Source: Candidatus Brocadiia bacterium
Lineage (GTDB): Bacteria; Planctomycetota; Brocadiia; CAIUPP01
Length of the DNA stretch: 64,000 bases
Assembly (NCBI GenBank): GCA_050015075.1
Contig: JBEKCB010000007.1
Location: 96,001-160,000 of the forward strand
Direction of reading: 5' to 3'
Shown: positions 1 to 64,000 of the stretch, one piece after another
Layout of the letters: each line of letters begins with the position of its first letter
Position numbering within the stretch: position 1 is the first letter of the stretch
Translations under genes and position numbers: made by a program
Notes under the pieces: generated by a model
Databases searched by the model: none
Seen by the model: the letters and a program-made list of their open reading frames with translations, nothing else
Told to the model about the DNA's origin: nothing

Positions 1-25
1 GGCAATCTCCTGGTTACGCGACGAC

Positions 26-244
26 TTAGGCCGGCGCTGCGGCGGTGGCGGTAAGACCGATCGCCTCGGCGTACTTCAGATACGTCTCGACAGAAGCGAT
101 CACCACGCGTGCCTCGATGGACAAGAGTTCAATGCCGACGAGCGACACCTTCACCCACGCGTCAATGACGATGCCTTTGTCCAGGATGCGGTCCACGACT
201 TCCGCCAAACTCGAACTGTCAGTCGATTTCTGCACATTAGCCAT
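26..244 (-). CDS. gvpA: Gas vesicle structural protein GvpA (72 aa)
   Basis: Canonical [32 protein letters not shown]...[22 protein letters not shown] sequence; ATG at 244 with an AGGAGG RBS. Another RBS near base 10 suggests the operon continues beyond the window. Confidence 0.97.
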
Positions 245-334
245 GTATGTCACCTCCTCTCGGAGCCTTCTAAAGTTCAGTTGCCCAGGAGGAAGGAGTG
301 AGCCTTCGTCTCCCTGGCATCTTCTAACTAGAAG

Positions 335-350
335 AGCAATTGATGTGCCG
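335..350 (-). promoter_or_regulatory. Sigma54 (-24/-12) promoter upstream of gvpA
   Basis: Minus strand reads CGGCAC-ATCAA-TTGCT, matching GGCAC-N5-TTGC, about 90 nt upstream of gvpA. Confidence 0.75.
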
Positions 351-612
351 TGGACCACAATACTTTTGGAATACGAAGATCGGCTCGCGGTAAGGCCGTT
401 GGAGAGTTAGGCGCGAGGAAAGCGAGGCTTCGGTGTGTCGCCGCTATGGAATGGGTTCCCTGCTCTGGAAATGCCTCCACACTCCTGGCGCCACGTCTTG
501 CAGATCCTCGCAGGATTTCTGAAATGCTGTGCTTGGTCTTCCATTCTCGCGCGAAGAAACTGCGTGATGTTGCGTCTGTTGGGAGGCCCCGCGATCAAGG
601 GCGTTGTTCCGC

Positions 613-1317
613 TCACACGCGGAGGAGAGGCGCGCTGTCGAGGGCCGCAAAGCTGTACGGAGGCCATGGGCCGGTCAGGAGGAGTTTTTCGATGGTCTGT
701 TGCTGAAGGCGGCGAAAGGCGTCACGGAAGCGCTCCGTGTCCGACCGTCGAACGAGAAATTGGAACGAGAGAATCGGCGTGTCGCCGTATGAGAGTGGAG
801 TCATCTTGCATTTAAGAAAAAGCCCATCGAAAGGCCGCTGCATGCGGTCGGCGGCTTGCAGGAGTTCCCGGCGCTTGGCGTCCTGGCCGGCGTAATAAGC
901 CTTCCGAGATGCCAGGTAGGCGCGGGTGCGCGAAACCGGCTCTCCCGCGCCGGCTTCGGCAGCGGATGCGGCGGTCACCCTGCAGAGAACCCGCAGCCCC
1001 ATCTCGGCGCACCCTTGCAGCGCGGCCAGAGAGGCCCGGAATTCCTCTACGTGATCCTGCAGGAGCGCATGAACCTCCGCTTCGGTCCGGAACCCTGTGC
1101 CGCAGCGCATCGGCAGCACCGTGCAGACCTCATGCAGCATCTGCACGACCTCCGCATGGCGCTTGGGGTCCGGCGGAGCGTCGGCGGGAGCTATGGAAAC
1201 GGCCGCCGCCAGGCCGCCGTTCGCAATCAGGCAGACCGACGCGCCCTCCGCCAGGGCGGAAAGTCGCGGCTCGGCATACTCCGCCGGGCGGAGGACTCCG
1301 TACAGGACGTACTTCAT
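613..1317 (-). CDS. GvpL/GvpF family gas vesicle protein
   Basis: N-terminal YVLYGV, central VLPMRCG, C-terminal TGPWPPYSF; ATG overlaps the TGA of the upstream gene. Confidence 0.88.
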   Translation of the reverse strand: MKYVLYGVLRPAEYAEPRLSALAEGASVCLIANGGLAAAVSIAPADAPPDPKRHAEVVQMLHEVCTVLPMRCGTGFRTEAEVHALLQDHVEEFRASLAALQGCAEMGLRVLCRVTAASAAEAGAGEPVSRTRAYLASRKAYYAGQDAKRRELLQAADRMQRPFDGLFLKCKMTPLSYGDTPILSFQFLVRRSDTERFRDAFRRLQQQTIEKLLLTGPWPPYSFAALDSAPLLRV

Positions 1318-2189
1318 CAGGGTGTTTCTGCGATGGAAGGACAGAAGCTGTAGGGCGGCCACGGGCCCGACAATTCAACCGTGATGCCCCGCCCTCGGCG
1401 GGCCGCGTTGAGGCTCTCGACATGGGCCTGGAAGTTCGTGATGCTGTCGCGGCCCAGCAGGAACGCGCAGTTGAGGATCATCTCTTCCCTTCTTCCAGAG
1501 ACGCTCCGCGGCTGAAGGCGCAGCGGGCAAGTCTTGTGGGCTTGGTCCTTCAATTCGTTCCTAACCTGCTCGGCGGCCGCCGGCCAACCCTGTCGAGCCT
1601 TCTTGTCCGCCCGAAGATGAAGGTGTCTCTCATGCAAGTAACGCGCGCCGGGTGAACTGGGAGCGCGCTTGCGTTTCTGCGCGAATTCCGGGTCGGAGCC
1701 GAGCAGCCAGTCCCGGCTCTTATCCATATCCGCAAAGCACTTGACGGACCATTCCTGTTTGTCCGACAGAAGATCCAGGAACCCGGAAATCTCCGGGCCT
1801 TTCCTGTCCAGCAGGTCCATGAGGACCTGCGTCGAGGTAAACATGGAGCCGAACCTCACGGGGAGAACCGGGGAGCGTTCCATGACCTCTTCGATGACCC
1901 GCTCGTGCCGGCAGACCCTCGGCAACACCCAGGCCGGATTCTCGAGTCGGCTCCACGCGCCGTCGCCGACGAATTCCGGGAGCGAAACGGGGCTGAAAAC
2001 AGCCGTGATACCCTTGACGCTGAGACCGTTCACCGGTTGGGATTCGTCAACCCCGATGCACATAATGCCTTCTACGGCCTGCGCGCGGGCAAAACAGTAG
2101 AGGTAGAACCCTATGTCTTTAATGGCGGAGCCGGACGGCTGTGCGGACTCACGCACTCGGGTGGTTTGCACGGGCTTCCTCCAGCGCAT
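1317..2189 (-). CDS. GvpL/GvpF family gas vesicle protein (start uncertain: 2213, 2189 or 2156)
   Basis: YLYCF, HERVIEEVM...VLPVRFG, EWSVK and SGPWPPYSF motifs. Confidence 0.88.
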   Translation of the reverse strand: MRWRKPVQTTRVRESAQPSGSAIKDIGFYLYCFARAQAVEGIMCIGVDESQPVNGLSVKGITAVFSPVSLPEFVGDGAWSRLENPAWVLPRVCRHERVIEEVMERSPVLPVRFGSMFTSTQVLMDLLDRKGPEISGFLDLLSDKQEWSVKCFADMDKSRDWLLGSDPEFAQKRKRAPSSPGARYLHERHLHLRADKKARQGWPAAAEQVRNELKDQAHKTCPLRLQPRSVSGRREEMILNCAFLLGRDSITNFQAHVESLNAARRGRGITVELSGPWPPYSFCPSIAETP

Positions 2190-4302
2190 GGGAGATGTGT
2201 TCTCGCGTGACACTCACGGGCCAGTCCTTTTCCGCCGTATCGCCGTGCTCCGTGTCGATGGCCTGGCGGACGGCTTCGAGGGAGGCGCGGCGGCACACGC
2301 CCTGAATCTCCGCGCCGCTGAACCCTTCGGTCTCGGCCGCCAGTTCACTCGCGGACACGTCGCCTGCGATGGGCTTGCCGTGCAGGCCGATCTCAAATAT
2401 CTGCCGGCGTCCGTCTTCATCGGGCGGTGGAATATTGAGCAATATGTCGAACCGGCCGGGACGCAGGAGCGCGGGGTCCAGCAGGTCCGGCCGATTCGTT
2501 GCGGCCAGGACGAGCACTCCCTCCAATTCCTCCACGCCGTCCAACTCCGTGAGGAACTGGCTGATGACGCGTTCAGTGACCTGCGAATCCGACCCCTTGG
2601 ATCCGCGGGTCGGAACGAGGGCGTCAATTTCGTCGAAGAACAGAATACAGGAAGCCGCCTGCTTGGCTTTACGGAAAACGTCGCGGACCGCCCTTTCCGA
2701 TTCCCCAACGTACATGGAAAGGAGCGCCGGTCCTTTCACGGAGATGAAGTTCACCTGGCTCTCATTGGCCACGGCCTTCGCCAGCAGCGTTTTGCCGCAG
2801 CCCGGAGGACCGGACAGGAGGATGCCCTTGGGCGGGTTGACGGAGGCGCGCGCGAAGAGGTCCGGGTGCTTCAAAGGCCACTCGACGGACTCGATCAACT
2901 GTTTCTTCACGTCCTCCAGGCCGCCCACGTCGGCCCAGCGGACATCGGGGATCTCGACGAAGACCTCGCGTATGGCGGAAGGCTCGACCTCTCGAAGGGC
3001 GTCTGTGAAGTCGGACATGTGGACCTCGAGCTTCATCAGCGCGTCGTACGGAATGTTCGCTGCCGCAAAGTCAATCTCGGGCATGATGCGGCGCAGGCAG
3101 ATCATGGCCGCCTCGCGGCAGAGGGATTGAAGGTCTGCGCCGACGAAGCCGTGCGTGATCCCCGCCAGTTGGCCCACGTCAACGTCCTGGGCGAGAGGCA
3201 TTCCGCGGCTGTGAATTTCGAGTATTTCCTTCCGGCCGTTGCGGTCGGGAATCGGCAGGGATATCTCGCGGTCGAATCGCCCGGGCCGCCGCAAGGCGGG
3301 GTCCAGCGCGTCGGGAATGTTCGTGGCGGCGATGACCATCACGTGCTCCCGCTGGGCCAGGCCGTCCATAAGGGCCAGGAGCTGAGCGACGACGCGCTTC
3401 TCCACGTCGCCGACCACCTTCTCCCGTTTGGGCGCGATGGCGTCAATCTCATCAATGAAGATGATGCTCGGCGCCTGCCGGGTCGCCTCCTCGAAAATCT
3501 TGCGCAGATTGGCCTCGCTCTCCCCGTAGAACTTGTGGATGATCTCGGGGCCGTTGACCAGGAAAAAGTTGGCATCCGTCTCGTGAACGACGGCGCGCGC
3601 AATGAGGGTTTTGCCGCAGCCGGGCGGCCCGTGCAGGAGCACGCCTTTGGGCGCGCCGATGCCCAGCCGCTCGAAGACCTCAGGGTATCGCAGCGGCAGT
3701 TCGATAATTTCCCGGATCCGGAGGACCTCGCGTTTCAAGCCTCCGATGTCTTCGTAGGATACCGTGTGCGCCTTTTCCTTGCCCGGGGCCCGCTTCACCA
3801 CCTCCAGCGTGGTCGCCGAGTTGATCACGACCGGTCCGGACGGAACCGTGGAGACGACCTTGAAGTCGGCGGACCGCGTGCCGAAGAGCGTGGCGCGGAT
3901 GCGGTCTTCCTCGACCACCGGTATGCCGTCGAGGAGGCGGCCGATGTATTCCAGGTCCCGGTCGCGCGGAGTGATCGTGATGGGCGATAACTCTACGCTC
4001 GTGGCCGGCTTGGCGACGATTTTGCGGACCTCCACAAGCTGATCCAGGCCGATCCCCGCGTTCTCCCGGGTCACGCCGTCCACCTGAATCCGCGAGGCTC
4101 CGCGATCTTCGCGATACGCCGGCATCGCCTTGGCGACCGTCTTCCGCTTGCCGGCAACCTCAACGATGTCGCCGACCTTCAGTTGGAGTGTCTCCATGTC
4201 CGAAGGGTCGAAGCGGGCCAGCGCGCGGCCGACGTCTTTCCCCAGGGCTTCCGAGACTCGTAGTTTGAGAGCGCCGTTGCCTCTGCCGTCCATGTGCGTC
4301 AT
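2149..4302 (-). CDS. CDC48/VCP/VAT family double-ring AAA+ ATPase
   Basis: N-domain DVGRALARFD; two AAA modules (GPPGCGKT twice, IFIDEID/LFFDEID, LRRPGRFD/LLRPGRFD). Confidence 0.95.
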   Translation of the reverse strand: MTHMDGRGNGALKLRVSEALGKDVGRALARFDPSDMETLQLKVGDIVEVAGKRKTVAKAMPAYREDRGASRIQVDGVTRENAGIGLDQLVEVRKIVAKPATSVELSPITITPRDRDLEYIGRLLDGIPVVEEDRIRATLFGTRSADFKVVSTVPSGPVVINSATTLEVVKRAPGKEKAHTVSYEDIGGLKREVLRIREIIELPLRYPEVFERLGIGAPKGVLLHGPPGCGKTLIARAVVHETDANFFLVNGPEIIHKFYGESEANLRKIFEEATRQAPSIIFIDEIDAIAPKREKVVGDVEKRVVAQLLALMDGLAQREHVMVIAATNIPDALDPALRRPGRFDREISLPIPDRNGRKEILEIHSRGMPLAQDVDVGQLAGITHGFVGADLQSLCREAAMICLRRIMPEIDFAAANIPYDALMKLEVHMSDFTDALREVEPSAIREVFVEIPDVRWADVGGLEDVKKQLIESVEWPLKHPDLFARASVNPPKGILLSGPPGCGKTLLAKAVANESQVNFISVKGPALLSMYVGESERAVRDVFRKAKQAASCILFFDEIDALVPTRGSKGSDSQVTERVISQFLTELDGVEELEGVLVLAATNRPDLLDPALLRPGRFDILLNIPPPDEDGRRQIFEIGLHGKPIAGDVSASELAAETEGFSGAEIQGVCRRASLEAVRQAIDTEHGDTAEKDWPVSVTREHISHALEEARANHPSA

Positions 4303-4790
4303 CGTTTGGGAGCGTCTTTCATGAATTTGACTTCAAGAATGCCGTTACGGCACGTGTGGCTCATGTTCGCCGGCAGAAAAGCCGACGGCAGAAGCACCTC
4401 CTTGCGATATTTCTGGTCCCCTTTCTCCGCGGCGATGGTCAGGATGTCGTCCCGCAGTTCAAGCTGGACGTCGCCGGATCCCATCCCCGGCATTTCGACC
4501 AGGACGAGGACATGATCCGCCTCGTCGAACAGGTCTACCAGGGGTTCACGCACGGGGTGGACGACGGCTTTGCCGGTCTTCTCGTCCTTCCGAAGATTGC
4601 CGAAACGTTCGACTTTGATTCCTTCATTGCCGATTCCGACGCGAATTGAATACCCGACAACGCCGCGGGTTTGTCCGGTCGCGGGGTCGCGGATGTCCTT
4701 AGTCTCGTGAAGTTCCTTTCCCGATTCCGCCAACTCAGAAAGTTTTTCGAGGATTGTGCCCAGTCTGTCCACGATTCCGCTGGAGCCCAT
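4299..4790 (-). CDS. Hsp20/alpha-crystallin protein (GvpH-like, archaeal-type sHSP)
   Basis: REPLVDLFDE...VEMPG...YRKEVLLP...NGILEV; GGAGGAG RBS before ATG 4790; GTGA/ATGA-type overlap with the Cdc48 gene. Confidence 0.88.
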   Translation of the reverse strand: MGSSGIVDRLGTILEKLSELAESGKELHETKDIRDPATGQTRGVVGYSIRVGIGNEGIKVERFGNLRKDEKTGKAVVHPVREPLVDLFDEADHVLVLVEMPGMGSGDVQLELRDDILTIAAEKGDQKYRKEVLLPSAFLPANMSHTCRNGILEVKFMKDAPKR

Positions 4791-4816
4791 GAGGTCATTC
4801 TCCTCCAAGATTTGTT

Positions 4817-5884
4817 TTACATCGTTTGCCGTGTCGCATTGACATCCTCCACTCCAGCAAATGAAATGCCATAGCTCTTGATTTTCCCGTGCAGGGTCTT
4901 GTAATCCACTTTCAACAGACGCGCCGCCCTGGCTTTGTTTCCTCGCGTCTGCCTCAGGACCTGAATGAGAACACTCCGCTCAACGTTAGCGACAGCATGG
5001 TGGACGACTTCCTTGAGAGAGAGACTGCCGTCAAACTCCGCGCCACTATCGGGCTGAGCAAGGTTCGTCACGGAACTACCGTCCGTCAGGTGCAGATGTT
5101 CCGGAAGAATCTCCTTCTCCGCCACGAGCACCGCGGATCGGATGGCGTTGCGTAATTCCCGGACATTCCCAGGCCAGGAGTACACGAGGAGTATCTGCAA
5201 AGCGGGGCGCGACAGCGTGATGGTTTTGTTCATTTCTTCGTTGGCGATGCGAAGGAAACGGTTTGCGAGATACTCGATGTCCTCCTTGCGTTTGCGCAAC
5301 GGCGGGATCACGATGTTGAACTCGTTCAAGCGGTGATAAAGGTCGCGCCGGAATTTCTCCGCGTGCACCAGCGCAAGCAGGTCATCATTGGTGGCCACAA
5401 TGAGGCGGGGATTAACTGCAACCGGCTGCGTTCCACCCACGCGGAAGACTTGTTGTTCCTGCAATGCACGAAGCAATTTCGGCTGCAGATCAAGCGGGAG
5501 ATTTGATATCTCATCGAGAAACAGCGTGCCCCCTGTGGCAATTTCAAACTTTCCCAACTTGACTCGGTCTGCGCCCGTGAACGCTCCCTTCTCGTGGCCG
5601 AACAATTCCGACTCGAGCAGCGTGGGGGAAATTGAGCCGCAGTCCATGGGAATGAAAGGGCCTGTGTCGTAAGGGGGAGAACGATGGAGCGCGTTGGCAA
5701 TGACCTCTTTGCCGGTGCCGGTTTCACCGCAAATGACCACCGTTAGCGACGTAGATACAACGAGCTTCACCTGCCCACAGATGCGGGATACGTGCGTGCT
5801 CGGCCCCATCATATGGTGCAAAAAGGAATCGGCGTCCACTTCCAAGCCAGCCAGCGTGAAGTGCTCAGTATCAGTCGAGCGCAT
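4817..5884 (-). CDS. Sigma54-dependent enhancer-binding protein (AAA+ plus Fis-type HTH) without a receiver domain
   Basis: GETGTGKE, ELFGHEKGAFTGA, LFLDEI, WPGNVREL and a C-terminal HTH; only about 25 aa precede the AAA domain. Confidence 0.93.
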   Translation of the reverse strand: MRSTDTEHFTLAGLEVDADSFLHHMMGPSTHVSRICGQVKLVVSTSLTVVICGETGTGKEVIANALHRSPPYDTGPFIPMDCGSISPTLLESELFGHEKGAFTGADRVKLGKFEIATGGTLFLDEISNLPLDLQPKLLRALQEQQVFRVGGTQPVAVNPRLIVATNDDLLALVHAEKFRRDLYHRLNEFNIVIPPLRKRKEDIEYLANRFLRIANEEMNKTITLSRPALQILLVYSWPGNVRELRNAIRSAVLVAEKEILPEHLHLTDGSSVTNLAQPDSGAEFDGSLSLKEVVHHAVANVERSVLIQVLRQTRGNKARAARLLKVDYKTLHGKIKSYGISFAGVEDVNATRQTM

Positions 5885-5897
5885 ATTTGTCAACATA

Positions 5898-6539
5898 TTA
5901 ACAGGGCGCTAAAAAAACCTTTTTGGACCACACAGAGGCAGTCTCTGCAGATAGTTGTGTAACCCGGATGTCGTCCGGAAGACGGCCGTTGAGCGAATGA
6001 AGCATTCCCAGGAAGATGAGGCCTGTTTCACCCTGTTTCAGAGTCTGGCCGATCCGTTCTGCGATGTAATGGTCGCGCATGTCGAGGATGCGTCTATTGC
6101 GTTCCACGCATTCAGCCGACTTTCCGTTCCGGGCGGAAGCGCCCGGAGCCAGAAGCTGCCGGGCCAGTTCATATTCCTGGATGAGCAACTCCGGAGACTC
6201 GGTGCCGGTTAATTGGGCGCCGCGTTCCATGAGCTTCAGCAGGAGCTGATGATTGAAGCTTCCGGACTTGGCTATCGTGTGGACGATCTCCACTTCACGG
6301 CCGCAGTTCGGCAAGCCGTCCTGATAAAGCCGCACTCGCTCCCAGGCCAGGCGGAGGTTCCCGATCACTTCCTGAACTTTGGTCCAGAATTCGCGGATAT
6401 CTTTGACATGCCGCTCCCATTTGGCCTGGCCCATGCGTTTTACATAGGCCTGCCGAACCAGTTTGCTCATCTTTCCGAAGTCGGCTTCGGTGTGAACCAC
6501 GGGTACCCAGATTAGTTTTCTCGTCAAATGATCGTTCAT
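5898..6539 (-). CDS. Hypothetical protein, first gene of the gas-vesicle accessory operon
   Basis: 213-aa ORF tightly packed against the bEBP gene; globular composition (LYQDGLP, GTESPELL). Confidence 0.75.
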   Translation of the reverse strand: MNDHLTRKLIWVPVVHTEADFGKMSKLVRQAYVKRMGQAKWERHVKDIREFWTKVQEVIGNLRLAWERVRLYQDGLPNCGREVEIVHTIAKSGSFNHQLLLKLMERGAQLTGTESPELLIQEYELARQLLAPGASARNGKSAECVERNRRILDMRDHYIAERIGQTLKQGETGLIFLGMLHSLNGRLPDDIRVTQLSAETASVWSKKVFLAPC

Positions 6540-6740
6540 GTTCGCTCGAGTCCACTTCCGTCGGTTCGTACTGCGTGAAGCATCGCAACGTTTCCGGCAC
6601 GCCGATTTCTATGGGACATGATACCTGCTTCTGGAACTTGTTCTATGGCGCAGGCTCCATACCTCGAAAACCTCTCGCCTTCCGTGTGCACGCCTGTTGC
6701 TCCACGGACAGGACGGTAAACGCCCTCCCGACGCGAAAGC

Positions 6741-6755
6741 GCAAAAGTCGTGCCG
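6741..6755 (-). promoter_or_regulatory. Sigma54 (-24/-12) promoter for the 6539-613 operon
   Basis: Minus strand CGGCACGACTTTTGC, a near-perfect match to TGGCACG-N4-TTGC. Confidence 0.75.
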
Positions 6756-7065
6756 CAGAGCGAATGAATCCATGACTTATCCTTACCGCCATAGACATCA
6801 GCCAGTTGAGGCGATCTTTCTCCAAGTCTCCTTAGGAAGGAGAAGGTTTGCATCGAACGCTAACAACTCATGGAGTGGAAGATATAAGTAAGGCAGGGTC
6901 TGGTGAGCGTCAATGGTTGTGGGGATAAGTTCCCTTGGAAGGTTATCCCTATGTCGCTTGCCCAATACTATTATGCGACAGCGCGGGGGAAATAGATATA
7001 GCCTGAAGAGGTTAGATCATGCGGATTTTAATCCTACCCCCCAAGACGGCCGCAAGGATGCATTG

Positions 7066-7719
7066 CTATAGTTTGGCAATTCCTGCTTTGATGGCGTAAC
7101 GGACGAGGTCGGTCTGTTTGTGGATGCCCAGTTTTGCCGCAAGATGGTTCCGGTGGGCGTGGACAGTGTTGTCGGACACCTCCAGCGCGGCGGCGACTTC
7201 TTTGTTGCTGTGGCCTTCGGCTATGAGTTGCAGCACTTTCCTTTCCTGCCCGGTGAGCGCCGAGGCGGGGCTGGCCTTCCGCTTCCCCTTCTTCCCTTTG
7301 AGAACGTCTTCAACGACGAAATGGGCGATCTTTGGACTGAGATAGTAGCGTCCTGCGTGGACCTCCCTCACGGCCTTGATCACGTCCGGGACGGCCATTT
7401 CCTTCGTCAAGTATCCCCGCGCGCCGGCCGCCAACGCCTCCTCCACCATGGGTTTCGTATCGTGAAGGCTCAGGATGATGACCTTTGTGGCCGGAGACCT
7501 TTTGACCAGTTCTTTAGCAGTCTCGATTCCGTTCATATTGGGCATGACGATATCGAGGATGGCGACGTCGGCCGGCCGGGTCTTGACTATCTCCAGGACT
7601 TCCTGGCCGTCCGAAGCCTCCCCGACGACCGCGATATCCTTTCCGCCGCTTTCAATCTTCAATCGCAGCCCCTCGCGAACCACCGGGTGATCATCGGCAA
7701 TGACAACGCGAATGCTCAT
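7066..7719 (-). CDS. NarL/LuxR family response regulator
   Basis: VVIADDH, ILDIVMP, GYLTK receiver motifs; LTGQERKVLQLIAEGHSNKEVA LuxR HTH. Confidence 0.95.
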   Translation of the reverse strand: MSIRVVIADDHPVVREGLRLKIESGGKDIAVVGEASDGQEVLEIVKTRPADVAILDIVMPNMNGIETAKELVKRSPATKVIILSLHDTKPMVEEALAAGARGYLTKEMAVPDVIKAVREVHAGRYYLSPKIAHFVVEDVLKGKKGKRKASPASALTGQERKVLQLIAEGHSNKEVAAALEVSDNTVHAHRNHLAAKLGIHKQTDLVRYAIKAGIAKL

Positions 7720-7976
7720 GGGCTGCTCCCTCCGCGGTGATCGCCTCCGCATTGTGCCTGGCAAGCTGTAGCGCATTGATCCCATTTTACATTGGGAGTG
7801 CGCTCACTCAAGGAAACTTTGTCGGTAGTCAAGAATACCTGCCAATATTGCCTCCCGCGAGCATTCCCGGTGGAATTCGTGGGCGCGTGATACGTCAATT
7901 GCCGCGCGTCTCGATCCTCCGAGCCGAGTCGGGAAATAGATCCACGCAGCTCTCTCGCGTTATGCCAATCTTGCTC

Positions 7977-8182
7977 GACATATCGCATCTTTGGATCAAC
8001 TCGAAGACGCTCGGCGTCGTTCAGATCCTCATAACCAGTACACCGCTCATAGACAGACTGCCGCAGCAGGGGAATCATCCCGTGTCGTATCTTGCTTCCA
8101 GGTCGAGTATCCTTGGGATACTCATCCGCCATCGTCGTCACTCCCTGCGCTTTCTCCATCTCCCGATGCGCCGTCAGCGCCG
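7977..8182 (-). pseudogene. IS1380-family transposase N-terminal fragment
   Basis: ALTAHREMEKAQGVTTMA...RHGMIPLLRQSVYERCTGYEDLNDAERLRVDP resembles the IS1380 motif LLRQSVFGRLAGYEDxNDAERLRxDP; no complete transposase. Confidence 0.7.
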
Positions 8183-10113
8183 CAACTGAGCGGCAGGCTC
8201 ACGCGCAGCGTGGTTCCTTTCCCCCGCTTGGAATCAATCAGGCAGGCGCCCCCGGCGTAAGTCACCATCTCCTGTATCACACGAAGGCCCATGTGCGATG
8301 TTTGCCGCACCTGGTTTTCGGACGGATCGAATCCCGTTCCGTTGTCACGCACAGTCAGTCTGACTTCCTTTTTCAACGCCCTGAGGCTCACGTCCACTCG
8401 TTTCGCCTCACCGTGCGTGATGGCGTTCGTCAGCGCCTCCTGCGCAATGCGAAACAGAATTGTGGCAGTGTCTCCGTCCACTCGCCTTCGTCCCAGGGTC
8501 TCTCTGAAATGAATTCGGGTCTGCCCGCACTCTGTAATCTGAGAGAAGTGCTGTCGCAAGGCGGCGGGCAGCCCGAGGACATCGAGTTCGGGCGGCCGAA
8601 GTTGAATGGCCAACCCCCTCAGGTGGCCCACCGACTCGTCAAACAGCTCCCGGATCCGCTTCGTCCACTTGAGCGCTTCCTCACTTTTCCCGCAGCGGAG
8701 CCCCTCGTCAATCGCGTCAAGGTGGGCTGCAATCCCCACCGCCAGTGAACCCACATCGTGGTGCAAGGCGGACGACACCTGCCTCCTCTCATTCTCTCGC
8801 ACGACCAGAAGTTCCCGGGCCAGCCTCCGGGTTTTCTCCTCCGCCCGCTTGCGCTCGGTGATATCCAGAAACGCGCCGACCGCGCCGCGCACCTTGCCTT
8901 CCGCGTCGAACAAGGGAACGGCGTCACCCACGGTGTCCACCGAGGTGCCGTCCTCGAACGCCAGCGTCATCTCAAAGTTCTTCACCGCCTTCCCGGTGGC
9001 CGCGGCGAGCTGAACGGGCAGTTCTTTGGGCCGCAACTCGCGCCCGTTCTTCAGGGCGCGAAACGTCCTGGGTCGCTCGCCGGGCGGCGCGCTCTTGGAA
9101 GTGTTCGCATCGTGGGGGAGCCGTAACACGCGCAGGGCGGCGTCGGAGCTGGTCATGCGCCGGCAGGCGGGGTCGTGTGCGATGAAGATGAGGGCGGGCG
9201 TCGCTGCCAGCAACGCCGCGAGTTCATCCGCGCGGGCGCGAGCTGAAGCCTCGTTCTCGCGCAACTCCTCTTCCATCCGTACTCGTTCGGTGACGTCGCG
9301 GATCACCATGCTGGTACGCAGTTCCCCATGCCATCCGGTGAAGTGCGCCGAAGAGACTTCACCGGGAAATTTCGTTCCGTCCTTGCGCATCAGGGTCAGT
9401 TCGCCACGGAACCGGCCCGTGCGAGCGCGTTCTTCCAAGGCCGTCGCCATGCGCGGGTCCAAGCCGTCAACGACGCCGCTCTGCCCAACCTGCATCAACT
9501 CCTGCTCGGATCGGCCAAACATGCGGCAGGCCGCCTCGTTGGCGGCCAGAATGCGGCCATCCTGCGCCGTCAGCAGCACCGCGTCCATGCTGGAGGTCAC
9601 GAACGAACGGTAGCATCCCTCGCTCTCCCGCAGCGCCCCCTCAGCCCGCTTGCGATCGGTGATATCCTGGAGGACGCCCGAAAGAATGTTGAACTCGCCG
9701 GACGCGTCGCGGACCGGCATGCCCCGCGTGTGGATATATCTCAGTTCCCCATCGGGCCGCCGGATGCGAAACTCGGCATCGAGGGCCTGCCCGCTTGCAA
9801 GTGCCGCCTCGATCTCCTGGTTGAGGCGCACCCGATCCTCGGGATGAACCAGCGCGAGAAAGTCATCGAGCGGGGGCGCCGCGCTCCCAGCCGGCAGACC
9901 GAACACATCGCAGACACCCGCCGACCAGAATGTCTTGCCGGTCCTGAAGTCGCGTTCCCAATGGCCGAGATGGGCCATTTTCTCCGCGGCGCGATAGCTG
10001 GCTTCACTCGCCCACAGCTCTTCTTCCACTCGCTTCCGTTCGGTGATGTTCTGCCCTTGCGCGATGGCGGATGCCGGGGCTTTTCCGTCCGGAGAAGGAT
10101 TGGATTCTGTCAT
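8122..10113 (-). CDS. Cytoplasmic multi-PAS sensor histidine kinase (HisKA_3 type)
   Basis: Three PAS/PAC repeats (QDITDRKRAE, RDVTERVRME, LDITERKRAE), ERRQVSSALHHDVG H-box, FRIAQEALTNA, DNGTGFD, GKGTT. Confidence 0.93.
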   Translation of the reverse strand: MTESNPSPDGKAPASAIAQGQNITERKRVEEELWASEASYRAAEKMAHLGHWERDFRTGKTFWSAGVCDVFGLPAGSAAPPLDDFLALVHPEDRVRLNQEIEAALASGQALDAEFRIRRPDGELRYIHTRGMPVRDASGEFNILSGVLQDITDRKRAEGALRESEGCYRSFVTSSMDAVLLTAQDGRILAANEAACRMFGRSEQELMQVGQSGVVDGLDPRMATALEERARTGRFRGELTLMRKDGTKFPGEVSSAHFTGWHGELRTSMVIRDVTERVRMEEELRENEASARARADELAALLAATPALIFIAHDPACRRMTSSDAALRVLRLPHDANTSKSAPPGERPRTFRALKNGRELRPKELPVQLAAATGKAVKNFEMTLAFEDGTSVDTVGDAVPLFDAEGKVRGAVGAFLDITERKRAEEKTRRLARELLVVRENERRQVSSALHHDVGSLAVGIAAHLDAIDEGLRCGKSEEALKWTKRIRELFDESVGHLRGLAIQLRPPELDVLGLPAALRQHFSQITECGQTRIHFRETLGRRRVDGDTATILFRIAQEALTNAITHGEAKRVDVSLRALKKEVRLTVRDNGTGFDPSENQVRQTSHMGLRVIQEMVTYAGGACLIDSKRGKGTTLRVSLPLSCGADGASGDGESAGSDDDGG

Positions 10114-10412
10114 GGTGCGACTCCCTTGATCCCCGGCTCTCACGTCCCGGCCTTCGCGTCCCACCTGATCCATGCATCGGACAGTGCATCATCACGACAA
10201 CAGCGCTTCGTGATAATAATCGGACATATCTGTGCAAATCTGAGGCAAAATCATGGTCCGCCGCGGCAAGAACGCTGCCTGGGGATGGAATCCCGGAGAT
10301 TGGGATAGAGTCGGATGGAGTCACAAAGGAGAGCGCTGGGCATGTGGCGGCAGGTGCGGAAGGGCCCGTGAATCAAGGAGGGAACGCGAATTCACGGGCA
10401 CAGAATCAACGG

Positions 10413-10497
10413 CGGAGGGAGAGGGATTCGAACCCCCGGAGCCTTTCGACTCAGCGGTTTTCAAGACCGCCGCCTTAAACCACTCGGCCATCCCTCC
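10413..10497 (-). tRNA. tRNA-Ser(TGA)
   Basis: GGAGGGATGGCCGAGTGGTTTAAGGC-GGCGGTC-TTGAAA-ACCGC, long variable arm, GGTTCGAATCC; CCA not encoded. Confidence 0.96.
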
Positions 10498-10503
10498 ACG
10501 ATC

Positions 10504-10594
10504 GAGTGCGGAGTGCGGAGTGTCGAGTGCGGAATGGAATCCGGTTCGGGCTTCGCCCGGACTCAGCGCGCTCCGCGCTCTGGACTCCTCGCTA
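10504..10594. repeat. Imperfect palindrome built from GAGTGCG heptamers
   Basis: (GAGTGCG)x4 at 10504-10534 facing a degenerate (CGCTCCG/GACTCCT)n arm at 10561-10594. Confidence 0.55.
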
Positions 10595-11047
10595 CTTCTC
10601 TTCCTCCTCGCCTTCCTCGTCGAGGTCTCTCGGCTCGCCGCCCAATTGCTCTTCGTCCTTGCTGACCTCCTCGAAGACTTTCTCCTCGACGAAGATCGGC
10701 GTGCCGAACTGGACGGAGATGGCGATGGCGTCGCTGGGCCGCGAGTCCACCTCCAGCGTGCGCCCGTTCTGCTCGAGGATGAGCGTGGCATAGAACGTGC
10801 GGTTGCGCATGTCGCTGACGATCGTGCGCTGGAGCGTTACGTTCAGGCCCTTGAGGATCGAGCAGATCAAGTCGTGCGTGAGCGGGCGCGGCGTCCGGTA
10901 CTCCTTGATGCCGCGGTCAATCGCCGTGGCTTCGTAGATGCCGATCAGGATGGGAAAGGCGCGCTGGCCCTGCTTTTCCTTGAGGACGATCACCTGCTGG
11001 TCGCTCCGCTCGTTGATGATGATCCGCGACAATTCCACTTCAACCAT
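10592..11047 (-). CDS. Bifunctional nuclease family protein (DUF151/BFN)
   Basis: FPILIGIYEATAI, PRPLTHDL, TFYATL, DSRPSDAIAI motifs. Confidence 0.92.
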   Translation of the reverse strand: MVEVELSRIIINERSDQQVIVLKEKQGQRAFPILIGIYEATAIDRGIKEYRTPRPLTHDLICSILKGLNVTLQRTIVSDMRNRTFYATLILEQNGRTLEVDSRPSDAIAISVQFGTPIFVEEKVFEEVSKDEEQLGGEPRDLDEEGEEEEK

Positions 11048-11232
11048 GATTTTCTCCGTCGCCTGGCCCGCGTTGGCCGCAGGCGGAAAAGGGAACGCGA
11101 CCGTCCGAGTCGCATTCTAGCACAAGCGCGCGGCGGGCGAAAGCGCGGGCGATTTGCCAAAAGGCGGCGCTTGCGCTATGCTGCGCGGCGCGGTGCGGCG
11201 AACGATTTTCGGGAGCGGGCTCGGAGGGCGTT

Positions 11233-11934
11233 TTGCATAGCGGCAGGGGACGGCTGATCGTTATCGAGGGTTCCGACGGGAGCGGCAAGGCGACGCAGAG
11301 CCGCGCGCTGGTCCGACGTCTGCGCGCCAGGGATGTCCCCGTCGCGCGCATCGCTTTTCCCGGCTACCGGCGCGGGTTCTTCGGCAGCATGGCCGGCGAG
11401 TACCTGCGGGGCGAGCTCGGCGTCGATGCGGACCCGCGCCTCGTTTCGCTGCTCTATGCCGGCGACCGATGGGAGGCGAAAGCGAAGATCGCGCGCTGGC
11501 TGGCCGAGGGCCGGGTGGTCGTCTGCGACCGCTATGTGGATTCGAACAAGGCGCACCAGGGCGCGCGGCTGCGAAGTGCTGCGTCGCGAGGAAGATTCCT
11601 CGACTGGGTGGACCGGCTGGAGTACGGGGTGTTCGGTCTTCCGAGGCCGGATTTCACGATCTTTCTTCACGTGCCACAACAGTTCGCGGACCGGCTGATT
11701 GCGCGCAAGGCGCCGCGCGCGTACCTGCGCGGGAAGCGGCGCGATATTCACGAGTCGGACCCCCGGCATCTGCGCGACGCCGAACGCATCTACCTGCAAC
11801 TGGCCTCGAGCCGTTCCGCGCGCCAGGGTGCGCTGATCAAGTGTACGGAGTCCGGCCGATTGCTCTCGAAGTCGCAGGTCGCGGACCGGGTCTGGCGCGC
11901 CATACTCCGCCGCGGATTGCTTTGTCGCCGCTGA
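11233..11934 (+). CDS. tmk: Thymidylate kinase
   Basis: IVIEGSDGSGKATQ P-loop, CDRY motif, LPRPD, DIHE. Confidence 0.9.
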   Translation: MHSGRGRLIVIEGSDGSGKATQSRALVRRLRARDVPVARIAFPGYRRGFFGSMAGEYLRGELGVDADPRLVSLLYAGDRWEAKAKIARWLAEGRVVVCDRYVDSNKAHQGARLRSAASRGRFLDWVDRLEYGVFGLPRPDFTIFLHVPQQFADRLIARKAPRAYLRGKRRDIHESDPRHLRDAERIYLQLASSRSARQGALIKCTESGRLLSKSQVADRVWRAILRRGLLCRR

Positions 11935-11954
11935 TAATAACGGAAAAAGTTTTT

Positions 11955-12107
11955 GCCACGGATTTCACGGATTTACACGGATTACCGGCGACGGACTGGA
12001 AAATGATTACAGCGGTTATTGCCCGTGTTCTTCTTCATCAGTATAATCTGTGACAAAATTCGGTCGTCGCCTTTCGGTAATCCGTGTAAATCCGTGAAAT
12101 CCGTGGC
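11955..12107. repeat. REP/MITE-like element with a perfect 33-bp inverted repeat
   Basis: GCCACGGATTTCACGGATTTACACGGATTACCG (11955-11987) and its exact reverse complement (12075-12107); partial copy at 12129-12142. Confidence 0.85.
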
Positions 12108-12169
12108 CAAGATTCCGTCGTAGTCGTTCGGTAATCCGTGGCGAACGTTCTTTTTCGCGAGGTGCGGCG

Positions 12170-13378
12170 ATGATGAACCGGCTGCTGTGGCTGGCGCAGT
12201 TGGGGTGCCTCTGCGCGCTGCTTTCCGGGTGTGCGCTAAGCGGCGGATCGGCCGAGCGCACGACCCGCGACATGCTGGACCCGGCGACTTCGCCCCGGCA
12301 AGAGATCCTGCTGCAAGAGCATTTGATCGCGCTCGCACCGGACTCCGACCGGTTCCTGGCCGAGGCGTTCTTCCCGATCGGGCTGTACGACGTGCCGGAG
12401 GAGGCGCTGCCGGAGGTCGCCGCGGCCGGGTTCAACACCGTGGTCAACGGCGGGAAGGATGCGTCGTACCTGGCGCGGGCGCAGGCGCTCGGGCTGCGCG
12501 TGATTCCTTACATTGACATGGCGCACATGGCAGCCGATGTCGCGAGCGCCGCCGGCCGGCGGACTCTGTTCGCGTGGTACCTGTTCGATGAGCCGGACCT
12601 CAACGCGCTTTCGGCGACGGCGTACTTGGAACTCGTGAAGCTCTTCCGCGCTGCCGAAAGCCGGCGGCCGCTTTTCCTGACGGTGCAGTCGCCGGACAAC
12701 TACGCGGATTACGCCGCCGGCTGCGACATCCTGGCGGTGGACCCCTATCCGATCCAGCACCTGGCGCCGGAGTTGAACGACCTGAGGCGCGTGCCGCAGT
12801 GGATCGAGGCCGCGCGCGCCGCGGCGGGTCCGAAGCCGGTCTGGGCGGTGATGCAGGCGTTCTTCGCCGCGCCGATGTGGCCGCGCAATCCGACTCCGCA
12901 GGAACTCCGCGCGATGGTCTTTATGGCGCTCAACCATCGCGCGAGCGGCATCGTCTTCTTCTCGTACAAGTCGGGCGACCGGCCGATCACGCAGCATGCG
13001 GACCTGTTCCCGGCGATCGAACGGCTGGTCGGAGAGATCAACGCGCTGCGCGGACCGCTGCTGGCGCCGCCGACGCCGGTGGACTTCAATGTGCAGGTGC
13101 TGGAGGAGCAGGTTCCGCCTGCGGCGCCGAAACCGCCGGAGGACCGCGCGCCGCTGGACTGCTCGCTGCGGACCTTCATGGACGCGCAGTTGTTCATCGC
13201 CGTGAACCCGGATTTCTGGAAGAAGACCACGCGGCTCTCGATGCCTCCGTCGGTCGTGGGAAAGTCCCTGGTAGAGATTTTCCCCGATTCGCCGACGCAA
13301 CCGCTGACCGTGCCGCGTACGCATCCGTTCGACATCACTTTCGAGCCATACCAGACGCGCATATTCTGGACTCGCTGA
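12170..13378 (+). CDS. Putative lipoprotein with a glycoside-hydrolase-like TIM barrel
   Basis: Lipobox LSGC; FFPIGLY, GFNTV, WYLFDEPD, DILAVDPYP, KPVWAVMQAF. Confidence 0.7.
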   Translation: MMNRLLWLAQLGCLCALLSGCALSGGSAERTTRDMLDPATSPRQEILLQEHLIALAPDSDRFLAEAFFPIGLYDVPEEALPEVAAAGFNTVVNGGKDASYLARAQALGLRVIPYIDMAHMAADVASAAGRRTLFAWYLFDEPDLNALSATAYLELVKLFRAAESRRPLFLTVQSPDNYADYAAGCDILAVDPYPIQHLAPELNDLRRVPQWIEAARAAAGPKPVWAVMQAFFAAPMWPRNPTPQELRAMVFMALNHRASGIVFFSYKSGDRPITQHADLFPAIERLVGEINALRGPLLAPPTPVDFNVQVLEEQVPPAAPKPPEDRAPLDCSLRTFMDAQLFIAVNPDFWKKTTRLSMPPSVVGKSLVEIFPDSPTQPLTVPRTHPFDITFEPYQTRIFWTR

Positions 13379-13565
13379 CCTTGCCGGGCGTCGCAAGCTG
13401 AGACGCGCAATATTCCGGCTTGCGACGTTTTGAACGGTTGGCGTTCCACTGCCGCGTCAGACATCTTCCGCACGCGATCTAACCGTTGACCTATCTACTC
13501 AATTTTCGGCGACTTGCGACACTGCTATTTCGGCGAGCATGGAATCAACGTCCAGCCGACAACAT

Positions 13566-13581
13566 TGGCATAATGTTTGCT
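13566..13581 (+). promoter_or_regulatory. Sigma54 (-24/-12) promoter
   Basis: TGGCAT-AATGT-TTGCT in an AT-richer intergenic region. Confidence 0.65.
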
Positions 13582-13591
13582 GTATGCCCAG

Positions 13592-13684
13592 TGCTATGTA
13601 GCAGGTTCTTGGAAACGGCGTGACGTCCGCCTGGGTTCCCCCATCCCAGGCATGACCCCGGCGTCACGCCGTCCTCCCTTTTCA
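13592..13684 (+). ncRNA. Candidate sigma54-dependent small structured RNA
   Basis: 13-bp outer stem ACGGCGTGACGTC/GGCGTCACGCCGT, inner stem GCCTGGG/CCCAGGC, then CCTCCCTTTT; no credible ORF. Confidence 0.4.
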
Positions 13685-13962
13685 GCGGCTTCCGGCGATC
13701 TGCCCTATCGCGCCAACGTCTCGTTCAGACGTTCGCGGACCGCGTCCTCGTCCTCGAATAGCCGTAACGAGCGGCCGAAAAACGACCGAGGCGAGCGCGC
13801 GCCCAACGCTCCGCGCAAAATTCCGGTTGCGGGACTTGACTCGCAGTGTCGGGCGGCGGTACATTCGAATAGAGTTGGGGCGGAGGCATGCGGGCGAATT
13901 TCAGCAACTGGGGTTGCCGGATTCCCGAATGAAGGGGCCCATTGATGGGAAGGATTCCTGCC

Positions 13963-14379
13963 ATGAGAAAGAGTTGGATTGTCGCCGCATTCTGCGCCGG
14001 CCTCGTCGTCCTCGCCGCCGGTTGCGCCTCGTCGTGGCACAAGGGACGCGTGCAGCCGATGCTCTCCGGCATTCTCGACGGCAAGACTTTTGTCGGCGAA
14101 GTCGGCGTCGCGGAGGCGCCCTCGACGCGCGACACGTTGACCTTCAAGGACGGCTACTTCCATTCGGCCGCCTGCGACCAGTTCCATTTCGGGAGCGGCG
14201 CGTACCTGGCCGTGGCGAGCGGCGACACGACGACGTTCCAGGCGATAACGCACAACCGGCAAGGCGCGGTGAATGTCTGGATGGGAACGGTCAAGGACAA
14301 CAAACTCGAAGGCACGGCGACGTTGTACGAGAAAGGCAAAGAGCCGTTCAAGCGCTGGGTGAGGGCAACGCTGCAGTAG
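13963..14379 (+). CDS. Small lipoprotein of unknown function
   Basis: MRKSWIVAAFCAGLVVLAAGC signal with lipobox; beta-rich domain containing FHSAACDQFHFG. Confidence 0.75.
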   Translation: MRKSWIVAAFCAGLVVLAAGCASSWHKGRVQPMLSGILDGKTFVGEVGVAEAPSTRDTLTFKDGYFHSAACDQFHFGSGAYLAVASGDTTTFQAITHNRQGAVNVWMGTVKDNKLEGTATLYEKGKEPFKRWVRATLQ

Positions 14380-14435
14380 CGTTGCAGTTCGGAGCGGGCT
14401 GAGGGACGTTTCATTTTTTTAGGGGGAAAGCGCAC

Positions 14436-14639
14436 ATGGCGAAGGGCAAGAAGCGGATGGTCAAAGCGCATGCGTTGGAGCAGTCGCACGCGGGTCACGC
14501 GAAGCACCTGTGCGACCTGGCGTCGCGCAAGCTGATGGACCAGGTGGCGGACCTGGCGAAGAACTCACAATACGTCTGCCACTTCTGCGGCCGCGCGGCG
14601 GCCAAACCGGGCAATCTCTGCGAGCCGATCAAAATCTAG
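14436..14639 (+). CDS. Small Cys/His-rich putative metal-binding protein (67 aa)
   Basis: HLC...YVCHFCGRAAAKPGNLCEP; purine-rich RBS; followed by a terminator. Confidence 0.75.
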   Translation: MAKGKKRMVKAHALEQSHAGHAKHLCDLASRKLMDQVADLAKNSQYVCHFCGRAAAKPGNLCEPIKI

Positions 14640-14652
14640 TCGGCCGGACCGA

Positions 14653-14692
14653 GCAGGGCGGAGTTGATTCAGCGACTCCGCCCTGTTTCTTC
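14653..14692 (+). terminator. Rho-independent terminator
   Basis: GCAGGGCGGAGTTG-ATTCAG-CGACTCCGCCCTGT followed by TTCTT. Confidence 0.7.
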
Positions 14693-14730
14693 CCAACCCC
14701 CAAAAGAGACGCCGCGCTCCGCAGCGCCCC

Positions 14731-14759
14731 TTGACAGTCCATCCGGCGTCCTCCATACT
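14731..14759 (+). promoter_or_regulatory. Sigma70 promoter
   Basis: TTGACA-17 nt-CATACT. Confidence 0.7.
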
Positions 14760-14914
14760 TTTATTAAAGGAGTCGTCAAGGGCGTCATGGCTCCGGGGTG
14801 GAAGCGCAAAGACGACTCCACAAGTGATTGTATCACAAGACGTTAGCCTGAAAGACGTTCAATCGCACCACTCCGGACCGGACGCATGAATGTCGTTGAT
14901 AGGAGGGCACAACC

Positions 14915-15427
14915 ATGGTCACAGAAATTGCCATGCTGCCGGTGATCCTGATGGGAGTTTCGTTCTTTGGCAGGGGTAAATCCGGAAGCTCGGCGGGCGA
15001 CAGTTCGTGTTCGTCGTGCGGCTCCAGCGAAAAGAACCTGCCCGATGAGGCCAGGGAATCGGTGAAGACACTCCATGAGAACGGCATCGGATTCCTGACG
15101 GCGGATCAACTTCAACAGAAGTTGCTGTCCGGCGCGCCGCCGATCGTGGTGGACGTGCTGCCCGCGGACAACTACCGTGAGTCGCACATCAAAGGCTCCG
15201 TCAACATCCCGTATGACCAGGTCGAGCAGTGGGCCTCGCGCCTGATTCCGGATATGAACGCCGAGGTGGTCGTCTATTGCGCGAACTACAAATGCCCGGC
15301 CAGCATTGAGGCGGGCAAGACGCTGAAACGGCTCGGTTACACCAACGTGCATGACTTCAAGGGCGGAATGAAGGAGTGGCTGGACCGGAAGTACACGGTC
15401 GAAGGTCATAAGGCTAAAGCGGCGTAG
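14915..15427 (+). CDS. Rhodanese-like domain protein
   Basis: VVDVLP...YRESHIKGSVNIP, VVYCANYKCPAS, FKGGMKEW; AGGAGG RBS. Confidence 0.88.
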   Translation: MVTEIAMLPVILMGVSFFGRGKSGSSAGDSSCSSCGSSEKNLPDEARESVKTLHENGIGFLTADQLQQKLLSGAPPIVVDVLPADNYRESHIKGSVNIPYDQVEQWASRLIPDMNAEVVVYCANYKCPASIEAGKTLKRLGYTNVHDFKGGMKEWLDRKYTVEGHKAKAA

Positions 15428-15607
15428 CAATTCCATCTGCGCCGGTCGGTTGTGCGGAGCGCCGCCCATCCGGCCGGCGTCGTCGTTGTAAGAAGTCGGC
15501 TTGATTTGCCGGCCGAATCACGATAATCTGAGCCAAACCGGGCTCGTCCTGGGACCCTTCGGTATCGTTTCAGGTTTCGAGCCCTTTCTCTCTCGTCGAG
15601 GAGCACC

Positions 15608-15901
15608 ATGTCCCCGTTTGAAATTCTCATGCTCGTCTGTTTCGGCGCCGCGTGGCCCTTCTCCATCGTCAAGGCGTATCGTTCCCGCGAGAACGGCGGC
15701 AAGAGCCTGCTGTTCCTCATCGTGATCTTCATCGGCTACCTGGCGGGCACGGCGAACAAGCTGTGGTACAAGCCCGACGCGGTCGCCGGAGTCGTTTACC
15801 TTTATATTCTGAACGGCATCATGGTCGCGGTGGACATCGCGATCCATTTCCGCAACCAGCAGTTCGCCGCGCAGCCCGACAAGGATTTTCTGGGCGAATA
15901 A
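15608..15901 (+). CDS. Small 3-TM PQ-loop/SemiSWEET-like membrane protein
   Basis: FEILMLVCFGAAWPFSI..AYRSR...GKSLLFL pattern; GAGGAG RBS. Confidence 0.75.
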   Translation: MSPFEILMLVCFGAAWPFSIVKAYRSRENGGKSLLFLIVIFIGYLAGTANKLWYKPDAVAGVVYLYILNGIMVAVDIAIHFRNQQFAAQPDKDFLGE

Positions 15902-15942
15902 CGCATCGTCGCCCGGTTCGCCGAGAGGATTAGGAGCAATCC

Positions 15943-16026
15943 ATGGCTGATCTCCTGTACGTGGGAATCGTCATCGCGTTCTTCGCGGTCACCATCGTCG
16001 GCCTCAAGGCGCTCGACCGGATTTAG
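15943..16026 (+). CDS. 27-aa hydrophobic micropeptide upstream of kdpF
   Basis: MADLLYVGIVIAFFAVTIVGLKALDRI; AGGAG RBS; below the ORF-track length cut-off. Confidence 0.7.
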   Translation: MADLLYVGIVIAFFAVTIVGLKALDRI

Positions 16027-16035
16027 GAAGAGACC

Positions 16036-16125
16036 ATGACCGCCATCCACGCCGTCTGCGGCGCCGTCGCGCTCGGGCTGCTCATCTACCTCTTCGTGGC
16101 GCTGCTGAAGCCGGAGAAATTCTGA
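16036..16125 (+). CDS. kdpF: K+-transporting ATPase subunit F
   Basis: MTAIHAVCGAVALGLLIYLFVALLKPEKF (YL..ALL.PE.F motif); TGA overlaps the kdpA ATG. Confidence 0.92.
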   Translation: MTAIHAVCGAVALGLLIYLFVALLKPEKF

Positions 16126-17906
16126 TGACCGCCAATGCGTGGTTTCAGATCCTTCTCTACGTCGGCATATTGACCCTCCTCGCCATCCCGCTGGGCCTGT
16201 TCATGGCCAGCGTGTTCGAAGGCCGCGCCGGCCGGATGGAGAAAATCCTGCGCCCCGTCGAGCGCCTCCTGTACCGTCTCTGCGGCGTCCGCGCCGACGA
16301 GGAGATGAACTGGAAGCAGTACGCGGTGGCGATGCTGCTCTTCAACCTCTTCGGCTGCCTGCTCGTGTACGCCCTTCAGCGGATCCAGCTCTTCCTGCCG
16401 CTGAACCCGCACAAGCTCGGCGCCGTGTCGCCCGACTCGGCGTTCAACACCGCCGTGAGCTTCGCCAGCAACACGAACTGGCAGGACTACGGCGGCGAGT
16501 CCACGATGAGCTACCTGACGCAGATGCTGGCGCTCACCGTGCAGAATTTCGTCTCCGCCGCCACCGGCATCGCCGTCCTTGTCGCGCTGATCCGCGGGAT
16601 CGTGCGGAAGGAGACCGAGCACATCGGGAATTTCTGGACCGACCTGACGCGCAGCACGCTCTACGTCCTCATGCCGCTATCCATTGTGCTGGCGCTGGCG
16701 CTGGTCTGGCAGGGCGTGCCGCAGACGTTCGGCCCGTCGCGGACTGTGCCGTTCCTTCAGCCGACGCAGGACGACAAGGGCAAAGCGGTCGCCGAGCAGG
16801 CGCTGTCGGTCGGCCCGGTGGCCTCGCAGGTGGCCATCAAGCAACTGGGAACCAACGGCGGCGGCTTCTTCAACGCCAACTCCGCACACCCCTTCGAGAA
16901 CCCGACTCCGCTCTCCAACTTCCTGGAACTCCTGGCGATCCTCCTCATTCCGGCCGCGCTCTGTTTTACGTATGGAAAAATGGTCAAAGACATGCGCCAG
17001 GGCTTGGCCATTTTCGCGGCGATGATGGGCTTGTACCTCGTCTGCGCGATCGGGTGCGTGTGGGTCGAAGAGCGCGGCAACCCGATCCTGGCGAAGCTCG
17101 GCGTGGACCAGGCGCCGCACGACGGGGCATCGGCGCTCACGACGGCGGGCTCGAACAACGCCCTGTCCGGCGGGAACATGGAGGGCAAAGAGGTGCGCTT
17201 CGGCCCGGTCAATTCCGCCATCTGGGCCACCGCGACCACGGCGGCCTCGAACGGCTCGGTGAACTCGATGCACGACTCGTTCACGCCGCTCGGAGGGCTG
17301 ATCCCGATGTGGCTCATCAAGGTGGGCGAAGTCATCTTCGGCGGCGTAGGCTCGGGCCTGTACGGCATGCTGGCGTTCGTCATCGTCACGGTCTTCGTCG
17401 CCGGCCTGATGGTCGGCCGCACGCCGGAGTACCTCGGCAAGAAGATCGAAGCGAAAGAGATGAAGATGGCCTCGCTCGTCATCCTGATCGTCCCGCTGCT
17501 GGTCCTCATTGGCTCGGCCGCCGCCGCCGTCTGCGACGCCGGGACCAGCGGCCTGGGCAACCGCGGCCCGCACGGGCTCAGCGAAATTCTCTACGCGTAC
17601 GCCAGCACCTCCAACAACAACGGCAGCGCGTTCGCCGGGCTGAACGTCAACACGCCGTACTATAACCTGACCACGGGCCTGGCCATGCTGCTCGGGCGGT
17701 ACTGGCTGGCGGTGCCGATCCTGGCCATCGCCGGCTCGCTGGCGCGGAAGAAAATCGTCCCCGCCGGCGCGGGCACGCTCTCGACGCACACGCCGCTGTT
17801 CGTGGCGATGCTCGCCGGCGTCGTGGGGCTTGTCGGCGCGCTCTCCTTCATCCCGGCGTTGGCGCTGGGGCCCATCGCGGAATTTCTTCAGATGATCCGC
17901 TCATGA
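16125..17906 (+). CDS. kdpA: K+-transporting ATPase subunit A
   Basis: [41 protein letters not shown]. Confidence 0.98.
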
Positions 17907-19978
17907 GCGACAAGAAAACCGGAACGCGCCCGCTGTTCGACCCGCCGATCGTGAAACGGGCCGTGCTCGACTCGTTCCGCAAGCTCCATCCCGCGCTGCA
18001 AATCCACAACCCGGTCATGTTCACCGTGTTCATCGGCAGTGTGGTGACGCTGGCGCTCTTCGTCCAGGCGGTGCTGGGCAAGGGCGAGGCGGCGCCCGGA
18101 TTCATCCTCGCCGTCTCCGCCTGGCTGTGGCTGACGGTGCTGTTCTCGAACTTCGCCGAGGCGATGGCCGAGGGCCGCGGCAAGGCGCAGGCCGACACCC
18201 TGCGCAAGGCGCGGCGCGACATCCTGACGCGGAGACTCGCCGCGCCGAAGCGCGATGCCTTGTCGGTGCGCGTCGCCTCCGCCGACCTCCGCACCGGCGA
18301 CTTCGTGCTCGTCGAAGCCGGCGAATTCATCCCCGGCGACGGCGAAGTGGTCGAGGGCGTCGCCTCCGTGGACGAGAGCGCCATCACCGGCGAGAGCGCC
18401 CCGGTGATCCGCGAGAGCGGCGGCGACCGCAGCGCCGTCACCGGCGGCACCCGCGTCCTCTCCGACTGGCTGATCGTCCGCGTCACCGCGAATCCCGGCG
18501 AGAGCTTCCTCGACCGCATGATCTCCATGGTCGAGGGCGCCAAGCGCCAGAAGACCCCGAACGAGATCGCGCTGAACATCCTCCTCGCGGCGCTGACGAT
18601 CGTGTTCCTGGTCGTCTGCACCACGCTGCTGCCGTACTCCATCTACAGCGTCAAGGAAGCCGGGAAAGGCGTCGTGGTCAGCATCACGGTGCTCGTCGCG
18701 CTGTTCGTCTGCCTGGCGCCGACGACCATCGGCGCGCTGCTCTCGGCGATCGGCATCGCCGGCATGGACCGCCTGATCCAGGCGAACTGCATCGCGATGT
18801 CCGGCCGCGCGGTCGAAGCCGCCGGCGACGTGGACGTGCTGCTCCTCGACAAGACCGGCACGATCACGCTGGGCAACCGGCAGGCGACGGAGTTCATCCC
18901 GGCGCCGGGCGTCAACCTGCCGGAACTGGCCGACGCGGCGCAGTTCGCCTCGCTGGCCGACGAGACGCCCGAGGGCCGCAGCATCGTCGTGCTCGCCAAG
19001 GAGAAATACGGCCTGCGCGGGCGCGACATCCATCCGCTGGGCGCGGCGTTCGTCCCGTTCACCGCGCAGACGCGCATGAGCGGCGTCAACCTCGAAGGCC
19101 GCCAGATCCGCAAGGGCGCCGCGGAGGCCATCGAGGCGCACGTCCAGACCCTTGGCGGCGAATTCCCCGCCGGCGTGCAGGAGAAAGTCCGCGCCATCTC
19201 GCTCGAAGGCGGCACGCCGCTGGTGGTCTCGGAAGGCGCGCGGGTGCTGGGGGTCATCCGGCTCAAGGACGTCGTCAAGGGCGGCATCCGCGAGCGGTTC
19301 CTCGAACTGCGCCGCATGGGGATCAAGACGGTGATGATCACTGGCGACAACCCGCTGACGGCGGCTGCCATCGCGGCGGAGGCCGGGGTGGACGATTTCC
19401 TGGCCGAGGCCACGCCCGAGGCGAAGCTGAAGTACATCCGCGAATCGCAGGCCGGCGGCCGCATGGTCGCCATGACCGGCGACGGCACCAACGACGCGCC
19501 CGCGCTCGCCCAGGCCGACGTCGCCGTGGCGATGAACACCGGCACGCAGGCGGCCAAGGAAGCCGGAAACATCGTGGACCTCGACTCGAACCCGACGAAG
19601 CTCATCGAGATCGTGAGCATCGGCAAGCAGTTGCTGATGACGCGCGGCTCGCTGACGACGTTCAGCATCGCCAACGACGTGGCGAAGTATTTCGCCATCA
19701 TCCCGGCGGCCTTCGCCGCGACGTATCCCGCGCTCAACGCGCTCAACCTGATGCACCTGGCCACGCCGCAGAGCGCCATCCTCTCGGCGGTGATCTTCAA
19801 CGCGCTGATCATCGTCTTCCTCATCCCGCTGGCCCTGCGCGGCGTCAAGTACCGTCCCGTCGGCGCCGAGAAGCTCCTCCGGTTGAACCTGCTGATTTAC
19901 GGCCTCGGCGGCCTGGCGCTGCCATTCGTCGGCATCAAGTTGATTGACATGATTCTCGTTCTGCTGCGGGTCGCTTGA
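17903..19978 (+). CDS. kdpB: K+-transporting ATPase subunit B
   Basis: TGES, DKTGT, KGA, TGDN and GDGTNDAP P-type ATPase motifs. Confidence 0.98.
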
Positions 19979-19988
19979 GGGAAAAGAC

Positions 19989-20606
19989 ATGTTCGCCGAA
20001 ATCCGCCGTCAAATCCGCCCGGCGCTCGTCGCGCTGGCCCTGTCCTCGGCGCTGCTGGGGCTGGTCTATCCGGCGGTCATCACCGCCATCGCCCGCACGC
20101 TCTTCCCCGGCGCGTCGCATGGCGCCCTCATTGAAAAGGACGGCCGCGCGCTGGGCTCCCGGCTCATCGGGCAGCCCTTCACGGACCCGAAGTATTTCTG
20201 GAGCCGGCCTTCGGCGACCACGCCCTTTCCGTACAACGCGGAATCCTCCAACGGCTCCAATCTCGGCCCGACCAACCCGGACCTGGCGAAGGCGGTCCGC
20301 GAGCGGATCGCCGCGTTGCGCGCCGCCGATCCGGGCAATTCGGCGCCCGTGCCGGCGGACCTCGTGACGGCCTCGGCCAGCGGGCTCGACCCGGACATCA
20401 CGCCGGCGGCGGCGGAGTTCCAGGTGCGGCGCGTCGCCCGCGCGCGGAAGCTCGACGAGAAGGAGGTCCGCGCCCTCGTCGCACGGTTCACCCAGGACCG
20501 CCAACTCGGCATCCTCGGCGAGGCGCGAGTGAACGTCCTCGAGCTGAATCTGGCTTTGGACGGGCGGATCCAGCAAGACCGCCTTAAGGAATCAAGCACA
20601 GATTGA
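19989..20606 (+). CDS. kdpC: K+-transporting ATPase subunit C
   Basis: [39 protein letters not shown]. Confidence 0.97.
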
Positions 20607-20640
20607 CAAAGCATCTTTTGATGGCCATAATATCATCAAA
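20603..20640 (+). promoter_or_regulatory. Sigma70 promoter with an overlapping palindromic operator for vapBC
   Basis: TTGACA-17-CATAAT (20603-20631); inverted repeat TTTGATG (20617-20623) / CATCAAA (20634-20640) flanks the -10. Confidence 0.75.
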
Positions 20641-20656
20641 TAGGAGGGCCCGAATC

Positions 20657-20872
20657 ATGCGGCTCACAATTGATATTGACGAGAAGGTGCTTCGCGGCAT
20701 TCAAAAGGCAACGGGGAATCGTAAGCGCTCGCCGGCCGTCCGCGAGGCGCTTGTGCGGTATCTGCGCGAGCGGGAGAAGAGAGAGTTCTTGCGCAAAGTC
20801 CTCCGCGGCGAGACGGATTTCGGCATGACGAACGAAGAACTGGAGAAACTCGCGACCTATGATTCTGATTGA
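20657..20872 (+). CDS. vapB: Type II antitoxin, VapB family
   Basis: MRLTIDIDEKVL...AVREAL RHH-like N-terminus; overlaps the PIN toxin gene. Confidence 0.85.
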   Translation: MRLTIDIDEKVLRGIQKATGNRKRSPAVREALVRYLREREKREFLRKVLRGETDFGMTNEELEKLATYDSD

Positions 20873-21248
20873 CACATCGGCCTGGATTGAGTTCTTCCGG
20901 CGCAGCGGTAATGCCGCCATCAAGTCGCGCGTGGCCGGGTGGGTGGAAACGGGCGAGGCGGGTTTCTGCGGCCCCATCCTTTACGAACTAACACTTGGCG
21001 CGCGTCCGGCGGAGACGCATTTGATTCGAAAAGCCCTCGGGTTCTGCGGTTTCCTGGAGTTTCCGGCCGCCGCCTGGGAACTGGGAGCATCACTGGAAAG
21101 AGGGATGCGGCAGAATGGCGCCACGGTCCCCCGCGACGACATCCTCGTCGCAGCCGCTGCGCTGCACCATGATGTTCCCCTCTACTGTTGCGACAAGCAC
21201 TTCCAGTTCATAGCAAAGCACGCGGCGCCGAAGCTGCGATTGGTCTGA
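20859..21248 (+). CDS. vapC: Type II toxin VapC (PIN domain)
   Basis: MILIDTSAWIEFFR, ELTLG, DILVAAAAL, DKHF. Confidence 0.93.
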   Translation: MILIDTSAWIEFFRRSGNAAIKSRVAGWVETGEAGFCGPILYELTLGARPAETHLIRKALGFCGFLEFPAAAWELGASLERGMRQNGATVPRDDILVAAAALHHDVPLYCCDKHFQFIAKHAAPKLRLV

Positions 21249-21319
21249 TGTTTTTTCGTTCTTAGCGCTCTGCGCGAGAGTATTTCTTTCTTCATGCGAA
21301 CGTCAATGATGAGAAGGCG

Positions 21320-23971
21320 ATGGACCCGACCCGCGCCAATCCCGACGAACTGCTCAAGCAGGTCAAGGCGGAGGAGCAGCGGCAGCGACGCGGCAAGCTG
21401 AAGATCTTCTTCGGTGCGGCCGCCGGCGTCGGCAAGACCTACGCCATGCTCGAAGCGGCCCAGGCGCGCAAGACCGAAGGGCTGAACGTCGTCGTCGGGA
21501 TCGTCGAAACCCATGGGCGCACTGAGACCGAGACGCTCCTCAAGGGGCTCGAAATCCTGCCGCCGCGTTTCGTGGAGTACCGCGGCACGAAGCTGCGCGA
21601 GTTCGACCTCGACGCGGCCCTGGCGCGCAAGCCGGAGCTGATCCTCGTGGACGAACTGGCGCACACGAACGCGCCCGGCAGCCGCCATGCAAAGCGATGG
21701 GAGGACACCAACGATCTCCTCGACGCCGGGATCAACGTCTACACCACGCTCAACGTGCAGCACCTCGAAAGCCTCAACGACGTCGTCCAGCAGGTCACCG
21801 GCGTCGTCGTCCGCGAGACCGTCCCCGACTCCGTCGTCGAGCAGGCCGACGAGATCGAGCTGATTGACCTGCCGCCCGACGACCTGATCCGGCGCCTGAA
21901 AGAGGGAAAGATCTATCTTCCCGAGCAGGCGGGGTTCGCGGCCGACAACTTCTTCCGCAAGGGCAACCTCATCGCGCTGCGCGAGCTGGCGCTGCGCTCG
22001 ACCGCCGACCGCGTGAACCTGCAGGTGCGCGACTACCGCGAAGAGCAGGCGATCAGCCGCGTCTGGCGGACCTCCGAACGGCTCCTCGCCTGCGTCAGCC
22101 CCAGCCCGTTTTCCGCCCAACTGGTGCGCGCGGCGCGGCGGATGGCCGCCGGCCTGCACGCGGAATGGATTGCCATCACCGTCGAGCAGCCGAACCTCTC
22201 CGAGGCCGGCAAGGAGGCGCTGGCGGAGAACCTAAGCCTGGCGGAGCAACTCGGCGCCGAGACGGTGAGGGTGACCGGCACGGACGTGGTGAAAGAGGTC
22301 GTCGCCTACGCGCGCAAGCACAACGTCACCAAGATCATCGCCGGCAAGCCCGGCCCGCTCCGCCTTCACGAGCGGCTCTACGGCTCCTTCGTGGGCAACC
22401 TGATCCGCGCCAGCGGCGATATTGACGTTTACATCATCAAGGGCGAGCCGGAGCCGTTCGAGATCACGCGCGCGGTGCGCGTCGAAGCGCCCATCGAGTG
22501 GAGGCGGTACGCCTGGGCGGCGCTGACGGTGCTCGTCTGCACCCTGCTCGCCTGGGCCATGCGCAAGAAGTTCGATCCGTCAAACCTCGTGATGGTCTAT
22601 CTCCTCGGAGTCGCGCTCATCGCCGCGCGGATCGGGTCCGGGCCGGCCATCCTCTGTTCCATCCTGAGCGTCGTCGCCTTCGACTTCGCTTTCGTCAAAG
22701 TCTATTTCAGCGTCACGGTCGCCGACATCCAGCACCTGGTGTCGCTGGGCGTCATGCTCGTGGTGGCCCTGATCATCAGCTCGCTGACCTCGCGGCTGCA
22801 CGTGCAGGCGGAGGACGCCGGCGAACGCGAGCGCCGCACCGCCGCGCTCTACTCCATGAGCGGCCAACTGGCCAGCAACTGGGGCACGGCGAAGCTGCTC
22901 GACGTGGTCGTGCGCCACGTGGCGGAGGTCCTGCAGAGCGAGGTCGCCGCCCTGGTGCCGGACGAGACCGGCCGGCTGGTGATCCGGGCCGGAAACGATG
23001 CGGCCTTTCCGATGGACGCGCGCGAGCGCGGCGTGGCGCACTGGGTCTTCGACGTCGGCCGCGTCGCCGGCCTGGGGACCGACACCATGCCCGGCGCGGA
23101 GTGCCTTTACGTGCCGCTGAACGGCACGCGCGGCCCGGTCGGCGTGCTGGCTGTCCGGCCGCTCCACGCGGGCCGGCCGCTGACGCCGGACCTGCTTCAG
23201 CTTCTCGAGGCGTTCGGCACGCAGGGCGGCATGGCCGTCGAGAGCGACCGCTTCGCCGACGAGGCCCGAAAGGCACAACTGGAAGCGGGAGTGGAGAAGT
23301 CGCGCAACGCGCTTCTGAACTCCGTGTCGCACGACCTGCGGACGCCGCTCTCCGCCATCACTGGCGCCGCCAGCACGCTGCTGGAGCACGACGAGCAAAT
23401 GACGCCCGCCGCCCGCCGCGAGATGGCCGAGAGTATCAGCGAAGAGGCCGCCCATCTCAGCCGGCTGGTCACCAACCTGCTCGAAATGACGCGGCTGGAG
23501 TCCGGCGCCGCCAAGGTCAAGAAGGAGCCGTGCCCGATCGAGGAGGTCGTCGGCAGCGCCCTGACCCGAATGGAGAAGCAGTTGAGCGGGCATCCGGTGA
23601 CCACGCATATTCCCGCCGATCTGCCGCTGGTGCCGCTGGACGTAATCCTCACCGAGCACGTCTTCATCAACCTGCTGGAGAACGCGGCGAAATACACGCC
23701 CGCCGGCTCCCCGATCGAGATCTCCGCGACGGCGTCGGACCAGCAGGTGACCGTGGAGATCGCCGACCGCGGGCCGGGCATCAGCCCCGGCGACGAAAAG
23801 AAGATCTTCGAGAAGTTCTACCGCGGCAAGCTGGCCGGCAGCGCCTCGGGCGTCGGCCTGGGCCTGACCATCTGCCGCGCGGTCGTCGAGGCCCACGGCG
23901 GAAAAATCTGGGCGGAGAACCGCCCCGGCGGCGGCGCGTCGTTCCGGTTCACCCTGCCGCTGGCGACGTGA
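21320..23971 (+). CDS. kdpD: Sensor histidine kinase KdpD
   Basis: GAAAGVGKT, DELAHTN, USP domain, 4 TM, GAF, SHDLRTPL, HATPase. Confidence 0.98.
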   Translation: MDPTRANPDELLKQVKAEEQRQRRGKLKIFFGAAAGVGKTYAMLEAAQARKTEGLNVVVGIVETHGRTETETLLKGLEILPPRFVEYRGTKLREFDLDAALARKPELILVDELAHTNAPGSRHAKRWEDTNDLLDAGINVYTTLNVQHLESLNDVVQQVTGVVVRETVPDSVVEQADEIELIDLPPDDLIRRLKEGKIYLPEQAGFAADNFFRKGNLIALRELALRSTADRVNLQVRDYREEQAISRVWRTSERLLACVSPSPFSAQLVRAARRMAAGLHAEWIAITVEQPNLSEAGKEALAENLSLAEQLGAETVRVTGTDVVKEVVAYARKHNVTKIIAGKPGPLRLHERLYGSFVGNLIRASGDIDVYIIKGEPEPFEITRAVRVEAPIEWRRYAWAALTVLVCTLLAWAMRKKFDPSNLVMVYLLGVALIAARIGSGPAILCSILSVVAFDFAFVKVYFSVTVADIQHLVSLGVMLVVALIISSLTSRLHVQAEDAGERERRTAALYSMSGQLASNWGTAKLLDVVVRHVAEVLQSEVAALVPDETGRLVIRAGNDAAFPMDARERGVAHWVFDVGRVAGLGTDTMPGAECLYVPLNGTRGPVGVLAVRPLHAGRPLTPDLLQLLEAFGTQGGMAVESDRFADEARKAQLEAGVEKSRNALLNSVSHDLRTPLSAITGAASTLLEHDEQMTPAARREMAESISEEAAHLSRLVTNLLEMTRLESGAAKVKKEPCPIEEVVGSALTRMEKQLSGHPVTTHIPADLPLVPLDVILTEHVFINLLENAAKYTPAGSPIEISATASDQQVTVEIADRGPGISPGDEKKIFEKFYRGKLAGSASGVGLGLTICRAVVEAHGGKIWAENRPGGGASFRFTLPLAT

Positions 23972-24001
23972 CCGTCGGCGACTTGGGCAGGCCAGATCGA
24001 A

Positions 24002-24082
24002 TCGTCCTCGTCCTCGAACTGCTCGTTTCAACGGCCGAGGACAACGACGAGGACGAGGACGAGCAGGGCAACGAGGACGAGT
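24002..24082. repeat. Intergenic palindrome of GAGGAC hexamers
   Basis: TCGTCCTCGTCCTCG (24002-24016) / CGAGGACGAGGACGA (24048-24062) plus extra copies. Confidence 0.7.
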
Positions 24083-24096
24083 AGGGGCTAAGCCTT

Positions 24097-24792
24097 ATGG
24101 CGGAAAACGCCGCGAGCATTCTGATCATCGAGGACGAGCCGCCGATCGTCCGCTTCCTGCGGACGGCGCTCGGCGGCCACGGCTATTCGTTCCACGAGGC
24201 CGCGACCGGGCAGGAAGGCCTGTCGCTGGCCGCGAGTTGCCGGCCGGATATCCTGCTGCTGGACCTCGGCCTGCCGGACATGGACGGGCTCGAAGTGATC
24301 CATCGGCTGCGCGCATGGAGCGCTGTGCCGATCGTCATCATCTCCGCGCGCGGGCAGGAGAGCGACAAAGTCGCCGCGCTCGACGCCGGCGCCGACGATT
24401 ACCTGACGAAGCCGTTCGGCGTCCCGGAACTCATGGCGCGCATCCGCGCGGCGCTGCGGCACGCCGGGCGTGTGGGCGACGACGCCGAAAGCGCCGTCTT
24501 CGTCTCGGGCGATCTGAAGGTGGACCTGGCCGGCCATCTCGTCTCCCTGCGCAACAAGCCGGTCAGCCTGACGCCGATCGAGTTCCGCCTGCTGGCGCTG
24601 CTGGTGAAGCACGCCGGCAAAGTCGTCACGCAGCGCCAGTTGCTCAAGGAAGTCTGGGGGCCGCACCTGACGGACGAAACGACCTACCTGCGCGTCTTCG
24701 TGCACCAGTTGCGGCACAAGCTCGAAGGCAACCCCGCGCGCCCCAAGTACATCCTCACCGAGGCCGGCATCGGCTACCGGTTCCGGCTCTGA
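24097..24792 (+). CDS. kdpE: Response regulator KdpE
   Basis: LLDLGLPDMDG, GADDYLTKPF, OmpR-type wHTH; follows kdpD. Confidence 0.96.
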   Translation: MAENAASILIIEDEPPIVRFLRTALGGHGYSFHEAATGQEGLSLAASCRPDILLLDLGLPDMDGLEVIHRLRAWSAVPIVIISARGQESDKVAALDAGADDYLTKPFGVPELMARIRAALRHAGRVGDDAESAVFVSGDLKVDLAGHLVSLRNKPVSLTPIEFRLLALLVKHAGKVVTQRQLLKEVWGPHLTDETTYLRVFVHQLRHKLEGNPARPKYILTEAGIGYRFRL

Positions 24793-24938
24793 CCGCACAG
24801 CCGGTTCTTCACGCCGCTCGATTTGCGGCGCGCCGACGCGCGTTCTATAATCAGAGTACGTCGGCTTCGAGATTTCAACCAGCGGGCGGGCGATGACCTC
24901 GCTCGCTCTCTTTTTATAGGCATGCGTTCGCGCGACCG

Positions 24939-26174
24939 ATGGGCATTTCCTGGAAAAAGACTCTCTATTCGGTCTGCATCGCCCAGTTCATCGCGATGGT
25001 CGGCTTCGGGTTCGTGTTTCCGTTCATGGCCTTCTACCTCCACGACCTCGGCGTGCCGGCGGGGCCGCAGGCGGACAAATGGGCCGGCATCCTCGTGACG
25101 GCGATGGGGGTTCCCATGGCGATCTGCTCGCCGATCTGGGGCTGGCTCGCCGACCGGCATGGCCGCAAAAGCATGGTGCTCAGGGCCATGTTCGGCGGCG
25201 CGGTCACCGTGGCGCTGATGGCGTTCGTCCAGAATGTCCACCAGCTCTTCGTCCTGCGCATTCTCCAGGGCATCCTCACCGGCACCATCACGGCGAGCAT
25301 GGCAATGGTCGCCAGCGCGACTCCGACGGAACACTCCGGCTATGCGCTCGGCCTGGTCACTGTCTCCGCGAGCGGCGGCAACTTCATGGGCCCGTTGCTG
25401 GGCGGCTACGCGGCCAAATTCTTCGGCTACCGGCCCACCTTCATCATCGCCGGCGCGATCCTCGTGGTCGGCGGCTTCATCGTGACGTACGGCACGGAGG
25501 AGAAATTCGAGCGCCACGCCACCAGCCGGGCGGGCGTGACCCGCGCGTTCCTGCCGTTGCTGGCGATCGGATCGTTCCTCGTGCCGCTGCTGACGCTCTG
25601 CCTGATCACCTTTGCCGCGACCGCGCCCACGCCGATCTTCCCCTATTTCGTGCAGGACGTATCCGCGATGAACGACAAAGACGCCGCCGCGCTGACCGGT
25701 ATCATCATCTCGGTGGTCGGGATCGTCGAAACGCTCTCCGCGTGGATATTCGGCCGCTTCGGCGACCGGTGGGGGCACCGGCAAGTGCTCATGGCGGCGG
25801 TGGTCTGGGGCGGGATCATGGCGGGCCTGCAAGCTTACGCGCGGAACATTCCGCAGCTCATGACGTTCCGCATCCTGTTCGCGTTCGGGATGGCGGGGGT
25901 TTTCCCCACCGCCAGCGCCATCATCCGCAAGGTGGTGCCCGAGCACAGCCTGGGCAAGGCGTTCGGCCTCGTCGCCTCGCTGAACGCCCTGGGATGGGCG
26001 TTCGGCCCGCTCGCCGGCGCGTACCTCTCCGCGTACATGCGGGATTATCGGCCGACCTTTACGTTTTCCGGAGTCGCGCTATGCATCGTCGCGCTGCTTA
26101 TCGCTTGGCGCGTGAAGGAGCCGTCCGCGCCCGCCGAGAGAGTCCAGGCAAGCGCACCGGGCGCCGGGCCGTAA
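24939..26174 (+). CDS. MFS transporter (DHA1/MdtG-like)
   Basis: WGWLADRHGRK and GRFGDRWGHR motif-A copies; about 12 TM. Confidence 0.92.
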   Translation: MGISWKKTLYSVCIAQFIAMVGFGFVFPFMAFYLHDLGVPAGPQADKWAGILVTAMGVPMAICSPIWGWLADRHGRKSMVLRAMFGGAVTVALMAFVQNVHQLFVLRILQGILTGTITASMAMVASATPTEHSGYALGLVTVSASGGNFMGPLLGGYAAKFFGYRPTFIIAGAILVVGGFIVTYGTEEKFERHATSRAGVTRAFLPLLAIGSFLVPLLTLCLITFAATAPTPIFPYFVQDVSAMNDKDAAALTGIIISVVGIVETLSAWIFGRFGDRWGHRQVLMAAVVWGGIMAGLQAYARNIPQLMTFRILFAFGMAGVFPTASAIIRKVVPEHSLGKAFGLVASLNALGWAFGPLAGAYLSAYMRDYRPTFTFSGVALCIVALLIAWRVKEPSAPAERVQASAPGAGP

Positions 26175-26304
26175 GCAGCGGCCCCATGAGCGGCATATTA
26201 TGGAACGGAACGCTTTTGGAAGAGTAGTTGTGACCACGTGCTTCGGCGTATAATGTTTGAGAGGGTTTTGAAACACATTATCCCTTCCGGGACCGGAGGT
26301 GGCC

Positions 26305-27216
26305 ATGCCGACCGTTATTGAGAACGTCCAGAAAGAAGGTCACGACCTGCTGGTTCAGGTTGAGATTTTCCTGTATGTGCATTCCAACATTGAGTCCGGC
26401 CCTTCCAACGACCCAGGCCGTGCTCAGGCAGGGTCGGGATCATTTTGCAATTGGGGCAAACTCGAAGAGGTGGGATTGCAGGAACAGGCAAGGTTGCTTC
26501 AAAAGTCCGACGCTTTCTTTTCCGTGCTGGAAACGCTGCTCTCAGGCCGAACTGCGAGTTGCCGCAAAGAGGTGGAGACGGCGAGCGCGGAATTCCATGA
26601 ACTCATCGCACAAGAAAAACGGTGCCCGTATAAGAGCGCTGATTCCGCCGTGCTGGCGGCCAAGAAGGCAATGCAGGTCGCCTTGAGCTGCCTGGCTCGA
26701 CTCTACGACGGGAAGGGCGGCGAAGTGTGCTTCGTTCCCGACACAAACGCCTTGCTTTACAACACGCAGCTCGATGCGTGGCAATTCGACCGCGTCCCAA
26801 CGTTCACGGTTGTCCTGACCCCCGCAGTCCTTTCTGAACTCGAGGACCTCAAAGTGCGGGGAAGTGACAGGAATAAGCCGAAGGCCGAAAACCTGGTGCG
26901 GCAAATAGAGGAGTATGCCGGCAGAGGCAACCTGAGCGAAGGCGTAACTCTCGCCGAGGGCAGGAGCGTGGTGCGCTCGCTGGCGACAGAACCCGACATG
27001 GCCCATACGCTGTCGTGGCTTGACGCCGGCAGTAAGGACGACAGGTTCATCGCTTCCTTTCTCGAAGTGATGCGGCATCATCCCTGCTGCGAAGTGTTTC
27101 TGGTGAGCCGGGACGACAACGTCCGCAACAAAGCGAACTTTGCCTCGCTTCCGGTCATCGCCCCGCCAGACCCTCCTGCCCAACAAGGTCTTAGACTTCG
27201 CCCGAGACAGGGCTGA
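26305..27216 (+). CDS. PIN-domain (PIN_4/Swt1-like) putative ribonuclease
   Basis: FVPDTNALL, AVLSELEDLK, DDRFIAS, LVSRDDNVRNKA; GGAGG RBS; lower GC than its neighbours. Confidence 0.82.
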   Translation: MPTVIENVQKEGHDLLVQVEIFLYVHSNIESGPSNDPGRAQAGSGSFCNWGKLEEVGLQEQARLLQKSDAFFSVLETLLSGRTASCRKEVETASAEFHELIAQEKRCPYKSADSAVLAAKKAMQVALSCLARLYDGKGGEVCFVPDTNALLYNTQLDAWQFDRVPTFTVVLTPAVLSELEDLKVRGSDRNKPKAENLVRQIEEYAGRGNLSEGVTLAEGRSVVRSLATEPDMAHTLSWLDAGSKDDRFIASFLEVMRHHPCCEVFLVSRDDNVRNKANFASLPVIAPPDPPAQQGLRLRPRQG

Positions 27217-27620
27217 AGGCACATTGCCCGCGTGGCCGTGGCGCGCAAGCTGGTGGAGATTTGCTGGATTCTCCTGCGGCCCGGCATCGCGAGCGCGCCG
27301 CTGCATAGCGAGGAAAAGATTCCAGAACGCGCAGCGTACTGCGGGCGACGTGTGCCCAAGGCGGCGTTCGAGGCCCGGTCCAGGGGACTGGCGAGCGCCT
27401 CGCGTTGATGCCGGGGCGGATGCGCCGTTATTATGATTGGGCTGACGCCGCGCGACGAGAATCATGCACGATCCGAGGATGGAATTCGGAGACGGTGCGA
27501 ACCTGTCTGCCGTAGCTTCAGCGAACGCAGATGGGTGTCTGAACGGCACACGAACGGCACATTGAGAGTGAACGGCTTGGGCGAGGGACCGCCCTTGACA
27601 AGAAGACGGTTATGGATGTC
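27190..27620 (+). mobile_element. IS110-family remnant: transposase C-terminus plus non-coding right end
   Basis: LRPRQG*RHIARVAVARKLVEICW matches the IS110 C-terminal A.VA.ARKL motif; about 200 nt non-coding tail ending TTGACA...TATGGATGTC. Confidence 0.6.
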
Positions 27621-27675
27621 GCCGGAGTCCTCAGTGAGGCGCTACCGACATCAGTCGGCAAGGACGCCGGACGGC

Positions 27676-28719
27676 CTATTTTCCGACGACCACGATCATG
27701 AAGCTATCCTTCACCATGGTCTGCGGGTGTCCCGATTTTGGCTCGAATCGCGCCGTCGCCAGATAAACGTTGTGGGTCTTGAGGTCAAGCGCCATCGTTT
27801 GCGCGTTGTCTTCCGTCGGGATGTTCTCCGCCTCAAACTTGCCCGGCGCCGTTTCGCGGGCCACCGTCAGGGTGCCCTCGCCGTTTGAGCTGAAAGCCAC
27901 GCCGGTGCCCGGATCGAACCCATTCGCGTCCACCCACCGGCCGATCGGCACGCAGGCGATCACTTTCCCCGCGCTCACGTCCAGGACGGTCATGATTTTG
28001 TTGCTGCACCCGGAGAAGACGAGATGATGCGCCGCGTCAAGGGCCAGGCCCGAAGGCTTCAGGCCCGGCGCGAGCGGGAAACGCTTCGTCACGACGAGTT
28101 TCGCGCTGTCAATTTCGACGACCTCGCTGGTGCTCACGATGTTCGCATAGACCTTGCCCTGGCCGTCGGCAGAGGCATACTCCGGACAACCGCCGAGCGG
28201 GACCGTGCCGACGACTTCGCCGGAGGCGGCGTCGAACGCGGTGGCGTCATTAGCGTCGCCGTTGAAAGTGAAGACGCGTTTCGAGGCCGGGTCGTAGATG
28301 ATGCAGTCGGGTCCTGCGCCCGTCTTCACTTCGCCGATCACCTTCAGCGTCTTCAAATCGAAAATGGTCGAGGTATTGGCGTCGCCGTTGCTGGTAAATC
28401 CGCGGCCCAATTCGGGCGCGAGCGCGATGCCGTGCACGCCTTGCGTGCCGGGGATGTCGCCGACCACTTTATCGGTCTCGAGGTCCACGACCATCACGTG
28501 GCTGCTGCGCGAGAGGTACAGCCGCCGCGCGGCGCTGTCAATCGTCAGGTAATCCCAGCGCCCCTCGCCGCCGAGCGTCACCTTCTTGATCACGTGATAG
28601 CCCGACGCCGCTCCGTTGCCGCCTTCCGGCGCCGCAATCGCCGGACGCCACATACCGATCCACAGGCACGCCGCCGTCAGCGCCAATCCCGCTTTCAAGG
28701 TTCCAAGTCGCATGGACAT
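27676..28719 (-). CDS. Secreted YncE/YVTN-type beta-propeller protein
   Basis: Signal peptide; GGEGRWDYL, GVHGIALAPELGRGFTSNG, repeated blades. Confidence 0.88.
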   Translation of the reverse strand: MSMRLGTLKAGLALTAACLWIGMWRPAIAAPEGGNGAASGYHVIKKVTLGGEGRWDYLTIDSAARRLYLSRSSHVMVVDLETDKVVGDIPGTQGVHGIALAPELGRGFTSNGDANTSTIFDLKTLKVIGEVKTGAGPDCIIYDPASKRVFTFNGDANDATAFDAASGEVVGTVPLGGCPEYASADGQGKVYANIVSTSEVVEIDSAKLVVTKRFPLAPGLKPSGLALDAAHHLVFSGCSNKIMTVLDVSAGKVIACVPIGRWVDANGFDPGTGVAFSSNGEGTLTVARETAPGKFEAENIPTEDNAQTMALDLKTHNVYLATARFEPKSGHPQTMVKDSFMIVVVGK

Positions 28720-29024
28720 TGCTTCTTTCCTCAAAAGACGTTTTTCCCATTTGACCGTCCCTCCGAGGACGGCCGCCTCTCACAAGCGAAATTGTAAGCT
28801 CGAAACGACCGGTGTCAAGGCGACTTCCGACACTTTATCGCCCCTGCAGATCCCGCCGCGGCCTCGGTCAATGCTAGTGACCTCGATACGATTCCAGGCC
28901 TCTCGGATGGTCCACGGTCTCGCCCTCCGTGATACGGATTTGATGCGGAATTCCGTATCAGGGCAAGGCCGGGCTTTCATTCCACCCGCGTCAATCCACG
29001 GGTTTTCCTTACGGGTGCGAGAAA

Positions 29025-29106
29025 TGCGAGGGGCGGGAGTTGAACCCGCATGGATTTCTCCACTGGATCCTAAGTCCAGCGCGTCTGCCAGTTCCGCCAC
29101 CCTCGC
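29025..29106 (-). tRNA. tRNA-Leu(TAG)
   Basis: GCGAGGGTGGCGGAACTGGCAGACGCG-CTGGA-CTTAGGA-TCCAG...GGTTCAACTCC; CCA not encoded. Confidence 0.95.
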
Positions 29107-29374
29107 GCTGGCGCGATTCTACTTGATTTTTCTTCGCTTCTCAATGCCCCGCTTGAAGTTGCGTCCTGTCCCTTGCCGTTCACATCGCATGGGCCCGGCG
29201 CCGGTCCGTCCTCTTCGACGGCCGGCATGGCATCGGCGAAAAAGGCTTGACAAGAGGAAAACGGAAGCGCAAACTACCTCCGGCCGGAGAAACGGAAGTG
29301 GGCTGCTCTGGAGAGAGTCTCTCGCCAGCGTGAGGCGTTTGTCCATTTCACGCTGAACCAGGACGACAACCGCT

Positions 29375-31303
29375 TTGTATGGCATCTCGCACAAGGGTGG
29401 CCCGGAGGTTCAGACCATTGGGCATGGGACGGGTTCAGCGACGGTCCCGGTGCTTCTGAGAAGACTCTGCCCGCAGCATGTCTTCATGCCCGTCTTTTCC
29501 GCACTCTTCCTCATCTCGTTTTTCCTCTACCTCTGGTTACGCATTGATCCCGCGCTGCTTTGGGGTTTCATGCGGTTCCGAGAGTTCCCTTGCTTCCGGA
29601 AGGGCGCGGAGTTCCTCGGAGACTTTCTGCCGTATCCGGGAGGACCGATCGGGTACCTGGCGGCGTTCCTCTCTCAGTTGTACTACTGGTCCTGGCTCGG
29701 CTCGTTGATCGTCACCCTGCTGGGCGGGCTGCTTTGCCTGGCCACTTACGGAGTATTCCAGGCGCTCGGCGGCACCCGCGTGCGCGCTCTTTACTTCGTT
29801 CCGGCAGTCCTCCTCCTGGCGCTTTATAACCTGTACGGCCATCTGCTTGCCGCCGCGCTGGCGTTGCTGGCCGCATTGCTTTTCGTGAATATCTACTCGC
29901 GGTGGGCGCCTCGATCTGCCTGGCTGCGGTTGCCTGCATTCCTGCTTCTGTCCGCCGCCGTCTACTATCTCACGGCGGGCGCGTATCTGGTTTTTGCGGC
30001 ATTATGCGGAATCCTGGAACTCTTGACCCGGCGGCGGCCTTTCCTCGGCGCGTGCTATATCGCGTGTGTCGTGGGAGTTCCCTATCTGGCCGAGAGGTGC
30101 GTCTTCCCCGTCAGCACCGTCGAGGCATCTCTGCGCTTGATTCCCTTCTCTTTGGCGAAAACAGGGCCGATTCCAACTGTCGCGCTTGGCCTGTATCTTT
30201 TCTGCCCCGTTGTTGGATTAGTGATCGCCATCGTGCGCCGATTCGGCGGAGGGCGGTTGCGAGCGACCGAAGGCACGCTCTCTCCGTCCGGTCAACAGTC
30301 GCAGCCGCGCTCCCTGAGAGCGGGGTTCAGGCCGGCGCTCGAATCGCCGCTCCTTCTCATCCTGGCCGCCATCCCGATCTATTTCTCGTTGGACATGGGG
30401 GCGAGGAGATCCCTTCGAATCGAAAGCTGGGCGAGCCAGGGACGGTGGGATCAGATCCTTCGAGAAGCCGAGCACCTCTCGCGCTCGCAATACAATCCGA
30501 CGATCAATTGGGAGGTCAAGCGGGCGCTCTACCACACCGGCCGGATGCCCGAGGGCCTGTTTGAGTATGTCCAATACCCCGGGAGCCTTGTGAGCCTTGT
30601 GCCCACCGCGGGCGGCGAAGCCAGCGACATCTGGATTGAACTGGGAGACGTGGCCGAGGCCGAACACCTGGCGTATGAGACGTTGGAAATAGATGGCGAG
30701 CGGCCGCGGAACCTGCAACGGGTGGCGCTGATCAACATGGTCAAGGGTAAGACGGAGGCCGCGCGCGTCTTCCTGGGCGCCCTCGCGCTGGACCCGGTTT
30801 GCGGGCGCTGGGGAACGCTCGGCCTGGAGCGTTTGGAGGCCGACCCGCAACTCTCCACCGACCCGGAAGTCCAGCGCCTGCGTTTCTTCAGGCCCACACG
30901 AGACACCGTCAAGTTCAATTCCGTGGAAGACAAGCTGTTGGCGCTCCTGGAAGCCAACAGGCGAAATCGAATGGCGTTCGAATACCTGATGAGTCACTAC
31001 CTCCTGTCCCGCCAGCTCGACAAGTTCGCCCTGAACATCCGCCGTCTCGATGATTTTGACTATCCCGCCGTCCCTCGCCTTTACGAGGAGGCAATACTGG
31101 TCTATACGGCCACGACCGGCAAGCAGATTGACCTGAACGGCCGGCGCATCAGGCCGGAGACGCTCGAACGGTTTCAGCGCGTCGGCAACATCCTCGCTTC
31201 TCACGGGAACGACCATGAGGGCGCCCTCAGAGACGTTGCCAGAGACTACGGCGGCAGTTTCTTCTGGTGGTCCCTGGCCATGAGAGGACGGCAACCGGAA
31301 TGA
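29375..31303 (+). CDS. DUF6057-like membrane protein (start uncertain)
   Basis: YPGGP..YLAAFLSQLYY, many TM helices, C-terminal NRMAFEYLMSHYLL and YEEAIL. Confidence 0.75.
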   Translation: MYGISHKGGPEVQTIGHGTGSATVPVLLRRLCPQHVFMPVFSALFLISFFLYLWLRIDPALLWGFMRFREFPCFRKGAEFLGDFLPYPGGPIGYLAAFLSQLYYWSWLGSLIVTLLGGLLCLATYGVFQALGGTRVRALYFVPAVLLLALYNLYGHLLAAALALLAALLFVNIYSRWAPRSAWLRLPAFLLLSAAVYYLTAGAYLVFAALCGILELLTRRRPFLGACYIACVVGVPYLAERCVFPVSTVEASLRLIPFSLAKTGPIPTVALGLYLFCPVVGLVIAIVRRFGGGRLRATEGTLSPSGQQSQPRSLRAGFRPALESPLLLILAAIPIYFSLDMGARRSLRIESWASQGRWDQILREAEHLSRSQYNPTINWEVKRALYHTGRMPEGLFEYVQYPGSLVSLVPTAGGEASDIWIELGDVAEAEHLAYETLEIDGERPRNLQRVALINMVKGKTEAARVFLGALALDPVCGRWGTLGLERLEADPQLSTDPEVQRLRFFRPTRDTVKFNSVEDKLLALLEANRRNRMAFEYLMSHYLLSRQLDKFALNIRRLDDFDYPAVPRLYEEAILVYTATTGKQIDLNGRRIRPETLERFQRVGNILASHGNDHEGALRDVARDYGGSFFWWSLAMRGRQPE

Positions 31304-32895
31304 GGAAGCGGAAACTCTGCGTGCTGCTGTTCTGCGCCGGCCTGGCGCTATCGGCGGCCGTCCTGTCTTTCCGGCTGCGCCCGCGTGCGAGCGACGTCGC
31401 GAACTGCGCGCCCGTGAACCGGCTTCCGCACATACACCCCGATTATTCCGGAGTCGTCATTCCGCCGAATATCGCGCCCATGAACTTCGTCGTGGAGGAG
31501 CCGGGTGCAGAATACTACGTCAGAATATCATCGAAGCGCGGAGAAGGTATTGACATTTCCTCCAGCACCCCGCGGATCGTGATCCCCTCAAGACCATGGA
31601 AAAGCCTCCTGGCGGCCAATCGCGGGGAGGAACTTCGTTTTGATCTCTGCGTGCGACCGGCCGGCGGCCGGTGGGAGAGGTTTGACAGCGTCATCAACAA
31701 GATCGCACAGGAGGAGGTGGACGGATACCTGGTGTACCGCCTGATCAACCCGGTGCACAACATTCATTCGGTGATGAGCATCCGTCAGCGGAACCTGCAG
31801 GACTTCGACGAATCGGTTCTTCTCGACAGCAGAGATTTCGGCGATCAATGCATGAACTGCCACACGTTCCTCAACAACAGGCCCGACAACATGATCGTGC
31901 AGACGCGCGGCGTCACAGGGGGCATGATCCTCCTGCGCGACGGGACGCTCACGAAGGTGGATACCCGCACGAAGCTCAATCCCGCTCCCGCGGCATTCGT
32001 CTCGTGGCACCCGAGCGGACGCTTGATCGTTTTCTCGGTCAACACCCTGCGGCTGTTTTTCCATTCCGCCAGGACCGAACTCCGGGACGTTGTGGACCTG
32101 GATTCTCAACTGGCTGTGTACTCGGTCGAGTCGAACAGCATAACGAGCACATCCAAGATCACCCGGCCTGACCGCCTCGAGACATGGCCGACCTGGGCGC
32201 CGGACGGGCGTTACCTGTACTTCTGCTCCGCTCCCAAGTTATGGACCAGCCGCGAGAAAGCGCCGCCGGACCGCTACGACCAGGTCCAGTACGACCTGAT
32301 GCGCATCGGTTATGACCTGAGCACCGGCGCCTGGGGCGAAGTCGAGGCCGTGCTTTCCGCAGAGGAGACCGGCTTGAGCATCACGCAGCCCCGAATCTCT
32401 CCGGATGGAAAGTTTCTCGTGTTCTGCATGTCCGAATACAGCACTTTCCCCTGCTACCAGCCGAGCAGCGACTTGTACCTCATGGATCTCAGGACCGGCC
32501 GCTATGCTCCCATGGAGTGCAACAGCGACCAGGCGGACACGTGGCACTGCTGGTCAAGCAACAGCCACTGGCTTGCCTTCACCAGCAAGCGGGGGACCGG
32601 CCTGCTGGGCAGAGTGTACTTCAGCTACATTGATGAAAACGGAAAGGCGCAGAAGCCGTTCATTCTGCCGCAGCGGAACCCGGCTTTCTATGATTCCTTC
32701 CCGAAGCTCTATCAGTTGCCGGAGCTTATCGTGGATCCTGTCCGGGTGAGCGAGCATGAGTTCGCCCGCGCCATTCTCGCCCCCAGCGGAGTCACCGGCC
32801 AACTGGCCGTCACGGGTGCGACCCCGAAGGCCGAAGCCGGGCCGACGACTCCCATGTACGGCCCTCATCCGGAGACGGACAGCGATGGGCAATAA
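31300..32895 (+). CDS. TolB-like PD40 beta-propeller protein with a CxxCH motif
   Basis: PDYSGVVIPPNIAPMNF, CMNCH, WAPDGRYLYF, ISPDGKFL; ATGA overlap with the upstream gene. Confidence 0.85.
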   Translation: MRKRKLCVLLFCAGLALSAAVLSFRLRPRASDVANCAPVNRLPHIHPDYSGVVIPPNIAPMNFVVEEPGAEYYVRISSKRGEGIDISSSTPRIVIPSRPWKSLLAANRGEELRFDLCVRPAGGRWERFDSVINKIAQEEVDGYLVYRLINPVHNIHSVMSIRQRNLQDFDESVLLDSRDFGDQCMNCHTFLNNRPDNMIVQTRGVTGGMILLRDGTLTKVDTRTKLNPAPAAFVSWHPSGRLIVFSVNTLRLFFHSARTELRDVVDLDSQLAVYSVESNSITSTSKITRPDRLETWPTWAPDGRYLYFCSAPKLWTSREKAPPDRYDQVQYDLMRIGYDLSTGAWGEVEAVLSAEETGLSITQPRISPDGKFLVFCMSEYSTFPCYQPSSDLYLMDLRTGRYAPMECNSDQADTWHCWSSNSHWLAFTSKRGTGLLGRVYFSYIDENGKAQKPFILPQRNPAFYDSFPKLYQLPELIVDPVRVSEHEFARAILAPSGVTGQLAVTGATPKAEAGPTTPMYGPHPETDSDGQ

Positions 32896-32918
32896 GTCGC
32901 CGGCGTTCAAAAGAAGCC

Positions 32919-33122
32919 CTAAAAGATGGTGTAGATCAGCGGCGCGAGCGGCGATCCGCCCAGAACGACCAGGAGCGCCATAAGGAACAGGATGATGATG
33001 ATCGGCAGCAGCCACCATTTCTTGTTGTGGGCGAGAAAGTAGAGAAACTCGCTCAACAGGCCCGTGCGCTTCTTCCGGGTCTCTGACTCGAAGTCGTTTC
33101 TGTCCGGCTTGATCGTGCCCAA
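32919..33122 (-). CDS. SxtK/DUF5989 family small membrane protein
   Basis: EFLYFLAHNKKWWLLPIII...GSPLAPLIYTIF. Confidence 0.88.
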   Translation of the reverse strand: MGTIKPDRNDFESETRKKRTGLLSEFLYFLAHNKKWWLLPIIIILFLMALLVVLGGSPLAPLIYTIF

Positions 33123-33134
33123 GGGGCCTCGCCT

Positions 33135-33563
33135 TCAGAACTGCCGAAAATAGTCTGCGGCCTTCGCCGGCAATCCTCGCTTGATCCAATAGCTCTCCGC
33201 CGCGCTGTCGAACCGCCGGTGCAAAAGGTCCCGTCCGATCAGACGAAAGATAAGGGCTATCGGCGTAAACACGAGGAAAAATATGATCGCGAGGGCCACG
33301 TGGCTCATGACCCATCCGAGCGGCCATGCAACGGCCATCCAGGCGATGTAAAGCGGCCGAATCCACCTGGGAGCGGCCAGACCGATGGCCGCCAGCGCAA
33401 CGCCGAGCGCCCATAACGCAATTGGCGCGGCGTGCCGAACCGTGCCCAGCTTCCAAGCCGCGAGCGCGCCGGCCAGCCCCAGGCTCAGCAGCAGGACAAG
33501 GGCGAACTGACGCAGCCTCCGGTCGTCCGGCCGCCAGTCTATTTCAATCACGGCCACGGGCAT
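33135..33563 (-). CDS. SxtJ family membrane protein
   Basis: LRQFA, PLYIAWM, LGWVMS, FFLVFTPI, ESYW, ends YFRQF. Confidence 0.88.
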   Translation of the reverse strand: MPVAVIEIDWRPDDRRLRQFALVLLLSLGLAGALAAWKLGTVRHAAPIALWALGVALAAIGLAAPRWIRPLYIAWMAVAWPLGWVMSHVALAIIFFLVFTPIALIFRLIGRDLLHRRFDSAAESYWIKRGLPAKAADYFRQF

Positions 33564-33586
33564 ACTCCTGAGAAGCGCAAGGTTTG

Positions 33587-33672
33587 GTCATTCCGAGCGA
33601 AGCGAGGAATCTCATACGCCTCGCGCCGGTTATGGTTCAACGTGTGAGATACTTCGCTGCGCTCAGTATGAC
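33587..33672. repeat. REP-like palindromic element
   Basis: GTCATTCCGAGCGAAGCGAGGAATCTCA / TGAGATACTTCGCTGCGCTCAGTATGAC imperfect inverted repeat. Confidence 0.75.
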
Positions 33673-33703
33673 GCGGGCTATAGTTATGTTCCGGCACAGT
33701 ACG

Positions 33704-35542
33704 CTAGTCCAATTGAAACTTCGCAAGATACTCGTCCACCTCGTGAGGTTTTGCGTTGGGCTGACGCTCTTTGAGAAGCAGGCAGTGCGCAAGGACCAGC
33801 GCGTCCATGTTGGTGGCCATGAAACATCGGTACGCCTCTTCAGGGGTGCAGACAATCGGCTCGCCGCGCACGTTGAAGCTCGTGTTGATCAGGAGCGGGC
33901 AACCGGTCCGTTCCTTGAAACGCTTCACCAGTTGATAGTATCGCCCGTGGCGCTGAGCGTCAACCGTCTGCACGCGGGCCGAGAAGTCCACGTGAGTGAT
34001 CGCGGGCACCACCGAACGTTGGACGGAAAGTTTCGCCAGGCCGCGCGCGGCCTTCAGGCGCTCGTCGCCGCCGGCGATCCGCTTGTCCTTTCGAACGTTC
34101 GCCACCAGGAGCATGTACGGACTGTCCTCGTTCGGCCGCATCTCGAAGTATTGAGCCACATCCTCGCGAAGGACCGACGGAGCAAACGGACGGAAGGACT
34201 CGCGGAACTTCACCTTGAGATTCATCACTTTCTGCATCTCGGAAGAGCGGGGGTCGCCGAGGATGCTGCGGCAGCCCAGCGCGCGCGGGCCGAACTCCAT
34301 GCGGCCCTGGAACCAGCCGACGACCCGTCCCCCAAGGATGAGGTCCACGACGCGGTCCATGAGCCGTTCGTCATCCGGGAAGGTCTCGTAGGGTGCGGCG
34401 GCCGAATCGAGGAAGGCCCGGACTTCATCGTCGCTGAACGCAGGACCCAGGAGGCTTCCGCGCTGGCTGTCCTGCGCTGCAATCTCGCGCCCGTGCCCGA
34501 GGAGCTGGTGCCAGACGAACAAGGCTGCACCGAGCGCGGCGCCCGCGTCGCCGGAGGCCGGCTGAATCCAGATGTCTTTAAACGGCCCTTCGCGCAGGAT
34601 GCGGCCGTTGCCGACGCAGTTCAAGGCGACGCCTCCGGCCAGGCATAAATGATCCAGGCCGGTGAGCTGGTGCGCATGCCGGCAGATCCGCAGCATGATG
34701 TCCTCGGTCACTTGCTGTATGCTCGCCGCCACGTCCATGTGGAACTCGGTCAGCGCGCCTTCCGGCTTTCGAGGGGGCTGTCCGAACAGGCGGTGGAACC
34801 GGGCGTTCGTCATCGTCAGGCCTTGGGCATAGTTGAAATAGCGCATGTTCATCCGGAAGGAGCCGTCTTCCTTGATATCCAGCAATTGCTTGCGGATCAC
34901 GTCGGCGTACTTCGGCTCGCCGTAGGGCGCCAGCCCCATCATCTTGTACTCGCCGCTGTTCACCCGAAATCCCGTGTAATAGGTGAAGGCCGAATAGAGG
35001 AGACCCAGCGAATGGGGAAAGCGCAGCTCATGGGTCAACTCGAGCCGGTTGTCCCGTCCGGCCCCGATGGCCGCCGTCGCCCATTCGCCCACGCCGTCGA
35101 GCGTCACAATGGCGGCCTCACGGAACGGAGAGGGGAAGAATGCGCTGGCTGCGTGCGATTCGTGGTGCTGGACGAAGACGTACCGGCCCTTGAATCGGCG
35201 TCTCAGGCCGCGGTCCATGACGTGAGGCAGATAAAGCTTCTGCCGCAACCACGCCGGCATCGCAAGGCGGAAGCTGCGAAAACCGCCGGGCGCGTAAGCC
35301 AGGTACGTCTCGAGCAGGCGGTCGAATTTGAGGAGCGGTTTCTCGTAGAAGACGACGTGGTCCAGTTCAGCCGCGGTGATGCCCGCCTCACGGAGACAGT
35401 AATCAATGGCGCTCTGCGGAAAGCGGAAATCATGCTTCCTGCGGCTAAAGCGCTCCTCCTGGCTCGCGGCGACAATCCTCCCGTCCTGCACCAGCGCAGC
35501 TGCGGAATCGTGATAGAAGGCAGAGATGCCGAGGATATTCAT
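33704..35542 (-). CDS. O-carbamoyltransferase (CmcH/NodU/SxtI family)
   Basis: HDSAAAL, EERFSRRKHD, HHESHAASAF, DGVGE, GEYKMMGLAPYG, EFGPRALG, NTSFNVRGEP. Confidence 0.97.
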   Translation of the reverse strand: MNILGISAFYHDSAAALVQDGRIVAASQEERFSRRKHDFRFPQSAIDYCLREAGITAAELDHVVFYEKPLLKFDRLLETYLAYAPGGFRSFRLAMPAWLRQKLYLPHVMDRGLRRRFKGRYVFVQHHESHAASAFFPSPFREAAIVTLDGVGEWATAAIGAGRDNRLELTHELRFPHSLGLLYSAFTYYTGFRVNSGEYKMMGLAPYGEPKYADVIRKQLLDIKEDGSFRMNMRYFNYAQGLTMTNARFHRLFGQPPRKPEGALTEFHMDVAASIQQVTEDIMLRICRHAHQLTGLDHLCLAGGVALNCVGNGRILREGPFKDIWIQPASGDAGAALGAALFVWHQLLGHGREIAAQDSQRGSLLGPAFSDDEVRAFLDSAAAPYETFPDDERLMDRVVDLILGGRVVGWFQGRMEFGPRALGCRSILGDPRSSEMQKVMNLKVKFRESFRPFAPSVLREDVAQYFEMRPNEDSPYMLLVANVRKDKRIAGGDERLKAARGLAKLSVQRSVVPAITHVDFSARVQTVDAQRHGRYYQLVKRFKERTGCPLLINTSFNVRGEPIVCTPEEAYRCFMATNMDALVLAHCLLLKERQPNAKPHEVDEYLAKFQLD

Positions 35543-35578
35543 CGGTGGAATCCGGACCTCCGGGCGGCTGGTATTCGT

Positions 35579-38227
35579 CTATGGAACATAGTTCGCCGGG
35601 CTCTCGCGAAAAGGTTTTTGCGCCTTGTAGGATTCCAACTGCTCTTCGATCCGTCCGGCCATCTGCGCGGAATGGGCCTTCCGCGCCAGGTCGAGCGCCT
35701 GGGTCGCCGCCGCGACCGCCTCGTCAAATCGCCCCTGCTCCGCGCAGGCCGCGCCGAGCGTACTCAAGGCTGTCGGATTCGCGCCGGCGGTTGCTTGGAC
35801 GGCCTGTTCGGCCAGTCGCGCCGCTTCGGCTCCGTCGCGGAGACGGGCGTCCGGAATCGTCGCAAGGATCCACGCCAGGGCGCTCGCGATCTCCGCGGAA
35901 CCCGGCATCAGTTTCGACGTCTCGCGCAGATGCTCAACCGCATCCGCCGGGCGGCCGAGCCTGCAGAGCACCCGCGCGAGGCGGATGTGCCCCTCGGCGT
36001 CCTTCGGCATCAGGCGCACGAACTCCCGGCATTGCGGCAGCGCTTCATCCATCTTCCCGAGAGCGATCAGCGCGGTCGCCAGGCTCTTGTGCCCCGAGGC
36101 AAAATCCGGAGCGATTTGCGCGACCGCGCGAAACTGCGCGACGGCCTCCTTCAGGTCTCGTTCCTCGAAGAGGGCTTTTCCGAGATTGAAGTGCGCCTGC
36201 AAATAATCGGGCGAGATCCGCAACGCCTCGTGAAACTGTTGCATGGCCTCGGCCGGCTTTCCCATCTGCATAAGGACAGTCCCCAAATCATTGTGCGCTT
36301 CGCTCGAATCCGGCCTGACTTTAAGAGCCTCTTCGATGTATTGACAGGCAGCGTCGCTCTGTCCGGCTGCGGCAAGCTTGCGGCCCATCGTCAACGCCGC
36401 GAGCACCATGGCATCATGGATCCAAACGGCGCCGGCGGGCGCCTGTTCCAGGCAGATCTGAAATTGCTCCATGGCGCTCTTGAACTCGCCCCGATCAAAC
36501 TCCAGTTCCGCAAAATCCTTGCGAAGGAGCAGGTCGTGGGGGTCTTTTTCGAGCGCGCTGCGGTACAGGTCCGAATCCGCTTTCAGGCCTTCCGGCGTGT
36601 TGCGTTTCCCCAATTCTTTCTTGGTCTCCTGCAGCCGCGCACGAACCTCGGCCTGGTTGAGTTGAAACGTGAAAGGCGGCGTATTTTCTCTCTCCAACAG
36701 GATCTGCACGATTCCAGCCAGGCCCCAGTCGGTCAGGACAAGCGCCTTCACGCACTTCTCCATGGGCGGCGGCGAAACCGTCTCCGCAGGGTGGGCGTCC
36801 ATCGAGAAGGCGGCAGGGGTCCGAGCCAGCTCTTCGAAGAGGGCGCTCGCCAGCAGGTAATTGCCGGCGAAGTTCATGTGCACATGGTCCCAGAACAGCT
36901 CAGCGCCGGGCGCCCCGTGCGCCGCCTTGTCCTCCTCACGAAAGACCTGCTCGACGTCGAGAAGGTGAATCCCGCTCGGTTCCCGTCCGGCGGCCGCCTC
37001 GCGGATGATGCCGTTGATGCGCGTATCCGCGCGGAACCGCAGCACGTCCAGATCGCGCGCCAGAATGAATTCATCCCGCGCCTTGTCGAATTGCCTAAGC
37101 TCCCGGTCACACCGGCCCAGACGAAAATGCAAGTCGGCGAACCGGTCGTCGAGCGCGGCCGCCTCGCGATATTTCGCCGCCGCCTGCGCGCAGTCGCCCT
37201 TGGCCTCGAGCGCAACGCCTGCATTGTACGCCGCTTCCCATGCGGCCATCGTATCCCGGCCGAGGTCGGAGCGGTGCGCCGACCCGAACGGCGCGCAGTC
37301 TTCGAGATTCGTCGCGACCGTGCACAGGATCACGCTGGCGCCCGACTTCCGCGCCGCCTCGCAGATGTCGGCCAGGTTTTTCCGAAAATAGCCGTACATC
37401 CTTTCCAAACGCGGATCATCGGCGGGCACGTGATTCCCGACAAACATGTTCAGGGAGTCCCACCTCTTCGGCCCTCCCGATCCGCTCAAGAACCTCCACG
37501 AGGCGCTCTGAAGCAACTGCCCGATCTTCGTGGACCTGATCCAAATGCTGCCGCGAATGAGCCAGAGGTTTCGTGAGAAGCGGTCGAACACCGTGCCGGG
37601 TCCGTAGGGCCCGATCGCCTCGTTGTTGCCCATATAGATGATGAACAGATCGCCATGGAGCCTTGCGCAATCCCGGGCAATCGGAAGGATCACGTGAGAA
37701 TTGATCGCGGCCAGGCCGGTGTTGATGACCTCGAATCGCAGCTCCGGGTGCTGGTCGCGCAGCATGACTTGGAGAATCCGGCTGAACCCGAACTCCGGCG
37801 CCGGATCGCCGATGGCCGCGGACTCGCCCAGCACGAAGATTCGGTACGTTCCGGCGGGCTTGTCGGCTGCGAACGATATCGGGACGGCCGGGCTGCGGGC
37901 GATGGCCGGCCTGAAGAACCGCCACCCGAATTTGCCATTGCCGCTGAACTCACCACCCGGTCCGGCTTTGACAAAGAAATGCGAGGGATATCCATAACCG
38001 AACGCGCGCAGGCCGCCCTCGAGCAAGCCGAGGAGCAACGCCGGCACGACGACCAGGGCCGCGAGCCGGAAGGCCCACCTGCGCCGGCGGGTGAGGCCGA
38101 TTCTCGCGGGCCCTTCCTCTCTGGGGCCGCACGGGTTCGGACCCTCTCTTTCGCACCCTTCAAGATCTTCGGATCCTGCTGATCCCATCTTCCCCCGGCC
38201 TCCGGCGCCGAGAATCCATGGACGCAC
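35579..38227 (-). CDS. Membrane-anchored SGNH-fold plus TPR protein, copy 2 (start uncertain)
   Basis: N-terminal TM; SGNH blocks VLGESAA, YMGNNE, FWDHVH; C-terminal TPRs. Confidence 0.85.
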   Translation of the reverse strand: MRPWILGAGGRGKMGSAGSEDLEGCEREGPNPCGPREEGPARIGLTRRRRWAFRLAALVVVPALLLGLLEGGLRAFGYGYPSHFFVKAGPGGEFSGNGKFGWRFFRPAIARSPAVPISFAADKPAGTYRIFVLGESAAIGDPAPEFGFSRILQVMLRDQHPELRFEVINTGLAAINSHVILPIARDCARLHGDLFIIYMGNNEAIGPYGPGTVFDRFSRNLWLIRGSIWIRSTKIGQLLQSASWRFLSGSGGPKRWDSLNMFVGNHVPADDPRLERMYGYFRKNLADICEAARKSGASVILCTVATNLEDCAPFGSAHRSDLGRDTMAAWEAAYNAGVALEAKGDCAQAAAKYREAAALDDRFADLHFRLGRCDRELRQFDKARDEFILARDLDVLRFRADTRINGIIREAAAGREPSGIHLLDVEQVFREEDKAAHGAPGAELFWDHVHMNFAGNYLLASALFEELARTPAAFSMDAHPAETVSPPPMEKCVKALVLTDWGLAGIVQILLERENTPPFTFQLNQAEVRARLQETKKELGKRNTPEGLKADSDLYRSALEKDPHDLLLRKDFAELEFDRGEFKSAMEQFQICLEQAPAGAVWIHDAMVLAALTMGRKLAAAGQSDAACQYIEEALKVRPDSSEAHNDLGTVLMQMGKPAEAMQQFHEALRISPDYLQAHFNLGKALFEERDLKEAVAQFRAVAQIAPDFASGHKSLATALIALGKMDEALPQCREFVRLMPKDAEGHIRLARVLCRLGRPADAVEHLRETSKLMPGSAEIASALAWILATIPDARLRDGAEAARLAEQAVQATAGANPTALSTLGAACAEQGRFDEAVAAATQALDLARKAHSAQMAGRIEEQLESYKAQKPFRESPANYVP

Positions 38228-38284
38228 GACCTGCTTCCTTCGTCCGCCGCGCCCCCTCGAACCGCGCCCGAGTCACCCAGGCGG

Positions 38285-38313
38285 AATCTATCCGCCGGCA
38301 ATGGGGTTGTCAA
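38285..38313 (-). promoter_or_regulatory. Sigma70 promoter (duplicated)
   Basis: TTGACA-17-TAGATT. Confidence 0.65.
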
Positions 38314-38333
38314 GGAAGGCGGCCGGCCGTCGT

Positions 38334-40952
38334 CTAAGGACCATAGCCTGCCGGGCTCTCGTGAAAAGGTTTTCGCGCCTTGTAGGATTCCAACTGCCCT
38401 TCAATCCATCCTGCCGCTTGCGCAGAATCGGCCTTCCGCGCCAGGTCGAGCGCCTCGGTCGCCGCCGCGATGGCCTCGTCAAAGCGCCCTTGCTCCGCGC
38501 AGGCCGCTCCGAGCGTGCTCAGAACCACCGGATTCGCGCCCCCGGTCGCCCGGTCGGCCTGTTCGGCCAGTCGCAGCGCCTCGGCGCCGTCGCGGACACG
38601 GGCGTCCGGATTCGTCGCAAGGATCCACGCCAGGGCGAGCGCGGTTCTCGCGGACCCCGGCGTCCGTTTCAAGCTCCCGCGCAGGTGCTCCACTGCTTCC
38701 GCGGGGCGGCCGAGCATGCAGAGCACCTTGGCGAGACGAGTGTGTCCTCCGGCGTCGTCCGGCGCCAGCCGCACGAACTCCTGACAGGGCGGCAGCGCCT
38801 CCTCTGTCTTCCCGAGCGCGATCAGCGCGGCTGCCAGGTTATCTTGCCCCTCGGCGGAATCCGGATCGCTTTTCACAGCCGCGCGAAACTGCGCGACGGC
38901 CTCCTTCAGGTTTCCTTCCTGGACGAGGGCTTCTCCGAGACTGAGGTGTGCCGACGAAGAGTCGGGGGAGATCCGCAACGCCTCGTGAAGCTGCCGCATC
39001 GCCTCGTCCGGCTTTCCCATCTGCAAAAGAACAGACCCCAGATCGCTGTGCGCTTCGCTCAAGTCCGGCCTGAGTTTAAGAGCTTCCTCGAAGTATTGAC
39101 GGGCCGCGTCGTGCTGTCCGGTTGCCCAGAGCTTTCGGCCCATCCGCCCGATCGCGAAGACGACGCCGGCCGTGATCCAATCAGCGCCCGCGGGCGCCTT
39201 TTCCAGGCAGATGTGAAACTGCTCCAGCGCGCTTTTGAACTCGCCCCGATCGAACTCCAGTTCTGCGTAATTCTGGCGGAGGAGCAGATCCTGGGGAGCT
39301 TTTTCGAGAGCGCTGCGGTACAGGTCCGAATCCGCTTTCAGAACTTCCGGCGTGTCATGTTTTTCCCATTCCCTCTGATCCGCCAGCAACCGCGCACACC
39401 GCTCGGCGTGGTTGAGTTGAAACGTGAAAGGCGGCATATCCTCTCTCTCCAGCAGGATTCCCGCGATCCCCGTCAGGGCCCAGTCGGTCAGCACCAGAGC
39501 CTTCGCGCACTTTTCCATGGGCGGCGGCGAAACCGTCTCCGCAGGGCGGCCGTCCAGCGAGAAGGCGGCAGGGTTCCGGGCCAGTTCTTCGAAGACGGCG
39601 CTCGCCAGCAGGTAATTGCCGGCGAAGTTCATGTGGACATGGTCCCAGAACAGCTCGGCGCCCGGAGCCCCGTGCGCCGCCGGGTCGCCCTCCTCAAAGA
39701 CCCGCACGAGGTCGAGAAGGTGAATCCCGTTCGGTTCCTGTCCGGCAGCCGCCTCGCGAATGATGCCGTTGATGCGCGTATCCGCGCGGAACCGCAGCAC
39801 GTCCTGATCGCGCGCCAGAATAAACTCCTCCCGCGCCTTGTCGAATTCCTTCAGATCCCGGTCACACCGGCCCAGGCGAAAGTGCAAGTCGGCGAATTGA
39901 TCGTCGAGCGCGGCCGCCTCGCGATACTTGGCCGCCGCCTGCGCGTGGTCGCCCTTGGCCTCGAGCGCAACGCCGGCCTGATAAATCTCCTCCCATGCAG
40001 CCGTCTCGTCCGCGCCCAGGTTCGAACGGTGCGCCGACCCGAACGGCGCGCACTCCCCGAGATTCGTCGCGACGGTGCAAAGGATCACGCGCGCGCCTGA
40101 CCGCCGCGCCACCTCGCAGATGTCGCTCAGGTTCTTCCGGAAATGGCCGTACATCCTTTCCAAACGCGGATCGCCGGCGGGCACATGATTCCCGGCGAAC
40201 ATCTTCAAGCCTTCCCACTTCTCCGGCTGCCCCGTTCCTCTCAGGAACAGCCGCGAGGCGCTCTGAAGCAGTTGCCCGATCCTTGTGGACTTGCTCCAAA
40301 TGCTGCCGCGAATGAGCCAAAGGTTTCGCGAGAAGCGGTCAAACGCCGTGCCGGGTCCGAAGGGTCCGACCACCTCGTTGTTGCCCATGTAGATGATGAA
40401 CAAGTCGCCATGGAGCCTTGCGCAATCCCGGGCGATCGGAAGGATCACGTGGGAATTGATCCCGGTCAGGGCGGTGTTGATGACCTCGAATTGCAACGCC
40501 GGGCGCTGCTCGCGCAACATCGCTTCGAGAATCCGACTGAACCCGAACTGCGGCGCCGGGTCGCCTGCAGCCGCGGACTCGCCGAGGACGAAGATTCGAT
40601 ATGTTCCGGCCGGCTTTTCGGCTGTGAACGTCGTCGGGACGGCCGGGGTGCGGGCGATGGCCGGACTGAAGAACCGCCACGCGAACTTGCCATTGCTCGT
40701 GAGCTTCTCACCCGCTCCGGCTTTGACAAAGTAATGCGAAGGATATCCATAGCCGAACGCGCGCAGGCCGCCCTCGAGCAAGCCGAGGAGCAACGCCGGC
40801 ACGACGACCATGGCCGCGAGCCGGAAGGCCCACCTGCGCCGGCGGGTGAGGCTGCTTCTTGCAGGCGCGTCATCCCTCGGGCCGCGCCGGTCCGGACTCT
40901 CTCCTCCGCGCCCTTCAAGATATTCAGGGCTTCTTGATCTCAACTTCCGCAC
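38334..40952 (-). CDS. Membrane-anchored SGNH-fold plus TPR protein, copy 1
   Basis: Co-linear close paralog of 35579-38227 with the same GES/GNNE/DHVH motifs. Confidence 0.85.
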   Translation of the reverse strand: MRKLRSRSPEYLEGRGGESPDRRGPRDDAPARSSLTRRRRWAFRLAAMVVVPALLLGLLEGGLRAFGYGYPSHYFVKAGAGEKLTSNGKFAWRFFSPAIARTPAVPTTFTAEKPAGTYRIFVLGESAAAGDPAPQFGFSRILEAMLREQRPALQFEVINTALTGINSHVILPIARDCARLHGDLFIIYMGNNEVVGPFGPGTAFDRFSRNLWLIRGSIWSKSTRIGQLLQSASRLFLRGTGQPEKWEGLKMFAGNHVPAGDPRLERMYGHFRKNLSDICEVARRSGARVILCTVATNLGECAPFGSAHRSNLGADETAAWEEIYQAGVALEAKGDHAQAAAKYREAAALDDQFADLHFRLGRCDRDLKEFDKAREEFILARDQDVLRFRADTRINGIIREAAAGQEPNGIHLLDLVRVFEEGDPAAHGAPGAELFWDHVHMNFAGNYLLASAVFEELARNPAAFSLDGRPAETVSPPPMEKCAKALVLTDWALTGIAGILLEREDMPPFTFQLNHAERCARLLADQREWEKHDTPEVLKADSDLYRSALEKAPQDLLLRQNYAELEFDRGEFKSALEQFHICLEKAPAGADWITAGVVFAIGRMGRKLWATGQHDAARQYFEEALKLRPDLSEAHSDLGSVLLQMGKPDEAMRQLHEALRISPDSSSAHLSLGEALVQEGNLKEAVAQFRAAVKSDPDSAEGQDNLAAALIALGKTEEALPPCQEFVRLAPDDAGGHTRLAKVLCMLGRPAEAVEHLRGSLKRTPGSARTALALAWILATNPDARVRDGAEALRLAEQADRATGGANPVVLSTLGAACAEQGRFDEAIAAATEALDLARKADSAQAAGWIEGQLESYKARKPFHESPAGYGP

Positions 40953-41031
40953 GCCCTTCAGATCTCATGAGAATCCGGGAATCCCTGGGCGCACGCCCTG
41001 TTTCCTGTCCGTACCTATGTCGCCCCAGCGG

Positions 41032-41060
41032 AATCTATCAGCCGGCAGTGATGCTGTCAA
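41032..41060 (-). promoter_or_regulatory. Sigma70 promoter (duplicated)
   Basis: TTGACA-17-TAGATT, homologous to 38285-38313. Confidence 0.65.
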
Positions 41061-41131
41061 GAAAAACAGGGGCGCGGGACGACCGGTTCGCTAAAAGAGC
41101 CGGTTTCTTCGCCGGGCTGAATGAGCCTGGA

Positions 41132-43246
41132 TCACGGAATTTGAGATTCGGCCGCGCCATTCCCGGCCGGGTAGATGCTCTTTGTGGACAGCGTGCCGCC
41201 GAGCAATCGGTCGCATTCGGTCGCGACTTCCAGCGCGCCGGCGGGTCTGCGGCGCGGTTTCTTCTCCAACATCCGCATGATGAACCGTTGGATCTCCGCG
41301 GTCAGGTCCGGCCGGAAGTCCGCGATGGGCGCCGGCGGGCGCGTTGAAATGTCGCGGGCGATTTCTTCAAGACTCGCGCCCCGCGGGCGGAGCGGCCACG
41401 TGCCGGTCAGCCATTCGTAGGCGATCACGCCGAGCGCATAAATGTCGGCCTGTCCGGTGACTCGCGCGCCCGCCGCTTGCTCCGGCGCCATGTAGGGCAG
41501 CGTGCCGGTCATCTGCGGGATCGAGGTCTCCTGCTGACCGGCGACATGGGCGATCCCGAAGTCCACCAGCACCGGGCCGCCGTCGTTGCGAATGAGGATG
41601 TTCTCGGGCTTCAGGTCGCGGTGCACCACGCCGGCTTCGTGCAGTGCGTGGAGGGCCTGCGCGATCCTGGAGAGTTGCGCGACGACCTGGTACGGGTCCG
41701 CCGTGGCGTCTCTGGGCATCAGGTTTCGCAAGGCGCCGCCGGAGACGAGTTCTTGGATGATGTACGTGGCGCCGTCCGGCTCGGTCCCGATGGCCAGGAC
41801 ACGGACGACGCCGGGATGGCGCACGCGCGAGGCCGCCTCGAGTTCGGTCCGGGCCGACGCGAGGATGCTCTGCCGGGCGCGCGCGTCGTAGAGCTTCTCA
41901 AGGCGAAGCCGCTTGAGCACCACGTCTCTGCCGCGCTCGGGGTCGTAGACCTGGAAGACATCCCCGAATGCGCCGGCGCCCAACTGCCGGCGGATGACAT
42001 AAGTGGTCCTCGCGGCGGAACCCGCATCGCCGACGCCGCGGCCTTTTTCGTCTATCGCGCCCTCGACCAATTCCAGGCCGGCCATGGCCTCGTTGAGGAC
42101 CGGAAGGTAGCGGGCGAAACCGTCCGCGCGCGCGATGCGCAATCCGCGCAGCAGGCATTGCTCCGCAAGCGCCTTGTATCTCCATTGCAAGTACGCCTCG
42201 GCCAGAGAGATCCGCGCGGGAATTTCTTCGTCCGGAAGGTCCATCTCCTCGAACCCCTTGACCGTCTCGGCCAGGAGCGGGATGGCCTGCTCGTCCGCGC
42301 GCGCCCGGAGCAGCTCTCCTCGCGCGGCGCTGAGGAGCAAAGGGAAGTAAGCGTCGGCGTCGCGGGGCATCGCCTTTTCCGCCGCGGCAAGTTCCGACTC
42401 GGCCCGGTCCGGCTCACCCTGCGCCAGGCGCAGCAGCGCCAGGTCTTTCCGCGCGAAGAACACCAGGTCCCTGAAACCGGCTGCCTCCGCTTTTTCGATG
42501 CACTGGGTCAGGCAGCTCTCGGCCCTCGCATAGTTCTCCATCCCGAGGAAGGCGCGGCCGAGGTCTTCGAGCATCCGCGCCTGGCCGCGCCGGTCGCCGA
42601 GCGCGGCGGCGAGTTCCAGGTTCCGCTCGAAGCAAAAGACGGCCTGGCTGAAACGCCCGGCTTTCAGGTGGACCCTGCCCAGGTTGCCGAGGGTGATGGC
42701 GGTCCCGAAACGGTCCGCCGCCATCGTCTTGAGGACGAGAGAGAAGGCGTAGTCGTTGACGGCGAGGTCGAGCCGGCCGCGCGCGGCTTCCGCCATGCCC
42801 AATGTGTCGAGCACCTGGGCCTGCGCCAGGCGTTCGCCGAGGCCGTCATAGATTTCCGCGGCTTTCAGGAGGGCTTCGATCGAGGCCGCGGTGCGTCGGA
42901 GTTTTCCCTCGGCCAGCCCGATGATGTGCCATGCCCGCCCGGCCAGAACGGTCCCGGGCGCGACGCGGCTCAAAACGTCTTTCGCGGCATCCAGCGCTTT
43001 CGGGATATGGCTTCGTTCGCGGATGCCCAGCAGAGCCAGTTCCAGCGAGCAGGCGTCGCGGAGCGCGGGCGAGGCGGCCTCGAGGTCCTGGCGGGCCTCG
43101 GCTTCCCGGCCGACCAGCAGCCGGGCCTGCGCCCGCCCGAACAACGCCTCGGCGGAAGAAGCCGGTTCGTCGGACACCACAGCGGGAGTTTCCCGGTCCA
43201 ACGCCGATCGGTAGGGCTCGGGAAGCGGCACGGTGCAAAAGAACAT
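41132..43246 (-). CDS. Ser/Thr protein kinase with N-terminal TPR repeats
   Basis: TPRs in about aa 30-390; LGAGAFGDV, VLK, HRDLKPEN, DFG, YMAPE. Confidence 0.92.
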   Translation of the reverse strand: MFFCTVPLPEPYRSALDRETPAVVSDEPASSAEALFGRAQARLLVGREAEARQDLEAASPALRDACSLELALLGIRERSHIPKALDAAKDVLSRVAPGTVLAGRAWHIIGLAEGKLRRTAASIEALLKAAEIYDGLGERLAQAQVLDTLGMAEAARGRLDLAVNDYAFSLVLKTMAADRFGTAITLGNLGRVHLKAGRFSQAVFCFERNLELAAALGDRRGQARMLEDLGRAFLGMENYARAESCLTQCIEKAEAAGFRDLVFFARKDLALLRLAQGEPDRAESELAAAEKAMPRDADAYFPLLLSAARGELLRARADEQAIPLLAETVKGFEEMDLPDEEIPARISLAEAYLQWRYKALAEQCLLRGLRIARADGFARYLPVLNEAMAGLELVEGAIDEKGRGVGDAGSAARTTYVIRRQLGAGAFGDVFQVYDPERGRDVVLKRLRLEKLYDARARQSILASARTELEAASRVRHPGVVRVLAIGTEPDGATYIIQELVSGGALRNLMPRDATADPYQVVAQLSRIAQALHALHEAGVVHRDLKPENILIRNDGGPVLVDFGIAHVAGQQETSIPQMTGTLPYMAPEQAAGARVTGQADIYALGVIAYEWLTGTWPLRPRGASLEEIARDISTRPPAPIADFRPDLTAEIQRFIMRMLEKKPRRRPAGALEVATECDRLLGGTLSTKSIYPAGNGAAESQIP

Positions 43247-43343
43247 GACTGTCGCCCTATGGGCTTCTGCGCAGTTCCAATCTCGGGCTGCGACTGATCC
43301 CCGCCGCGCTCCTCGCTCGGCCGCGAGGAACGGTCGCGGAAGC

Positions 43344-45137
43344 TTATTCGACGCGGAGGACGATGAGGCTGATGTCGTCGCTTTGCGGTGCGCCCGTGGC
43401 GAACTCGCGGACGGCGGCGCTGATGCGCTTCACAATCTCATCGGCGCCGGCATCGCCGACCCGGCGCACCAGGTGCAGCAGGCGCTTCAGGCCGAAGATT
43501 TCGCCCTGGGGGTTGAGCGCCTCGGTGACGCCATCGGTGTAGAAGACGAGCAGGTCGCCTCGGCGCAACGGCACGTCGGCCTGCTCGTATTCCTCGCCCA
43601 GGTCGGCGCCGAGGACCATGCCGCCTTTTTCGAGCGGCTCGGCCCGGCCGCCGCGGATGACCAGCGGCGGGTTGTGCCCGGCGTTGGTGTACGAGACGAT
43701 CCGCCGGGCCGGGTCCAGCACGCCGCAGAAGAGCGAGACGAACTGGCCGGAGCGCGAGTCGTGGCAGAGGTTCTTGTTCAGCCGCCGCATCAACTGGCGC
43801 GGCTCGGTGGTGCTTTCCAGGTGAGCGCGCAGCGCGGCGCGCGCCGAGGCCATCAGCAGCGCGGCCGGGACGCCCTTGCCGGCCACGTCGGCGATGACGA
43901 AGGCGACGCGGTCGCCTTTGACGCGGATGAAATCGTAAAAATCCCCGCCGACTTCGCTGCACGGGATGCTCTGCGCGGCGATGTCGAATCCGGTCACGGT
44001 CGGCGGGTGCTCCGGCAGGAGTTGCTCCTGGATCCTTCCCGCCCAGCGCAGTTCGCGGTCGAGCTTGCGCTTCTCGATGCTCTGCTGGTAGAGCTGCGCG
44101 TTCTCGATCGCCACGGCGGCCTGGTTGGCCAGCGACCGCAGCACCTGCACCTGGTCGGGGTCGAAATGCCGCTGGTCGGCGGTGTAAAGGTGCAGCGTGC
44201 CGATGGGCCGCTTCTTGCTGATCAGGCCGAGCGAGATGCCGGAGCGGATGCCTTCGGCCTGCGCCTCCTTCGGGTACGTCACGCGCGGGTCGTGGAGCAT
44301 GTCGAAGGTCTGGACCACCTCGCCCTTGAGCGCGGCGCGGTCAATTTCGCTCCGCTCCACCAGCACGGGGCCTTTGTCGAGGTAGCGCTGGCTGAGGTTG
44401 TAGAACGACTTGATGACGAGGCGCTTGCCCTGCGCGTCGAGCAGGCGGATCGAGCAGCCCTTGGCGCCGGCCGCCTCGGTGGCGCTCTTGGCGACGAGCT
44501 TGAGCAGTTGGTTCAGGTCCAGCGTTCCGGCGAGGAGCTTGCTGACCTCGTAGAGCGTGCTGATCTCGCGCAGCTTGGCGCGCAGCTCTGCGCCCTGGTA
44601 GCAAAGGCCCGCGACGCCGTTGGTGATCGAGACGAGCAGCGTGATCGCCTGGGTCATCTCCGCTTCCGACCACGGCCGGACGGTGTTCAGCGCCGAGCGG
44701 AGTTTTTTCTCCGGGATGCCGCTGCGTTGCGCCAGTTGGGCGATGCGCGCCGCCGAGACCTGGCCTTCCGGCTGGTCGCCGGTGACGATCGTCCCGACGC
44801 AGGTGTTCTCGACCTCGATGGGCGCGGCGAACTGCGAAAGGCCCGCGTGGCAGACGTACTTGACCACGCGATGCTCTTCGGCCGCGCGCGCCACGGCCCG
44901 GCGGTTGCTTTCGCGGCAGCACGTCTCGCCGTATTGCGAACCGGTCATGAGCGAGCAGAACGTGTTCTGGCAGCTCGGCCGCGTGACCGGCCGGCCCTGC
45001 AGGTCGCGGATGACCACGGAGACGCCGGTGACTTCGGCGAACCGGTCCTGCATCCGCTGGAGGACGCCGACGTCCACCAGCTCCGCGAGAGGGGTCTCGC
45101 GGATGAGCTTGCGAAGCTGGGTGTCGGCTTTCGCCAT
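43344..45137 (-). CDS. PocR-GAF-SpoIIE (PP2C) phosphatase
   Basis: PocR (FCSLM..CRES, YVCHAGLSQFAAPI), GAF, EVGGDFYD, DVAGKG, YTDGVTE, SDDI. Confidence 0.92.
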   Translation of the reverse strand: MAKADTQLRKLIRETPLAELVDVGVLQRMQDRFAEVTGVSVVIRDLQGRPVTRPSCQNTFCSLMTGSQYGETCCRESNRRAVARAAEEHRVVKYVCHAGLSQFAAPIEVENTCVGTIVTGDQPEGQVSAARIAQLAQRSGIPEKKLRSALNTVRPWSEAEMTQAITLLVSITNGVAGLCYQGAELRAKLREISTLYEVSKLLAGTLDLNQLLKLVAKSATEAAGAKGCSIRLLDAQGKRLVIKSFYNLSQRYLDKGPVLVERSEIDRAALKGEVVQTFDMLHDPRVTYPKEAQAEGIRSGISLGLISKKRPIGTLHLYTADQRHFDPDQVQVLRSLANQAAVAIENAQLYQQSIEKRKLDRELRWAGRIQEQLLPEHPPTVTGFDIAAQSIPCSEVGGDFYDFIRVKGDRVAFVIADVAGKGVPAALLMASARAALRAHLESTTEPRQLMRRLNKNLCHDSRSGQFVSLFCGVLDPARRIVSYTNAGHNPPLVIRGGRAEPLEKGGMVLGADLGEEYEQADVPLRRGDLLVFYTDGVTEALNPQGEIFGLKRLLHLVRRVGDAGADEIVKRISAAVREFATGAPQSDDISLIVLRVE

Positions 45138-45183
45138 GATTGATGTTACCGAACAGAGCCTTGAATGACTCGTTTCCTGTTCA

Positions 45184-45270
45184 TCGTAATCTTACTCGTA
45201 ATCGTAATCGCCGTCCATCCGTCGCCGTCCGGAAGGCGATTACGAGTAAGATTGCGATTGCGATTACGAG
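45184..45270. repeat. Intergenic palindrome of CGATTA hexamers
   Basis: TCGTAATCTTACTCGTAATCG (45184-45204) / CGATTACGAGTAAGATTGCGA (45237-45257). Confidence 0.75.
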
Positions 45271-45395
45271 ACTTGTTGGATGGCGATCTCGCTGGCGAAA
45301 CTCAGTGCGCGTGCCTCAGAAAAAAACGGGGAGAGCCTCCGCGGCATGCGCCACGGCCGCTCTCCCCGCCGAACTCTTGCGCCGGCGTCCGCTGA

Positions 45396-46085
45396 TCAAG
45401 CGACCCCTAACAGTTCCTTGGCCTTGTCCACGGCGGATGCGGCGTCCGGAGCATAACCCTGCGCGCCGATCTCGTCGGCGTAGCTCTGCGTCACCGGCGC
45501 GCCGCCGATCATCACTTTCACGTCCTTCAGCCCGGCCTTGCGGACCGATTCGCACACGGCCTTCATCTGCGGCATGGTGGTCGTGAGCAGCGCGGAGAGG
45601 CCGATGAGCTTCACGCCCTGGGCCTTGGCGGCTTCCACGAACTTCTCCGCCGGCACGTCAATTTCGAGGTCAACGACTTCGAAGCCGGCGCCGCGGAGCA
45701 TCATGCAGACGAGGTTCTTGCCGATGTCGTGCAGGTCGCCTTTGACCGTGCCGAGGATCACCTTGCCGCGCGACTTCACGCCCGCCTTGGTCAGGTAGGG
45801 CTGCAGGATTTCCATCGCGCCCGGCTTGGTGGCGGCCTCTTTGGCATTGGACATGGCGCGCGCCGCGATCAGCACCTCCGGCACGTAGAACTCGTTGGCC
45901 TTGAAGCGGCGGCCGACTTCGTTCATGCCGGCGATCAGCCCGTCGTTGAGGATCGTCGCGGGCGGCACGTTCGCCGCGAGCGCCTTCTTGACCAGCTCCA
46001 CGACCACTTCCCGCTTGCCGTTGATGATCGCTTCCGCGAGCGGCTTCAAGTCCGCTTTCTGCCCGCCGGCCTGTGCCTTCGCCAT
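45396..46085 (-). CDS. Corrinoid (cobalamin-binding) protein of a methyltransferase system
   Basis: Cap domain plus GDLHDIGKNLV (DxHxxG), SALLTTT, IGGAP. Confidence 0.95.
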   Translation of the reverse strand: MAKAQAGGQKADLKPLAEAIINGKREVVVELVKKALAANVPPATILNDGLIAGMNEVGRRFKANEFYVPEVLIAARAMSNAKEAATKPGAMEILQPYLTKAGVKSRGKVILGTVKGDLHDIGKNLVCMMLRGAGFEVVDLEIDVPAEKFVEAAKAQGVKLIGLSALLTTTMPQMKAVCESVRKAGLKDVKVMIGGAPVTQSYADEIGAQGYAPDAASAVDKAKELLGVA

Positions 46086-46217
46086 TTACGTCTCCTTCCC
46101 TAAGGATTGTTGGGGTCGGTTCGCGCCTCGTTTTCCGCCCGGAACGTGCGCCTTTCGGGAATTATGACTTGCGCAGCGTTCCCTGTCAACTGAACTCCAA
46201 ACGCAAAATGTTCCCGC

Positions 46218-48470
46218 TCAATCCTTCGCGCCGGCGGCCGCCTCCGCCAGTCGGCGCGTGGCGGCGAGGTCCGGTTTCCCGCTCGGCAGGAAGGGCAGGC
46301 TCTCGACGCGGTGGAAGTCCCTCGGCGACGGCAGCCACAGGTTCGGCACGCCGCGCTCGGACATTCGATGGAGCAGCGCGCCGGCGTCCAGTTCGGGCCC
46401 GGAATAGACGACCACGACTTTTTCCCCGCGCACGCGGTCCGGGAGCGTCACCACGGCAAAGCTGCGCTCGGCCTCGGGCGACGCCGCGGCGAGGGCGGCT
46501 TCGATCACCATGTGCGGCACCATCTCGCCGCCGATCTTGCTGAACCGCGAGATGCGGTCATGAATGTGGAGGAACCCGTCCTCGTCCATCGCGCCGATGT
46601 CCGCCGTCACGTACCAGTCGAGCCGCCGCAGGCCCGGTTCCGGCGGAGGCGGACCCTCGCGAAACGCCGCCGCGGTGGCGCGCGCGTCATCCATGTAGCG
46701 CATCATCACGCTCGGCCCGCGGACGAGGATGACGCCGGGCGCGTTGCCGGCCGCCGGCCGGAGCGTCTCGCGGTCCGCGACGAGGATGCCCAGTCCCGGC
46801 AGCGGGCGGCCGACGGAGCCGACACGCGAGCCGATCTGCTTCACGGGGCCGTCGCGGACGTCCGGCACGTTGACGGACACGACCGGCGAAAGCTCCGTGC
46901 AGCCGTAGCCTTCGGTCAGCGGCAGGCCGAACCGCGCCTCGAACGCCTCCGCCACCGCCGGGACGAGCTTCTGCGCCCCGGCGACCGCCAGCCGCAGCGA
47001 GCGGAACTGCTCCGGCTCGCAGCCGCGCACGTAAAGCGCGAAGAAGGACGAGGTCCCGGCGATGACCGTCGCGCGGTATTTCGCCACCATGCGGCCGACG
47101 CCTTTCGCGTCGAGCGGGTTCGGGTGATAGACCACGCGCATGCGCACCGTCAGCGGCGTCCAGAGCGTGGCGGTGAACCCGAACGAATGGAACGGCGGCA
47201 GCATGCCCATCATCGTGTCCGACGGGCCGAAGCGCATCACCTCCGAAAACGCCTCGATGTTGCTCACGATATTGTGATGCGAGAGCATCACGCCCTTCGG
47301 CTCGCCGGTGGCGCCGCTGGTGAACATCACCGTGGCCAGGTCGTCCATCGCGCCGCGCCGCATCAGCAGGCGCTCGGCGATCGCGTTCGGCGTGATCGCC
47401 GCGAGGAGGTAGCACAGCACCCGGTCGCGCCGCGGCATGCCGCGCATCACGTCCTCGAGATAAACGTATTCCGGCCGCTCCGGCAGCCCCGTCCGTTGCA
47501 GGAGCCCGCGCGAGGTGAAGACCGTCTTCAGCCCGCAGCGCCGGATGGCGACGGCGATGGAGGCGCGCGCGCCGGTGAAGTTCAGGTTGACCGGCACGCG
47601 GCCGGAGATGAGCGTCGCCGCGTTCATCAGCGCCGCGCCGACCGAGGCGGGCATCATCATGCCGACGCTCTTCTGCCCGCGACAGCGCCGGTCCATCCAG
47701 CGCGAGAGCATCAGCGCGCCCGCGAGCGACGCGCCCCAGGTGAGCTCCTGGCCGGTCGAGTCGGCCATGCACAGCCGCCGCCATAAGAACGGGCTCGACC
47801 GCGCCGCGCGCCAGAACTTGACGTGCAGCGGAAGTTGGAATCGCTTCCGCAGCGCGAAGGCGTCCGACCCCAGGTCCAGGACCGCGCGGCGCACTTCCGC
47901 GGACGAGCTGTCCGGCGGCAGCGGCGCGCCGAACACCACCGTCAGCGGCCGCGGGATCCGCTTCGGCCGCTTGAAGAAGTAGCGGCCGCCTTCGAAGCTG
48001 AAGACGCTGCCCCAAAGCCCGTCCATGTACACCGGCGTGATCGGCACGTCCGCCCGGCGCGCAATCAGTTCGAGGCCGCGCTTGAATCCGTGCACGTGGC
48101 CGGTGCGCGTCATGCCGCCTTCGGGAAACAGGCAGACGACTTCGCCCGCCTTGAGCGCCGCGACGACGCCCGCGATGGATGTCTTGATCGCCTCGGGCGC
48201 ATCATCCGGGGCCACGGGGATCGCCCCGAACGCGCGCACCAGCGGGCCGGTGAACCACGCGTCGAAGAACTTCCGCCAGATCAGGAACCGAGGCGGCCGC
48301 TCCAGGGCGTAGCCGAGGATGATGCTGTCCACGTAGGAAACGTGGTTGCAGACCAGCAGCGCCGGGCCGCGCGCCGGCAGGTTCCGCGCCCCGATGACCG
48401 TGACGCGGTAGAACACCCGCACCAACGGCCGCAGCAGAAAGCGAAGAATCCGCCACCCGGTGAGATTCAT
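46218..48470 (-). CDS. aas: Aas-like bifunctional acyltransferase / acyl-ACP synthetase
   Basis: NHVSYVD and FPEGG PlsC domain; FTSGATGEPKG, EGYGCTE and RFSKIGGE AMP-binding domain. Confidence 0.88.
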   Translation of the reverse strand: MNLTGWRILRFLLRPLVRVFYRVTVIGARNLPARGPALLVCNHVSYVDSIILGYALERPPRFLIWRKFFDAWFTGPLVRAFGAIPVAPDDAPEAIKTSIAGVVAALKAGEVVCLFPEGGMTRTGHVHGFKRGLELIARRADVPITPVYMDGLWGSVFSFEGGRYFFKRPKRIPRPLTVVFGAPLPPDSSSAEVRRAVLDLGSDAFALRKRFQLPLHVKFWRAARSSPFLWRRLCMADSTGQELTWGASLAGALMLSRWMDRRCRGQKSVGMMMPASVGAALMNAATLISGRVPVNLNFTGARASIAVAIRRCGLKTVFTSRGLLQRTGLPERPEYVYLEDVMRGMPRRDRVLCYLLAAITPNAIAERLLMRRGAMDDLATVMFTSGATGEPKGVMLSHHNIVSNIEAFSEVMRFGPSDTMMGMLPPFHSFGFTATLWTPLTVRMRVVYHPNPLDAKGVGRMVAKYRATVIAGTSSFFALYVRGCEPEQFRSLRLAVAGAQKLVPAVAEAFEARFGLPLTEGYGCTELSPVVSVNVPDVRDGPVKQIGSRVGSVGRPLPGLGILVADRETLRPAAGNAPGVILVRGPSVMMRYMDDARATAAAFREGPPPPEPGLRRLDWYVTADIGAMDEDGFLHIHDRISRFSKIGGEMVPHMVIEAALAAASPEAERSFAVVTLPDRVRGEKVVVVYSGPELDAGALLHRMSERGVPNLWLPSPRDFHRVESLPFLPSGKPDLAATRRLAEAAAGAKD

Positions 48471-48744
48471 CTGTCCTAACTTATTATCACCATACGTGTT
48501 GCGATAACTATATCATAACATGCCTTAACACAGCATGTTATGATAAATTGGATTCGTTTTTTCAAATAGCTTTTTACGTCTCAACCTCTTCCCCAAGTGC
48601 ATCTTGCGATCTGTCAAACGCGAATATATTGTACCATGGCGTATGATATCCTGTCAAATCTAACTCATAAGAATTCTAATATTGCGAGTGATCCTTTAGC
48701 CTTCAGCGCTATGCGCCGTTGCGCCGCCGAAATCGAGTCGGCCC

Positions 48745-50085
48745 TCACTTCGCCGGGGCAACACGGAACTTATACCCGCCGACGTCGCTGAAGTAGATGC
48801 GGTCCTGGTTGGCGTCGAACCAGGCCTGCCATCGCTCCGGCGTCCGGAAGCTCTCCACCGTGTACCGTTTCAGCAGCAGGCGGCCCTTTTCCGCCGTCCG
48901 CGCGTCCTTGAGCAACGCAATCATCTGGCCCAGGGCGGCGACGGTGCGGTTCGACGGGATGTCGGCGGACTTGAGGTCATCGTCCACGCGATAGCCCTTG
49001 TCGTAGCAGACAAGCTCCAGGTTATCCTGAAAGTAGTTTACGAAAGCGTCGTGCTTGCCGAGATACTGCTTTATTAGCTCGGGCGGGAAGGTTCCGCTGA
49101 GCGTCTTCTCGGGATCCTTGATCTCGTCAATGATCGAGGCAATCCTAACCGCGTGCTCTCGCGCGAACTGCACGCGATGGACCAGCGGCGCCACGCCGTC
49201 GAACTTGCGGATGTAGCAGACGCAGTTCAGGAAAAGCGCGCGCCCGGCTTCGGTCATCTGCGAGGGCGGCGAAGAGTAGCCCCACTGTAAAAAGCTCGCA
49301 TGTCGCCCGACGCCGACGTCGCCGTATTCCTTGCCTGTGTTGTAGCCTTGCGCCAGCACCTCCGCATCGGGCGAATCGGCGTAGCCGGAGCCATATGAAA
49401 CAACGCTGCCGTAGTCCTTCCCGCTGTTCTGCACGCGCCAGACTTTAATCTTCGGAGGCAGCTCCTTGCCGGCCGGCGAGCGGCGGTAGTTTTCCGGCGT
49501 CGGCCACATCTCGAATGCGGGCTGAACGGGGAACGGCTTCTGGAACACCTCGTGATTGAGCGGCTCAAACTGAGCCGCGTCGCTCATGCAGTTTCACTCA
49601 TACCCCGTCTTGAGCCGAAGCTGATTGCCGATCAATCCTCCGGCCACGCCGACGGTCACCGTCGCATGGGCATAGTTCTGCGACAGCTTCGGCCGCGGCG
49701 CATGGAGGGCCTCCACGCCGTCACCGTCATAATCCAGGATCGCCACGTCGAACCCATCGGCGCTCTTGTCGTCGAAGGTCGCCAGGTCGCCGGTCTGGAC
49801 CTGCGTGAAATACTTGCCCAGGAACTCGACGAAATCCTTCTCGCGCGCCGAGCCCGGATGACCGGCATAGAGGATGCGCATGGCGATCTTCGCCGGCGGC
49901 GCGGGTTCCTCCGCCGCGGTCCCGACGGCGCTGACGATCTGGCTGAGGTTCATATTGCAGGCCTTGCGCGCGTCCTCATCGGCGGCGGAACGGATTGCCG
50001 GCAGGAGCAGAACGGCGACCAGGATGACCACGCTCACGACCACCAGCATTTCGACGAGCGTAAGACCGCCACGCGCAGTTTTCAT
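48745..50085 (-). CDS. Putative selenoprotein (U-x-C) with a prepilin-type N-terminus, 446 aa by UGA readthrough; alternatively two ORFs, 49594-50085 and 48745-49587
   Basis: The two ORFs are in frame and joined by TGA-AAC-TGC; SECIS-like hairpin at 49560-49578; N-terminus G|LTLVEMLVVV. Confidence 0.7.
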
Positions 50086-50185
50086 GGGCGACCCTTTCCC
50101 CTGAATAATCGCGTTCATCCGGCGCCATTATACACGCTGGACCGACGGAAATGTGTGAGAATCCGGAACGCGCCTATCCGGCTCT

Positions 50186-50392
50186 CTAATCTTCAAAGGT
50201 GAAGATGTCCTCAATCCCGCGCTTGAAAGTGCGGGCAATTCGGAACGCAAGCCCCAGCGACGGTGTGTACTTGCCGCTCTCGATGGCGATGATGGTTTGC
50301 CGTGTCACCCCGACACGTCCGGCCAGCTCCTCTTGCGTCATCTCGCCGTGCTCGAAACGCAAGCGCCGGACGCAGTTGGATATCTCAGACAT
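50186..50392 (-). CDS. XRE-family HTH transcriptional regulator
   Basis: [29 protein letters not shown]. Confidence 0.95.
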
Positions 50393-50795
50393 CGTCGGCC
50401 TCCGCGTGGCGTCTGTAACCCACCAGTACGGCGATTGCGCGCACGAGGTAGCACGTCATCCAGCCCGACAACACGATAGCGGGAAGCACATGTACGGATA
50501 CCTGCGAACGCCCATGAAACATGAAGGCCGCAAACCACACGCCCATGAGACCCAGAACGAAAATCATGTAAGATGCCGCAAAGCCGGCTATTGTGGCCTT
50601 GCGCAAGATGCTTATGTCCCGCTCGTCAGGCTTCTCTCGGCGTCCGATGAATACGGCGAAACCGTTAACCCCGAAGAACCCGAAGGCCGCTGTGGCTGCA
50701 TGAACCCCGACGAACGGCGCCAGGGCGGCGAATAAAACGACGCACACGGCGCAAGTTATCACAGCCAACCACGCGCGTTTCTGCTCTGCATTCAT
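50385..50795 (-). CDS. DUF2178-like 4-TM membrane protein
   Basis: DERD motif between TM helices; overlaps the XRE gene. Confidence 0.75.
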
Positions 50796-50809
50796 GGCTC
50801 CGCCCCTTA

Positions 50810-50857
50810 TGTAAAGGTAACTGTACATAGTGTAATGCATACTTTACACGGTGTCAA
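50810..50857 (-). promoter_or_regulatory. Sigma70 promoter with two tandem palindromic operators (probably bound by the XRE protein)
   Basis: TTGACA-17-TACACT; TGTAAAG-N4-CTGTACA (50810-50827) and TGTAATG-N4-CTTTACA (50831-50848). Confidence 0.75.
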
Positions 50858-51046
50858 GCAATTTCTCGGTCGCCTGCAGGTCTTAAACCAGCTTCACAGA
50901 GGCTCGCCGGCACGCCGAGTGAGGGCGCGTGAAATCGCTCTAAGACAGCATAGGCATGATCCGGAAAACCGAGTGCCAGTTGAAAAATGAGCCGCAAGGG
51001 TATAGATTGCCGCGTGGCGAATGCCGGCACAGAGAGGCGGTTCGAA

Positions 51047-51997
51047 ATGAAGATCGTTGTGCTCGACGGCCATACGCTGAATCCCGGCGATTTGAGCTGG
51101 GACGAACTGAAGGCGCTCGGCCCGACCGAGGTTTATGACCGCACGCCGCCGGACCAGGTCGTCGCGCGCGCGAAGGACGCGGAGATCGTCCTCACCAACA
51201 AGACCGTGCTCGACGCGGCGGTCCTCCGGCAGTTGCCCCAACTGAAGTACATCGGCGTCCTCGCGACCGGGTACAACGTTGTGGACATCCGGGCGGCGCG
51301 CGAACGGCACGTTTCGGTGACGAACGTTCCGACCTACGGCACGCCGTCCGTGGCGCAGATGGTTTTCGCGCACCTGCTCGAGCTGACGCAGCACGTGGCG
51401 CACCACGCGCAGACCGTGCGCGATGGGCGCTGGACGAAGAGCGCGGATTTCTGCTACTGGGATTTCCCGCTGATCGAGCTGAAGGGCCTGACGATGGGGA
51501 TCGTCGGCTACGGCCGGATCGGCCGCGAGACGGCCGCCGTCGCGAAGGCGTTTGGGATGAAAGTGCTCGCGGTCGAAGAGGCCCCGAAGCCGGCCGAGCC
51601 CGGGGTGGAGTTCGTCTCGCTCGACGACCTCTTCCGCCGCAGCGACGTGGTGAGCCTGCATTGCCCGCTCACGCCGGAGACGAAGGGCCTGGTCAACGCG
51701 CAGCGGCTGTCGCTCATGAAGAAGACGGCCTTCCTCATCAACACCAGCCGCGGCCCGCTCGTCGAGGAGCAGGCGCTGGCCGACGCGTTGAACTCCGGCC
51801 GCATCGCCGGCGCGGCGCTCGACGTGCTGGCCGTCGAGCCGCCTCCGCCGACGCACCCGCTCCTGAAGGCGAAGAACTGCCAGATCACGCCGCACATCGC
51901 CTGGGCCACCCGCGCCGCGCGCGAACGCCTGATGAAAGCCGCCGTGGACAACGTCCGCGTCTTCCTGGCCGGCGGCCGGCAGAATGTGGTGAATTAA
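51047..51997 (+). CDS. D-2-hydroxyacid (glycerate) dehydrogenase
   Basis: MKIVVLDGHTLNPGDL, GIVGYGRIG, INTSRG, DVLAVEP, TPHIAW. Confidence 0.93.
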   Translation: MKIVVLDGHTLNPGDLSWDELKALGPTEVYDRTPPDQVVARAKDAEIVLTNKTVLDAAVLRQLPQLKYIGVLATGYNVVDIRAARERHVSVTNVPTYGTPSVAQMVFAHLLELTQHVAHHAQTVRDGRWTKSADFCYWDFPLIELKGLTMGIVGYGRIGRETAAVAKAFGMKVLAVEEAPKPAEPGVEFVSLDDLFRRSDVVSLHCPLTPETKGLVNAQRLSLMKKTAFLINTSRGPLVEEQALADALNSGRIAGAALDVLAVEPPPPTHPLLKAKNCQITPHIAWATRAARERLMKAAVDNVRVFLAGGRQNVVN

Positions 51998-52006
51998 GTC
52001 TTTAGT

Positions 52007-52096
52007 TCACCACCACGACACGACGAGCACGACGTACGGACTCGGAAGAGAAAATTCGTTTGGCCTTACGTCGTGCTCGTCGTGTCGTCGTGGTGA
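52007..52096. repeat. Intergenic 30-bp inverted repeat (CACGAC units)
   Basis: TCACCACCACGACACGACGAGCACGACGTA / TACGTCGTGCTCGTCGTGTCGTCGTGGTGA (29 of 30 positions match). Confidence 0.8.
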
Positions 52097-52131
52097 GCGC
52101 GTGCCTTTGTGGTGCGGGTTAGCGAGGAACT

Positions 52132-53355
52132 ATGACGCCCGCGACCGAGAAGAGACCTCCGATGCGGCTGCTCGAGATCGCGCTCGACCGGGGCATGATC
52201 ACGGACGCGCAACTGGAGATGGTCCGCGCGGAGCACACGCAGGTCGCCGCGCAGGGCCGCAGCAAAACGCCCACGCGCATTGCGATCGAGCGCGGCATCC
52301 TCTCCGACCAGGACGCGCACGACCTGGAGACCGAGGCGTGGATCCGCGAGCTGCCCTCGGACCTGGACGAATACCGCCTGGTGCGGCTCGTCGGGCGCGG
52401 CGGCATGGCCGTGGTGTTCGAGGCGCAGGACGTCTCGCTCGGCAAAACCGTCGCCATCAAGTTGCTCCTTCCGGAATTCTCGTCGAGCGATTCCTACCTG
52501 GCGCGGTTCCATCGCGAGGCGCGCATCGCCGCGCGGTTCACGCACCCGAACACGGTGCAGGTCTTCCGCGCCGGCGAGAAAGAGGCGGTGCAGTTCCTGG
52601 TGATGGAGTTCGTCGAGGGCGAGCCGATCTCCGCGGTCCTGCGGCGGCGCGGCCGCATCCCGGAACGCGACGCCTTCGACGTGGCCTTGCAGGTCAGCGG
52701 CGCGCTCGAGGAAGCCGCCAGCCTCGGCGTCATCCACCGCGACGTCAAGCCGGGGAACATCCTCATGTCGAAGTGGGGCGTCCCCAAGCTGGCGGATTTC
52801 GGCATCGCCAAGGAGTTCGCCGACATCCGCGACGCGCGCATCCAGCAGTCGCTCACGATGGGCGTCGTCGGCACGCCGACGTACATGTCGCCCGAGCAGG
52901 CGCGCGGCGCGCGGGACATTGATTTCCGGTCGGACATCTACTCGCTCGGCGCGACGCTCTACCACATGGCCGTCGGCGAGCTGCCGTTCCCGGCCTCCAC
53001 GCCGCAGGAGACGATGGTGCGCGTCGTGGCCGAATCGCCGCGCCTGCCGCGCACCGTGTTCGCGAATCTCTCCGAATCCGCCGCGGCGGTCATCTGCAAA
53101 ATGATGGCCAAGAACGCCGCGGACCGGCACGCCTCGTACCCGGAACTGAAAGCCGACCTGGCCGCCGCGCGCGACGGCCAGCCGGCCTCGATCAGCTACG
53201 CGGAAGCGTGCCGCCTGATGACGCCGGCCGGCCGGCCCGAGGAAATCCGCGCGCCCGCCGCCGGCGGCCGCCTGCTCCGAATGCTCGCCGTCGCCGGCGC
53301 CGTGGCCGCCGTCGGGCTGGCGCTGATGCTGCTGATGACGCGCGGATGCGGTTAG
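52132..53355 (+). CDS. Ser/Thr protein kinase with a C-terminal TM anchor
   Basis: VGRGGMAVV, VAIK, HRDVKPGN, DFG, YMSPE. Confidence 0.95.
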   Translation: MTPATEKRPPMRLLEIALDRGMITDAQLEMVRAEHTQVAAQGRSKTPTRIAIERGILSDQDAHDLETEAWIRELPSDLDEYRLVRLVGRGGMAVVFEAQDVSLGKTVAIKLLLPEFSSSDSYLARFHREARIAARFTHPNTVQVFRAGEKEAVQFLVMEFVEGEPISAVLRRRGRIPERDAFDVALQVSGALEEAASLGVIHRDVKPGNILMSKWGVPKLADFGIAKEFADIRDARIQQSLTMGVVGTPTYMSPEQARGARDIDFRSDIYSLGATLYHMAVGELPFPASTPQETMVRVVAESPRLPRTVFANLSESAAAVICKMMAKNAADRHASYPELKADLAAARDGQPASISYAEACRLMTPAGRPEEIRAPAAGGRLLRMLAVAGAVAAVGLALMLLMTRGCG

Positions 53356-53540
53356 AGCCGCTCGTAGTGTGCCCGTAAGGGCATACGTTTTTCCAATGCG
53401 CTTGACGGAAGCAGCGCCTGGCGGCGCCACTACAAGCGAGACGGCGATTACCCGCCTTCGCCCCTTCGGCTGCGCTCAGGGCTGCGGCGGGCGAGCGATT
53501 ACGAGCAAGACTACGAGGTTTGGAAAAAGGAGGCGCGGCC

Positions 53541-54401
53541 ATGGAACGCATCTCGTACACGTTCGACATGATGCGCTCGTCGTGGGAGGTGCTCAAGGCG
53601 GAGAAGCAGTTGGTGCTTTTCCCGCTGATCAGCGGCATCTGTTGTCTGCTCGTGCTGGCCTCGTTCGCGCTGCCGCTGTGGGCGGTCGGCTTCCCGAACT
53701 CGGAGCAGTTGCAGCAACGGCCGGTGCTGTATTACGGGCTGCTCTTCCTCTTCTATTTTATGAACTACTTCATCGTCATCTTCTTCAACAGCGCCGTCAT
53801 CGCGTGCGCCATCGTGCGGATGCGCGGCGGCGAGCCGACGCTCTCGACGGGCATCCACGCGGCGCTCTCGCGGCTGCCGCAGATCGCCGGATGGGCGCTC
53901 GTTGCGGCCACCGTCGGGCTGATTCTGCGGGCGCTGGAGAACGTGGCGCGCAAGCGCGGCAACTGGGTGGGCCAGATCGTCGCGGGCATGCTCGGAATGG
54001 CGTGGTCGGTCGTGACGTTCCTCGTCGTGCCGATCCTCGTCGTGGAGAAAAAGGGCCCCTTCGAGGCGCTGAAGGAATCGGTGACGCTTTTGAGGAAGAC
54101 GTGGGGCGAGCAACTGGTCGGTGGGTTCAGCTTCGGACTGGTCTTCATGCTGCTGGGTCTCGGCGGCTTCATCCCGCTTTTCCTGGGCTTCAATATTCTG
54201 CACACCGTCATGCCGCTGGGCGTGCTGCTGATCGCCGTCGGGGCGATTTACCTGATCGGGCTGTCCGTGGTGCAGTCCACCCTGCAGACCATCTTCCAGG
54301 CCGCCGTTTACCTCTACGCCCGCGACGGCCGCGCCCCGAGAGGGTTCGACGAGTCCTGCCTGAGTTCCGCGATGGCCCCCGCGCCGCGGTCGGATGAGTG
54401 A
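53541..54401 (+). CDS. DUF6159-like membrane protein
   Basis: SWEVLK..KQLVLFP, FFNSAV, S..LLRKTWGE; AGGAGG RBS. Confidence 0.8.
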   Translation: MERISYTFDMMRSSWEVLKAEKQLVLFPLISGICCLLVLASFALPLWAVGFPNSEQLQQRPVLYYGLLFLFYFMNYFIVIFFNSAVIACAIVRMRGGEPTLSTGIHAALSRLPQIAGWALVAATVGLILRALENVARKRGNWVGQIVAGMLGMAWSVVTFLVVPILVVEKKGPFEALKESVTLLRKTWGEQLVGGFSFGLVFMLLGLGGFIPLFLGFNILHTVMPLGVLLIAVGAIYLIGLSVVQSTLQTIFQAAVYLYARDGRAPRGFDESCLSSAMAPAPRSDE

Positions 54402-54434
54402 GCCGGCAGACCGCCGCCGGCGCCCGTCTTGATT

Positions 54435-54519
54435 TGGGCGAGGAGGGGGTCGAACCCTCACGTCCCTAGCGGGACATCGGATTTTAAGTCCGATGCGTCT
54501 GCCATTCCGCCACTCGCCC
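54435..54519 (-). tRNA. tRNA-Leu(TAA)
   Basis: GGGCGAGTGGCGGAATGGCAGACGCA-TCGGA-CTTAAAA-TCCGA...GGTTCGACCCC; CCA not encoded. Confidence 0.95.
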
Positions 54520-54713
54520 GAGTGTCGGTTAGCATAGCCCAAGCAGAGGGCCAAATCAATTACGACCGGGAACTCGCGGTCGGTGTCGGCTCAACACGGG
54601 AATCGGCCCACAATTCCGGCTAAGCCGCGCGCCTCACGCAAAAGGAAAAGCCTGTCCAAGGCCGTGCCGACCCGCAGCAGCGACGTTCATTATGTTGCGC
54701 CGCCGTTTGCGCG

Positions 54714-56705
54714 TTACCGGGCGTATTTGAAGACGGCCACTCCATAGGGTTGAACTTCGAACGTCCCCTGGCAACGCCGACGGGTGAGCAACTCCACGGC
54801 CGGGCGCTGCAGCTTGAGCGTGGCCGGCTGGTTCGACAACTCGACGGCGATAAGACCTTCGGCCGCCCGGCCCTTGCGCGGGACAACGAGAAGGTTCGCC
54901 GAGGCCTCGGCGGCGGGGGCGACGCGCGCCTCAACTGCGGCGTCGAGGAGCAGCCGCTGCAGGTCCTGCTCGCCGGGGAGCGTGCCGAGGAGGATGATCC
55001 GCCCCTTGGCCATGCGCTTCTCGACCACGGCGGCCAAGCCTTTCATCGGGCCTTCGACATAGGTCGCCAGCGGCTTCGCGCCGTGGAGTTCGTATGAGTC
55101 GTACCAGAGCGCGCCCTGCGACTTGTGCCCGTCATTCCACAGGAACGAGAACGGCCGCGCGTCGCCCGGGATTTCATATTTGCAGCGTATGCCCGCCCAC
55201 TCTTCCAGCGAACCATACGGCGCGTGAGAGAACTTGGCGGCGTGCCGGTCGCGGATGTCGGTGAAGGGCCCGGCAATCCAGGTGCCGCCGGCCTCGATCC
55301 ATTTGCGCAACCGCTCGCGCAGGCTGCCTTCGTCGAGGTTCGGCAGGAAGGGCGAGAAGAGCAGCTTGTACGCCGACAGGTCCGCCTGTGCGTCGAGGAG
55401 GTCGGGCCGGAGTTGCGCCTGGATCATCGGGTGATAGATGTTGTTGACCAGCGTATCGCAGTACTTGAACCCATTGACGATCGGCTGGAACTCGAACATC
55501 CAGTACGCCGGCCCCGAGTAATGCAGCGCCAGGCCCGTGCGCACGGGACGGGTGCCGTTGAGGAAGCCGGCGGCGGCCTTCAGCCCCGTGGCGATCTCCT
55601 GAACCTCGCCGAAGATGTGCAGCGGGCGCCCCGCGCTGGAGACGACCGAGCCGTGCATGAGTTCCTGCCCGGCCCGGTGCGCGCGCCAGAGCCAGTAAAG
55701 GGTGGCCTCGCCGCCCAGAGCAAAAGGCAGCCACGAGTTCGCCCGGCAGAATCCCGGCTCGCGGTAACCGTTGGAAGCCGCCACACCGCCGTTCCAGCAG
55801 GTGGAGGTTTCCGTATTCCAGAAGGCCCGGTCCTTGAGCGACCGGCACAGGTCCATCCAGAACGCCGCCCGCCACATGTTGTTCGGCTTGGTGTAGTGGT
55901 TGAACTGGACGATGTTGAGCTTCCGTTCGATGTCGAAGTAGTTCAGCCCGAAGGCGGGCATCATGTCGGTGCCCACAGGCTGCCGGACGAGCCGGTGGAG
56001 GATATCGGCCTGGTGGTGGCAGAATTCCACGACGGAATCGGACTGGAAGCACATCCACGCCGTCTGAAGCGACGGGTGGTGCCACGTGTCGCTGCGAGGG
56101 ACGGGCAGTTGCGCGAAGGACTGGTAGGCCTGGCTCCACAGGTTATTGCACCAGGCGGCGTTGAGGGCCTCGATCGTGCCGAACTTCGCCCGCAGGGCGT
56201 CCTGGAATTTCTGCAGGCAGATGGGGCAGCAGCACGCGCGCGTGCCATAGGGGTACAGCTCGTTGTCAATCTGCCAGCCGATGACGTTGGGGTCCCGGCC
56301 GAACTCCTCGGCCATGCGCGTGACGATCCGCGCGCAATGACCGCGATAGACGGGGCTGTTGGAGCAGACGTGCCGTCGCGCGCCGTGCTGGGCGCGCACG
56401 CCCTGCTCGGACATGACGAGTGATTCGGGATAACGCTCCGTCAGCCACGCCGGCGGGGTGGGCGTCGGCGTGCCCAGGATCGTGGCGATGCCGGCCTTGG
56501 CCAGTTTCCGGACCACGACGTGGAGCCAGTCGAAATCGTACTGACCTTCCTGCGGCTCCATCCGGCTCCAGGCGAACTCGCCGATGCGCATCACATTCAT
56601 GCCGGCCTGCTTCATCAGGGCGATGTCGTCATCCACCTGCGAAAACGGCCAGTCCTCCGGATAATAAGCGGCGCCGAGGTAAGGGGGTTTGACTGTGTTG
56701 CTCAT
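54714..56705 (-). CDS. Beta-galactosidase, GH42 family
   Basis: YYPEDWP, RIGEFAWSRMEP, WQIDNE, GQELMHG, trimerisation domain. Confidence 0.93.
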   Translation of the reverse strand: MSNTVKPPYLGAAYYPEDWPFSQVDDDIALMKQAGMNVMRIGEFAWSRMEPQEGQYDFDWLHVVVRKLAKAGIATILGTPTPTPPAWLTERYPESLVMSEQGVRAQHGARRHVCSNSPVYRGHCARIVTRMAEEFGRDPNVIGWQIDNELYPYGTRACCCPICLQKFQDALRAKFGTIEALNAAWCNNLWSQAYQSFAQLPVPRSDTWHHPSLQTAWMCFQSDSVVEFCHHQADILHRLVRQPVGTDMMPAFGLNYFDIERKLNIVQFNHYTKPNNMWRAAFWMDLCRSLKDRAFWNTETSTCWNGGVAASNGYREPGFCRANSWLPFALGGEATLYWLWRAHRAGQELMHGSVVSSAGRPLHIFGEVQEIATGLKAAAGFLNGTRPVRTGLALHYSGPAYWMFEFQPIVNGFKYCDTLVNNIYHPMIQAQLRPDLLDAQADLSAYKLLFSPFLPNLDEGSLRERLRKWIEAGGTWIAGPFTDIRDRHAAKFSHAPYGSLEEWAGIRCKYEIPGDARPFSFLWNDGHKSQGALWYDSYELHGAKPLATYVEGPMKGLAAVVEKRMAKGRIILLGTLPGEQDLQRLLLDAAVEARVAPAAEASANLLVVPRKGRAAEGLIAVELSNQPATLKLQRPAVELLTRRRCQGTFEVQPYGVAVFKYAR

Positions 56706-56751
56706 GAACGATTCTCCTTTTTAACTCAGCTGCCTGCGCCATGGCCTGCGG

Positions 56752-58227
56752 TTACGCGCGCGTGGCCAGTTCATGCGGCTGGACTCGGGGCGAGTGCGCG
56801 CCGCAGCTCTCCGCTTTTTCGGCCTCCGGCGTGGCCGCCGGGCTCGCGTAAAATCCGAACTCGCGCAGGAGCCGCAGTTTCGGCAGCACGTTGCCTTCCA
56901 GGTCAATGTGGAAGAACCCGGAGAAGATGTCCGGGTTGTCCGTGATGAGCTGGAAATACCGCCGGTACCGCTCCGGGATGCGGATGCCGCCGTCCACGTA
57001 CGTCTCGTGGCCGGTGCAGACGAACTCCGGCAGCAGCCAGGGCGAAAATTCGAGCTTCGCCTTCGCCGACCACTCGCGGTACACCTCCGTCTGCGGCAGA
57101 AGCGAGAGCAGGCTCGGCAGGATGCGCGCACCCATCATGCGGAACGAGATCATCTGGAAGAGCGACTGCCGGAAGTCCTCGATCGTCTCGAACGGGAATC
57201 CCCAGACGTAGAACGTGTCCACGCGCGGGAAGATCGGGATCGCCTTCGGGACGATCTCGAGCGCCTGCGCGGCGGTGAAGCCCTTGCGGATGATCTCCAG
57301 CACGCGGTCCGAGCCGGACTCGATGCCGAACCGCAACTCCAGGCAGCCGCACGCGGCCATCGCGCGCATCATCTCCTCGTCCACCAGGTTCACGCGGCCG
57401 AACGCCTTCCATTCCAGCTTCAGCCCCGTGCGCGCCAGCTCGTCGCAGAACGCCATCACCTGCCGTTTGCCGGAGACGAAGAACTCGTCCTGGAAAAGGA
57501 ACATCTCCGCGCCGGCGCGCTCATGGATGAGCTTCATCTCCGCCACGATGTTCCGCGGGCTGCGCGAGTAGCTCTCCAAGTTCCAGACCGGCGCCACCGA
57601 GCAGAACGTGCACGGATACGGGCAGCCGCGGCTGGTCATCAACCCGTAACCGGCGTACCGTTTCAGCTCGATCTTGTCGAAGGCGGGGAACGGGATGCTG
57701 TCGAGGTCGCGGATGCGCGCGCGGTCGGGATTGTGGCGGATTTTTCCCACGCCGTCGCGGTAAGAGATGCCGGCGACGCCGGAGAGGTCGCCGCCGGACT
57801 TCAGCGCGCGCAGGAGGTCCGGCCCGGTCAGCTCGCCTTCGCCGCGGCAGATGACGTCAATCCATGGAAAGCGCGCGAGCACTTTCTCTTCGACCGACTT
57901 CGACCCGACGCCGCCGAGGACCAGCGTGCGGCCGGGATAGCGCTTCTTCAGGGCCTGCAGCGCCAGGACGGTGAACGGCAGCAGGTTCGCCATGCACGAA
58001 AGGCCGATGACCGGCGCGGGCTCTTTCAGGAAATCGAGGAAGGCGGCGATGTCGAACGGATCGTCGGTCGGGCAGGTCTGGTAGTCGCGGAAGTCCACCT
58101 CGAAGCCGGCGTCCTCGAGCGCGCGAGTGAGATACAGGCAGCCGAGCGGCACGTGCAGCTCGCGCTCGACCTCCTCGCCGTAGCGCATGAAGAGCATGTT
58201 CAGGTTGATCAGCGTGATGTCGGCCAT
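56752..58227 (-). CDS. Cobalamin-dependent (class B) radical SAM enzyme
   Basis: B12-binding domain (PLGCLYL, IGLSC, VLGG, RGEGE) plus SRGCPYPCTFC (CxxxCxxC), FGIESGS. Confidence 0.93.
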   Translation of the reverse strand: MADITLINLNMLFMRYGEEVERELHVPLGCLYLTRALEDAGFEVDFRDYQTCPTDDPFDIAAFLDFLKEPAPVIGLSCMANLLPFTVLALQALKKRYPGRTLVLGGVGSKSVEEKVLARFPWIDVICRGEGELTGPDLLRALKSGGDLSGVAGISYRDGVGKIRHNPDRARIRDLDSIPFPAFDKIELKRYAGYGLMTSRGCPYPCTFCSVAPVWNLESYSRSPRNIVAEMKLIHERAGAEMFLFQDEFFVSGKRQVMAFCDELARTGLKLEWKAFGRVNLVDEEMMRAMAACGCLELRFGIESGSDRVLEIIRKGFTAAQALEIVPKAIPIFPRVDTFYVWGFPFETIEDFRQSLFQMISFRMMGARILPSLLSLLPQTEVYREWSAKAKLEFSPWLLPEFVCTGHETYVDGGIRIPERYRRYFQLITDNPDIFSGFFHIDLEGNVLPKLRLLREFGFYASPAATPEAEKAESCGAHSPRVQPHELATRA

Positions 58228-58237
58228 GCTGTTTTCC

Positions 58238-58948
58238 CTAGGGTTGGTCCGGACGCATGCCTGTAACCACCATCGGCGGCTTGGGCACCTGCGGCGTGAC
58301 AGCGGCATCCGTGTCCGGCGGAGTCGCCGGCGGATTCGTAGTCGCCGGGCTGCCGGGCGGCGTCTCCGCGGGAAGCGACGGCGGCCGGTCCGGTCGAACG
58401 CCGCCGAAGTTGGTCGGGCGCTTCGGATTGTTCACGGCATCGGTATCCGCCGGTTCTGCTACGAAGCCAAAGACCGCGTGGGAAAACACCGGAGCGCTCC
58501 CCGTCGTTGACTGCGCGGCGGAGGGCGGCTGGTCGGGTCTGCTGCCGGTCGGCGGAGGCGGCGCTGATTCGCCGCACCCGGCCAAATCCGCTCCGAGCGC
58601 GACGAGCATCACCGCCGCGGCCGCGCCCATGAGGACCGGCCGGAGTTTCGCGTCAACGTTGGTCCGGCTGATGATCGCTTCGAGCTGCGCATGCGGGATG
58701 CCCGCGAGCATCGCGATTTCCGAGGGGCGCAGTTCCAGCCCGATCGTCTTCGCCGCCTCGGCGCGCTGCTCCAGGAGCAATCGGCGGAACTGCGGGTCCA
58801 CCGCCGCCTTTTTGATCAGCACCTCGACCCCGCGCGGCACGCCGCCCAGCGGCTTGCCCGCGCCCGGCGGCCGCCCGCCGACGATCGTCGTCCGCACCGA
58901 CTCCTGCTCGATTCGGCGTCCGCCGCCCTTCTGGTCCGGAGCGCTCAT
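58238..58948 (-). CDS. NHLP-like leader / internal lipobox / Pro-rich protein with three G-x-R-P-D-x-P repeats (putative radical SAM substrate)
   Basis: VEVLIKKAAVDPQFRRLLLE..AEAA..IGLEL; hydrophobic stretch plus LAGC; TGSRPDQP, GGVRPDRP, TGMRPDQP; AAGGAG RBS; stop codon 10 nt before the rSAM ATG. Confidence 0.75.
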   Translation of the reverse strand: MSAPDQKGGGRRIEQESVRTTIVGGRPPGAGKPLGGVPRGVEVLIKKAAVDPQFRRLLLEQRAEAAKTIGLELRPSEIAMLAGIPHAQLEAIISRTNVDAKLRPVLMGAAAAVMLVALGADLAGCGESAPPPPTGSRPDQPPSAAQSTTGSAPVFSHAVFGFVAEPADTDAVNNPKRPTNFGGVRPDRPPSLPAETPPGSPATTNPPATPPDTDAAVTPQVPKPPMVVTGMRPDQP

Positions 58949-59150
58949 CGTTGCGTTCTCCTTCCATCGGTTCGACACTCACATTCGGCAGGATTCTACA
59001 CCCGTTGAATGAAAAAGCAACTGAAATGTTACGTCCTGCGGCGAGAGGCGGCCATCATTGCCCTCCGAAAATGCGCCGGGCCGATTGACAGAATTACGGC
59101 TGCGTGTAGAATGGCGCAGGGCGAACGGCAACAGGAACGGGAAGGGTCCG

Positions 59151-59846
59151 ATGAAACCAGGATCGCGCGGCGCTTCGGCGGGTGCGGGCGGAAGCCGGCC
59201 CGAGCTGGAAAGTCTCGGTGAAGTCGGCATCCTCTTCGCCGACCTTTCCGGCTACACCCAGGTCGTCTATCAGTGCGTAGGCGATGAAGACCGGCTTCAG
59301 CGCCTGTCCATGGCGCTTTACCGGCTCTTCAATGCGCCCGGCCATGCGCATCCGGACATTTCCGTGGAAGGCTACGCCGGGGACGGCTTCCTGGCGTTCA
59401 GCCGCGGCCGGACGCCGGTCCGCACCATGTACGACTTCGCGCTGACTTTGCACAGCCGTTTCGACGCGGAGACTCGGCCGCTGATGCTGAACCTGGGCTT
59501 TCGCGCCAGCGCGGCGCTGCGCACCGGGCTTCACATCGGGCGCGTCTGGCGCATGAAGTTGTCCGCAGAGCCGGAGCCGCCGCGCTATTCCAACATCTCC
59601 GACGCGATCAACGTGGCCAGCCGCGTGGTGGCCGGGCAGGTCTGCCGCCGGCGCGGCCTAGCCGTGACGCGCGACTGCTATCGCCGCCTGCTCTACGCCG
59701 GCCGCAAGGAAGTCCGCGAGCCGGACGAAGTCATCCAGGACCGCAACCAGTATCCGGAGCCCATCGAGATCTATCACATCCGGCCGGAGGAGCATCAGCA
59801 GATCGTCACCCGCTCGGCCGGACAGGCGAAGAATCCGCCGGCGTGA
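59151..59846 (+). CDS. Stand-alone class III nucleotidyl cyclase domain protein
   Basis: ILFADLSGYT, GDGFLA, LRTGLHIG, SDAINVASRV. Confidence 0.85.
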   Translation: MKPGSRGASAGAGGSRPELESLGEVGILFADLSGYTQVVYQCVGDEDRLQRLSMALYRLFNAPGHAHPDISVEGYAGDGFLAFSRGRTPVRTMYDFALTLHSRFDAETRPLMLNLGFRASAALRTGLHIGRVWRMKLSAEPEPPRYSNISDAINVASRVVAGQVCRRRGLAVTRDCYRRLLYAGRKEVREPDEVIQDRNQYPEPIEIYHIRPEEHQQIVTRSAGQAKNPPA

Positions 59847-59890
59847 GGCGTGCGCATTCGTTCTGAGACGTCCGCAGAGGTGAGGAGAGT

Positions 59891-62182
59891 GTGATGGGAC
59901 TGACGATCCGCTTCCAGGGCGGCGCGCGCGCCGGAGAAGTTCTCGACTTCGGCGACCAGGTCGAGACCGTCGTCTTCGGCCGCGATGCCGACAGGTGCCA
60001 GGTGGTTTTTCCGCCGGAAGAGACGAAGGTCGGGCGCGAGCACTGCGCGCTCCGGCGCGTCCTGGGCCGCTACCGCCTGCAGCTCAACAAGGACAACCTC
60101 GTCCTGCTCGACGGCAAGCCGGCGATGGAAGACCAGGAACTCGGCGCGACGGCCGACCTGCAACTGGGGCCGGACGGGCCTCGGCTGATCGCCGAGACGA
60201 CCGGGAAGGCCGGCCTGCTTCCGACGATGGACCAGGGGCGGCGCGCGGGCCAGGCGACGATGGTCCGCGATGCGGGCCGGACGGCCAGGAAGGGCCGGAA
60301 CATCGCTCTTGCGGTGGCCGCGTTGCTCGTGATCCTCGGCGTCGTCGTCCTCACCGTGGCGCGGCGGCAGGAGGAGAAAATTCGCAGCGTCACCGAATTG
60401 ACCCAGGCGGATAAGGCGCTGATCAACGACATGGCCGGCAAGCTCGCGACGGTCGCCGCCAAGTCCGAGGCGCTGCCGATGGCGCTGGCGAAAGCGCGGC
60501 CGTCGGTCTACATGGTCGTGCTGCGCTTCCAGCCCGAGGGGAAATCGTCCTACGAAGAGGTGCAGCTCGGCACGGCGTGGGTCATCGCCGACGGCGTGCT
60601 CGCCACCAACGCGCACGTCGCGGAGGTGTTCAACAACCTGGGCAAGACAATGGAGGACCTCAAGCCGCTCGGCGTCCTCAAGGAGTACGTGGTCCGCTCG
60701 AACGCGCCTGAGCCGAAGACGCATCGCATCAAGTCCGTGCGCATTCACCCCGGTTACGAGGAGTTCCAGAAGATCTGGGGCGAACTCAAGCCCGGCTACG
60801 GACAATCGCTCAGGACCCTGCGCATTGTGGACGCCGCCGGCCCGGCTTGCGACGTCGGGCTCCTGCAGGTGGACGAGGCGGACCAGGCCGGCCTGGCCGC
60901 GAAGCTGCCGGTCGCAACGCCGAAGGAACTCGGCGAGCTGCTCGCCGGCCGATCGGTCGGATACGTCGGTTACCCGGGCGAGAACCTGGCGCTCATCAGC
61001 CAGACGCATCCGAACCCCGTCACGCAGGTCGGCAGCATTACCGCCGTGACCGATTTTCTCGGCGTCAGCTCGAAGGACGGTCAACTGATCCAGAATTCGC
61101 TGCCGCTCGCCGGCGGCGCCAGCGGCAGTCCGGTCCTGAACGCGGACGGACAGGTCATTGCCATCCTCAGCGCGGGCAACATGGTGGTGACGAGCGCGGG
61201 CCGGACTCCGTCGGCGGCCGGCATCAATTTCGCCCAGCGCGTTGACCTGGTCACCGAACTGCTCGAGGGACGGGCCGCGAAAGCCCAGCCGGAACGCTCC
61301 GCCGCGTGGCGAAGGCAGATACCGGAGGTGTACGACACCGGGCTCGCCCTGCTGCACAAGGAACTGGTTCCTGAATACGTGAAGTTCCGGGAAGTCCAAC
61401 TGGCCGGCGACGATCAGAACGTGGAAGTCCAGGCGCGGGAAATCTCCCACCAGGCCGGCAAGCTCACCGCATCCGCCGAAGCCGCCAATCCGGCGACGTA
61501 TAAGCTGACGGCGACTCTTCCCTTGAACGCCGTGTGCCTGGTGGTGGTCGCCTCGAGCGACGACGCCTGCGATCTCGCCTTGAACGTGGTGGAAAAGGGC
61601 GGCGCCGCAACGGGCCAGGAGCATCCCGGACAGAAAATCCACGAGGAAGTTCCCTGGGCGAGCGTGACCCAGTTCGAAGTGCGCGACACGGAGCCGATCG
61701 AGATCACGGCCTCCGCCAGTTCGGCCAACGCGCCGGTGGAAGTGTACGTGTACCAGCTCGAAAGGAAAGAGCCGACGCCGGAAAAGCGCCTTGGCAAGAT
61801 CCTCGCCTCCTGGCAGAACGATCTCAAAGAGAACAAGGGCGGCGAATTCACGACCGAGGAGGTGATCGCCCAGCAAGGCGAGTTAGGCGAACCGACCGCC
61901 GAATTGAAAACGGCGATCTACAAAATGGACCTGTCTATCGCCGCCGAGGGCCATTACATGGCGGTCGCCGCCGGATCGCCCGGCCAGAACGTCGCCATCC
62001 TCGTGGCTGCGGTCAACGGCGACGAGCGGACTGAGCTTGCGAAAGACACGCGCGACCTTCCCTGCACCGCCTGCGCATTCGATGCGGACGGGAAGGTGAA
62101 GACCGAGATCTACGTCCTGGGCCAGACCGCCCGGACCAAGTTCAACCTCTGGGTCTATCGAGCCGTGCCCAAGATGCCGTGA
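59891..62182 (+). CDS. FHA-TM-trypsin-like serine protease with C-terminal beta domains
   Basis: FHA-like FGRD...VGREHC; TM segment; catalytic triad TNAHV / DVGLL / GASGSP. Confidence 0.87.
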   Translation: MMGLTIRFQGGARAGEVLDFGDQVETVVFGRDADRCQVVFPPEETKVGREHCALRRVLGRYRLQLNKDNLVLLDGKPAMEDQELGATADLQLGPDGPRLIAETTGKAGLLPTMDQGRRAGQATMVRDAGRTARKGRNIALAVAALLVILGVVVLTVARRQEEKIRSVTELTQADKALINDMAGKLATVAAKSEALPMALAKARPSVYMVVLRFQPEGKSSYEEVQLGTAWVIADGVLATNAHVAEVFNNLGKTMEDLKPLGVLKEYVVRSNAPEPKTHRIKSVRIHPGYEEFQKIWGELKPGYGQSLRTLRIVDAAGPACDVGLLQVDEADQAGLAAKLPVATPKELGELLAGRSVGYVGYPGENLALISQTHPNPVTQVGSITAVTDFLGVSSKDGQLIQNSLPLAGGASGSPVLNADGQVIAILSAGNMVVTSAGRTPSAAGINFAQRVDLVTELLEGRAAKAQPERSAAWRRQIPEVYDTGLALLHKELVPEYVKFREVQLAGDDQNVEVQAREISHQAGKLTASAEAANPATYKLTATLPLNAVCLVVVASSDDACDLALNVVEKGGAATGQEHPGQKIHEEVPWASVTQFEVRDTEPIEITASASSANAPVEVYVYQLERKEPTPEKRLGKILASWQNDLKENKGGEFTTEEVIAQQGELGEPTAELKTAIYKMDLSIAAEGHYMAVAAGSPGQNVAILVAAVNGDERTELAKDTRDLPCTACAFDADGKVKTEIYVLGQTARTKFNLWVYRAVPKMP

Positions 62183-62213
62183 GCCGATGTCATGCCGGTG
62201 GTTGAGGAACCTG

Positions 62214-64000
62214 ATGGACAACGGGCTTGCTTCCTGGTTCAGAATATGGCACCCGCGGTATCGGGGCATTCTGGTTCAACTGGCCGTCGCCGCCGCGATT
62301 GCCGCCGCGCTCTTATACGTCCAGCAGGGTTTGCTCGACCTTCTGACGCTGTCGCTGGCGTCCAACCCTGCGGCGCCCGCCGAGTCGGGCGAGCATGCGG
62401 ACAAGGCGCTGACGGTCCTCTCGAATGATGCCGCCTCGCTGGGCCTCACGCCGGCATCGCTGCCGCTGCTCGTCCTGGGACTCTTCATCCTGGTGGCGGT
62501 CGTCGCGAGCGCAATAGACTACTGGAAAGTGCGCGTGACGGGCCGGCTGAGAGTCCGAAGCGAAGATGACCTGGAAGCCGAGATCCTCGCGCACCTGCTG
62601 CGGCAGGACGACGCGTTCTTCGCCCGCCATTCGCCCTCCGAGACGGTCAATCGCCTGGCGGTGGATGTGTACCGGACGACCGAAAACCGGCCGAACCTGA
62701 TGCTCGCCGTGGCCTCGGTCGCCCTCATCGTCAGCAGCCTGGGCTACTTTGTGCAGAAGGACTGGCGGCTGGCGGCGGTGGCTTTCGGAGGCTGCGTCGC
62801 GGGCGCCCTGTGGACCTTCCACATGACCAAGCGCGTCAAGGACATGGACGCCAGCTACCTCCGCTCCGACGACCGGGTCAAATCGCACTTCGAGGATTGC
62901 CTGAGAGCGTCTCCGGAGATCCAGGTCGGCGACCTCCATCGCAAGGTCCGCCGGCATTTTGAGGAGGTCCAGGAGGACCGCACGCAGACGTATCTGCGCT
63001 ATGTGGGCCTCAACGCGGCGCTGAGCGTGGGCAGCACGGTGTGGTACTTGCTGGCATTCATCGCCATGATCTTCGTCGCCCTGCACCTGCGAGGGAGCAG
63101 CGGCGAGAACTCGTCGCTGGCCCTGGTCCCGGTGGTGATCTGGGCGTTGCCGCGCCTGTTCAACAGCGCCTCGTCGCTGGTCTTCCTCAACCTGCAGTTC
63201 CAGCTCGCCCGGACCAGCATGAAGCGGCTGCTGGAATACGAGGCCCTCGCGTCGCCGCCGCCGGCGGGGCAGGCGCAGACGCGCGCCGGCGAGGAAATCG
63301 CTCGCGTGGAACCGATCCGCGCCGACCGGGTTACCTATCGGTACGCAGCCGCCGACGGCACGCAACAAGTCGGCCTGTCGGAGGTCAGCGCCACGTTCGT
63401 CCCCGGCCAGTGGACGGCGCTGGTGGGCACAGCCGGCTCGGGCAAGTCCACCTTGCTCAGGCTGCTGCTCCGGCGGGCCAAGCCGCATGAGGGCGAAATC
63501 TTTTACGGCGACCGGCCGCTTCAATCGCTTTCCGACCGGCAACTCGCCGATCTCCTATCCGTCATGCCCCAGTCGGTGGCGCTGCTGGATGCCGCGATTG
63601 GGGAGAACCTGCTGTTCGGCAGAGCCGCGCCCGCCGGCCGGACCTCGCCCGAGCTGACCGACGCGGACCTCGAAGTGGTGGAAAGCGCGGGCCTCGCAAA
63701 GGTCTGCCGGCTTAAAGCGCTCGACATGCTTCCGGAAAAGGAACGCGGTTGCGCGGAGTTGGCCGGAGGAATCGCGGAGACCCGGAACCGGCTTCGCGAG
63801 CGGCTGCGGAAGGAATGCGGCGCGGTCATTCTGCCGTTCGAGGAAGGCCGCGCGGACGCGAAACACTGGGTGCTCGAGCACCTGTTGAACGGGCGGTGCG
63901 ACCGTGAAAAGGCCGCGCGGATCCTGCTGCATAAGACGCGCGCCGGCAGCTTGAAGGCGCTGCCCGGAACGCCGCTGGGCGTCGAACTCGTCCGCGCCGG
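62214..64000 (+). CDS. ABC exporter (TMD plus NBD), truncated at the window edge
   Basis: Open frame from 62187/62214 to the end of the window; TM helices; Walker A GTAGSGKST near 63425; Q-loop VMPQ...ENLLFG followed by a long insertion. Confidence 0.82.
   Translation, partial: MDNGLASWFRIWHPRYRGILVQLAVAAAIAAALLYVQQGLLDLLTLSLASNPAAPAESGEHADKALTVLSNDAASLGLTPASLPLLVLGLFILVAVVASAIDYWKVRVTGRLRVRSEDDLEAEILAHLLRQDDAFFARHSPSETVNRLAVDVYRTTENRPNLMLAVASVALIVSSLGYFVQKDWRLAAVAFGGCVAGALWTFHMTKRVKDMDASYLRSDDRVKSHFEDCLRASPEIQVGDLHRKVRRHFEEVQEDRTQTYLRYVGLNAALSVGSTVWYLLAFIAMIFVALHLRGSSGENSSLALVPVVIWALPRLFNSASSLVFLNLQFQLARTSMKRLLEYEALASPPPAGQAQTRAGEEIARVEPIRADRVTYRYAAADGTQQVGLSEVSATFVPGQWTALVGTAGSGKSTLLRLLLRRAKPHEGEIFYGDRPLQSLSDRQLADLLSVMPQSVALLDAAIGENLLFGRAAPAGRTSPELTDADLEVVESAGLAKVCRLKALDMLPEKERGCAELAGGIAETRNRLRERLRKECGAVILPFEEGRADAKHWVLEHLLNGRCDREKAARILLHKTRAGSLKALPGTPLGVELVRA

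Follow-up and report, generated by a model that had tools for sequence, protein, structure and literature searches.

Two adjacent genes, one encoding a 236-residue precursor protein and the other a class B (cobalamin-binding) radical SAM enzyme (rSAM), are inherited together across phyla, as computed from the precursor relatives and their loci. These genes lie in a 64,000-nt stretch of DNA from Candidatus Brocadiia bacterium (GCA_050015075.1, contig JBEKCB010000007.1, positions 96,001-160,000), which is referred to here as the window. We consider it reasonably probable that they form a self-contained modification module, in which a leader-guided rSAM would modify protein tails carrying the motif G-x-R-P-D-x-P before the tails are exported. 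An earlier note had described the gene pair from the DNA letters; its observation of the two genes was confirmed, whereas its interpretation as a whole was partly supported. The coordinates of all features are listed in Table 1.

Table 1. Features of the precursor gene and the rSAM gene in the window (all on the minus strand).
Feature	Position	Strand	Details
Precursor gene	58238..58948	-	236 aa + stop; translation, AGGAG before ATG, 452 relatives, alignment A1
N-terminal motif T-T-I-V-G-G-R-P-P-G	58862..58891	-	Residues 20-29; conservation in 27 N-domains
NHLP-clan (Os1348-family) helical domain	58673..58831	-	Residues 40-92; NF038399 match; predicted rSAM docking surface
Hydrophobic Ala-rich segment and lipobox L-A-G-C	58574..58639	-	Residues 104-121, then Cys125 (codon 58574-58576); invariant G124/C125 in alignment A1
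Heptad motif 1, T-G-S-R-P-D-Q-P	58526..58549	-	Residues 134-141; Gly 10 residues past Cys125
Heptad motif 2, G-G-V-R-P-D-R-P	58382..58405	-	Residues 182-189; aligned to G-x-R-P-D-R-P of relatives, the most distant at 46% identity
Heptad motif 3, T-G-M-R-P-D-Q-P	58241..58264	-	Residues 229-236, protein C-terminus
Class B (cobalamin-binding) radical SAM enzyme	56752..58227	-	491 aa + stop; Pfam B12-binding and Radical_SAM
B12-binding domain of rSAM	57814..58155	-	Residues 25-138; PF02310, E 5.4e-13
Cluster motif C202-x3-C206-x2-C209, radical SAM core	57601..57624	-	Invariant in rSAM alignment A2

Translation yielded the protein that had been described, with its elements in the order N-terminal motif, NHLP-clan domain, signal-peptide-like segment with lipobox, and a Pro/Thr-rich tail with three heptads. 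The N-terminal motif, the internal hydrophobic helix ending in LAGC and the three tail motifs reported by the earlier note were all present, and a D-T-D-A repeat was found 13-17 residues ahead of each of the last two heptads, again as reported. AGGAG is located 9 nt 5' of the ATG at 58948, and a longer, 246-aa frame with a GTG start was considered unnecessary for the precursor. The distance of 10 nt to the rSAM gene was also reproduced, with the last base of the precursor stop at 58238 and the ATG of the rSAM gene at 58227. All 13 aligned orthologs begin at the position equivalent to this ATG.

At least 452 relatives of the precursor were identified at E≤1e-3. In 17 of 21 loci, an rSAM ortholog was located directly downstream of one to six tandem precursor genes; the full-length orthologs showed 67-96% identity. 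The loci represented four or more phyla and came from Planctomycetota, Anaerolineales, Zixibacteria and Coatesbacteria. Beyond this pair, no gene family, and in particular no transporter or protease family, was common to more than four loci. An ABC transporter in the window showed ABC_membrane and ABC_tran only, with no peptidase domain at E≤0.001, and was conserved within the genus only. Analysis of 401 sampled genomes of the phylum revealed both genes in nine, rSAM only in three, the N-domain only in one and neither in 388. All three rSAM-only genomes involved short or cut contigs, one of them with a divergent NHLP gene upstream. Genome G061 contained a three-motif precursor (locus L016), but a search at E≤1e-60 found no ortholog of the rSAM; decay is suggested by a remnant second copy next to this precursor. 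Near-identical copies of the locus were also observed in many peat metagenome runs.

When the 112-residue tail from Cys125 to the C-terminus was shuffled 200,000 times, G.RPD.P occurred at least once in 289 shuffles, at least twice in one and three times in none. The whole genome has 39,797 stop-to-stop frames that are 60 aa or longer, and of these the precursor frame alone contained G.[RQ]PD.P three times. The repeats that the earlier note expected in homologs were retained by 109 of the 121 relatives examined, with 269 copies in total and the consensus G-I-R-P-D-R-P. The number of copies per tail varied from one to eight (many members had a single one), and the tails themselves ranged from ~30 to ~650 residues, some of them with folded domains such as a TonB C-terminal domain (TonB_C, one tail), helical repeats or pilin-like domains. 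Two positions were frequent in the family: the first heptad started a median of 10 residues past the Cys (interquartile range, 8-12), and in 33 proteins a heptad formed the exact end of the tail. Roughly one copy in three had Q, A, S, E or K instead of Arg at heptad position 3. Tail motifs persisted beside more distant rSAMs of 57-64% identity, as GSRPDVP, GIRADAP and GHRADRP. Two loci from genomes without rSAM (L027 and L033) had no strict heptad; the same was true, though an rSAM adjoins, of L029, two of the three precursors in L024 and others, and the tail in L046 was pilin-like.

The region that the earlier note had called nitrile-hydratase-leader-like was assigned to the NHLP clan through NF038399, but not to the classical NHLP leader TIGR03793 (12.3 bits; cut-off, 50.9). 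NF038399 (NCBIfam) matched residues 40-92 with 43.4 bits when the whole protein was searched and reached 45.6 bits with precursor residues 1-105 (curated cut-off, 40). It was the only curated family passed by the N-domain, it matched all 27 N-domains from the loci at E≤0.01, and the precursor gene was its sole match in its own genome. The AF2 model of the precursor had a mean pLDDT of 48.1 (57-70 over residues 41-110), with low-confidence helices at 39-50, 52-69, 75-82 and 86-95, and a Foldseek search of the PDB with this low-confidence model gave no match at E≤0.001. A PDB profile search with alignment A1 gave weak matches to 4ob1 (E 0.074) and 6lk7 (E 0.31). All of the in silico outcomes that the earlier note had said would count against it, including loss of the repeats or of the rSAM linkage in homologs, were absent, with the exception of the NHLP fold, for which model confidence was too low.

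Complex prediction placed the NHLP-like domain on the rSAM with scores of 0.84, 0.83 and 0.84, compared with 0.00 for the best of three controls; the runs had at least 39% of contacts in common, and partner pLDDT was at least 68. Of 80 solved complexes, 58 attained the mark used, as did two of 110 mismatched pairs; these counts hold only roughly here because our own alignments were used. In the model, precursor residues 37-46 and 74-96 formed the interface, and interface residues on both precursor and enzyme were invariant or nearly so. According to this prediction, the NHLP-clan domain (precursor residues ~37-96) docks on enzyme helices that are conserved.

As for the enzyme, both hallmarks of class B were found, a B12-binding domain (PF02310, 49.3 bits; cut-off, 32.1) and the core CxxxCxxC, together with a PF04055 Radical_SAM match (60.1 bits; cut-off, 29.5). 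Mean column identity among the orthologs was 75%. The AF2 model (pLDDT 69.7, pTM 0.75) had OxsB, CysS, TokK, TsrM, MgmA and AprD4 as top Foldseek matches (E 7e-15 to 3e-12, query-normalised TM 0.50-0.61). No NCBIfam equivalog was identified. The best profile was ApyD (NF050148), whose 171.5 bits lay so far below the cut-off of 750 that the window enzyme is not an ApyD ortholog, and TIGR04014 gave 80.8 bits against 360. The closest characterised rSAM profile was thus that of ApyD, a Tyr beta-methylase, rather than of PoyB/PoyC or Mmp10, the examples cited in the earlier note. The relatives included methylases (ApyD, rSAM_ocin_1, MgmA, CysS and TokK) as well as non-methylases (BchE with 137 bits, HpnJ, AprD4 and OxsB). 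Methyl transfer to carbon is the activity of most, not all, class B members.

Lipoproteins typically have a positively charged n-region followed by a hydrophobic region that is closed by the lipobox [LVI][ASTVI][GAS]C. The precursor conformed to this pattern, reading K-L-R, 18 uncharged residues and then D-L-A-G-C, and we interpreted the hydrophobic segment as an internal signal peptide suited to signal peptidase II. It is atypical for lipoproteins in having ~100 residues ahead of the n-region. In the family, a median of 16 residues separated the last charged residue from the Cys; lipobox position -1 was Gly in 120 of 135 members, and 92 of the 135 had T, L or A at position -3, a pattern looser than the consensus. 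The genome of the window encodes both lspA (96.9 bits; cut-off, 73.95) and lgt (156 bits; cut-off, 118.9). Most of 28 Cys-less members had A-x-A sites where the lipobox would stand, so the hydrophobic segment behaves like an internal signal peptide. The precursor proteins are read as exported and probably lipid-anchored. The lipobox pointed out by the earlier note was kept in the family, but the sister subclass, with its signal-peptidase-I-like A-x-A sites, is not of the lipoprotein type. Twin-arginine signals contain an R-R-x-F-L-type motif followed by a weakly hydrophobic region. The n-region of the window precursor (K-L-R-P-V-L-M-G) lacked such a motif, whereas 31 of 163 family members had R-R-x-[FLIVM]-[LIVMFK], seven had KR/RK and 98 had a single Arg; the sequences S-R-R-E-F-L-K and A-R-R-A-F-L-K occurred in two divergent members.

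On the basis of these data, we propose that in the cytoplasm the N-domain would act like a RiPP leader and keep the freshly synthesised protein bound to the enzyme, which would then modify the short linear motif G-x-R-P-D-x-P in the tail. Judged from the nearest characterised relatives, the likeliest chemistry, with about an even chance, would be methylation of an unactivated carbon in the Arg, Pro or Asp side chain. The hydrophobic segment would subsequently serve as an internal signal peptide for export of the tail. In the window protein and most relatives, signal peptidase II would cut at the lipobox, remove the leader and leave the tail lipid-anchored at Cys125, while in the sister subclass signal peptidase I would cut at A-x-A and release a soluble product. 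The products would be envelope proteins rather than small antibiotics. Several observations count against such a module. Signal peptides rarely begin as late as ~100 residues into a protein, and the n-region K-L-R-P of the window protein is not of the twin-arginine type. The Arg substitutions in the heptad, the precursors next to an rSAM that have no strict heptad, the rSAM-less precursor of G061, the non-methylases among the relatives of the enzyme and the low-confidence model of the precursor also weigh against it, as does the stricter conservation of the N-terminal motif.

A different substrate was also considered, namely the cytoplasmic N-terminal motif TTIVGGRPPG, with the NHLP-like domain as a follower-type recognition element and the tail motifs as periplasmic binding or sorting signals that the enzyme leaves unmodified; the protein might then remain a single-pass membrane protein. 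This motif was conserved more strictly than the tail motif, with eight of its ten positions (T21, I22, V23, G24, G25, R26, P27 and G29) unchanged across 27 N-domains and the motif itself found in 118 of 121 family proteins, and it has G-x-R-P in common with the tail motif. In addition, two rSAM homologs, P0126 (50% identity) and P0127 (43%), carry it fused ~40 residues ahead of the enzyme domain, as I-V-G-G-R-P or V-V-G-G-R-P, and no NHLP gene was found near the fused rSAM, at least on the P0126 contig. Because of this strictness and the fusion to the enzyme, the N-terminal motif may be the true substrate. Moreover, once the tail is exported, the N-domain alone stays in the compartment of the enzyme, and in bottromycin biosynthesis class B rSAMs already act on a core at the N-terminus of a precursor whose follower lies at the C-terminus. 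However, many tandem paralogs next to an rSAM begin only near residue 35 and so do not include this motif, yet they keep the tail motifs; beside divergent rSAMs, its Arg is lost (T-I-V-G-P-Q-P and T-I-V-G-G-Q-P) or the whole motif is absent (L047), whereas R-[PA]-D tails persist. The motif was also absent from the confidently placed interface residues, although a residue not named there is uncertain, and this absence is no evidence against contact. We regard this reading as unlikely.

The short repeated motif with variable linkers, the leader from the NHLP clan and the several precursor paralogs per locus would also fit a classical multi-core RiPP, whose heptapeptides are excised after modification and secreted as small peptides. 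We find this highly improbable, as the loci have no conserved neighboring protease or peptidase-containing transporter, many members possess a single motif, some tails contain the folded domains mentioned above, and the lipobox or A-x-A sites indicate general secretory processing. Similarly, it is very doubtful that the precursor-like protein is a membrane tether or regulator whose N-domain brings the rSAM to the membrane to modify a lipid or small molecule. The predicted docking of the N-domain, with a hydrophobic segment directly after it, agrees with such a role, as does the presence among the NCBIfam matches of the rSAM of HpnJ, HpnR and a ladderane-type rSAM, class B enzymes that act on lipids. 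But a tether leaves unexplained the conserved tail motif with its fixed spacing from the Cys and its C-terminal position, and also the up to six different paralogs before one enzyme gene, and the cleavage-type sites (lipobox and A-x-A) speak against a stable anchor.

Modification of the exported tails remains our preferred reading. It is conceivable, though we would put it somewhat below an even chance, that the system represents a new class of leader-guided protein modification, with a recognition domain ahead of a secretion signal and a modified G-I-R-P-D-R-P motif on envelope lipoproteins or soluble exported proteins, in which new Arg, Pro or Asp chemistry is possible and the N-terminal IVGGRP element may be a second site or an activator of the enzyme. 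With a RiPP-type domain in front of a general secretion signal, the leader would be removed by signal peptidase II or I of the cell itself, and general export would deliver the product. If so, cobalamin-dependent rSAM enzymes would gain a new substrate motif that is easy to recognise, perhaps together with a new side-chain chemistry, RiPP-style leader recognition would extend to exported proteins and lipoproteins from which ordinary signal peptidases remove the leader, and poorly studied Planctomycetota, Anaerolineales, Zixibacteria and Coatesbacteria would have a previously undescribed cell-envelope feature. As the system consists of two genes only, it is testable by co-expression and mass spectrometry. 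We found no published description of it, and in PMC10885120, a review from 2023 on the proteases that remove RiPP leaders, the term "signal peptidase" did not occur when the main text was searched.

Comparison with known systems revealed partial similarities. In proteusins, a long nitrile-hydratase-related leader likewise guides an adjacent cobalamin rSAM to the C-terminal part of a polypeptide (PoyA with PoyB/PoyC), and PoyB/PoyC are the class B rSAM C-methyltransferases of the polytheonamide-type members. The proteusin leader, as described in PMC10885120, has a double-glycine-type end, where it is cut by an ABC transporter that contains a peptidase domain and whose gene is close by. In contrast, the leader described here fits the Os1348-type NF038399 rather than TIGR03793, has no double-glycine end, and is followed by a signal-peptide-like segment with lipobox or A-x-A. 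No peptidase-transporter, epimerase or further tailoring gene is conserved alongside it, and its "core" is a tail as large as a protein in which a heptad recurs. Os1348 from Pseudomonas sp. Os17, the founder of NF038399, is an 85-aa helical protein (crystal structure 6lk7), regarded in PMC7726476 as a putative modified precursor. Unlike the window precursor, it has no hydrophobic segment, tail or heptad, and according to the same paper it is encoded beside a GNAT, a peptidase and a SagB-type dehydrogenase instead of a B12 rSAM. ApyD, the B12-rSAM of aminopyruvatide, shares with the window enzyme the peptide-modifying class B type and is its best-scoring characterised NCBIfam profile; its report (10.1101/2023.10.30.564719) presents an RRE-containing enzyme that C-methylates the side-chain beta-carbon of one Tyr. 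Its NCBIfam model spans 645 positions, whereas the window enzyme is 491 aa long and its predicted partner is an NHLP-type domain. MgmA (PDB 9ccb), which acts on methyl-coenzyme M reductase, is also a class B enzyme that methylates a residue of a full-length protein and was among the top matches in both fold and sequence, but it shows 19% sequence identity to the window enzyme, has another substrate and involves no leader or export element. Finally, the anaerobic sulfatase-maturating enzymes (AtsB/anSME) are cytoplasmic radical SAM enzymes that modify a short linear motif in proteins exported later by general secretion pathways. The nature of this target resembles that proposed here, but those enzymes are of the SPASM type, use no substrate leader and act on a single catalytic residue, whereas the present system combines a B12-type enzyme with a repeated motif.

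Translation of the minus strand yielded a 236-residue precursor, in which each feature described by the earlier note was found where that note had placed it: an N-terminal T-T-I-V-G-G-R-P-P-G string (the N-motif), a helical segment resembling a nitrile hydratase leader, an Ala-rich hydrophobic stretch ending in the lipobox L-A-G-C (Cys125), and a tail rich in Pro and Thr in which the heptad G-x-R-P-D-x-P occurs three times, the third copy forming the C-terminus. Three copies occurred in none of 200000 shuffles of the tail, and the precursor was the sole frame with three copies in its own 4.64-Mb genome. Two copies were found in just one other frame, located on the same contig outside the window (contig positions 62282-63436); it was rejected as a substrate, being repetitive, Arg/Pro-rich and without gene signs. 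Its repeat units measured about 150 bases, one frame carried two G-A-R-P-D-R-P strings, and the stretch is probably non-coding repeat DNA.

Judged by similarity, the precursor is a member of a large unnamed family. A search of a 5.8-billion-protein collection gave 3881 candidates and 452 proteins at E<=1e-3, most of them recorded as 'hypothetical protein' and a few named after tail domains (AgmX/PglI C-terminal domain, TonB); the top three feature hits in a protein atlas were likewise 'hypothetical protein' clusters only. The first ~125 residues were 50-65% identical throughout the family, the length and content of the tail were variable, and a Gly-Cys pair was invariant in an alignment of 18 precursors. 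The GxRPD repeats noticed in the window were also conserved in homologs: at least one strict motif (G..PD.P) was present in 109 of 121 proteins (the query and the 120 relatives listed), with 269 copies in all, of which 151 had Ile at position 2, 174 Arg at position 3 and 165 Arg at position 6. When these proteins were pooled with 51 precursor ORFs from the loci described below, two sets of partly overlapping membership, the motif with its flanks had the consensus P-x-T-[TKR]-G-I-R-P-D-R-P-P, the median offset of the first copy from the preceding Cys was 10 residues (interquartile range 8-12), and the motif was the exact end of the tail in 33 proteins.

The linkage to a radical SAM (rSAM) gene was not confined to the window. 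A scan of one genome per species yielded 21 loci, recorded under Candidatus Brocadiia, other Planctomycetota, Phycisphaerae, Anaerolineales, Candidatus Zixiibacteriota, Candidatus Coatesbacteria and unclassified bacteria, and in 17 of them an ortholog of the enzyme lay on the same strand directly 3' of the precursor gene(s). The full-length enzymes of the loci were 67-96% identical, four others being cut by contig ends, and each enzyme gene was preceded by one to six precursor paralogs. At locus L023, which had no adjacent enzyme, the contig stopped 113 bases past the precursor, and the enzyme was found on another short contig of that genome. No rSAM ortholog was detected at E<=1e-60 in the 6-Mb genome of locus L016 (G061), or in the one genome shared by loci L027 and L033 (G062). 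Just after the orphan precursor of L016, a second leader-type N-terminus of ~35 residues was in frame with a gene assigned by eye only to a pyruvate-dehydrogenase-E1-like family (locus positions 7708-9672), and this fusion has the appearance of a deletion scar, the lost part being the remainder of the module together with the rSAM gene. In an even sampling of the phylum (401 genomes; enzyme at E<=1e-120, N-domain at E<=1e-12), the enzyme was present in 12 genomes, the N-domain in 10 and both in nine; these are plain counts given without a test, since related genomes are not independent. All three enzyme-only genomes had the enzyme on short or cut contigs, and in one of them (locus L047) a divergent leader gene was found upstream of the enzyme. 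The same was true of L044, where the N-domain match at the stricter threshold was on a different contig. Since the mean column identity among 14 enzyme sequences from different phyla was 75% and the distribution was patchy (3% of sampled genomes), these observations suggest strong constraint and, probably, horizontal spread.

The model of the enzyme matched the solved class B enzymes OxsB, CysS, TokK, TsrM, MgmA and AprD4. Its score was below every NCBIfam equivalog cut-off, the top model being ApyD (171.5 bits versus 750), an enzyme whose product is described as beta-methyltyrosine (10.1101/2023.10.30.564719). In a library of 1.84 billion representatives only a few clusters were at least 50% identical to the enzyme, and the next relatives were a broad set of ~450-aa class B enzymes with 28-44% identity. 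The organism's own 4.6-Mb genome encoded 14 further class B rSAM matches (E<=1e-5, 24-36% identical), three of them also on the window's contig, at contig positions of ~52, 57 and 166 kb. A C-terminal stretch, Cys-Gly-Ala-His-Ser-Pro followed by a final Glu-Leu-Ala-Thr-Arg, was kept in 12 of the 14 aligned orthologs, and its Cys-containing part was absent from the enzymes of L024 and L029, whose precursors have no lipobox.

With regard to the N-domain, all 27 examples taken from the loci matched NF038399, the Os1348-family model of the NHLP clan, and the precursor was below the cut-off of the classical NHLP model (TIGR03793). Os1348, the founder of the family, comes from a Pseudomonas strain; it is helical and 85 aa long, and the gene neighbours described for it are quite different from those of the present precursors (PMC7726476). 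AF2 modelled the precursor poorly (pLDDT 48.1), Foldseek gave no match to the PDB at E<=0.001, and a PDB profile search with the precursor alignment gave E values of 0.074 and 0.31 only. When the enzyme and precursor residues 1-105 were both entered as alignments, prediction of their complex gave scores of 0.84, 0.83 and 0.84, against 0.00 for the best of three controls; at least 39% of the contacts agreed between runs and the partner pLDDT was at least 68. Of 80 solved complexes, 58 attain the mark used for docking, as do 2 of 110 mismatched pairs; these counts apply only approximately here, as our own alignments were used. The confident interface comprised residues 37-46 and 74-96 on the precursor side and residues 305-328, 350-365 and 453-458 on the enzyme side, and many of these residues were invariant. 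Predicted contacts include residues 76, 80, 88 and 92 of the precursor and 353, 357, 361 and 456 of the enzyme. The predicted complex supports binding of the enzyme by the N-domain.

The hydrophobic segment was analyzed in 163 family sequences that contain it. A Cys followed within 25 residues in 135 of them, with Gly at position -1 in 120 of these 135; the segment was flanked by positive charges on its N-side, and the last charged residue preceded the Cys by a median of 16 residues. Most of the 28 Cys-less members had an A-x-A-like site after the segment instead (A-P-A|Q, V-R-A|Q, A-R-A|D, A-A-A|D, A-Y-A|E), and A-x-A is the signature of signal peptidase I. A segment that served only as a membrane anchor would not readily account for two kinds of cleavage site at one place; these patterns fit a cleaved signal peptide. 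A TonB C-terminal domain in one tail (29 bits versus 24.6) and pilin-like character in further tails would also fit an exported tail, and lgt and lspA are encoded in the organism's own genome. An R-R-x-F-L n-region was present in 31 of the 163 sequences and two divergent members resembled the full twin-arginine motif, which would suit export following cytoplasmic modification. Tat export does not fit the window's protein, whose own n-region is K-L-R-P, and the idea is kept as a lead only.

Several unusual tails were observed in the same family. Proteins at L041 (917-1495, minus strand, downstream of the rSAM gene) and L046 combined the N-domain and hydrophobic segment with tails like type II secretion pseudopilins and had no heptad motif, and structural alignment linked the query to an atlas cluster in which 85% of the members had PF08334. 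In the Cys-less subclass (L024, L027, L029 and L033), the tails consisted of repeated helical units of ~50-60 residues joined by Thr/Ser/Pro/Gln-rich linkers, for which Pfam gave sub-threshold ARM/HEAT-like hints only.

Which motif the enzyme might act on was considered from the pattern of conservation. Of all features, the tail motif tracked the enzyme best: it was retained, with R-A-D variants for R-P-D, beside enzymes of only 57-64% identity, and its strict form was absent from both loci of the enzyme-less genome G062. The correspondence was incomplete in both directions, as three copies were kept in L016, from the other enzyme-less genome, and no strict motif was found at L029, in two of the three L024 precursors or at L046 despite an adjacent enzyme. 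For the N-motif, which has G-x-R-P in common with the tail motif, three roles are conceivable: a second substrate site, the principal site or an activating element. It is linked to the enzyme independently, because in two enzyme relatives, P0126 (694 aa, 50% identical) and P0127 (654 aa, 43%), an N-terminal extension of 190-230 residues has I-V-G-G-R-P or V-V-G-G-R-P at its end, ~40 residues ahead of the enzyme domain, and no NHLP-type gene was found on the contig of P0126 (L049). However, many paralogs have no N-motif, and it has degenerated in places where the tail motif is preserved, which argues against the N-motif as the only site.

Neighbour clustering covered 22 loci (L012-L033; L010 and L011 were excluded as copies of the window or its genus), which contributed 1125 ORFs with a length of 70 aa or more. 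Beyond the precursor and rSAM, real further gene families reached at most 4 loci. Clusters present in 13, 12 and 10 loci were rejected as partners, as the example ORF of each overlapped the rSAM gene of its locus in another frame or strand (judged from the coordinates of one example per cluster), and a cluster in 22 loci consisted of low-complexity GC-rich frames. The Guanylate_cyc, Trypsin_2, ABC-transporter and GH42 neighbours recurred beside the module within the same genus only.

Coordinates of the module and its neighbours (window positions unless a locus is named)
Feature	Position	Strand	Remarks
tRNA-Leu (anticodon TAA)	54435-54519	minus	between GH42 beta-galactosidase gene and membrane-protein ORF
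GH42 beta-galactosidase	54714-56705		neighbour gene
Class B radical SAM enzyme, 491 aa	58227-56752	minus	starts ten bases past precursor stop; B12-binding domain, radical SAM core, CxxxCxxC
C-terminal enzyme stretch	~56758-56811 (residues ~473-490)	minus	from enzyme alignment
Precursor, 236 aa	58948-58238	minus	AGGAG 9 nt ahead of ATG
Tail length polymorphism, variant strain	58330-58379 and 58452-58573		contigs join across 48 and 120 bases, in frame; between marked 'not known'
N-motif	precursor residues 20-29	minus	from translation
Guanylate_cyc-domain protein	59058-59846	plus	divergent from precursor
Trypsin_2 protein, 763 aa	59891-62182	plus	divergent from precursor; N-terminus FHA-like by eye only
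ABC transporter	62187-63998	plus	divergent from precursor
P0126 gene	L049 6001-8085		after second radical SAM gene (4561-5979), before ABC transporter

Near-identical DNA was present in numerous metagenome runs on peat, drawn from 23 studies; two of these are possibly the source of the window's DNA. In two peat runs, contigs from a variant strain showed in-frame length differences from the window, of 48 and of 120 bases, within the tail. This indicates that natural populations are polymorphic in tail length and would fit conserved motifs separated by a disordered linker that changes fast. In a metatranscriptome run, a single 162-base contig was identical to 58364-58525, together with four pieces of 33-35 bases with loose ends that looked like rSAM genes of other organisms. 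These matches were discounted as evidence of transcription, because DNA can occur in such libraries and contigs reveal neither strand nor transcript ends; uncovered parts of the module are equally uninformative.

Finally, the system was compared with known pathways. No published account of this two-gene system or its motif strings was found in literature of incomplete coverage that excluded supplements; the matches listed for the motif strings were the Os1348 paper, instances of 'girpd' from unrelated fields, and an unrelated acronym. The features for which no counterpart was found in print were a leader fused to a secretion signal (lipobox or A-x-A), protein-sized and partly folded 'cores', and the repeated heptad. 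As far as tested, the system fails the defining features of the proteusins, namely the TIGR03793 score, processing at a double glycine by a transporter, and the presence of additional tailoring enzymes. What it shares with proteusin-type RiPP pathways is a leader domain of the nitrile hydratase clan encoded next to a class B rSAM enzyme.
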